Positions 1 to 64,000 of a DNA stretch of 64,000 bases are shown here, piece by piece (positions within the stretch are counted from its first letter, which is position 1; each line of letters opens with the position of its first letter). A program made the translations under genes and the position numbers. The notes under the pieces were generated by a model. It was not told the origin of the DNA, ran no database searches, and saw nothing but the letters and a program-made list of their open reading frames with translations. Where the stretch lies: contig NC_043012.1 of assembly GCF_006345805.1 (NCBI RefSeq), forward strand, positions 33,480,001 to 33,544,000, given 5' to 3'. The stretch is from Octopus sinensis (lineage: Eukaryota).

Positions 1-363
1 CGGAAACTGAAAGAAGCCTGTCAGTCAATTCGGTCAACTAAAACTTTCTCCAGGGTGATGCTCCAGCAAGTCCGTAGTCTTATGGCTGAGACAACATAAA
101 AGATGGATGATCTATGCAGCTGATCATTCTACACATCCGTGAACACAGCATAATTCCCAACAAAAATTAGCTGAAGGTGTGAGAAGGACGTATCTTTTCA
201 AATACAGGTAAACTCCACCGGCGGGCTTCTTTACAGTTTCCGTCCAGCCAGTCCCATTCACAAGGCATGGATCGTATCGAGGCTATATAAATAAACAACG
301 GCCCAGGCCGCGTAGTATGCGAAGCGGATTTGTAAACTATTCGGTCAAACTATGCTTAGATGT

Positions 364-364
<1 letters not shown>

Positions 365-456
<92 letters not shown>

Positions 457-890
457 TGTGCGTGTGTGTGTGTGCGTGTGTGTGTGTATGTGCTCACGCG
501 GGTGCATGCATATGTGTGACTGTTTATGTATATGTGTGTATATGTGTGTCCTTAAATTATGCACACACACACAGACACACGTGTGTGTAAGTATGCGCGT
601 ATGTAGACCTGTGTATGTATATGCATATAGGTAAGTGTTAATGCATATATTTATGCACCCACTTACACACATTCACATGTATGTATGTATGTATGCATGT
701 ATTGCGGGTATATGTGTGTGTAAGCATTGCATGTATATATGTGTGTATGCGTGTATATTTATGTATGTGTGTGTTTGTAAGAGCTGTTTCTCCATGTATG
801 TATCCGTTGCGTGTATGCATTGCGTGTATATGAGTATGTCTGCATTGCGTGTCTATGTATGTGTGTGTTTGTATGAGTTGTTTGCGTACA
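365..890. repeat. (TG)n microsatellite decaying into TG/TA-rich low complexity
   Basis: Long pure TG run from ~365 followed by degenerate tgta/tgtg repeats. Confidence 0.9.
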
Positions 891-1109
891 AAACCTTCGA
901 AACCAATAGACATGTTGTGTGACCACATGGTGCGATCAGCTACATGCAATACTATCTGCTGTGTATATAATATTGATTAAAGCAGCTGCCACGGCAATAG
1001 CTGTGGCAAGTCACACTCATTTTAGCTTCAAATGAAATTTTCCATCTTTATTGCATCATGCTCTGAACAACAGATTTCGCATTCTTTTCGGTAACATTAT
1101 TAGTACCCT

Positions 1110-1700
1110 AAGGCAGCGAGCTGGCAGAAACGTTAGCACGCCGGGCGAAATGCTTAGCGGTATTTCGTCTGCCGCTACGTTCTGAGTTCAAATTCCGCCG
1201 AGGTCGAATTTGCCTTTCATCCTTTCGGTGTCGATTAAATGAGTACCAGTTACGCACTGGGGTCGATATAATCGACTTAATCCGTTTGTCTGTCCTTGTT
1301 TGTCCTCTCTGTGTTTAGCCCCTTATGGGTAATAAAGTAATAGGTATTTCGTCTGCCGCTACGTTCTGAGTTCAAATTCCGCCGAGGTCGACTTTGCCTT
1401 TCATCCTTTCGGGGTTGATTAAATGAGTACCAGTTACGCACTGGGGTCGATATAATCGACTTAATCCGTTTGTCTGTCCTTGTTTGTCCTCTCTGTGTTT
1501 AGCCCCTTGTGGGTAGTAAAGAAATAGGTATTTCGTCTCCCGTTACGTTCTGAGTTCAAATTTCGCCGAGGTCGACTTTGCCTTTCATCCTTTCGGGGTC
1601 GATAAATTAAGTACTTGTTGCGTACTGGAGTCGATCTAATTGACTGGCCCCCTCCTTCAAAATTTCGGCCCTTATGCCTAGAGTAGAAAAGATTATTATT
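1110..1700 (+). mobile_element. tRNA-derived Nin/Deu-domain SINE (family B), head-to-tail trimer
   Basis: Head ggcagcgagctggcagaaacgttagc; B-box-like gagttcaaattcc; Deu/Nin-like core gcctttcatcctttcggggtcgat-aaat-agtaccag repeated 3 times at ~185-bp spacing; last unit has a different tail ending (ATT)n. Confidence 0.85.
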
Positions 1701-2329
1701 ATTACCCAGGTGGCAAATATATGATTATCATTATTATTCGCCCTGAAAAGGGCGATTGGAATATAATTGATGAGGTTTAGCGAAGGACTCGCAGTAGAAA
1801 GAAACGTAGTTGAGGCAGGGCTAGTCGAAAAGTTAGACGAGACTTCTAGAAATGGCATCGCGATCGACTTTGCTCCCAGTGAGATTGGCATTGAACCAAT
1901 TCTACAACGCGAAACACGAAGGTTCCCCACCTGGACAGGACGGAATCCACAGAATGCCCACTGCATTTAAGTAAAAAAAGAAAAAAAAGAAAACAACAAC
2001 AACAAAAGGACTTTTATGTAAAATGGAAAACGTAACAATATTGTCTTCGAAACTAAGTCCTTACTCGAAGATTCATGTTTCCGGGCCTCAAACAAAGAAC
2101 TTGGAATTTTGGAACTTTGGAAGTTCTTTTATATTCTCAATGATTACTGTTTTATTTTGGATCAGTCAACAGTTGCAGACAACGTCGACGGTGACTATGG
2201 TTCGCAGGTGATCAGATGGCAGTGAATGCAAATGGCGGAAAACAATCGTGGAATGTGAAAGTATAAACGATCGGAGACAAGCGAAATGGAAAAGGATGGA
2301 GAGGAAATGGAAGAAAGTAGATAGGATAA

Positions 2330-2520
2330 AAATGAGGAGGGCAAGAAGGAAGAGGTGGAGAAGGAGGAGGGTGAGGAGGAGGAAGAAGAAGAAGGAGAAG
2401 AAGAAGAAGGAGGAGAAGAAGAAGAAGAAGAAGAAGAAGAAGAAGAAGAAGAAGAAGAAGAAGAAGAAGAAGAAGAAGAAGGAGGAGGAGGAGGATGAGG
2501 AAGAAAAAGAAGAAGAAGTA
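2330..2520. repeat. (GAA)n/(GAG)n purine microsatellite
   Basis: Direct reading. Confidence 0.9.
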
Positions 2521-2716
2521 GAAGCTTACAGGAGTAGAAGCACCATGTGTAAATGAAGGAAAGAAAGAAGGCGAAATATGAAGGAGAAAGCTAAAAAGCT
2601 ATATGGAATATTAGCAAAGAAAAGAAATAATGTTTCGGCAGCAGTCAAAAGGTCTCCTTTCCTGCGGTTTTATGAACTTCAGTCGTGTTTACTGAGGAAT
2701 GAAGTATTGGCTGAAA

Positions 2717-2749
2717 TCTTTATATATATAAAACTGAGAATGTGTGTGT

Positions 2750-2790
<41 letters not shown>

Positions 2791-4179
2791 TGTCTATCTG
2801 TCTGTGTGTTTCCCTAAAACTTGAGAACTACACAACCAATTTCATTCAAATTTTACACATGCCTTACTTAGGGTCCGGTTAGTGTCATCGGCAAAAAAAT
2901 GTTCAACTTCTTGCCTAGAGCGAGCCCATAGCAATATCATATCTTCTCCACTATTTCAGTATTACGTGTTAAAAGTGAAACAAAAACATTTTGTATATTT
3001 TATGTCAGATGTTTTCACTTTAACAATAAAAATAATAATAATAATAAGTAATAATTAAAATCAAACTAAAGTATAATATAATCGTAACATATCAAAAGTA
3101 AAAATAGCAATTGGTATAAAATTGCATCAATGATTTAAACTTGAATAAGTGGTTTCACATGAATGGGAATAAATTAAAAATAAAATTAGCGTGTAGAAAT
3201 GGAATAGTCCAGATGGACTATTATACATAAAGGACTATAGCTTCAACTGCGTACTGTTTTTTTATTCACTGTAAGGTTTGTTATTATTATTACTGTTTAA
3301 CTATTGTTATCACGTTTGTTGGTTCCTCGTAAGGGAAATGTTGTTGTGTTGCATTTGTTAAATAATTGTGAACTGTAACCCACCCCACTTTGGGAGAAGG
3401 AGCTTTGGTTATTGCTTAAAAATTGAATTGTGTCCCTGTTAGGGGAAATTGGCAATATTTTCACCGATTACACGGAAGCATTTTTGTTAGAAGAAAGTCC
3501 AAAAATGAATTTCGCTGCAGCCGTCGGCCGGCGCGAACTTATTGAAATTAAAATGGAAGAAATATGGATTGATCACCGACAAAGACGGTGAATCTAGGAT
3601 TACGCCACCAAACAAAATATTAAATTAAATTAAAGAAAAAAACTATTGTCTATAAAGTATACAATGTAGAGAAAAAAAAAAGATTTGAACACCTGGAGGA
3701 AAGCACCATCGAAAAGTGTCTTGGTGTGACTATGAAAGATATCTAAGCAGAGGCGGTAAATTCGCAACAATAGAAGCAAGGTTCGGGTGAACGGAGCGTG
3801 CAAGGGAGTACTCGACTCGAACTTGCAAAGTGGAAATATTTTATTTTTACCTTTATATCTGGGACGTAGGACGTCCCGGAAAAAGATTTTAAATGTCCCC
3901 CCCCGCCGAAGTAGAGGTAGGCTGGATTGTAGCCACACATCTATACAAGAGTGAGGACAAGATACAATTGATCGAAATTACAAGAGACGGGCTAACAATT
4001 CCAGTCTGTTATATATTTTGAGTATTGTTATCACTGGCAATATTAAGATATAACTTTGTATTTTGTATTCTATGTGTAGATGTATATATATAGATGCACA
4101 TGTAATATGTACACATATATATACACATATATACATGCACTAGCACTATGACCCGGCAACGACGGGTCTTTAATGCTAG
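2717..4179 (+). mobile_element. Non-autonomous Helitron-like element
   Basis: Starts A|TCTTTATATATATAAAA followed by a TG/TCTG microsatellite; ends with hairpin gacccg-gcaacga-cgggtc then CTAG|T; no TSD. Confidence 0.7.
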
Positions 4180-4300
4180 TATATATATATAAAACTGAGA
4201 ATGTGTGTCTGTCTGCATGAATCCCTAAAACTTGGGAACTACACAACCAATTTCATTCAAATTTTACACATGCCTTACTTAGGGTCCATGTAGTGTCATG
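4180..4300 (+). mobile_element. Second 5' end of the same Helitron family, abutting the CTAG of the first copy
   Basis: tatatatataaaactgagaatgtg...ccctaaaacttg-gaactacacaaccaatttcattcaaattttacacatgccttacttagggtcc...tagtgtcat matches 2720-2889. Confidence 0.8.
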
Positions 4301-4855
4301 GGCTCGCTCTGGGCGCCATTGGGTCGACTGTGGGCCGGTAGCTGTGTACAGTCGACGCTATGGCGACCAGAGCTCGTCCGGGGCGACATTGGAGCGACTG
4401 TACACAGCTACCGGCCCACAGTCGACGCTACGACGACCAGAGCTCGCCCTGGCCGCCATTGGGGCGACTGTACACAGCTACCAGCCCACAGTCGACGGTA
4501 TGGCGACCAGAGCTCGCCCTGGGCGCCATTGGGGCGACTGTACACAGCTACCGGTCCACAGTCGACGATATGGCGACCAGAGCTCGCTCTGGGCGCCATT
4601 GGGGCGACTGTACACAGCTACCGGCCCACAGTCGACGGTATGGCGACCAGAGCTCGCCCTGGGCGCCATTAGGGCGACTGTACACAGCTACCGGCCCACA
4701 GTCGACGCTACGACGACCAGAGCTCGCCCTGGGCGCCATTAGGGCGACTGTACACAGCTACCGGCCCACAGTCGATGGTATGGCGACCAGAGCTGGCCCT
4801 GGGCGCCATTGGGGCGACTGTACACAGCTACCGGTCCACAGTCGACGCTATGGCA
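4301..4855 (+). repeat. GC-rich 70-bp tandem array (~8 units), two stem-loops per unit
   Basis: (t/c)g(g/a)cgaccag recurs at 4361, 4431, 4501, 4571, 4641, 4711 and 4781; stems tggcg-ccag/ctgg-cgcca and cgactgt/acagtcg. Confidence 0.95.
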
Positions 4856-5638
4856 TTGGTGTCATTATTACAAACGGGTTGGGTTGGGTTAGCGTCGACT
4901 TTGCAAATTAAATAAAATTTGAGATACGTGGAACGTCAAAGCTGCTAACAAAAACAGGACAGTGAAAACATTCGGTAAGGGCTGTTTAACCCTAACGAGG
5001 TGAAGTGGTGAACGCTGGAGAAAAATAGCTTTGTCAAGAGACAGACAAGAATACGTGTTATATTTATAAACTGAACGAGAAGAAAAGAATTACATTTAGA
5101 AATAGAGATCTATAATTATTGAGGACAGAATCTGAGTTAGAAATAGAGAACCATAAATATTGTACTATGCATAAAGTGGTGGCTTACATTCGGGGCTTCC
5201 AATTTCTCTGTAAAATACAAGATAGTCGCAAAATCATCGCATATGTCACCATCGATTACAAACACCGGTGGAAGATAAAAGTTCCAGAGGACATTCTTCT
5301 TCTTTCGTTTGTACAAGGATCATATTATGTTTCGGCTTAAAATAAATTATCGATACATATATAATGTATAGAAATATATAAAAACCAGAATAGAAAATAA
5401 ACGTCTTAGGCATATAAAATGAGATAACATGAGATATCAAGGTGTTATAAACTTGAAACCTACTAGAATATCATTGATAATATATATCAAGTCATCCAAT
5501 CAGTTCTGTCCAATTTTATCTTTTTTTTTAGATTTGAACGAAATTTAATAGTATTTTCAAATGTCTAATTCAATTAAAAATTATTTTTATGCATTTGTGT
5601 ACGTTTGAACTAATACAATATTGTTTTACAAAATAATA

Positions 5639-6962
5639 GAGGGTGTCCAAAAAGTCTGCGTACATGGGGATTAACACATACTTTTAAAACAAACCAATTT
5701 TATTTAATTATAATGTTAATAAATAATATTTTCAAAGTGATTTCCATCATTTTTCAATGCATGACTTGATGCGCCTGGCAAAATTCAGGTGAACTTGATT
5801 AAATAAGTCTACATTGCCATCAATTTCAGCACACTGACTGGTAATGCGTTCTCTCATGTGTTTTAAATCTGTAATCTTTATTGTAATCATTCTCTTTCAA
5901 CATACCCCAGAAAAAGAAATCAAGGGGAGAAAGGTCTGGTGAACGAGGGGACCTTTCCATATGAGCCCTTCTTCCAATCCAATGAGGAAAAGTGTCATTA
6001 AGCCAATCTCTAACAGTTGTGGCAAAATGGGTAGGGGCCCCATCCTGCTGAAACCAATTCGGAAGGCCCTCGCCTAGGCGCTCAATTTGAGATATTAATT
6101 TGTCTCTCAATATGTTTACATAAGTCTCATCCGTTACATGTTCAATGAAGAAGGGTCCAAGAACATGAGCTTTCCACAAACCACACCACACCATCACCTT
6201 TTCGCTGCCTTGCTGTTTGGATGGATCCATCCAATGTGGATTACCTCGAGACCAGTATAGAAGATTCTGTCTGTTGACCTCACCATTTACATAAAACGTA
6301 GCTTTGTCACTGAACAACAAAGTTTTTCGTAAAATTGATATTTTCATCCAATTTATTTGAAAACCATTCTCACGTCTACATTCGTCTATCAGGGTCGTCT
6401 TCATTTAAGTGATGCAATATCTGTAGGTTGTATAGATGAAACTTTTCCTCAACCAGCATTTTGTGGATGGTTGATTTTGGAACACCTGACACCGTGGATG
6501 TCCGACGAAGTGATTTCTTGGGCTAGCAGAAACTTTAGCCATGACAGCCTCTTTCGTTTCATCTGAAGTCTTTGGTCGCCCGGAACGGGGTTTATCCAAA
6601 ACACTGCCTGTTTCTTTAAATTTCTTGATCAATTTCCCGACGGCAGTAAAAAAAATAGGTTACCTATAAGGGTGTCGAAGATTAAATTCTTCCGCAATTT
6701 TGCGATAAGACCATCCCTCTCGTCCACTTAATAATACTAACTCGATTCTTTCTTCTTTAGACAGATCCATCATTCGATCTGGGATTCTTTCTTCTTTAGA
6801 CAGAGCCATCATTCGATCATCTGTAGAATAAATAAATAAATTTAGAAAAGTAAAGTATTTTTTTATTTAATTTAAACAAAAGTAAAAATGGAAAATTATT
6901 ATTTCTTATATTTGTTTATGTTATGATTTTATTGCATGTACCCAGACTTCGTGGACACCCTA
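5639..6962 (-). mobile_element. Tc1/mariner-superfamily transposon, rosa/DD41D-like, full length but decayed
   Basis: ~27-bp TIRs agggtgtccaaaaagtctgcgtacatg / catgtacccagacttcgtggacaccct enclosing a disrupted transposase. Confidence 0.85.
5826..6773 (-). pseudogene. DD(40/41)D transposase pseudogene
   Basis: MDLSKEERIELV...KKFKETGSVLDKPRSGRP...FSDKATF...VMVWCG...FQQDGAPTH...SPDLSPLDFFFWG; contains a stop and frameshifts; 40 residues between the 2nd and 3rd D in this copy. Confidence 0.85.
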
Positions 6963-6990
6963 AAATTGCTTTGATTAAAACCCTTTCAAC

Positions 6991-7834
6991 ATGGAAGTAT
7001 CCAAGGAGCATTTAAGGCACATATAATTCTTTATGAGTACAATAAAGGTAACTCTGCAGCCGAAGTGACTCGAAACATACACTCAGTTTATGGGAAAGTG
7101 CTTGAATGAAAGAACTTGCTGGAGATCGTTTGCAAAATTGAAGATGAAGATCGAATTTGATGTCCAGTTGAGTTTGATGATAAGCTCCTTGAGGAATTAC
7201 TGGAAGAAAATCCGTCATTATCAGTTGAAGAATTGGCAATAAAGCTTACTTTAAACCATACAACAGTTCATCGTCATCTTCAACAACGTGGAAAGATTCC
7301 TAAACTTGGAAAATAGGTGCCTCATGTATTGTCCGAAAGCAACCGCAAATCCCGAGTTGACATCTGCTCTTCTCTCCATTCTCGCAAATTCATTTCACCC
7401 TTTTTCGATAGACTTGTGACGAAAAATGGATTTTCTATCGAAATGTTAAACGTCGTAAACAGTGGCTTGGTAAAAGGGAAAATGCTCAACCACAACTGAG
7501 AAGGGAACTTCATGGGAAAAAGGTTCTACTCTATCTGGTGCGATTGCAAAGGCGTAATTCACTTTATATTGTTATCACCTAATGCAACAATCAATGCTTA
7601 AGTCTACTGTCAGCAATTAGAGTGTTTTTAATTCCTTAGAAGATGCCTTGACGAATTCTTTGCCTTGAAACCACCCCAATTCTGGGAAGAGGGTATTTTC
7701 AAGGTAAAGGAAAGATGGAGACGTATTGTGAAACGAAATGGTTCAGATTTGGTTGATTAAAAATGTAATGGCAAGTATTTAGTGACCTTTACTTTCCTTT
7801 AAAAATCGGCACGAACTTTCCGGACAACCCAATA
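6991..7834 (+). mobile_element. Decayed, internally deleted mariner (DD34D-type) remnant with right TIR
   Basis: MEVSKEHLRHI...NSAAEV, GK*VPHVL (WVPHEL motif), DEKWI, C-terminus FWEEGI...ERWRRIVKRNG; end aaaatcggcacgaactttccggacaacccaata. Confidence 0.8.
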
Positions 7835-8298
7835 CAAACATAACAATGAAATACGAATATAAGCATGAAAAATAAAAACCTAAATTGAAAGACGCGATTA
7901 AAATTTTTTTTCTAACCTGCAGCCGTTTCAGAAAAGTGGTTGTACGAAGTATTCGAAATTCAGCCCTCCTTCCTCAACGTTCTTTCTCGAGGTAAAATCC
8001 AGCAAAAAGCATTAAGGCACTACATGGTGAATATTCAGTTGATTTTATTACTACCCACAAGGGGCGAACATAGAGGGGACAATACAATCTGATGTGGGGT
8101 CAGACATACGGATGGTTTTTACAAAAAATCGGATTTAAAAATAACATGAAATTACAAGAATATACACAAAATCGAATGATGGAATAGACCGGAAGACATT
8201 ACAGGTGGAGTGGGTGCGGGTTTAGCTCGGACCCCACGAGCCCCGCCTCCCCACTGATACTTTTGGTTGCGCTTGGTATTACATTTATGTTGTATCTT

Positions 8299-11200
8299 TC
8301 ACTCGCAACTTCCGTGCCACATTTTCCATCGTTCTTCATACACTCTCCTAGTCAGGCATATTCTCTCCAGCCCTATCTTCCTTTTCAGGTGGAAGATGAA
8401 ATAATTCATCAAACCAGGGCCAGAGATGAACTTGCCTGACTGTAAACCTTTCACTCTCGTCTTCCATATCACCTCTTTCGCAATTGCTACTACAACGAGA
8501 AAACGAAACTTACCTTCATTCACGAGGAAATCCGGTGGGTCAATTTTTGTAATCGACTCAGTCGACAGCTGTACTCTTCGTGTACCTGACAACAGCTGTT
8601 CGGCATAAACCCACACCTCAGACACGTCCGGACAATGAACAATAGCGTGCGGGACGGTTTCCCTATCCCGCCCGCATCTTGGACATATCGGACTGTCTCG
8701 GCCACCGTGCCTTGCGAGTTTATCCCGAACAGGTAGAGCTCCTCTGTAGCATTGCCATGCCAGAGACTTCTGGAAGTTGTCCAGTGTCCTCGGCTTGAAC
8801 GTACGTCGGAACAGACTGGCCAGCTGATTATCGTCGAGACCTAGGGTTTCCCCCAAGGTATCTTCACATTCCGCCTCTACCAACCCTCTATAGAAGAATG
8901 TGGTGGAACCCCCACCGCAGGCGTTGCCCGAGCGACGGAATAGCAGGAGAGCCTTGCGACACTCCGTGTACCAAGTACCGAGTTTCGATCTACGATTCGA
9001 CCAGGTTTCCCATCCACCGAAACTAGTGAACTTGGGAAACATCAGTTTTGCTAACGGAGACCACACCCGTTCACCATCCAGGTAGAGCCACAGATGTCTT
9101 AACCTCAGCGCATGTCTGCGCATCATCAGCCAAGGCATCCCTAGCCCACCCTTTAACGGTTGTTGACAGCAAGTAGAGCGTTTCACAAATGGTTTCCTAC
9201 CCTTCCACAAGAAGTAGAAGAGCTGTCTTTCCAACTTGGTCAACCACGAATCGGGGCAAGGAACGACGGAAAGGCGGTAGGTGATAACCGATGCGATAAA
9301 CACATTGGCCACCTCCGCCCTCTCTTTCAAGGATAGCCACCGCCAAGACCAGGTCTTGGCTACTGCAGCCACCTTGCTCGTTACCTCGCCCCAATTCTTC
9401 TCTATTTGGAGGTCTGGACCGAACCGGACCCCTAGCAATTTAATCGGACCCTCCGTCCAACGTCCCACGACGCTGTCAGGAGGCATCGACTTGCCTCTCC
9501 AGGTGCCGAGTTGCAAGCCGACTGACTTTTCGCGATTAACTTTTGCTCCTGTCACCGTCTCGTAAACCTCTATGGCCTTGCCTACTTTACATAGGTGGTC
9601 CATTTCGGTTACGATGATGGTGATGTCATCCGCGTACGCTGACACTGATTTTCCATTACCCGGCTGTCTCGGGATGCCGCTCAGTTTTCGCAGTAATGGC
9701 TCTAGAGCCATCACGTACAAAAGCGGGGAGAGCGGACACCCTTGACGAACCGAGCGTTTGATTTTGAACGGCTTCGACAAGAAGCCGTTCACCCGAACTA
9801 CCGAGTCGATGTTATCATACATTTGGATAATCCACCCGAGGAAGCCAAGGCTCAGCCCGAACTGTGCCAGGGCAGATACCAGGTAACGATGGTCGACCCT
9901 ATCAAAGGCTTTAGATTGGTCTAAATGGACCAGTACCCCACCCTTGCCAGAATCACTATTAAACCCCTCTATAGTGTACCGCATTAGATGGAGATTATCC
10001 TGAATGGATCTGCCCGGAACGGCACATGTCTGTGCCTCTCCGATCAGACCATCCGCGACACGCGCCAATCTTTTCGATAACACTTTGGCCAAAATCTTCA
10101 ACTCTGTGTTTAGCAGAGTGATGGGCCTGAAATTATCAATGCACTCCCCCTTGCTCGGGTCCTTTCTGACGAGAGTCACTACTCCCCGGCGCACAGATCT
10201 GGGTATAAGCCCGTTCTGCTGCCAGTTCGCATAGACCTCCGCCAGTAGGTGCCCGAACAAGTCTGGCATACTCTTATATAACTCATAGGGTAGACCATCC
10301 AAACCCGGCGCCTTGCCTGCGCCGCAGTCCGCCATTGCCTCAAACACCTTCTCAGGCGTGATTGGCCCTTCACAGACCTCCGCATCTCGCCCCGATAAGC
10401 GCGGCAGCCCGTCGAGTAGGTCCGTAAAGGCCCTCCTCCTATCCAGTCCGCCGCACTCACCGAAAAGCTGAGCGAAGTGCTCCTGAAAGGCCTCACACAT
10501 CTCCTCGGGTTCGTTTATCAACTCACCTTGTTGGTTCGTCAAAGATCGATTCGTGGCACCGTTACCATGCTGAGCTTCCACCACTCGGGCCCATCTCACG
10601 GCGTTGATTCCTTCACATCCCATATGGCGGATTCTAGCCCTGACAATGCAGCCCATGTGTTTGGCCTTGAGGTGCTGGTTTAACACCAGTCTCTTGGACG
10701 CCACCTGAGCCGCAGAGCCAGTTTTCAAGGCTTCCTCTAATTCCTTAACTAGAGTAGTTTCCCTTCTAGCCTCTCTAGCCACTACTCCTCTGCTATATCT
10801 AATAGACTCAAACTTGATGGCTCGTTTGAGGGCGTACCACCATTTGTTATTAATGATGGTACCAGATAGTGCCCTCTGAATTATATCCCTAATCCGGTCT
10901 TTGTACTCCTTAATCGCCAAAAGGGACGTATTAAGTTTCCAGTAACCGGATCCTCTATTTTTAACCTTATCTATGTCAAGCTTACAGGTGACCATTTTAT
11001 GATCACTGTAGCTGATCGGGTAAAACTGTGGACACTTAGCTATTTTTCTGTCTACTTTTCTAATTAGTATTCTATCTAAATATGACCTGGAAGATCCGTC
11101 GCTGTTTGACCATGTCCACAATGGAGCGTTCGGAAATTCCATCCTATAAGGATCTGCTAGCTCAAAGCGGCTTAGCAGATCCATGAAGCCACTGTTGCCT

Positions 11201-11682
11201 TTTCTATCTGGACACGAGCCAACACAATCTACATCCGCTTTGCAAATTGTGTTAAAGTCTCCTAGCACCACTAATGAATGGGAAATACCAAGAAATTTTT
11301 CTAGATCACGAAAATAATCACTTTGCCCTTTTTTACTGTTGGGTGCGTAAATTGCAACCAGTCTGATAACTTTACCATTACTGAACGTCAAATCCATGAC
11401 GACCAGCCTACCTTCTGGATCTGCAAAAATTAACTTTTTCTCAGAAACCCGGTTTCTTTTTAATAGGACCAACACCCCTCTCCCGCCTGTAGGACTGCCA
11501 GGAGAGAAAAAACTCTCGTAGCCGTCAAACAGCGGGAGTAGACCTCTTGGCCCCTCTAACCAGGTTTCTGTAGCAACAATAACATCTAAATTACGCGACC
11601 TGATATCATGCAGGAAGCGACCTTGCTTCCAGCCTGCTCCCAGGCTGCGCACATTCAAACAACCGACATAAATGTAATCCAT
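8299..11682 (-). CDS. LINE ORF2: APE endonuclease + reverse transcriptase + C-terminal zinc finger
   Basis: 1127 aa open; NVRSL, ETW, GDFN, YLDR, SDH (APE); PGLDG, FRPITLLN, DQSKAFD, RQGCPLSP, YADD (RT); CPRC...H...C; last ~8 codons probably frameshifted (alternative frame NVARKLRV). Confidence 0.92.
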   Translation of the reverse strand: MDYIYVGCLNVRSLGAGWKQGRFLHDIRSRNLDVIVATETWLEGPRGLLPLFDGYESFFSPGSPTGGRGVLVLLKRNRVSEKKLIFADPEGRLVVMDLTFSNGKVIRLVAIYAPNSKKGQSDYFRDLEKFLGISHSLVVLGDFNTICKADVDCVGSCPDRKGNSGFMDLLSRFELADPYRMEFPNAPLWTWSNSDGSSRSYLDRILIRKVDRKIAKCPQFYPISYSDHKMVTCKLDIDKVKNRGSGYWKLNTSLLAIKEYKDRIRDIIQRALSGTIINNKWWYALKRAIKFESIRYSRGVVAREARRETTLVKELEEALKTGSAAQVASKRLVLNQHLKAKHMGCIVRARIRHMGCEGINAVRWARVVEAQHGNGATNRSLTNQQGELINEPEEMCEAFQEHFAQLFGECGGLDRRRAFTDLLDGLPRLSGRDAEVCEGPITPEKVFEAMADCGAGKAPGLDGLPYELYKSMPDLFGHLLAEVYANWQQNGLIPRSVRRGVVTLVRKDPSKGECIDNFRPITLLNTELKILAKVLSKRLARVADGLIGEAQTCAVPGRSIQDNLHLMRYTIEGFNSDSGKGGVLVHLDQSKAFDRVDHRYLVSALAQFGLSLGFLGWIIQMYDNIDSVVRVNGFLSKPFKIKRSVRQGCPLSPLLYVMALEPLLRKLSGIPRQPGNGKSVSAYADDITIIVTEMDHLCKVGKAIEVYETVTGAKVNREKSVGLQLGTWRGKSMPPDSVVGRWTEGPIKLLGVRFGPDLQIEKNWGEVTSKVAAVAKTWSWRWLSLKERAEVANVFIASVITYRLSVVPCPDSWLTKLERQLFYFLWKGRKPFVKRSTCCQQPLKGGLGMPWLMMRRHALRLRHLWLYLDGERVWSPLAKLMFPKFTSFGGWETWSNRRSKLGTWYTECRKALLLFRRSGNACGGGSTTFFYRGLVEAECEDTLGETLGLDDNQLASLFRRTFKPRTLDNFQKSLAWQCYRGALPVRDKLARHGGRDSPICPRCGRDRETVPHAIVHCPDVSEVWVYAEQLLSGTRRVQLSTESITKIDPPDFLVNEGKFRFLVVVAIAKEVIWKTRVKGLQSGKFISGPGLMNYFIFHLKRKIGLERICLTRRVYEERWKMWHGSCE

Positions 11683-11690
11683 TACTTACC

Positions 11691-12600
11691 TTATATCAGT
11701 GGTTCGGTTTTTTCCTTTTCTTCTTTGTTTGTCTCTTTTTCTGGGCCTCGTGGGGGAGTCTGACGCAGGCCCTCGAATATATATGGAGATGTTATATCCA
11801 TTCTGAGCGGGCCTACGTCATGAAAAAATTCGGACTTTATCCGTCCGTAATCCTTCCGGCCTATTCTGTACAATACATAGTCATTTTTCCTCCCTATTTT
11901 TTCTACTTGGCCATCGCTGCCAACACATTACCGAGTCTATTGTTCGTGGCCTTAACGGCCATAAATGAGTTCAACGACTCTCTTTTTTCTTTTGTTTACT
12001 TTGGGAGGGGTGGTTTCAGTTTTTCTTTTTTTTCTAGTGATTTTTGACCACCCCTCCTCCTTTTTCGTTTCCTCGCTCTTTTTTCCTCCGCCGTTGGTTC
12101 CGCTGCCTCTGTCACCTCCACACCTTCAGCCGTCCCCCATGGGCCGACCAGCGCTGTTTCTGATGACACCTCTTCTGCTTTTCCGCTTGGCTGAGCTGCT
12201 TCCTGCGGTTTGGTTGGGGTTGGCATTCTGCCCTTACATGCCCTTTCTTACCGCAGCCGAAGCACCTCGGCTTTCTGCCCTCTACGAAGACTGTGACTCT
12301 ATCTTCTTCGCTTATCTTTAGAGTCTCTGGAATCTCCTCCAGGGTTTGTATTTCTGCCTGGATGGCTATTATTATCCGTTGCCCTTTCCAGAATTCTTCC
12401 TCCTCTACAGTGGCCTGGAGGATGTTTATTTTTTCCTCCAGGCCTACCATAACTGCTGCCACCAGAACTTCGGCATCCGCTTCTGGCGGAATATTATTCA
12501 TTGTGATCTTTGATGTTCTTTTGCCTTTATACAGGGGTAGGAGAACAATATCCTCCGCTTTTATTGGTTCCATGGATAGCTTCTTAGCTACCTCCTCTGT
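11691..12600 (-). pseudogene. LINE ORF1 (gag-like CCHC knuckle), truncated and frameshifted
   Basis: CFGCGKKGHVRAEC knuckle; continuation split over ORFs 12112-12573, 11996-12226 and 11691-11873; ends 8 bp before the ORF2 ATG. Confidence 0.75.
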
Positions 12601-12785
12601 TGAGTATTCAGTTGGTGAAAGTTCAGTTTTTGAGTATCGATGAATAAGTCACAGCAGTATATAATATTCTGAAGATTTTCAAGATTTTCACGTTTAAATA
12701 AGAAATGAAAATCAGTGAAAATTAATCATGCAAATAAAAGCCAATGGGAATATTCCACTCTCTACTATGAAAAAATAATTTAAGA

Positions 12786-12944
12786 GGTATTGGCAACATG
12801 AATGACAATGGCCAGAGACTATTTGAATTTTGCACATACCATCACCTGTGCATCACTAACACATTCTTTGCCAACAAGACATCCCACAAGGCATCTTGGA
12901 GACATCCAAGGTCTCACCACTGGCATCAGCTGGATCTCATCATT
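12786..12944 (+). mobile_element. 159-bp duplicate of the 5' end of the downstream RTE copy
   Basis: Near-identical to 13376-13534. Confidence 0.9.
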
Positions 12945-13375
12945 TTTGCATAAGTGTGCATTGGATCTAATCATCTAATTGGACCGTATTTTCAAAAAGC
13001 TTTTATATTCTAAAAAATTATATTTTAAAGTTTAAGAAAATTATAAGACGCTGAATATTTATGCTTACAATATACTAAAATGTCTGTAATATTTTATATA
13101 GGGATGAATAAATGAATTCTTGTGTCCCCTATATCTAATTTTAAAATTAGTAGTACTCCCTATATAAATTTTCCTAAGTCCGGAGCGTTAAACTAATAAC
13201 GTTGTTTGCTGTTTATACACCCGTCTTCGTCTTTTGTTCGTTTCTTTTGTAAATTCCAAATATATATGTATGTATGTGTGTGTATGCATATATATATGGA
13301 TTTCGCAGACAGGAACTGAAACAAATCGATCGTATATATTATATATGTATGTGTATATGTAAGTGTATGTGTTTT

Positions 13376-16080
13376 GGTATTGGCAACGTGAATGACAATG
13401 GCCAGAGACTACTTGAATTTTGCACATACCATCACCTGTGCATCACTAACACATTCTTTGCCAAGAAGACATCCCACAAGGCATCTTGGAGACATCCAAG
13501 ATCTCACCACTGGCATCAGCTGGATCTCATCATTACACGAAGACCCTTTCTGAATTCTGTTCAACTGACTCGTAGTTACCACAGTGCGGATTGTGACACA
13601 GATCATTCACTAATAAGAAGCAGGGTGAGGATTCTGCCTAAAAAGTCCATCACTCCAAGAAAATGGACCGACCACGCATTAACACTGCCAGAATCTCCGA
13701 CCCTACACTGCGACAATGTTTTGCTGTTTCTATCAAAGTTGCCCTCAGTAGCTGTCCAACTACTTCTGCTGAAAGTGGGTGGAATTATATCAGGGAAGCT
13801 TTGTATACCACATCAATAGATACTTTCGGCATGAGAGAAAGGCAAAACCCAGATTTTGTTCAGTGCTGGGCTCTCAGAGCTGGAAACAGTTATCGAAACA
13901 AAGCGTGCAGCTCTGATGCAATACAAGAGTGATTCTTCTATAAAGTCACTCGAAGAACTCAGAACGGCAAGAAATAAAACCCAACTGACTGCCAGACGCT
14001 GTGCAAATAGGTATTGGCAGGAAATCTGCCAGGGAATCAAGTCAGCTGCTGACAGTGGCGACACCTGTGGGATGTAAGCCGGTTTGAAGAAGGTCCTCGG
14101 TCCATCCGCAACCAAGTCAGCCCCTCTGAAATCAACTACTGGAGATCTCATCAGGACCAAAGCAAGCAAATGGATAGATGGGTGGAGTACTACCTGGATC
14201 TCTACTCACGAGAGACCACGGTAGCTGAAGCTGAAATCGAGGGTGTCAAGATCTTGCCAGTCATCTGTGAACGTAACAGCCTGCCATCTATAGCAGAGCT
14301 CACCAAGGCTATTGACTCCATAGCAAGTAACAAGGCTCCGGGAAAAGACGGCATCCCCTTAGAGATCATCAAAACCGGCAAAAACACCATCCTGCCTCGG
14401 CACATTCATGAGCTTCTGTGTCAGTGCTGGGAAGAGGGTACAGTCCCTCAGGATATGTGGGATGCTAACATCATTACTCTTTACAAAAACAAAGGTGACC
14501 GTGGTGATTGTAACAATTACCGTGGAATATCTCTTCTAAGCACTGTTGGAAAGGCCTCTGCTCGCATTATCCTGTCCAGGCTGCAACTGCTTGCTTCTCG
14601 AATTTATCCAGAATCGCAGTGTGGCTTTAGAAGAAGCAGATCAACTATTGACATGATATTCTCCATACGCCAACTTCAGGAGAAGTCCAGAGAGCAGAAA
14701 ATGCCATTATATATGGCCTTCATTGATCTGACAAAGGCCTTTGACTTGGTAAGTAGAAAAGGCCTCTTCATCCTGCTCCAAAAAATCGGATGTCCACCAA
14801 AGCTGCTGAGGATCATCACATCTTTCCATGATGATATGCAAGGCACCATACAGCACAATGGTTCAACATCAGCCGCCTTCCAAATAAAAAATGGGGTAAT
14901 GCAAGGTTGTGTCCTTGATCCTACATTATTTGGCATCTTCTCGCTGCTGCTGTCACATGCCTTTGTGGCATCAGATGATGGAGTGTTTCTGCACAGTAGA
15001 AGTGATGGGAAACTGTTCAATCTCTCGCGTCTGCGTGCCAAGACCAAACTCAGAAGGAGATGCTATTTTCTGATGATGCCGCTCTGGTATCACACACAGA
15101 AGAATCCCTACAAAGGCTCATCAACTGTTTTGAGCAAGAATGTGGCAACTTTGGCTTAGTTATCAGCCTCAAGAAGACCAACATCATGGGTCAGGCTACA
15201 TCGACCATCCCAAACATACATATTGGAGACCACAGAATACAGGAAGTGGATAAGTTTACCTATCTTGGCTCAACCGTCACCTACAACCTATCCCTTGATA
15301 CTGAGCTCAATATACGCATTGGCAAGGCAGCTGATGTGATGGCTCAACTCTCCAAACGGGCATGGGATAACAATAAGCTGACCAAGACCACAAAAATGAA
15401 GATTTACCAGGCATGTGTACTTAGCACTCTACTGTATGGAAGTGAAACTTGGACGCCATACACACGACATACGACACCATACGTCGCCTAAATATCCTTC
15501 ACCTGCGCTGCCTCCGGAAAATCCTTCGCATCAAATGGCAGAATCATGTCCCCAACAAAGATGTCCTCAAGCAAGCAGGGAATACCAAGCATGTTTACAC
15601 TCCTCACACAAAGACGTATGAGATGGCTTCGACATGTTAGCCGTATGGAAGATGGCAGAATCCCCAAGGACATACTCAACGGAGAGCTTGCTAGGGGCAC
15701 TAGGTCTGTGGAAAGACCGTTCTTACGATACAAGGATGTTTGCAAAAGGGACATGAATGCCTGCAACATCAATATTACCAACTGGGAAGCAGTTGCCAGC
15801 AACCGTGGAGATTGGCAACGTACCGTAAAAGAGGGAACACAAAGGAGTGACAAAGAGGGAGAGGAGAAATGGGAAGACAAGAAAATACGTCAACAAGAAA
15901 GTATGACATTACAACCAGTCTTTGCTACATTTGCGGTACCTGCCAGAGGGAGTGTTTGTCCAGGATAGGACTACACAGCCACAGCAGGAGATGTATTCGG
16001 ACATGAAATGTAAAAGCCGGACTAAATTATTTTATGCGCAACTCCATTGTCTACCGAGACAAAAAGGATGCCAACAACAA
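13376..16080 (+). mobile_element. RTE/BovB-like LINE, 5'-truncated and decayed
   Basis: NDNGQRLLEFC...WRHPRSHHWHQLD...CDTDH (APE); NYRGISLL, ESQCGFR, FIDLTKAFD, QGCVL, FSDD (RT); LLYGSETW; 3' (CAA)n tail; several frameshifts. Confidence 0.92.
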
Positions 16081-16290
16081 TATATATGGATTTCGTAGAC
16101 AGGAACTGAAACAAATCAATCGTATATATATATGTATATGTGTAAGTGAATGTGTGTGTGGCTTTGTGTCTGTGTTTCGCCCTCATCACTGCTTCACAAC
16201 TGCTGTTCATTTATTTACATCCACAAAACTTACTGGTTTCACAAGAACAAACTAATAGAATAAGTACTAGGCTTATCAACATAAAAAAAG
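16081..16290 (+). mobile_element. Degenerate SINE family A fragment (RTE target; first ~75 bp also at 13291-13373)
   Basis: ggatttcgtagacaggaactgaaac...cgtatata and aatagaataagtactaggctt match family A. Confidence 0.6.
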
Positions 16291-16349
16291 CACTAGGCTG
16301 TGTCTCATATTTTTGTTTACCCACTCAGTTGTATCTATCAATTTATCTT

Positions 16350-16595
<246 letters not shown>

Positions 16596-16712
16596 AGTAA
16601 ATAATTTCTATAAAGGCTTTTAAAAAAAACCCCAATTATTTACTGGTAGATTCGGTATGTAAATATAGCCGATTACCGGCAGGAACTTCTGTAAAGTTCA
16701 GTATATATATTG

Positions 16713-17323
16713 TATATAAGAAAAAGGGACAGGCAAAACAGGTTGCTTGACCGCATACCGAAAAAATAGAAATAGCAGTCAAGAATGCTTATTTCTATCA
16801 AAGTTGGACTCCGGGCATGACAAACCCTGCAATTCACATATGCAAAACAGAAGGAATAGATAACGAATACGAAGTCTGGCGCATGGCAAAATTTTGGAGG
16901 GAAGATTTACGAATTCAAACGTCTATGTAGGTTTAGCTTTTGCTCACTTTCTTCAAATATTTTGATGTCGCATGGTCAGAAGGTTTGAGGTACGTAGCAT
17001 TTGATAAATCTATGATAAATCTTTTTCAATGGAAAGCTGTGCTGAAGAAGGATGTGAAATATATATGCAATGTATATGAAATATATATCAAAAATATATA
17101 TGGAATATATATTCAATATGTTTATAATCCAGAAACATGATGTTCACAGATAACCGCCAGACTTCGTATTCGTTATCTATCCCTTCTGTTTTGCATATGT
17201 GAATTGCAGGGTTTGTCATGCCCGGAGTCCAACTTTGATAGAAATAAGCATTCTTGACTGCTATTTCTATTTTTTCGGTATGCGGTCAAGCAACCTGTTT
17301 TGCCTGTCCCTTTTTCTTATATA
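16713..17323 (+). mobile_element. Fold-back element with 169-bp inverted arms and an internal hammerhead motif (Penelope-like, non-autonomous)
   Basis: 16713-16881 is the reverse complement of 17155-17323 (1 mismatch seen); TA-rich flanks. Confidence 0.75.
17037..17149 (+). ncRNA. Type I hammerhead ribozyme-like motif with long stem II loop
   Basis: ctgtg CTGAAGA a ggat...atcc a GAAA cat-g-atg TT cacag; stem I ctgtg/cacag. Confidence 0.65.
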
Positions 17324-17330
17324 TATAAGA

Positions 17331-17659
<329 letters not shown>

Positions 17660-18238
17660 AATATATCTATATATATATATATATAATATATATATATATT
17701 ATATATAAAACACCCAAATTTTAGTAATTTCTTTTATGATCCAAAACTAGGTCAAAAGTACTGAATGGATCTATATGAAATTTGGAAATTATATTCTAAG
17801 CATAAGGGCCATAACCTCCATGACAATTCATATATTTTTGCTGTTGATGAAATTTTAACCATAAATGAAGTAATATTTATAAAATTTCATCTTCTTACAA
17901 AGTTAGAAAGACCCCTCCATGGTGACTTAACACCCACAATTTTGTCATTTTATCTAAGCAAAAACGAATACAGTTGTGCCCTTGGAAGCTGTAGGATTAC
18001 CCGAGCATAAAAGTTGGGCATTATTTCTAATTCAATGGTACAACAATGTAACAGTTTGCTTTGACATACACTTAGATTGTGATTTCTGCAATGTGGTGCA
18101 TAAATTGTTAAGTAAATGAGAGGCATCTTTGTCTCCACTGATTCAGTTGCAAAGTGTTGAGTAAAGTTATTTGATTGCAGACCCCTTTCAGTCTTTTTAT
18201 TATCACTCGGTCACACATAGTCGCCTTTTTATATATAT

Positions 18239-18338
18239 NNNNNNNNNNNNNNNNNNNNNNNNNNNNNNNNNNNNNNNNNNNNNNNNNNNNNNNNNNNNNN
18301 NNNNNNNNNNNNNNNNNNNNNNNNNNNNNNNNNNNNNN
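18239..18338. other. Assembly gap
   Basis: 100 N. Confidence 1.
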
Positions 18339-18431
18339 AACAGGTGTGCAAATTTGCAGCTCAATCAGACCATATATGCACACATTATATATGTGCAACG
18401 CATTAAAATATATATATTTACATATATACAC

Positions 18432-18549
<118 letters not shown>

Positions 18550-18700
18550 TGTTTTTCTGTGTATCTTTCTGTCGAAGAGCGTAAGCTCGAAACGTAAAAG
18601 ACTTGTTTTATTTCTATTCCTGACGCCATACTAATACATTTGTTTGTTTGTACTCCACCTGCCTTCGTCTTTTGTTCATTTTCGTAAACCTTCCCGTTAT
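18550..18700 (+). mobile_element. Short (TA)n-embedded element with minimal hammerhead-like motif (18564-18601)
   Basis: tcttt CTGTCGA a gagc-gtaa-gctc GAAA c GTA aaaga (one core substitution); its 3' part resembles 13180-13262. Confidence 0.6.
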
Positions 18701-18720
18701 ATATATAATATATATATATA

Positions 18721-18761
<41 letters not shown>

Positions 18762-18928
18762 AGGCGTAGGAGTGGCTGTGTGGCAAGTAGCTTGCTTACG
18801 AACCACATGGTTTCGGGTTCATTCCCATTGCGTGGCATCTTGGGCAAGTGTCTTCTACCGTAGCCTCGGGTCGACCAAAGCCTTGTGAGTGGATTTGGTA
18901 GACGCGGAAACTGAAAGAAGCCTGTCGT
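18762..18928 (+). mobile_element. tRNA-derived CORE-like SINE (family A), 5' half
   Basis: A box tggctgtgtgg, B box gggttcattcc, CORE-like catcttgggcaagtgtcttct, ggaaactgaaagaagcc. Confidence 0.85.
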
Positions 18929-19040
18929 ATATATATGTATGTATATATATATTTATATTTATATATAAAGAAGAAAATATACAAGAATCGCCCATCTCAA
19001 ATTTATATGTGTGTAATATATATATATATATATATACACA

Positions 19041-19251
19041 CAGGGTGTCCCAGAAGTTGCGCACCATTCTGGTTTTCTTAAAGGAACACACCCTTATTGA
19101 TTTCAAAAACACTTTATTGAAATTAATCGTAAGAAATGCTGAAATTGAGCGCCCTCTACAATAAAACATACCAGAAAAAATATAATAAAATAAAATGCTT
19201 TAATTATTTAAAATGGAAACCAGAATGGTGCGCGACTTCTGGGACACCCTG
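19041..19251. mobile_element. Tc1/mariner-type MITE (211 bp)
   Basis: ~35-bp TIRs cagggtgtcccagaagttgcgcaccattctggttt / aaaccagaatggtgcgcgacttctgggacaccctg, in a TA/CA microsatellite. Confidence 0.85.
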
Positions 19252-19288
19252 TATATATACACACACACACACATACACACACACACAC

Positions 19289-19328
<40 letters not shown>

Positions 19329-19480
19329 ACACAAACAATATATAACTTGTAAAATAATGTACGCGCGCGCACACACATACACAGAAACACAAACAAACAC
19401 AGGCACATACACACACACTCACACGCACATAGATGCAAAATAAAGTGGGGTAATTATTTTATTAAAGTCGAAATTTCTAC

Positions 19481-19522
19481 AAACTGTTACAGAGTTTCAC
19501 GTGACTGTTCGTCAGACAGTTT
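19481..19522 (-). ncRNA. Minimal type I hammerhead ribozyme-like motif
   Basis: Minus strand: aaactgt CTGACGA ac-agtcac-gt GAAA c-tct-g TA acagttt; perfect 7-bp stem I and canonical core. Confidence 0.7.
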
Positions 19523-19540
19523 TGATAAAACATACAATTG

Positions 19541-19586
<46 letters not shown>

Positions 19587-20080
19587 ACATACGCACAAAC
19601 ACTCACTGACATAAACACACGTTCATATGCATGCAAGCATGCCCACACAGACATACACACACACACACGTACACACGAACACACATAAACACACACGTAC
19701 ACACGAACACACATAAACACACACATACACATTTACATACACACTCACGCAAACGACCTTAGACACAAAAACACCTATACACACATAATCACACACACAT
19801 ACATGCACACACACACACACACACACACACACCACGCACACGCACACGCACGCACACACACACAAATAGAAACCTCCCGCTCTCTCCATACACACTTTTA
19901 TCAGAGTTTGATCAGTGCAGCAATCAAAACCTACATTTGGTTAACAACAGAAAAGCGGGGGTGAGGAACCAGGTTATAGAGGGCGGTGCAGCGAGGGTAA
20001 GGTGACTACAAAAAACATAAATATATACATACATATATATATTATACATACACACACACACACCACACACCACCACACAC

Positions 20081-20136
<56 letters not shown>

Positions 20137-20489
20137 GTATAAAATGTAGCGATATATATACAATATCAAACTAATGTAGTACCGTATGGAATCGAAGCAA
20201 AAATATAATAAGATAAAATATCAAACCAATATAAAACAATAAATAGGTTTATACTGAGGTAACCATTGTTTTGTGAACATCAATTTTTATTGAATCTACA
20301 TTGAATACCGATAAAATATCTATTTCTTAAAGCGCACGCGCGTGCATACATACATGCATACACGCAAATACATGCATATAAATATATATGTATGTGTGTG
20401 TGTGTGTGTATACATATATATATACAGATAGATATAGATACAAACACACACAACATGCATATATATACATTAACTTCTCTTTCTTTCTT

Positions 20490-20563
<74 letters not shown>

Positions 20564-21149
20564 AGTCACACACGCATACATATTCATTGCGCAAACACGC
20601 GCGCACACATGCATAAGTGCATCTTCATCTGTAAGCATTCATGACAAATTTGTAAATATTTTGGGGGCAAAGCGAGGAAATGCTTTCCTCTACAAATATA
20701 GAGATAAATAAATAAATAATAGATCATGTTTTTCTCTGAAAAGACAACAAATAAAGGATTTAGGGAAAACACAACGCAGCTTTGAAAGAAAAATTTTAAT
20801 ACTTTAAAATATACATGATAAAAAAAATGAGAAAAAAATCTCCCAAAAGATTTTTAGTGAAAAATAAAAGATATATTTTAGATAAAATAAATCAACGAAA
20901 ACGAAGAAACACAAAATGGGGAAAATTTATTAAAAAAAAAAACAAACTTGTAAGGAATTTTTAGAATAACTTGAAAAGGACGTCAACTCCGCTTCAAAAT
21001 CTGCCATCAAGAACCGAAGTTAAAACTCTGAATTTACACCTACCCATGTCCCCAACCACAATAATTAATATTCTCTAAAGATTGAAAGACCATTAAAAAC
21101 AATATGATCAAGAAAAAGGAAAACAATAATCAACAGCTGATGGAAAAGT

Positions 21150-22030
21150 GTGCCGCGCAATGACAACAGCAAATTGGTCGTTGACGGATCGGAACTCTAT
21201 TACCTGTAACTCAATTCGCGGCAGATATTTTAGTTTTCTTGTGGCTTTTTGTTCCAACATTCATACCGAGCTGTAGACTGAAGGCAGTTTTGAACTTGAG
21301 TGGTTTTCCTCGGCGACTGCTGCAGCCCTCGGCAGAAGAACACAGAATGTTGTGAAAAGTCGATAAAAATTGAAGGAACACAAATGGTGGTAAATGATTG
21401 TATGAAGTGAAAAAAATCATCTGGATTTAATGGTGTTTTGTGATCTTATTACACATACCTACAAACTTGTTTACCGATGTCTACTACAAATGACAGAAGA
21501 ACGGGAGAATTCGCTGTTTTGTGAAGCCAGAGTGGAGCACTGTTGAGGGAGGACACGGAGATGTAACTAATAATTTATGACCCATAGTTCTGATGAATGC
21601 ACAGTTTCAGATCTTAGTCAAAGTGTTATCAAAAGAGTTGGCGCTTAATTTCGGTAATTTTGCCGGGGTAGTGCACACCTCCGTAATCCTGTGTAGATCT
21701 GTTCCCCCATCCCTTACACTTCGTACGGTATGTGAAGGAGAGAGTAAATATTACATGGATCAAACGAAAGCTTTTCATAAGCTCTTTCTTTGCTATTCGG
21801 TGACTATCTTCATGTCAGCCGGTTTCGACACCTTTTTAGAAACCTGTTTGCAGAAATGTACAGCTACATCTGCTCGGCAGTGACAATGAACGGTCGTTTC
21901 TCATAACCGTTTCGTCAGGGGTGACCCCATCATAAGCCTATTGTATGTGTTGGCTCTGCTGATGAAACCCTTTCGAAATGAGTCATGGGTGAGTCGTGTC
22001 GGCATATGCGGTCGACGTCACCGTAATAGT
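21150..22030 (+). pseudogene. Old, heavily decayed Tx1-like RT remnant
   Basis: TDVYYK*QKNGRI, PIVLMNAQFQILVKVLSKELA, DQTKAF, RQG*P, LLYVLAL are collinear with the ORF2 at 8299-11682. Confidence 0.7.
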
Positions 22031-22179
22031 GTCGTGCACTACGGAGGTTGAGGATTTTGGTATTGTTCGAAAAGGAATACGGAACGCTGCCAGGAGACAT
22101 CTTTAATATTATTTTGCATGTCACATAGAGAAACAAAAACCCCAAACGAAGTTAAAAACCAGAAAAATTAACAGAAATT

Positions 22180-22452
22180 ATCTGATTGGCAGGAGGTGTT
22201 ACATGGTAGATTCCCAAAGATAGTTGCAGCAAATAGTAGTGGTGAGACATGACTATGGTTGCAGAAAGGAAAGCCGAAAAAGAAAGTTTATAGTAGCTGC
22301 ATAAGATCAAGCATTAAGAACTAATTAGATAAAAATGCCAAAATAGACAAAAACCAAGTAGATTCCCATTGTAACTTATGCAAATCAAAAGAGGAAAGCG
22401 TTACTCATATAGTAAGGGAACGTGGCATGTTGGCACAGAAAGACTACAAGAA
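22180..22452 (+). pseudogene. R4/Dong-like LINE fragment (CCHC region), inverted relative to the adjacent RT
   Basis: LHGRF...DQALRT...CNLCKSKEESVTHIV...LAQKDYKKR. Confidence 0.7.
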
Positions 22453-24280
22453 AAGATTACTCTCCCTTGGTTGTCTATGTCTTTCTGAGACTCTAACAGG
22501 TTTCAATAAATTTCCTTCACTTTTACCTGCATAGGAGTCTATATCAACTCTAGCTAGCTCCACGCAGTCTTCTATTGATATTAACCCTCTTCCGCCTTCT
22601 TTTCTAGGTAAGTATAATCTTACTACTCCTGCCCTTGGGTGGAGTCCTCCATTCATATTGAATTCCTTCCTAGTTCTTCTGTCTAGCTTTGCTAATTCAG
22701 TTTTTGTCCAATCTACAAAAGCTGCTAAGTATCTAAGTAATGATACTGCCCAAGTATTTATAGCCTTCACTAGATTCGGACCATTTAGCTTTGACTTCAC
22801 CCTTCTGATGTACTCCTCAATTTTCGTTTTCATTTCTATAGTTAATACTCTGTCAGATTCTAATACTCCTAGATACTTATTACTCTCTTCTCCTTTCAAT
22901 GATTTTAATGTCTGGCCATCTGGTAATTGGATACCTTCGCTGGTGACTACCTGTCCCCTTCTCATAGCTAATATTACACACTTATCTATAGTCCATGCCT
23001 ATATCTTTGCTGAAGAGTCTTACAGTCTGTATTAAACAATCTATCTCTTTTTCATTCTTACTGAAAAGTTTCAGGTCATCCATGTAGAGCAAATGATTAA
23101 TTTTTCCATCACTATTTCTGAACTGATACCTTTGCCTTCCTTAATAATAAACTGAGTGGGGTCAAACAGAAGACAAATATTAAAGGGGACAACTAGCCCC
23201 CACCCCTAAAAAATTCCTCTTTTGATATTAACGTTCCCTAAGAGTGTGTCATCTGAATAGAAATCTAATTTCCATTTCTTCATGCTAAAACTAATTGCCT
23301 TATATTGTCTGTTATATTGAATATACTCAAACATTCACTAATCCATGAGTGCGGGATCATGTCATAGGCTTTCTTATAATCAATCCATGATTTCTCTTTC
23401 TAGTTTTTACTTCATTTAGAACTGCTTCGTCTATGTATAAGAGATGATGCGTTCCTCTAGCCTTCTTCCTGCAACCTTTCTGCTCTTCTGAGAGTAAATT
23501 CTGGTTGTCAAGGTGACCGTAAATGCTTTCTGAAAGCATTCTTGTTAACAGCTTCCACACTAATGGTAAGCTGGTGTTTGGTCTATTGTTGCTAGTTGTA
23601 TTACCCTTGCTCTTATCTTTCATAATGAGTATTGTCCTCCTTCTAGTAATCCAATCTGGTATTATCCCTTCATTAAGGCAATCATGAATTGTTCCCCCCA
23701 ACCTCCCATGTGGACTACTAAATTTTTTTTATCAAGTACCCTTGAACTAAATCTCGTCCCCTTCCGATTCGGCATTTTTTCTATTACTTCACTTGTTAAT
23801 GCACTAGTTAGTCTTAGATCTGCTTGCTTCTCACTATTTCTTCCCTCATCATTGGTCATCATCATTGTTCGACCGTGGTCGAGACAATGGAATTTACCAT
23901 GCTACACCAGACTTCACGGTCCATCATGGCATTACGGACGTCCTGTTGCTGGATGCCTGTATCCCTGGAGATTACATCAGGGTAGGAGAGTGTGCGACCT
24001 CTGGTATTGCGAGTAGATGGCTTCCAGAGGAGGAGAGAAGAAATTACCTCTTTTTCAGCTCTACAACAATGTCTTCTCTCACTTTCTTTAACCATACTGC
24101 ATCTCTATTATGATTGACTGTCTTATCTCAAATATTACTTCAGAACTTTCTAGCTTCGTCTGCATTAAGCTTCTCATCCTCAGTACTTATTCATTTGGTT
24201 ATAAAATCTCCTCTGGTCTGGCTCAAATAATTTATTCTGTTGATACTGATCTATTCTTTTCTGACATCTGGAGAGCTTAC
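22453..24280 (-). pseudogene. R4/Dong-like LINE RT region, decayed
   Basis: IIPDWIT, LPLVWKLLT, EQKGCRK, HLLYMDDLKLF, KYLGV, AINTWAV, RLYLPRKEGGRGL; interrupted at 23846-24085. Confidence 0.8.
23846..24085 (-). mobile_element. 3' end of an unrelated APE-type LINE nested in the R4-like element
   Basis: LLLWKP...GRTLSYPDVISRDTG...AMMDREVW..MV C-terminus followed by a (TGA)n tail. Confidence 0.65.
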
Positions 24281-24299
24281 CTGCTATCACTATGATACG

Positions 24300-24740
24300 C
24301 TGTTTCAACCTTCCTGATAATTCTCGCTGTCCCCAAGAGACAAACGTTCTGTAGGAGTTCTACTGGGTATTGTATTCCAATCTTCTTCAGCCACTTGTTG
24401 ACATCTTTGCTTACTGTTCCCAATGCACCAATTATTATTGACACGACCTTTACTGTTCTCACGCTCCAATTTTTTTCTATTTCAAATTTTAAAGGATTGT
24501 AATTTTTGTTTTTGCTTTTCGCCCTCTTTCTTTACGATCCTGGAATCAAACGGGCATGACGGGTCGATCAGTGAGCAACTTTGCTTCTCCCTATCTATAA
24601 TTGTCATGTCCGGTCTTCTTCTCCGTTTGAATAGGAACGTCCCACAAAATCTTACAGTTTTCTGATTCCATTTCTCTTTCGACTCGATGACTGTACCATG
24701 TTTCCAGCTTTAACCCCCATTTCTGGCACAGTTACCACAT
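24300..24740 (-). pseudogene. R4/Dong-like restriction-like endonuclease (PD-D) domain fragment
   Basis: KILWDVPIQT, RRPDMTIID...LID..CPFD, VSIIIGALGTV, LLGTARIIRKV. Confidence 0.75.
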
Positions 24741-25184
24741 CTACTAGGACAGTACTGTTTTTACATACAGAGCATTCTCGCCCCCCCCCCAGTTAACTGA
24801 CAGAAAATTATGCAAATATCCCTATGACCAACCTTTGGTCATAGGCATATTTCTTCTTCTATCACTTCTCTACAGTGGTTTGGAGTCGACTGGTTTCATG
24901 CTACCATCATAGAAGCAATCCCATCTCACATTTATTTCTTCTTTCTTCACTCATATTATGCTCTCTCCAGCCCAACCACTTTACTCCTCCGTTCAGTATG
25001 TGAACCCTGAAGAACCCCACCACCACCACCACCACTACCACCACTTTCTTTTCTAATAATTAAAAAAGATCTGTAAAATTGTTCAAAATCAAATCAAAAG
25101 AAAGTAAAAGAAACAAAAAAATGAGTAACGACAACAATAAATATTTTGTAAAAATGAAAAACGATAAACGATATTTTGAAACAC

Positions 25185-25320
25185 AAATTTCGCCGCCGCC
25201 GAGGAGGTCGACTTTGCCTTTCATCCTTTCGAGGTCGATAAAATAAGTACCAGATGAGCTCTGAAATCGACTTTCCACCTCCCACAAAATTGCTGGCCCT
25301 TGCGCCAAATTTTGAAACCG
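25185..25320 (+). mobile_element. SINE family B fragment with a third tail type
   Basis: gtcgactttgcctttcatcctttcgaggtcgataaaataagtaccag + aaaattgctggcccttgcgccaaattttgaaacc. Confidence 0.75.
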
Positions 25321-25344
25321 ATATATTATAATACAATGCACAAC

Positions 25345-26080
25345 TTTTCTTCTCCTCCTCCTCCTCTTTCCTCTTCTTCCACCTCTTGCTCTTCCTTCTC
25401 TTCTCCTTCCTATTTTTCCCTCCTCTTCCTCTTTCTCTTCCTCCCCTCCCTCACCTTCCTTCTCCTTCTTCTCCTCCTCGTCTTCTGCCTCTTCCCACAC
25501 CCTCCTCCTCATCACTATAACTGCTACTACCATACTGCAAACACTGCTACTATCTCCACACTAACACCAAGCACTACCACTGCAGCCACTGCATCTACTT
25601 CAGGCACTACTACCTTTTGTAATACTAACACTATAATCACCACCACGACCACCATAACAACAACAACCATAATTGCTATCACTGACACCACCACCACCAC
25701 CACCACCACCACTACCACCGTCATCACCAATATAGCCACTACTACTATCACTGCACTGCAACCATGATCACAATCACTATAGTCACCACCACTACCACCA
25801 CCACCACCACCACCACCACCACCACCACCACAAACGCCACCACCAAAACAACACTCATTACTGCAACTTCCATCTACTTTACTGTAAGCATCGCTCCACC
25901 ATCATCGCCACCAACCTCCACCACTATCACTGCATCCATCACCCTAGCTACTACCATACCATTACTAACGAAACCATCACCATCACCGACTCCACCACTA
26001 TCACCATCAAAATCAACAACACGCAAACTGCTCTACTTTACCAAAGTTGCAATCACCACCACCAGTACCACCACCAACCA
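25345..26080. repeat. Pyrimidine-rich and (ACC/ACT)n degenerate trinucleotide tract
   Basis: Direct reading. Confidence 0.85.
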
Positions 26081-26592
26081 TTCCCTCTCTTGCTTTGCTA
26101 TTAAAGACAGAATTTTCAACCAATTTTGACTTTCCCGGAAACGGCACTTTTTTGTGTGTTTGTGTCTTATTTCGAATTCAGATTTCAGTGAATGGAAGTG
26201 GGGTGGGTGGGTGAAGTGGTGGCGATGGTGGTGCAAATAGGATGTGGAAGTAGGACAGCAGAGGAGTTCGTGTTTCAATTCCTAGCACCTCCCTCTTCCC
26301 GCTTTAGTTAAAGCTTCATTTGGCTTAACATGTGGCCTGAACGGTTTTTCTTCATTTCGTCTTCTTCCAATTTTTCTTTCGTTTTTTTGCTCATATTTTA
26401 TTTCATTGTATTTTTGCAATTATATTTTTATTCCTACTTTTACTTTTACCTTTTTTATTTTGTCCTTCTGTGGAATCCACACAAAGATGACGATGAGTTG
26501 TCATAGAAACACAACCATAAAACTCTGCCAAATAAAAGATAAGTTGCTGTAGAAACAAAGTACATTAAGATACCGATTCCAATGAGATACAA

Positions 26593-26717
<125 letters not shown>

Positions 26718-26865
26718 AACAATATATATGGGCGTGCATATATTATATATATATATATATATACATATCCATATTTCCATTGAGAATACAATTTAAAAAG
26801 GACAAGATACAAGCAGTGAACTGTAGAGAAAAGTGGAAACTGGTTGGTGGTGTTTTTGGGAAATG

Positions 26866-26931
<66 letters not shown>

Positions 26932-27124
26932 GGAAGAAAAGTTAGAAGTATAGGAAAAGAAAGGACAGATATAATCTCGGATAATTTTCTGGTAAATCTT
27001 AGTTAGACATCATCAAGATATTGTCTTTTTTGGCTGTTATATATATTTCTTTTTTGTCATATCAATCTTTCTTTTTTTTAACGTTTGGATTTATATTCAT
27101 TTCCTTTTATTTGTCACTGCACTG

Positions 27125-27325
27125 CTGGTTGTCGTTGTCGTTGTTGTGGTTGTTCTTGAGTTCGATGTCGGCTGATTTAAGCAGATAGAATAATGGACAT
27201 TCCAACCGTGGCCATTCCGTTCTTTGTTTTCTTGATGAAGTGTATATACGACTGTATAATCCAGTTTGTTATTCCTTCTAAAGTGTGATGTGATTTGGCT
27301 GCTATTTCTAACAGGCCGGGCGACC
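27125..27325 (-). mobile_element. Old short interspersed repeat (family C) with (CAA)n tail
   Basis: Minus strand: tagaaatagcagccaaatc...ggccacggttggaatg...caacaac; related copies near 40090, 40290, 49100, 50800, 51290, 59245 and 63430. Confidence 0.55.
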
Positions 27326-27567
27326 ATGTAGAGCAGGCGTGGACAGCCTTTTCACGAGAAGCGAGGTGCATGAGACATACTTCACTATAAGGCTGGTCGC
27401 ACTTCTATAAAAAAAATTAAGGTAATTATTCGCAAAGCGTGCCATTCAGGAATTCATGTGGGGCTGCAGTTTGCCCATGACTAATACAACCATTTCCAAG
27501 GTGAAGTTTATTCAAACAATTCGAACTTCTCACTTGCAATGTGACTTTTTTTTTAAATGCAAATATG

Positions 27568-27896
27568 CGCAGGCGTGGTGTGTGGTAAGAAACTTGCTTC
27601 CGACCATATGATTCCAGATTCAGTCCCACTGCGCGGCATCTTGGGTAAGTGTCTTCTGCTATAGCCGCGAGCCGACCAAAGCTTTGTGAGTAGATTTGGT
27701 AGACGGAAACTGAAAGAAGCCCGATATATGTATATATACATATTCCTTTCCTTGGATCTTTCCTTTTCCTATGTTTCTGACGAAGAGCTCCGCTCGAAAC
27801 GTTAAACCCTCCTTCTTTCTTTCCTTTCCTGAGCGTCCAATAATACTATATTTGTTCCACGTCCTCGTGTTGTTGTGTTTTCATGTTTGGATCAAC

Positions 27897-27984
<88 letters not shown>

Positions 27985-28004
27985 GCGTGCTTGTGTGTGC
28001 GTGC

Positions 28005-28046
<42 letters not shown>

Positions 28047-28275
28047 TGTCTGTATATGTGTTTCCAAGCGGTGTGAGGGGACGTGTGTGTTCGTCCTCTC
28101 ATACCGCTCGAAAACCGGTGTTGGAGTGTTTACTTAGCGGTCGAACAAAGTGACGATAAAATAAGTACTAGGCCCAAAGAAAAAAATCAGTAGTGGGGTC
28201 GATACATTCGACTAAAAGTTCTTCGAGGCTGTACCCCAGCATGGCCGCAGTCTGATGACTGAAACAAGTAAAATA
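27568..28275 (+). mobile_element. SINE family A, full length, with nested insertion in its central microsatellite
   Basis: Head 27568-27725; tail ...ggggtcgat...ccagcatggccgcagtc-gactgaaacaagtaaaa. Confidence 0.8.
27743..27898 (+). mobile_element. Short element with minimal hammerhead motif (27773-27807), ending in (TA)n
   Basis: gttt CTGACGA a gagc-tcc-gctc GAAA c GTT aaac; same family as 39062-39255 and 55178-55262. Confidence 0.7.
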
Positions 28276-28542
28276 GTAAGTGTCGTATAAGCAAAAACAA
28301 AGACGCAACCGTCAGTGACAGATGAAAGCAAATAATGAACCCCGAACTTACCTTGTGCCAAAATATGAAACCGATACTTATTCGCAAAAAGAGGATATGT
28401 GCCCATAGACAAGTTTCAATTAAAAATGGCTGTAAGTTCACAATATGTAATTCAGCAATAATATTTTGAGTTAGACTAGAAAAAAAAACAGAAGTCATTA
28501 GATAAGGAATCTTCAGTGATCTGTAAGAGCCAGTATTTAGAC

Positions 28543-29330
28543 CGGCGTTTCCCAACCTATTTTCTTTCCCCCAGGCTCCACTATAACTTTCCAGAAAAAT
28601 GTATGCCCCATTGGGATGGAAAAAAAAATAGCAACTTTATATACTTTCTTTGAAGAAATATCCACAATAGAACATTAGAAAAACGCTATATATTTCTTTA
28701 TTGCCCACAAGGGGCTAAACATAGAGGGAACAAACAAAGACAGACAAAGGGATTAAGTTGATTACATCGACCCCAGCGCGAAAATGGTACTTTATTTATC
28801 GGCCCCGAAAGGATGAAAGGCAAAGTCGACCTCGGCGGAATTTGAACTCAGAACGTAACGACAGACGAAATACCTATTTCTTTACTACTCACAAGGGGCT
28901 AAACATAGAGGGGACAAACAAGGACAGACAAAGGGATTAAGTCGATTACATCGACCCAAGTGCGAAACTGGTACTTTATTTATCGACCCCGAAAGGAAGA
29001 AAGACAAAGTCGACTTCGGCGGAATTTGAACTCAGAACGTAACGACAGACAAAATACCGCTAAGCATTTCGCCTGGCGCGTTAACGTGTCTGCCAGCTCG
29101 CCGCCTATGAAAAACGCTGTACTTTAACGAACAGTCTTCACACAGTATGCTTAGCTGGAAGGATTGGTTTGGCTAGGCTGAATATAGCTGTGTATGTTTG
29201 ATATGAAAACAAGATTTTTCACAATTCCATGTCTCACTAAAAAAAAAAAGAGAAAAAATCATGGATCCCACATCCCACCACAATTTTCCGAGACCTGCCA
29301 GTAGGGCGTATGCCCCACGTTGAGAAGCAT
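28543..29330. mobile_element. Possible hAT/Charlie-type non-autonomous ends
   Basis: cggcgtttcccaacct and gttgagaagcatcg termini flanked by atttagac/ttttagat (NTCTAGAN-like); may be two separate fragments. Confidence 0.35.
28692..29106 (-). mobile_element. SINE family B dimer
   Basis: Two core+tail units; flanking direct repeat gaaaaacgct. Confidence 0.88.
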
Positions 29331-29432
29331 CGTTTTAGATATATCGATAGTAAAGAATGCACACACGCACACATACAGATAACACAACGCGCACACACAC
29401 ACATATACATACGCACACACACACACACACAC

Positions 29433-29470
<38 letters not shown>

Positions 29471-29479
29471 ATCTATATA

Positions 29480-29533
<54 letters not shown>

Positions 29534-29541
<8 letters not shown>

Positions 29542-29790
29542 GAAATGAGGTACTCAGAAAATCGGATGGTTTGTATTTACAATATTTATTTGTATATTAC
29601 ATTTTTTTTATATCCATATAACTTAGATCATGTATTAGCGCTTTCTCCCATTCTAGTGGGGTTTTCAAATCAAACTCAAAGATAACATTTTAGCAAGGAC
29701 ACAAATACCACACACACACACACAAAATACAAATAAGTATCTGTAAATACAAACCATCCGATTTTCTGAGTACCTCATTTCTTCTAATAT
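29534..29790. repeat. ~63-bp inverted repeat pair between (TA)n tracts
   Basis: tattagaagaaatgaggtactcagaaaatcggatggtttgtatttac and its reverse complement at 29727-29790. Confidence 0.85.
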
Positions 29791-29832
29791 AATACCTGTA
29801 CATCATCTCCAAACCTTCCATATAATATATAT

Positions 29833-29898
<66 letters not shown>

Positions 29899-29948
29899 TA
29901 TATATATAATATACAATATATAAATAAATAATCGTAGTATATACACAC

Positions 29949-29995
<47 letters not shown>

Positions 29996-30011
29996 TACAC
30001 ACACATATATA

Positions 30012-30192
30012 CAACAGCGCTTGACAACCGATGCTGGTGTGTTACGTCCCCGTAATCTAGCCATTCGGCAAAAGAGACCGACTTAATAAGTACTAGGCTT
30101 ACAAAGAATAAGTCCTCAGGTCGATTTGCTCGACGAAAGGTGGTGCTCTAGCATGGCGACAGTCAAATGACTGAAACAAGTAACGGAGTAAA
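30012..30192 (+). mobile_element. SINE family A, 3' half
   Basis: cgcttgacaaccgatgctggtgtg...gactgaaacaagtaa. Confidence 0.85.
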
Positions 30193-30209
30193 GTGTATAC
30201 ATATATAGT

Positions 30210-30443
30210 AAGACGGCGAGCTGGGAGAAACGTTAGCACGCCGGGCGAAATGTGTAGCCGTATTTCCTCTGCCGTTACGTTCTGAGTTCAAATTCCGCCG
30301 AGGTCGACTTTGCCTTTCATCCTTTCGGGGTCGATTAAATAAGTACCAGTTACGCACTGAGTTCGATATAATCGACTTAATCCGTTTGTCTGTCCTTGTT
30401 TGTCCTCTCTGTGTTTAGATCCTTGTGGGTAAAAAAAGAAATA
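30210..30443 (+). mobile_element. SINE family B monomer
   Basis: Full unit; TSD-like atatatagt on both sides. Confidence 0.88.
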
Positions 30444-31039
30444 TATATAGTGTCTCCTCAAAATGTATACACCCTTTTACAGCTGGCGATTAACTTAAGT
30501 TTCGTTTCTTTTTAGACTTAACCCATTAGAAATAGTGAAGAGAGACAGGCGAAGCTTTGCGAGTAGTGCTTGGCAAAACGTTCAGAAGATGTACGCTGTC
30601 CCAAAACATTGCTTGGAGTGATGAGGCCCACCTTGATGAAATTTTGTCAAATAAATGAAAGGGACGAAGAGGTTTAGTAGAATACTCTCCACCAATTCCC
30701 AAGAAGCTTCTTTTTTTTTTTAAATAACGTTTATGCATATATCCCCACATTTTGTAATCCTTTTACGTGTTACACGTTTTACGTAACACCTGTGGGCCTT
30801 TCTAGCTAATAAAAGAAATATTACCTTACCCTCCTCCTGCTCCTCCTGTTCCACCAACACCTCCTCTTCCTCCTCCTCTTCCTCCTCCTCATCATCATTC
30901 TACACGCCATAGATATTGTGTTCGGTTTATGCTTCCTATTAAACCGCAACTCATGATCTACGGGGAGAAGCATTTTTGTCCCTTCCGTATAAAAGTCTTA
31001 CCCTCGCCCCCCCCCACCACCACGACTCTTCCCAGTTAT

Positions 31040-31400
31040 TTTTACTTTTTTTATTGAGGACTTTGTGGATGATTTTTTGCTGAGCCAAGCAACGGTTTTC
31101 TGAGCTGCACTCACCTCCAGATTGAAGTCTAGCGTTCCAAGATTTGCTCTGAAATTCTTTATCACAGTTCCCAAGACCTCATTGACAATGGGTGAGATCA
31201 TGACCTTGTTATCGCCTTCGTAGCAGCACTTGAGAGTTTTATATTTCAAGCCAGTAGAGTACCTTACTTATCCTTTTCCTTTTTTCTTGATTTTGGTGTT
31301 ATATCACTACATCAGCTACAATATATAGTTTATTCGTCTTATCAATGTCAACTCCATATCCGGTTTGCTGTGTTCTATTCTCCTCCCGGTTGTATAAGAA
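31040..31400 (-). pseudogene. Decayed R4-like endonuclease C-terminus
   Basis: IEHSKPDM...PIVNEVLGTV...QKTV. Confidence 0.5.
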
Positions 31401-31422
31401 AGGCTATACGATGATGATGATG

Positions 31423-31461
<39 letters not shown>

Positions 31462-31879
31462 TATTTGTTTTGCAAGATTTTTGATGTGAAATCGTGTGTT
31501 GAAACAGATATTGTTGTATTTAGGAATGGTCGTTTTGCCAGTTTAGCCAATAAAAACACACGCACTATATATTTGGTGTTACTTTGCTTCAGCGTTATTT
31601 ATTTTTTACATTAATCTTAATCTTATTTCGGCCAGAGTTTTTTCGTCACACTCCTGTGACCTCATCAGTGCTCCTTTGCTTTCTTCTTTCTTATTTGTGT
31701 GTCTCCTTACTAACGGTCAGCCATTTTGTATTTTGTATTTCTATTGTATGTGTCTTCATTTGCGCATGCGTATACCTCTATGTGTGTCTATATTAAGTTA
31801 GTGTGTGTGTGTGGGGGGGGGGGAAGTGCCTGTAATATTTGTGTCTCCTGTTTATATACGTTCGTGTAATTTGTTTTTA

Positions 31880-34200
31880 TTTTTGTTTATTTTTATATTT
31901 TGTATTTGTGAACTTCCTTAAAGACTGAAAGCCGCTTTTTGTTTTGTTCGTGTTTTGTGGCTATTTGTACTAGTTTTCCGTGCTTCTGAAGTAGGTCTTT
32001 CTGTAGTCCTGTGGAGGTTATTTTGTAATAGTTTTCTAGCTGTATAAGGCCTCTATCACCTTCCAGTCAGATTTGATATCTGTGTGTGTGGGGGGGGGGG
32101 GTCTATCCTAAATCGTCATTATTTTTCTTGTTTTCCTGTCTATCTTGATTCGTTCATTTAGAATCCAATTAAGAATATTGTAATTGTAACTTATAACTAG
32201 GACGACTAGAGTGTTGATACCTATTATCTTGTTTTTCGCATTGATTTCTCGTCTATAGTATTATTTTCTTATCTTCTCTTTCTTTTGTATGTGTTGTATC
32301 GTATCTAGTTCATTGATTCCTAAGTATTTGTATGTCCGGCTTTGGTCTCATTCTCTTATTTCATTTGCTTTATCTAGTGCGATGATGCTACTCTCAACTA
32401 GTTTTCCTCTTTTCAAGGTTGTTTCGGTACATTTTTCTAAGCCAAAGTTCATGTTTATTTCTTTGGTAAATCGATGTACTGTCTTTAGTAATGTTTCCAG
32501 CTGCTTAACATTTGTAGCGTACAGCTTTAGATCATCCATATAAAAGAGGTGGCTGATTGTTTTACCGTAACAGTTGTGTTTAGAACATTCAGTTCTGTTT
32601 TGCATGTCAAATAAAGGTATCAGTGACTGTTTTGTTACAGAGTATGATGCCTTCTTGTTTTCATGATTTGAGACAAGTTTTAACATCCAGTCATAAGAAT
32701 TTTTCAGGTAGGTGTCAAGGCCAATTGTGGCAATCTTCAATGTTAATTCCAGTTGTAATAGTTCACGGCCACCCTCTTTTCGTGGCAGGTAAAGTCATTC
32801 TATATCTGCCTTAGGGTGGTGCATTCTATACATTGTCAACAATTTTCCTGTTTCTGTCAAGATTACATATTTCAGTGATGCAGCTCTGTCTTGAGTATTG
32901 TCCTTACCCTGCGAATATCTACTGACTTCAGTTTGCTGCTGGGGAGGAGGTGTTTTCACAATAATGGTATTTCCCCCCCAGTTCCCTGTAGAATTTTTTT
33001 GTGTTCTCCTTGAATAGTATGCTTTGTCTATGGAATGCTGCGCGTTTTTTGTATCTTGCCAGCGGTTTGGTTTTTAATTGTAGTTAGTAGGTATTCTATC
33101 AATCCAATGGGCCTTTCCATTGTGTGTTTTTCTTCTGCCCAAATTTTATTACAAAATTCTTGCACTTTTTCTTTTGATGGGACAGACTTTACTGCAACTG
33201 GTATTTTCCTTTTCTTGTAAAAAGTTTTTGGGTTATTTTTGAACATGAAGAATCTAACGCGCTTTTCGTGCCTTGCTATGCAGGCAGCTTTAGCACATAC
33301 CTTTTGCTTGATGGTTTCTATGGTGATATCGATGGTTTTCATATTGCATTTTTTCTTAAATTTTCGGAATTTTTTTGGTTTGCTAGTCTTGTCAAACTTA
33401 AGGTTTTTTAACATTCTATGTCAGACGTGAATGGATGGATTTGGTGTTGAATACGTTCTTGCCAAACAGGCTTTTTCTGGGAATGTCGTTTTCTAATCTT
33501 TTCACCACATGGAATCGTTGAGATTTTCGCGGATGCATAGTACAGGTGGTTGAGATCTGTAATATCAACATCATTAGCTAAAATCATATAATTAAGTGCA
33601 AGGCGGATTTTACCAATTATTTTCAGGTTTTGGTTAGAATTGCGGATTATAGGGAGAGTATCACGTTCATCCATACTGGCTTCTTTAAATTTCAGCCATT
33701 CAATCATGATTTGATGATTTAGATCATGTAGTTCTGTTGGGTCAATTTCTGTGTGCCTTTCCTCATCTATTTGATTTTCATCTGTCTTAGTGTTTATGAT
33801 TGGTTCAGGGAGTATTTCACTTTGGCTATCAATTACATTAGCTCTTTCAATCCTTACTGCGTTTTTATCAGCCCTGGGCTGGTCTATAATTATTTCCTCT
33901 GTAGTATCTTCTTTAGCTGCAGCTTCGTTCATTCTATCCGTTACTGCTCGTCTAATTTGATCAATCTCTACTTCAGTCAGTAATTTTTTTTTTTATAATG
34001 TTTCTTCTGACGTTGGCAAGTTTGTTACTGTGTATGTAGGGTCTTACTTCAGGGTGTTTCTGTCTCCAGTTTAAGTATGTTTGTACAGTATTAGATTTAT
34101 CTGTGGGGAAATATATGGCATGGTAGAATGCCGTAAGAACTTTCTTATTATCTTCCCTAGACCATTTTTCATTCTTTTTCTTTTGGTTATTTGATGACGG
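31880..34200 (-). pseudogene. Mosaic of R4/Dong-like LINE fragments
   Basis: RGLIQLENYYK; HLFYMDDLKLY...MNFGLEKC; HHPKAD..LYLPRKEGGR; FKENTKKFY; N-terminal region 33030-34200 (LNHLYYASA, PVWQERI, FKNNPKTFY). Confidence 0.7.
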
Positions 34201-34535
34201 GCATGGATGGCCATCTGTTGCAATATTCCAGTTGTGGGGTAAGTCCAGCTCCTGTGTTTCGGGTAGAACCAGTAGCTGATTTTTCGACTACGCAATCCTT
34301 GGTGCTCCGGGTGTTAACAGATGCGGTTTGTATTTTGCTTTGTTATCACTGAGGCATGACGGGGCTTGGACGTTGACATTTGGGTACGAATCTGTTTGTT
34401 TAGGGTTAATTTTTTGAGACAACACCGTCTCCGAGTTCTCTGCATGTAAACTTGCTCGTAACGTACCTTTGTAAGGCTAACATATATTCGTCTGTATTAT
34501 TTTTTGTTAATAGATTTATCTCCGGGCACAGTTTT

Positions 34536-34958
34536 GGCAATCTTTCGTCTCTAGTAGACCTTTCCGTCGATTGCCGTAAAAATTTTTTTTTCTTTTTACA
34601 TATGGGCTTGCGGGAACTTTTGAAGTAATGAGAGCGAAAGAGACTAAGAGAAAGCGATTGTATGACGAGGGAAGTTCTTTTGAAGTTACCGTGCATGGCA
34701 AGCATTGATGTACATGTGTGTGTGTGTGTGTTTGATGGGGTGTGGGAGACCGACAGTATATTGTGTAAGTGAAGTGCTTCTGTTAGTGTGTGTGAAGAGA
34801 CAGAGTAATGTGTGAAAGAGAGAGATAACTGAAGTTTTTTACTCGGTGTATGTGTATATGTATGCATATTACTTCAAAAGTTCCCGCAAGCCCATATGTA
34901 AAAAAAAAAAAATTTTACGGAAATCGACGGAAAGGTCTACTAGAGACGAAAGATCGCC
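34536..34958. repeat. ~90-bp inverted repeat pair with ~240-bp spacer
   Basis: 34536-34629 is the reverse complement of 34868-34958. Confidence 0.85.
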
Positions 34959-35302
34959 ACAGTTTTTTGTGGGATTTTTAAAGTTATGAATTGTTCACTC
35001 TGTGTTTGTTCGAAAAAAAAAAGTTTTTTTGTTTTTTTTGTTTTTTGCTTTTGCTTCGTTTGTGGTGACACGTGTTTTCATATGCGTGTTGATTTCGCGT
35101 GTGTGTTTCGCACATGTTTCACTGAGACATCGTGCAAAGGAGAAACTGGTATGGCAGAAAATTTTCGTTTTTGTGACTATTTTCATTTAAAAGACCGCTT
35201 CCTTCATCTCTTCCACAGGTCCCTTTATCTCGTTCCACCGATTTGTTTTTGAATGGAGAGCCCTGTGTAGTAAGTACATCCATATTGTAATTCAGCGCGG
35301 AG

Positions 35303-35453
35303 CTCTCTCTCTCTCTCTCTCTCTCCTCTCTCTTCTTCTTCTCTTCTCCTTCTTCTTCTTATTCTTCTTCTTCTCTTCTTCTTCTTCTTCTTCTTCTTCT
35401 TCTTCTTCTTCTTCTTCTTTCTTCTTCTTCTTCTTCTTCTTCTCTTCTTATTC

Positions 35454-35504
<51 letters not shown>

Positions 35505-35565
35505 ATATTATTATTATTTTATTATTATTATTATTATATTATTATTATTATTATTGTTATTGTTA

Positions 35566-35603
<38 letters not shown>

Positions 35604-35644
35604 TGTAGTAGTAGTAGTAGTAGTAGAAGTAGCAGCAGCAGCAC

Positions 35645-35690
<46 letters not shown>
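35303..35690. repeat. (CT)n-(CTT)n-(ATT)n-(GTA)n compound microsatellite
   Basis: Direct reading. Confidence 0.9.
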
Positions 35691-35692
<2 letters not shown>

Positions 35693-36293
35693 AGTTATAC
35701 CTACAACGATTCCTTCTTCACATAACGGAGACTAAGGAAGTAAAACGATCAACACAGACAAGATAGACTTTCATGCATGTGTATATATATAGTGATGGCA
35801 ATGGACTACAACAGACTGCCTTTGATGTCTCTCATCCAAGATATTCCCAGACGATGTGAACTGGGTGTTGACGGGGTGGTAGCAACAGGGGTGGGAGATG
35901 ACACGGGAGAAAGAACCTAACCACTGTTGTAGTTTCACTTTAGGAATAGATTCAAGGCCAAGGTGGCACACAAGCCTTCTTTCTTGTTCAGGAAGAAGCA
36001 ACTAAGACAGAAGGCACTCTAGGGAGGTATTAATTTTAGTTCTTATTATTACCATCTCCGAAGCTAGTTCTCTCAATATAAAATATAGACGCATACATAG
36101 AGGTGCAGAAGCACATACATTCAAACACACTCACACACACTCACACACAGATACACGCATAAACACACTCGCACACAAAGATACATATGCAACACAGATA
36201 CACAAACAGGAACAAATGCACACATACGTATGTGTGTATGTATGTGCGTGTGTCAGCGCTTGTATGATATCTTAAAGATGACATTTTAGCAAT

Positions 36294-36330
<37 letters not shown>

Positions 36331-36331
<1 letters not shown>

Positions 36332-36752
36332 TAATATAGACAGCAGTGTGCAATGTTTTACCAAAAATTAAAACTATAATTGTCACTAAATATGACTAGG
36401 GTGTTAGAGACACCTACACTGCTAGAAATAAGAGCCAAAATGTAGCATTGTCCCTAATCATATTTAGTGACAACCATAGTTTTCCTTTTTGATTACACAT
36501 TGCACACTGATGCCTATATTAACTTTATGTACACACATTAGCAATTGGCTAAATCATCCATAGATTTTATGGTGAAATACATACCAGGAGTGGATGTGTG
36601 GTAAGTATCTTGCTTACCAGCCACATGGTTCCGTGTTCAGTCCCATTGCGCGGTACCTTGGGAAAGTGTCTTCTTCTATAGCCACGGGCCGACCGAAGCC
36701 TCGTGAGTGGATTTGATAGACGGAAACTGAAAGAAGCCCGTCGTATATATAT

Positions 36753-36783
<31 letters not shown>

Positions 36784-37262
36784 GTGTGTGTGGTGTTGTG
36801 TGTGTGTGTGTGTGTGTTTGGTGTCTGTGTTTGTCCCCCCCAACATCCCTTGAAAACCGATGCTGGTGTGTTTACGTCCCTGTAACTTAGCGGTTCGGAA
36901 AAAGAGACCGATAGTGTAAGTATTAGGCTTACAAAGAATAAGTCCTGGGGGTCGATTTGCTCGACTAAAGGCGGTGCTCCAGCATGGCCGCAGGCAAATG
37001 ACTGAAACAAATAAAAGGATAAAACAAAACTGACAAAGAACTCAGGAATCCAATGAAGTCCAGCCAGTTCTTACCGATGAGGCAACAGAAAATGACTGGT
37101 AAGGATGGGAGATTTTCGATCGGTGTTTTGGGGCGATTATAGTCCCTGTCAGTATATGTGTATATAAGTAGGTACTTTGACTACAGTATTAGAGCATTTT
37201 AGCTCTTATTTCTGGCAATGTAGGTGTTTCTAACATCTTAGTCATATTTATGACAATTATAT
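36331..37262. mobile_element. Older element with nested inverted duplications, interrupted by a SINE
   Basis: 36331-36401 inverted at 36452-36522; 36375-36442 inverted at 37195-37262. Confidence 0.6.
36585..37020 (+). mobile_element. SINE family A, full length
   Basis: Head, CORE-like block, central microsatellite and tail. Confidence 0.88.
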
Positions 37263-37288
37263 ATATATGTTATATATATATATATATA

Positions 37289-37331
<43 letters not shown>

Positions 37332-37409
37332 ATATATATATATACACACACATATAATATATCATATATCTATATCCCACATTATATATATTATATTATT
37401 ACTTTTTAA

Positions 37410-37850
37410 TTATGAGTATAATTATAATTAGGGTTCAGCAAAAAGAATTTGCTTTGCCACATACCGAACTTTTAGAAAGACCAGCCAAAAAACTTAGCTA
37501 TTCTTCTACTATAAGAAGAATCTCCCAGACAACGTATACTCGAAAACAATTCACGTAGGCTTAAAGGAAAAACAACGAAAATTCACTCGGCATTTGATTA
37601 CGGACGCGTTTCTGAGTTAGATAGATATGGAGATGCAAGAATTACATCTTCATTCTACCATTCTCTTCATCAGCACAAGATTTCACGATTTTAAATTAGA
37701 GAGCACTGAAAATATTGAACATACCTATCTGATTCAAGTATCATCAGACAAACTATATCCAACATCCAGTACCAACGAATTCAAAATATACGAATGAGGC
37801 TTCGTATTCTCCCTCACCCACCCACGTGTGTTGTCGAGCAACAAAATTCC
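37410..37850 (-). mobile_element. Hammerhead-containing non-coding element, homologous to 56510-56961
   Basis: Shared block cacgtgggtgg..agggagaata...attcg(t/c)tggtactgg; motif 37598-37678 CTGATGA a gag...ctc a GAAA cgc GTC; terminal ttcggtatgtgg. Confidence 0.7.
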
Positions 37851-38043
37851 TACAGAAAAAACTATCTATATAGTAGACCGGGTTTTTAAATACGTTCATC
37901 ACAAACAAATTACAGAACAGAAAAAGGTAATTTCAGTTGGATTTGAGGTGTAATTTTGCGCGTGCAAGAAATAACATAATTCGTACAGATATTTTACCTA
38001 GAGTTTGTGTGTGTATGGGGGGAGTGCGTGTGTGTGTGTGAAC

Positions 38044-38075
<32 letters not shown>

Positions 38076-38907
38076 ATGTGTGTGTGTGTGCATGTGTGTG
38101 CGTGAAAAGAAGTTATTTTATTGCATTCTTTCGTTTGAAGCAGCAAAGTTAACAACTCAATCATATAGTCGATCATATGGGATCATATGATCGTTCTTTA
38201 ATTTCCGTAATTTTGTTTTATTTTTATGCTTTGAAGAGAGCAGAAATTGAAAGAAAGGGGAAAGTGAAAAGTTGACATTTGCTTTGAAGTGAGAGCAAAA
38301 AGTGAAAGAGAGGAGAAAGTGAAAGATGTATATATGTGTATATGAAATGGACGTGTGTGTATGTGTGTGTGTGCGCGCGTGTTAGTGTGTGTGTGTCTGT
38401 GAGTGCGTGCACGTATGTTGCGTGTACATGAGAGAGAAAGAGAGAGAGGGTGTGTGTGAGTGAGGGTGTGTGTTGTCAGGTATGTATTTTTTGCATCTAT
38501 ACGTAAGTGGCACTTCCTCTCTCTCTCACTCACATATCATATACACGTACCTAAATATATACGCATACATCTCTTTTCTATGTATGCGTGCGCGTGCATG
38601 TGAGAGAGTGAGTGACTGTATTTCCTCATAACATATAGAGAAATGGATGTCTTTTTTGCTTGTTACTTATTTTAATACAATAATTATGTCTACGTTTTCA
38701 TAAATGTTTGTCTGAGTAGAATTCTACGCATACGTGAAACATCAGACAAAAGTGAAACATTAGAACCAAATCAAAATATTGCCTGAAAATGACCTCAAAA
38801 TTGTGCGACCCGACCTCGTTTCCAATGTTATTTAAGTTGTAATAAATAGCTGTGCTAAAAACATAGTCTATTTGGTAGCCCTTATATATATATATAATAT
38901 ATATATA

Positions 38908-38948
<41 letters not shown>

Positions 38949-39061
38949 GTATATATATATATAATTATTCTACATCCTTGCGTTGTTGTCTTTTGTTTTC
39001 TTGTTTCGATTAACTTTATATATATATATATATATATTATATATACATATATATAATATAT

Positions 39062-39255
39062 ATCGTTCATCCAAACAAGAAACCCACAAAAAAAACACAA
39101 CAACGCGAGGACGTGGAACAAATATAGTATATTGGACGCTCAGGAAAGAAGGAAAGAAGGAGGATTTAACGTTTCGAGCGGAGCTCTTCGTCGGAAACAT
39201 AGGAGAAGGAAAGATCCAGAGAAGGGAAGACAGAGGAAAAAAAATCGCCAACGGT
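39062..39255 (-). mobile_element. Short hammerhead-motif element (core variant CCGACGA, 39164-39198)
   Basis: Reverse complement closely matches 27743-27898. Confidence 0.75.
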
Positions 39256-39272
39256 AGAGAGAAAGAGAAAGA

Positions 39273-39324
<52 letters not shown>

Positions 39325-39782
39325 AGAGATGATAAGTAGCTTTGTTTATTAAAGTACAGATGTGACTAATTCTGAGAAATGTTACTTTCATAATTCACAT
39401 ATGGTCACTCGCGTAATGCAACACTTTGTCATTTTGGTTCAACTTGGAAGTGTGAAATTATTTTCACTTTCTAATGAAACCTGGTCGTTGTAGAGCAGTG
39501 TCTTTCAAATAACTATGGCTGGTTGTTGAGATAACGTATAACATATATAAATGAAAATAAAGTTAATGTGGTAGCCGAAAGACTACTGAATCTTTTGATA
39601 CCCAACATGTCAAAATCGGCAACTCAGCTTTCGGATGCACAATGGACATACGCACATACACCCGCACACACAGGCACACGCACACACAAGCACACGCACA
39701 CACACACAAACTCTCTTGTATATACATAGATATTTATATAGATATATATAATCACATATATGCATATATATATATATGAGTG

Positions 39783-39785
<3 letters not shown>

Positions 39786-39834
<49 letters not shown>

Positions 39835-39917
39835 GTACGCGCATTTGCTCCAAAGCAAGGTGATTACTTTCTGAAGTGTTATAGTTGGTGGATGTAGTAT
39901 AACTAAGAGAAAGAGAG

Positions 39918-39991
<74 letters not shown>

Positions 39992-40006
39992 AAGAGAGAG
40001 AGAGAA

Positions 40007-40051
<45 letters not shown>

Positions 40052-40080
40052 GGGGAGAGAGAAAGAGGAGGGAAAGAAAG
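39786..40080. repeat. (CT)n and (GA)n microsatellites in opposing orientation
   Basis: Direct reading. Confidence 0.9.
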
Positions 40081-40470
40081 AAGGTATGTTTAATGTTGCT
40101 AATCTTAATGAAATCTCCATCAAATCACACCCCACCGTCTTAAAAATAAACCTATATGGAGGATAGTGTAGTTGTAGACATATATTATATTTTAAACAGA
40201 GACTGAACGGTCACGGTTGTAGCGCTTTTGGTGTGTACCGGGTTAATCCCACTCCACCAACGAGCAAACGATGTCGCCTTGAATTGATAACTAGTCATGC
40301 TAAATATAGCAGTTAAATCGTCATCAGATTAAAGGAAGGATACACTGAATAATGTAATTGCAGCAAATGTGCAATGCACGAAAGAAAGACCTGACGTTTA
40401 TAGCTGAAGCCCCTTTGATTCTAGGTCAGTTCGATCATGCCCCACCTTAGGCTAAACAACAACAACAAGT

Positions 40471-40850
40471 GGAGGCGCAATGGCCCAGTGGTTAGGGCAG
40501 CGGACTCGCGGTTTCGATTCCCAGGCCGGGCGTAGTGAGTGTTTATTGACGAAAACACCTAAAGCTCCACGAGGCTCCGGCAGGGTCAGGGTTAGGTGGC
40601 GACCACCCATTGTACTCTTTCGCTCCAACTTTCTCTCACTCTTTCTTCCTGTTTCTTGTCCCCGACTTCCTACGCAACCGCTGAGCCTGGATGCGCATTC
40701 ATCCATCCGTCGATGCTCTCGGTGTCGGGGGTTGACCCGCTTTCTCTTCTGCGGGTCTTACGAATAGCAAAGGACCACGTATAGAAAAGTTCTCACTCTA
40801 CCGAGGCGCGATCTTGCGAGCTCTGGCACGAAGACCGCTTCGCTCAACAG
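40471..40850 (+). mobile_element. tRNA-derived SINE (family D)
   Basis: A box tggcccagtgg, B box gtttcgattcc, GC-rich body, CAA/CAG tail. Confidence 0.7.
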
Positions 40851-41579
40851 CAACAACAGTAGCAACAGCAGCAGCAGCATGAATGGCAGCAGCATGGTTC
40901 CTCTGCCGTGCAACACCTCACCCAGCAAGGGTTAACCAGTTACAACCAGAAATTAATAATGCAAGTCCAACAACAAAGAATTCTATGAGTAACACCTATC
41001 GCTAGGTTTCTAAAGGCAAAAAACCATAGCAAACTCCAACAGAGCTGCAGGAATTTGTGTACCATTCCTATTCATTGTTGACACATACAAAACAAACCGA
41101 TTCTCCGGTTTTAATTAGATAATAACGTTATCTCCAATATTTCAACATTTTTGGTTATTTTTACTTCCAATTTCACCTGTTACCAGCTGAGATAAACACA
41201 TTTAAAAAATTTTCCAATACGTTTTTTTTTTATCTTTCCAACACTGTCAAACATTAGGATAAAACAACAAGACAAAGCAACGACATAGAAATGTTTATTT
41301 ACTTTGTAAATTCATCACTGCAGCATTTCCGCTTAACCCTAACAATTTCACTGTTTAGCTGTTAGCATTAATATAATTTACTTCAACAGCTACAACATCC
41401 CGCTAATAATATCTTAATACATTTACCTGCATTGTGAATCGGTGTAGGCACCGTTATGTCGTTATATTCGCTTCATAACAACGTGATTCCGGGTTCGAAG
41501 CCGCTGAGTGGCATCTTGAGCAGCTTTCTTCTACTGGAGTCTTTGGAAAACCAATAACTAGAAAGTAGACTTTATACAC

Positions 41580-41804
41580 AGCCTGGTAGAAACGTTAGCA
41601 CACCGGGCGATATGCGTAGCCATATTTCGTCTGTCTTTACGTTCTGAGTTCAAATTCCGCCGAGGTCGACTTTGCCTTTCATCCTTTCGGGGTTGGTAAA
41701 TCAAGTACCAGTTACGCACTAGGGTCGATGTAATCCAATTAATCCCTTTGTCTGTCCTTGTTTGTCCCCTCTGTGTTTAGCCCCTTGTGGGTAGTAAAGA
41801 AATA
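41580..41804 (+). mobile_element. SINE family B monomer
   Basis: Core plus Tx1-type tail. Confidence 0.88.
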
Positions 41805-41904
41805 TATATTATAATTTTAGAACCATAGTATCCTCTTTTGGGAAAACTGTTTTTTTAATTATAAGTTAATTTAATTATAATTTTTTAATTATAAGTTAAT
41901 ATTG

Positions 41905-42098
41905 ATTTCAAATTTTCGCACAAGGCCAGCAGTCGATTACATTAACCCCCACTGTTCCGTTGATACTTATTTCATCGATCCCGAAAGGATGAAAACCAAC
42001 GCCTACCTCAGGGGAATTTGAACTCAGAATATAAAAACGGTCCAAATGCTACTATACATTTTACCCGGCGTGCTAACGATTCTGTCAGCTGGCCGCCT
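41905..42098 (-). mobile_element. Diverged SINE family B (third tail type)
   Basis: ccgaaaggatgaaa...gaatttgaactcagaa...ggcgtgctaacg. Confidence 0.75.
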
Positions 42099-42704
42099 AT
42101 TATAAGTCTATATTAAATCCTTAATTTGATGTTGTTGCTTCTATTAATAAATTTATGTTGGCGTATTGGACATGTTACGTATTTTGCTCCTGCCGATTAC
42201 TACTGAATCCCAGACAGCATTTATGTTGACATCGCCAGAATGAATGGTTCTGCCCAGGTGTCGAAAACATAGTGGTATCCGTTTGGCAGCTGATGATGGG
42301 GATACATATTTGTTATGCCTGTTTGTGAATTTTTATGTCTTAGTCTCATTATTTTCAGTTGCCCCTCATTCTAGTAAAGTGGAAAGTGTTTGTGGATTCA
42401 TGGTTTGTGGAGATTACTTACATGGATATTGATTGCTTTTCTAGGTACATGGCTACATACATACACAAACATATATAGGCAAAGCATGAATGCATACAAA
42501 TGTATATATATATATGTATGCGCACATACACACGCGCGCACAAAACCCCCTGGCAGGCGAAAGAAAGAAAAGGAAAAAATCAATGAAATTCTAACATTAT
42601 TTACAAATTTTACAATTTCGAAATATTATAATAATAGAATATCATTAATTTATATATTGTGATAAAACTAGCACCGTCATGCGATACGCAATCATCAGGC
42701 TTAT

Positions 42705-42773
<69 letters not shown>

Positions 42774-43395
42774 ACAGTTGTGTTCAACAGTTGACAACTG
42801 TAGTGAAATGATTAAATTTATCCTTTAAATATATTCCGATAGGCTCCAGCAGGCTGAATCTCACGAAATGTGTTTTGACCAATCAGTATGTGACTTACAT
42901 GTCACGGTTTGGTGACTGTGCCAACTTGGTTAGCATTTATCATGCCTTTTCAATGAAATAGGTTGGCCAATTGGCTAAAATATACAAATATATATACAGT
43001 GTATTGTTCGCTTGTTGATAGAGTTAGGAAAACAGGAGTCAATCTAACGAGATATAAATATCCTTTAATGAAAGCAAAAGTTATATGTAAGCTACTTCAA
43101 GCTCATGTTCTGATAATGCAGTAATCGGATGGGATTGTATAGGTCATGCAATGAGTCTCAAATAAAATGGTTATTCCAGTGAGAAAGAAAAATAAGTTAT
43201 GCGAAAAAACCTTTTTCTTCTTGCATTCCCTCACGGAGTAGCCATGTCATCCGAATCCAAGCGATTGCCAGATCGTATAGTGGAGGTTTAACAAGGCCGT
43301 CCGATTACTAGTCAACTCGATCATGAAACTTGAGATAACTCACGTATAACTTCTGTATTCATTAAACGACACGAACCATACATGCACAGTGTATT

Positions 43396-43628
43396 TATTT
43401 CTTTACTACCCACAAAGGGCTAAACACAGAGGGGACAAACAAGGACAGACAAAGGGATTAAGTCGATTACATCGAACTCAGTGCGTAACTGGTACTTAAT
43501 TTATCGACCCCGAAAGGATGAAAGGCAAAGTCGACCTCGGCGGAATTTGAACTTCGAACGTAACGACAGGCGAAATACGGCAACGCATTTCGACCGGCGT
43601 GCTAACGTTTCTGCCAGCTCGCCGCCTT
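43396..43628 (-). mobile_element. SINE family B monomer
   Basis: Full unit; flanking direct repeat cagtgtatt. Confidence 0.88.
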
Positions 43629-44191
43629 GTATTGCAGTGTATTGCAAGGTATACCTACTTACATAATATGTGTCTATGTGTGTGTTTATAGCAGTGTAAA
43701 ACAGTGCGTCAGTCTGCGTCTTTTTATTTTAGAGATCGACAAAGTACTGACCAGACTGTAATGGGTGTTTGTTCGATATAATCAAATATAAGCCACACTC
43801 TAATTGATTGAAACCACTGTAAGAATCGAGACTATTTATCTATGATTTAAATTTAATCCTGTGACACCTAGTTAGATTTCACAGTATAAATTAACGGCAT
43901 ATAATTATTTCAAATACAAATCTTGTAAATAATTAGTGAATACGTCTGAAAAATCACATCACACTTCCTAACCGTATCGTGGTAATGAGATATGGCCGTA
44001 TTCGTTTTGGGACTACACTAAGTGTACTTCTTGGTCGTCGCTAGCCTTGCTAGAAGAAGCAGTGAAATTCTTCCCCGAAATTGCACTTTCAAACAACAAA
44101 GGACGCATGAAACATCTAGTCCTACACACACCTAAAAAGACAGGATGGTCACGACTGGAATACATTAATATCTTAATACAGAAGCACTCAT

Positions 44192-44797
44192 AAGGCGGCG
44201 AGCTGGCAGAAATGTTAGCACGCCGAGCGAAATGCTTAGCGGCATTTCGTCTGCCATTACGTTCTGAGTTCAAATTCCGCCGAGGTTGACTTTGCCTTTC
44301 ATCTTTTCAGGGTTGATAAATTAAGTACCAGTTACGCACTGAGGTCGATGTAATCGACTTAATCCGTGTGTCTGTTCTTGTTTGTCCTCTCTGTGTTTAG
44401 CCCCTTGTGTGTAGTAAAGAAATATGTATTTCGTCTGCCGTTACGTTGTGAGTTCAAATTCCGCCGAGGTTGACTTTGCCTTTCATCCTTTCGGGGTCGA
44501 TAAATTAAGTACCAGTTACGCCCTGGGGTCGATGTAATCGACTTAATTCCTTTGTCTGTCCTTGTGTGTCCCCTCTATGTTTATCCCTTTGTGGGTAATA
44601 AAGAAATAAGAAACGTTAGCACGCCGAGTGAAATGCTTAGCGGTATTTCGTCTGCTGTTACGTTCTGAGTTCAAATTCCGCCGAAGTTGACTGTGCCTTT
44701 CATCCTTTCGAGGTCGATAAATTAAGTACCATTTACGTACTGGGGTCGATCTAATCGACTGGCTTCCTCCCCCAAAATTTCGGGCCTTGTAGAAAAG
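44192..44797 (+). mobile_element. SINE family B trimer with 15-bp TSD
   Basis: TSD aatacagaagcactc at 44175-44189 and 44798-44812; two Tx1-type tails, then a second tail type. Confidence 0.9.
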
Positions 44798-45651
44798 AAT
44801 ACAGAAGCACTCGTTAAATAATGTCATCTTAGATACATCATGCCAGAATATAAGGAACAAGAGATGCTCCTGGCTGAAATATCTTTGGTGATTGGTCGAT
44901 CCAGATCGATCCAAGATTAAAGAACAACAACATTACACAACAACTAAATTTTTTTAAATCACTGATACAGGGAACGAGGTGAGGCGGGGGCTGGAGGTGT
45001 GATTGCTCATCCCCCAATTGCAGGGACTCGGAGACAGGTGAGGTAGGAGTGAGGGCTGAATGTATCTGCAGACCTGCATCATGGCTCTCGAAACTTACAA
45101 TACATTGGGACCCGCCAAAGGAACACAATGATCAAAAGAGGATTTTGTTATAATAGCAGCAGCAGCATCAACAGCAGCAGCAGCAGCAGTAGCAGTAGTA
45201 GTAGTAGTTGTAGTAGTAGCAGTAGTAGTAGTAGTAGTAGTAGTAGTAGGAGGAGGAGAGGAGGAGGAGGAGGTGGAGGAGGACAGGAAGAGGAGATGGA
45301 ATAGAAGGTAAAAAGAGTGGTGATGGTAGCGATGGTGGCAATGCTGGTGGTGGTGGTGGTTGGTGGCAAGACGAAATTTTGCAGTTCCAGACGCGGAATG
45401 GAAACCAGAGATAAAGTGTCGAAATGTTATAGCTGCGAGGCAAATAGTGCAGTTCCAGAACACCACCGAATCGGTTGTCATTTTTGATTCTATTATTTTT
45501 TTACCTTTTTGTGTGCGTGTTTTTTGGTAGGTGGAGAGTATGGCGGGTGGTGCGGGTGGTGGTGGCAATGGATACAGCAGTTCAGACAATAAATCACACA
45601 CGTTGCTGAATAGTGGAAATGAAAGAGTAAATCATAGACATTATATTAATA

Positions 45652-45713
<62 letters not shown>

Positions 45714-45980
45714 ATATATGTATGTATGTATATATAGATATATAGATGCATATATAGATATATGTATATATATAGATATATATATACATACATATTTATA
45801 TATATATATATAAAATGGAAGAAAATTTTGGACTGTAGCCATTTTCAAGATATTTAGCATCAAGCAGGACTGTTACCATAGAGAGTTAATTATCTCAAAC
45901 ATTATCAGACATTTACATAGCACAACAGTCAGAAGATAGAACCGAAATGCGTGTCTCTATGTGTATATGAGTATGTGTAT

Positions 45981-46078
<98 letters not shown>

Positions 46079-46111
46079 ATATAATAATATAATATATATA
46101 TATATATATTT

Positions 46112-46185
<74 letters not shown>

Positions 46186-46245
46186 AATGTACAATATATA
46201 TAACATCAATATATACATCTATATATATATATATATGTATATATG

Positions 46246-46277
<32 letters not shown>

Positions 46278-46286
46278 TACATACAT

Positions 46287-46317
<31 letters not shown>

Positions 46318-47008
46318 CATGAATATGTGCGTGTATGTATCTATATGTTTGTATTTATGTGTATGTATATATGTTTATATATGTATGTGCATATATGAGA
46401 AGGAGGGAGAATACCTCTTGTGTGTGTGTGGTGTGTGTGTGTGTGTGTGTGTAAAAGAAAAGGCGTCAGAGTATAACAATATGTGTTTGTGATAAATCTC
46501 TTTTGTGGAGGCTCGTGTTGGAATATTGGATGAAATATCAGTAAAGTTGAAGTTGTCAGGTGCTCTAAGTGTTTGTTGAGGTGTGGAATTGGGTGGTGGG
46601 AGGGAAGAGGAGGAGGATGGGAGGAGGAGAGTAATTCGTGTTGGTGTAGAGGGTGGAGGGGGAGGAGAGAGGAGGTCGGTGTGGGGGATGGTTGCTGTAA
46701 GAGAGTCGATGAAGAAGTGAGAAGCTCAAAGAAATGAAAAACGAAGATGAAGAATATGAAAGAAGGAAGAATAGAAGAAAAAGAACAACCAGAAGGGTAA
46801 AAAGATTAAAACAACAACAACAACAATAATAAACTTTTTTTTATTAGCCACAAGGGCTCAAGGAGGTACAAAAAACACGAATCTATCGCGAGGAGTTTGA
46901 AAGGAAGAAATGAAAAATTAGGGTTGTGGAACACACGCTGAAAAATATGAAATGGAACAGATAAACAGATATACAATGTAGAAGAAGAAAGTGCTAAGAC
47001 TGTAAAAC

Positions 47009-47045
<37 letters not shown>

Positions 47046-47079
47046 ATATATATATATATTTTTTTTTTTTCTACATACC

Positions 47080-47171
<92 letters not shown>

Positions 47172-47174
<3 letters not shown>

Positions 47175-47346
47175 CGCAGGAGTGGCTGTGTGGTAAGTAG
47201 CTTGCTAACCAACCACATGGTTCCGGGTTCAGTCCCACTGCGTGGCATCTTGGGCAAGTGTCTTCTGCTATAGCCCCGGGTCGACCAATGCCTTGTTTTG
47301 AGTGGATTGGTAGACGGAAACTGAAAGAAGCTGTCGTATATGTATG

Positions 47347-47377
<31 letters not shown>

Positions 47378-47585
47378 CTGTGTTTGTCCCCCTAGCATCG
47401 CTTGACAACCGATGCTGGTGTGTTTACGTCCCCGTTACTTAGCGGTTCGGCAAAAGAGACCGATAGAATAAGTACTGGGCTTACAAAGAATAAGTCCCGG
47501 GGTCGAGTTGCTCGACTAAAGGCGGTGCTCCAGCATGGCCGCAGTCGAATGACTGAAACAAGTAGAAGAGTAAAAGAGTAAAAAG
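47172..47585 (+). mobile_element. SINE family A, full length and well conserved
   Basis: ggcgcaggagtggctgtgtggtaag...gactgaaacaagtagaagagtaaaagag. Confidence 0.9.
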
Positions 47586-47802
47586 AGAGAGATATATATG
47601 CATAGGGTCTCAATGCCACCATTACCTCTTATATATATAATATATGTATACAACTTATAAATAAGGGCAAACGAAAAAATTTCTAATGCCAAATATGCCG
47701 AAAATTGGACATATTGTCCATTTACCATATAATTTTTTTCTCAATACGCACGCTACTTGAAAAAAGGTCGACAGAAATCTCTAAAAAATTCCATTATTAC
47801 CA

Positions 47803-47856
47803 TATCGGACCGATTTCAGGGTTAGTTCAAAAAGAACCCTCCCTTCGTCAGTGATA
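47803..47856 (-). ncRNA. Type I hammerhead-like motif inside a (TA)n-terminated element (~47630-48000)
   Basis: Minus strand: tatca CTGACGA a ggg..gttc-ttttt-gaac..ccc t GAAA tcg GTC cgata. Confidence 0.6.
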
Positions 47857-48089
47857 CATGTGGCAAAGAGGTAAATGAGATACTTACTCATACCCATGGA
47901 AGAAGCAAACACTAAGTCATGAGCACAACTAAGTACCCCAAATAAATCCAAAATTGAAATACTCTAGACCATTCAAGACACGTGCGATTTGAACTGAGGC
48001 ACTCACAGAGTTGGAGAGTCCGGAATATATATGAATATATATGTGTGTGTATTTGTGCGTGCGCTTTTACATCATTTTAGGCTTCGAAT

Positions 48090-48253
48090 GACCCCCACCC
48101 CGCTGGCAAGGCGTGCAGACCAACGTTCCACTCTGATTAAAACGGGCACAAGAGCAACGTGAAATGAAGTATTTTACACAAGAACACAACGTGCCAACTG
48201 ATCAGCGAATCGAACCCAAGATCTAGTGGTCGCGAGTGCGACAGCCTAACCAA
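48090..48253 (-). mobile_element. Degenerate tRNA-derived SINE fragment
   Basis: Minus strand: tggttagg...gggttcgattc...cgttgtgttcttg..aaaatacttcatttcacgttgctc. Confidence 0.55.
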
Positions 48254-48264
48254 TATATATATAT

Positions 48265-48296
<32 letters not shown>

Positions 48297-48399
48297 ATAT
48301 TAATATTATATATATATATAATATATATACATACATATATATATTATATATATATATATATGAAAGTTAATTGGTTAGATTGAGTAAAGGCATCCCTTG

Positions 48400-49030
48400 G
48401 CCCTGTTCGCTTAACCATTTCTCAAATTGGGTAGGATTGGCTTGGTCTTTCTAATTCTTCCAGGCAATACAGCAATGAGGGGATTTTTACTACGACAGAT
48501 ACAGCAACATGGTTTTCTGACACATGTAGCAAATAGGCTTTCCTTAATCTCATGCTCTTTGTCTTGGTGTTTTCTACTAAGAACTTGTAAATTCCCTTTG
48601 ATGTCTCCTCACCACATGTTATATATCATTATCCTTGCTTTGGCCAATCGAGCATAATGGTGTACAAAAGTGATAACAAGCTACGTATCTACGTTGTTTC
48701 CGATCTGTCTTGTATTTTATTGACACACATATGGGGTAGGGATGTATGTCCAATAATTTTAGCCTGTATTTTAGACTGTCTTCACTTTTGAGGGTACTGA
48801 AGATAGTACCATTCATTTTTGGTTTGTTTACCCTTTTCAATTGAAAGCATTTCTCAAGAGTTATCCTGAAGTGTTTGCTGCATTTCTTATCATGAGGGCA
48901 TAATTCACCTATTCCCGTGCTTTCAGAAGCCGGGTTATATCATTTTTCTCTGTCTTTTCCCGAATTAGTCCTTGTAGCTATGAAAGGTTGTTCAATCTTA
49001 AATAATTTTTCTACTTATATTTTTCTTGTA
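48400..49030 (-). pseudogene. Possible decayed Penelope GIY-YIG endonuclease region
   Basis: Fragments KYKTDRKQRRY..YH, SIGQ and QVLS...IKESLF occur in the order expected for PLE C-termini; ends next to (TA)n; weak match. Confidence 0.4.
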
Positions 49031-50143
49031 GCTAAGACTTTACTCGTCTATCTTTCGAAGTATTTTCTCATCTATCTTTCGAAGTACTTTTATTGCTTAT
49101 CTCCAAGACGACCCAAATCAAACAGATCTGCGATCAAGGGATTCTAATCAGGATTATCCCGTAATTTTTCTTATTTAATATTGCTATATCTAATATATTC
49201 TTCATACTATATTGAGATGGTTGATTATAACTAGAGGGAGATTAAACTACTATTTCTAGCATATCGTATAACCACGCACAAGCCCTCATTTAATGAAACC
49301 CTCTTGATAGATTCTAAGCCAGGCGTTTATTAACAGAGATTCATTCAATAAACCTTATATCTTCCCCTATATATATCTGTGGCATTAGGCCAGTGTAAGA
49401 AATTATTATTGCTGTTGTTATTGTTGTTTCTGATGCCGGGAAGCTGTATCGTTATAGTTTCAAGCTGTTTGTCCTGGCATCGTCTGCTATTGAAGGAAGA
49501 CATCATCCGCCATGTTTTATGCCTGAAAAGTAAACGAATCATAAGGGGAAAAAATGGCACTCAGACGAAGAAACTATAAGGCTGATTCCCAGAAGACATC
49601 AGTCGCTAAACTGTACTGTGTCTGTCTGCTGGATTTCGTTGATTTCTTTGTTCGACTCTTTTTTCCTTATCTTTTTTTCTGTTATATTTTTTTTCGTAAT
49701 TTTCAGAACAGAACATGTACAGACATAACGGGGAACGGTTCTCTTTCTCCATTACGCTTTGAAGCTAATGGATGCGGTGCATCATGGGAAATTGCTCATA
49801 AAGTCAATTGTTTGGAGATATTGTTTCTAAATTTGGTAATTTGTATTGTTCAGAAAGCAAAAATATTCAAAAAATAACAGTAATGAAATTCTCAGAAGAT
49901 TTAGTATTATCTGGTGTTAATAGTAAATAACGGTTAAAGGAAGGAGAAAAATATGAAATGAATAGAGGAGGAGAACAAACGAAGAGGAAATGCTAGCACA
50001 CACATACTCACATCCTCTCACACCTACCTACCTACCTCCCTCCCTCCCTCCCTACCTACCTATTTACTCATATGTAAGTATATATATGTATATATCCGTA
50101 CATATATATACCTATATATACATATGTATGTGTGTATGTATGC

Positions 50144-50176
<33 letters not shown>

Positions 50177-50201
50177 TGTAGTATGTATGTATGTATGTAT
50201 G

Positions 50202-50235
<34 letters not shown>

Positions 50236-64000: not shown

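What the first reader, a model, noticed from the sequence alone, without database searches (positions are those of the whole stretch)
8042..8113. Nin/Deu-domain SINE shares its 3' tail with the Tx1-like LINE (SINE-LINE partnership)
Seen: the LINE 3' end (minus) reads atccgtatgtctgacc-ccacatcaga-ttgtattgtcccctctatgttcgccccttgtgggtagtaataaaat. The SINE B tail reads atccgtttgtctgtcc-ttgtttgtcc(c/t)ctct(a/g)tgtttagccccttgtgggtagtaaagaaat. The match covers the whole SINE tail from the end of the Nin core and lies inside the LINE's 14-bp TSD, so it belongs to the insertion. Both end in a ccc-ttgt-ggg hairpin and lack poly(A). Established: shared tails identify the LINE that mobilises a SINE; this is common for CR1/L2/RTE but rarely reported for the L1/Tx1 group. 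Inference: a stringent-type Tx1 drives this very abundant SINE.
Basis: partly seen in the sequence, partly recalled or inferred. Interest (0 to 1): 0.75.

Follow-up and report, generated by a model that had tools for sequence, protein, structure and literature searches.

The report
Octopod SINE borrows L1/Tx1 LINE tail
An abundant short repeat (SINE), in what is likely an octopus-group genome, ends in nearly the same 60 bases as a neighbouring L1/Tx1-group retrotransposon, which likely means that this retrotransposon lineage copied the repeat by recognising a small predicted RNA hairpin at its end, a partnership seldom reported for this group.

Summary
The last 72 nt (8113-8042, minus) of a 4.6-kb L1/Tx1-group LINE match the 62-nt tail of all 12 units of an abundant tRNA-like SINE (53 of 61 aligned bases to the majority tail; score 74, best of 2000 shuffles 39). 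The tail lies inside a 14-bp target-site duplication, and a public contig shows the empty site. A one-off chimera is unlikely. The LINE tail differs from all 12 SINE units at fixed sites. Contigs from public runs show LINE-type tails on a deleted LINE copy, on 3'UTR variants and at another insertion site. New here: the same SINE body carries three tail types that part where the LINE match begins, and all keep a CUUGU-type loop, with stems that covary. The hairpin alone is not more stable than shuffles. The Nin/Deu label failed: three published Nin motifs are absent. Tx1 versus L1 was not resolved. No genome was held, so the share of LINE copies with the tail is unknown. Mobilisation and stringent recognition are inferred. 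Verdict: a likely genuine SINE-LINE pair with an unusual partner clade; no animal example was found in 10 literature searches (Repbase and Dfam not seen).

The parts
8042..12600 (-). 5'-truncated L1/Tx1-group LINE insertion
   Evidence: bounded by the TSD; empty-site joint 8026 to 12603 in run X5
8028..8041 (.). target-site duplication, copy at the LINE 3' end (14 bp)
12601..12614 (.). target-site duplication, copy at the LINE 5' end (14 bp, 1 mismatch)
8299..11685 (-). open ORF2 frame, 1128 aa stop to stop: APE endonuclease, reverse transcriptase, zf-RVT
   Evidence: best solved relative human L1 ORF2p, E 4e-62, against R2 5e-27; 54% identity to an Argonauta hians protein
12112..12600 (-). 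ORF1 remnant with a CCHC zinc knuckle; 5'-truncated, and out of frame further down
   Evidence: zf-CCHC E 0.021, below the Pfam cut-off; contigs carry extra bases at 12078 and 12211
8042..8298 (-). LINE 3'UTR (257 nt), no poly(A)
8042..8113 (-). tail shared with the SINE
8053..8065 (-). predicted terminal stem-loop: 3 G-C pairs plus G-U around a CUUGU loop
   Evidence: covariation across tail types; not stable beyond shuffles on its own
8087..8105 (-). second predicted hairpin; its 3' arm lies in 10 nt (8097-8088) that all 12 SINE units lack
   Evidence: pair probability about 0.86 in the UTR fold; z -1.2; alignment
17331..17562 (+). SINE monomer with the LINE-like tail (tail 1); tail at 17501-17562
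   Evidence: A-box-like motif at position 13 and B-box-like motif at 77
30210..30443 (+). SINE monomer, tail 1
41583..41803 (+). SINE monomer, 5'-truncated, tail 1
43397..43628 (-). SINE monomer, tail 1; 9-bp flanking repeat
28692..29106 (-). SINE dimer, both units tail 1; 13-bp flanking repeat with 1 mismatch
61554..61969 (-). SINE dimer, both units tail 1; 7-bp flanking repeat
1110..1695 (+). SINE trimer: tail 1, tail 1, tail 2; 13-bp flanking repeat around the whole trimer
44192..44800 (+). SINE trimer: tail 1, tail 1, tail 2; about 15-bp flanking repeat around the whole trimer
60812..60990 (+). same SINE body with tail 3 (stem GGC/GCC around the CUUGU loop)
25204..25320 (+). 5'-truncated SINE body with tail 3
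41900..42098 (-). older SINE copy with tail 3
46836..46862 (-). end of a T-rich, 3'UTR-like stretch with a third stem (GCC/GGC) around the same loop, followed by an A run

Best explanation
The SINE's 62-nt tail is homologous to the 3' end of an L1/Tx1-group LINE family and was likely taken from it, so that this lineage's reverse transcriptase would recognise SINE RNA through the shared tail, likely by its predicted CUUGU stem-loop, and copy it without a poly(A). Steps: (1) shown: tail homology, its place inside the TSD, and an L1/Tx1-group ORF2. (2) Shown from contigs, not counted: other LINE copies carry the LINE-type tail. (3) Inferred: direction LINE to SINE, because the match covers exactly the exchangeable tail module of a SINE body that also occurs with two other tails. 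(4) Inferred: the donor and driver was an ancestral or sister subfamily rather than this young copy's own, because the two tails differ at fixed sites. (5) Inferred by analogy with L2 (PMC4176376): ORF2p binds the loop specifically and the stem generically, then primes reverse transcription at a nick that gives 7-15 bp duplications.
For: Homology far beyond chance. At tail positions 14, 35, 38, 57 and 58, 0 of 12 SINE units have the LINE state, and all 12 lack the LINE's 11 extra bases, while listed ORF2 contig pieces differ from this copy by 0-3% in runs X2 and X4 (table 8); this argues against recent capture of this SINE. One search shows four kinds of contig with a LINE-type tail: (a) joint 8104 to 8168 in X5, linking LINE 3'UTR to the tail part that holds the LINE-only bases, depth 341 against 45-60 for most other listed joints in that run; (b) joint 8087 to 10029 in X1 and X5, read as an internally deleted copy that keeps the tail; (c) joint 12638 to 8043 in X1, a LINE-type end at another site; (d) 3 contigs in X4 whose tail continues at 8089 into a sequence that by eye resembles this LINE's UTR at 8150-8127. 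SINE-type tails are clipped at 8048 and 8082 in the same tables, which is how (b)-(d) were told from SINEs. Three tail types part from the SINE body at the end of the core, 2 nt before the LINE match starts. An 11-row gapless alignment of tail ends keeps the loop and the distance to the end; 3 of 4 stem pairs change on both sides, covariation 0.597 against 0.21 shuffled (0 of 500) and at most 0.25 when slid. All-GC 3-bp stems occur at 2 of 2573 permuted loops outside the SINE loci. The LINE TSD (14 bp) lies in the range of the SINE flanking repeats (7-15 bp where found).
Against: No genome was held, so the share of LINE copies with the tail was not counted. No listed contig piece spans the ORF2 end to the tail, and the tables were cut (147 joints, 1618 loose ends and 16053 pieces not shown). 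At 8158 summed depth is 3.25 in X2 and 25.6 in X4, against about 42 and 185-235 on ORF2 contigs near its 3' end, so many ORF2-like copies may carry another UTR or tail. Contig depth is no copy number. The hairpin is not more stable than shuffles (z -0.02 to -0.47) and shows no two-sided change among the LINE and 12 tail-1 units. The covariation rests on about three independent stem types, on 11 rows that I chose (5 of the 12 tail-1 units, those with an intact stem) and on a structure read from these same sequences. Homology of tails 2 and 3 to a LINE was not shown. 2 of 8 SINE loci end in tail 2, so some tail-1 units were spread by events primed on another tail. No mobilisation was tested.
Confidence: 0.7

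Rival explanations
1. Reverse direction at family level: an ancestor of this LINE subfamily captured the tail of an old SINE by template switch and passed it on, while the SINE is driven by another LINE (RTE, CR1/L2 or R4 type).
For: Fits the fixed differences and the other tailed LINE copies as well as the best reading does. Published partners of core-domain SINEs are mostly CR1, L2 and RTE (Table 1 of PMC3747384). RTE is much expanded in cephalopods (PMC10294476).
Against: The capture would have to take exactly the exchangeable tail module and none of the core. The RTE-like element at 13253-16070 and the other LINE fragments in the window have no match to the tail. A separate T-rich UTR-like end at 46854 has the same loop with another stem.
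Confidence: 0.12
2. The tail came from an L1/Tx1-group LINE, but recognition is relaxed or the link is historical: the tail is a relic, and the SINE's abundance comes from generic 3'-end priming and from multimer formation.
For: The hairpin is weak. The SINE lacks the LINE's other predicted hairpin. 4 of 8 SINE loci are multimers, and 2 of them end in tail 2. The listed ORF2 contigs are 0-3% from this copy in X2 and X4, while SINE bodies differ from their majority at 4-10 of 121 sites.
Against: Stem covariation around a constant loop at a constant distance from the end; no poly(A) for relaxed priming; 6 of 8 loci end in tail 1.
Confidence: 0.12
3. One-off chimera: this single LINE copy was primed on a SINE RNA, or transduced a downstream truncated SINE.
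For: Only one LINE copy with its full 3' end was read directly; SINE tail units are frequent (12 in 64 kb) and form chimeras readily.
Against: Fixed differences from all 12 SINE units in an otherwise young copy; four kinds of contig with the LINE-type tail in runs of two species labels.
Confidence: 0.06

Closest known systems
Maize and sorghum ZmSINE2, ZmSINE3 and SINE2_SBi with LINE1-1_ZM (PMC3472496, PMC3747384)
   Same: tRNA-derived SINE sharing a short (about 45 nt) 3' end with an L1-clade LINE; conserved loop with variable, compensating stem
   Different: plant L1 lineage; other loop (UCU) and flank (CGAG); ZmSINE2 ends in a T run; here an animal L1/Tx1-group LINE, a CUUGU loop and no terminal homopolymer
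Chlamydomonas SINEX-3_CR with L1-1_CR (PMC3472496)
   Same: tRNA-derived SINE with an L1-clade tail of about 80 nt
   Different: green alga; both end in poly(A)
Crocodilian SINEU with Tx1-Mar (PMC4494074)
   Same: SINE assigned to a Tx1 partner; tandem SINE copies; Tx1 inserted in a mariner (here only hinted)
   Different: assigned by shared target; no LINE sharing the SINEU-1 3' terminus was found; snRNA heads and poly(A) tails; the SINE copies in this window show no common target
Stringent L2 pairs (UnaL2 with UnaSINE; ZfL2-1 and ZfL2-2; PMC4176376)
   Same: working model: the loop is read specifically and the stem generically
   Different: L2 clade; tested experimentally; tails end in short tandem repeats
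Octopus SINEs OK, OR1, OR2 (Ohshima and Okada 1994, as cited in PMC4824008 and PMC4758252; 'OK' is recalled) and the tRNA-Core and tRNA-Deu classes of octopus annotations (PMC8967140)
   Same: abundant tRNA-derived SINEs of octopods; this SINE may be one of them
   Different: their sequences could not be seen; no partner LINE is named in the passages read

Membership tests
SINE-LINE pair with shared 3' tail | SINE 3' end homologous to a LINE 3' end, and co-terminal | tested here: met
SINE-LINE pair with shared 3' tail | the tail is a family feature of the LINE | tested here: inconclusive
   four kinds of supporting contig, but no count and truncated tables; no genome
SINE-LINE pair with shared 3' tail | LINE ORF2p mobilises the SINE in trans | not testable with these tools
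   needs a retrotransposition assay
tRNA-derived SINE | dispersed short repeat with A and B boxes and flanking duplications | tested here: met
   8 loci; box-like motifs at positions 13 and 77; flanking repeats at several loci. ARAGORN and Rfam found no tRNA match, so the parent tRNA is unknown
Nin/Deu-domain SINE | Nin domain motifs as in Lottia, Littorina and Nucella Nin SINEs | tested here: not met
   three motifs taken from the supplement of PMC4758252 have no match inside any SINE copy at 2-3 mismatches; only short stretches resemble it by eye. The vertebrate Deu domain was not compared
CORE or beta-domain SINE | central domain homologous to the CORE or beta consensus | tested here: inconclusive
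   by eye about 23 of 39 positions match the segment of the Styp consensus in the supplement of PMC5804259; SINEBase consensus files not readable; the beta-domain idea is recalled
L1 group (L1 and Tx1 clades) | APE endonuclease, RT and C-terminal CCHC/zf-RVT in ORF2; RT nearer L1 than RTE or R2; TSD | tested here: met
   quick RT tree separates it from RTE and aphid rows and sets it among rows that include plant and Xenopus elements, support 86 (2 rows dropped for short cover)
Tx1 clade | RT groups with named Tx1 elements rather than L1 | tested here: inconclusive
   no named Tx1 among the relatives looked up; CCHC knuckle in ORF1 fits Tx1 (recalled), hit below cut-off
Tx1 clade | target preference (common, not universal) | tested here: inconclusive
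   two more tail ends join the same flank about 25-30 nt from this site (12638 to 8043 in X1, 12630 to 8041 in X5; the second could be a SINE end)
stringent-type LINE | conserved 3' stem-loop with compensatory changes | tested here: inconclusive
   covariation across tail types, none within tail 1, folding not beyond shuffles
stringent-type LINE | stem-loop required for retrotransposition | not testable with these tools
   needs mutant assays as in PMC4176376

The most novel reading that the evidence does not exclude
An animal L1/Tx1 lineage in octopods uses stringent, poly(A)-free recognition of a CUUGU stem-loop, and several of its subfamilies each donated a tail to one SINE body (three tail types, one loop, covarying stems), which makes it the engine of a major octopus SINE expansion and the first tail-sharing SINE partner of this group in animals.
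Probability: 0.4. Interest if true: 0.68.

Novelty: new variant of a known kind. Interest (0 to 1): 0.5.

Why it matters
[quoted passage not shown] A tail-sharing, poly(A)-free pair in an animal would extend that test to the animal side. This copy has an open ORF2 and a short defined tail, so the test is directly feasible. It would also name a driver for one of the SINE families that make up about 12% of the Octopus vulgaris genome as a class (PMC13282606). The mechanism itself (shared tails) is textbook; the partner clade and the covarying tail set are what is unusual.

Tried and rejected
No whole genome is held. Exact or degenerate tail patterns found nothing in viral, metagenome or prokaryote contigs; protein scans of viral and prokaryote contigs found nothing; the SINE has no match in plasmids. 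The metagenome scan gave 53 distant loci (best segments 24-48%); none matches the tail, and the 4 loop-type hairpins among them do not lie at a 3' end that could be recognised. No RNA holder listed on record, so nothing is said on expression. Earlier findings of the scan hold nothing for this genome or these sequences. The idea that the 5' TSD copy is only ORF1 coding sequence was dropped after the empty-site joint. The Nin label was rejected. ARAGORN and Rfam do not identify the head. The LINE's flank reads by eye like a decayed mariner helix-turn-helix across the TSD (motif recalled), but Pfam and a local comparison gave no support. The careful tree did not finish; the quick tree is reported. 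The ESM Atlas gave only unnamed RT clusters. Supplements not seen that may bear on novelty or on the domain name: SINEBase, file 1 of PMC4824008 and of PMC4758252. Repbase, Dfam and Ohshima and Okada 1994 were not available.

Full report
Setting. The window is animal DNA rich in repeats. The closest named relatives of the LINE's ORF2 are Argonauta hians proteins (54% over 1096 aa), so the host is likely an octopod. No whole genome was held. The case rests on the window, one lay of public contigs and the literature.

The LINE. 8042-12600 (minus) is a 5'-truncated element. It has an ORF1 remnant with a CCHC knuckle (Pfam E 0.021, below cut-off), an open 1128-aa ORF2 frame with APE, RT and zf-RVT domains, and a 257-nt 3'UTR without poly(A). 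Its best solved relative is human L1 ORF2p (E 4e-62; R2 5e-27). A quick RT tree of 53 rows sets it apart from the RTE and aphid rows (two plant rows dropped for short cover; the careful search did not finish). That places it in the L1 group. Tx1 versus L1 is open, because no named Tx1 was among the relatives looked up. A 14-bp duplication with one mismatch flanks it and starts right after the tail (3 of 20000 shuffles). A contig of run X5 joins 8026 to 12603, the empty site with small differences. So the tail belongs to the insertion.

The match. All 12 tail-1 SINE units align to the LINE end, 9 of them over exactly 8113-8042. The best score is 74 against a maximum of 39 in 2000 shuffles, and nothing else in the LINE matches the SINE. 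Against the majority SINE tail, 53 of 61 aligned bases agree, with 11 LINE-only bases and one SINE-only base. At five positions 0 of 12 SINE units show the LINE state. SINE units differ from their majority at 1-6 of 62 tail sites and 4-10 of 121 body sites. Listed ORF2 contig pieces in runs X2 and X4 differ from this LINE copy by 0-3%. A young LINE copy with fixed tail differences is not what recent capture of this SINE would give.

Other LINE copies. laid contigs of 4 of the 20 runs that hold the stretch on 7850-12790. SINE-type tails are clipped at 8048 and 8082, which lets LINE-type tails be told apart. Four kinds of record carry the LINE-type tail. A joint 8104 to 8168 in X5 ties the LINE UTR to the tail part with the LINE-only bases, at depth 341 where most other listed joints of that run are 45-60. 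A joint 8087 to 10029 in X1 and X5 reads as a deleted copy that keeps the tail. A joint 12638 to 8043 in X1 is a LINE-type end at another site; a similar one in X5 (12630 to 8041) could also be a SINE end. Three contigs in X4 continue at 8089 into a sequence that by eye resembles the UTR at 8150-8127. Against this: no listed piece spans ORF2 to the tail; the tables were cut (147 joints, 1618 loose ends, 16053 pieces not shown); and depth at 8158 is 3.25 in X2 and 25.6 in X4 against about 42 and 185-235 near the ORF2 end, though 1950 in X1 and 1906 in X5 compare with 1643 and 5624 at 11330. Depth is no copy number.

Modular tails. The same head and core occur in the window with two other tails: tail 2 (1646-1695, 44761-44800) and tail 3 (60936-60990, 25269-25319, 41931-41900). 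They part from tail 1 at the end of the core, 2 nt before the LINE match begins. The LINE match thus covers exactly the exchangeable module, which favours the direction LINE to SINE.

The hairpin. Taken alone it is unremarkable (z -0.02 to -0.47), and it has no two-sided change among the LINE and the 12 tail-1 units. Across tail types the picture changes. The LINE and tail 1 have CCC/GGG, tail 3 has GGC/GCC, and a separate T-rich end at 46854 has GCC/GGC, all around a CUUGU loop. An 11-row alignment is gapless to the A-rich end. Three of 4 pairs change on both sides; covariation is 0.597 against 0.21 shuffled (0 of 500) and at most 0.25 when slid. All-GC 3-bp stems occur at 2 of 2573 permuted loops outside the SINE loci. 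Caveats: I chose the rows (5 of 12 tail-1 units, those with intact stems; one tail-2 copy without the stem left out), the structure was read from them, tail 2 and one tail-3 copy pair imperfectly in this register, and there are about three independent stem types. A constant loop with an exchangeable stem is what was shown for stringent L2 elements (PMC4176376, passages).

The SINE's name. Three motifs of the published mollusc Nin domain (supplement file 4, part 3, of PMC4758252) match no SINE copy. The Nin/Deu label should be dropped until the SINE is compared with curated consensus sets. By eye the core resembles the end of a consensus in the supplement of PMC5804259 (about 23 of 39 positions); that is a lead only.

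Mechanism. Pol III would transcribe the SINE from its A and B boxes (motifs; inferred). ORF2p of an L1/Tx1 subfamily would bind the terminal stem-loop, nick the target and reverse-transcribe from the A-rich end without poly(A), giving 7-15 bp duplications. The donor was likely an ancestral or sister subfamily. Confidence 0.70. Rivals: family-level capture of a SINE tail by the LINE (0.12), a historical or relaxed link (0.12), a one-off chimera (0.06).

Literature. Ten searches found no report of a tail-sharing L1/Tx1 pair in an animal. Ohshima 2012 (PMC3472496, passages) and 2013 (PMC3747384, passages and Table 1) list 3 SINEs with L1 tails among 58 pairs, in maize, sorghum and Chlamydomonas. 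Kojima 2015 (PMC4494074, parts 1 and 3 of 5, section 19 and passages) ties SINEU to Tx1-Mar by target and found no LINE that shares the SINEU-1 end. Bonar 2026 (PMC13282606, part 1 of 3 and supplement passages) gives SINEs as 11.6% of O. vulgaris, 13 recently active L1-Tx1 families and a joint SINE and LINE burst at distance 0.065, and names no partner in what I read. Seen as passages only: PMC8967140, PMC4824008, PMC4758252, PMC5786205, PMC7245038, PMC3531059, PMC10294476, PMC11121367. Not seen: Repbase, Dfam, the SINEBase files and Ohshima and Okada 1994; any of them may already record this pair.

Verdict. A real feature and a likely SINE-LINE pair with an unusual partner clade: a new variant of a known kind. 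Interest 0.5; 0.68 if stringent recognition by an animal L1/Tx1 lineage with several donated tails is confirmed (probability 0.4).

Noticed in passing
window 1110-1695, 28692-29106, 44192-44800, 61554-61969: 4 of 8 SINE loci are head-to-tail multimers. At all 6 junctions the upstream unit has tail 1, and in 5 of 6 the downstream unit starts at the same place, about position 50, just after the loop of a long predicted hairpin in the head. The same junction appears as loose ends in runs X2 and X4. Template jumping onto, or ligation to, SINE RNA cut in that loop, or insertion into SINE heads, could explain it.
   Followed up: partly
window 7835-8041 and 12601-12790: The LINE's target is a repeated sequence (high contig depth on both flanks), and two more tail ends join it about 25-30 nt from this site. 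It may be a preferred target; by eye it is a decayed mariner, unconfirmed.
   Followed up: partly
window 46836-47010 (minus): T-rich 3'UTR-like stretch ending in the same loop with a third stem and an A8 run; possibly the truncated end of a sister LINE.
   Followed up: partly
window 1731-1923 and 21464-22079 (plus): Old, broken fragments of related L1/Tx1-group ORF2.
   Followed up: no
window 5630-6962 and 6960-7833: A Tc1-like transposon (weak DDE_3 hit) lies against a decayed mariner with an HTH_48 hit, next to the LINE.
   Followed up: no
window 13253-16070 (plus) and 12786-12944: RTE-like LINE with frameshifts; 159 nt of its 5' part (13376-13534) are duplicated at 97% at 12786-12944.
   Followed up: no
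window 4302-4854: Tandem array with a 70-nt period.
   Followed up: no
window 16713-17323: 169-nt inverted duplication at 99% directly before the SINE at 17331.
   Followed up: no
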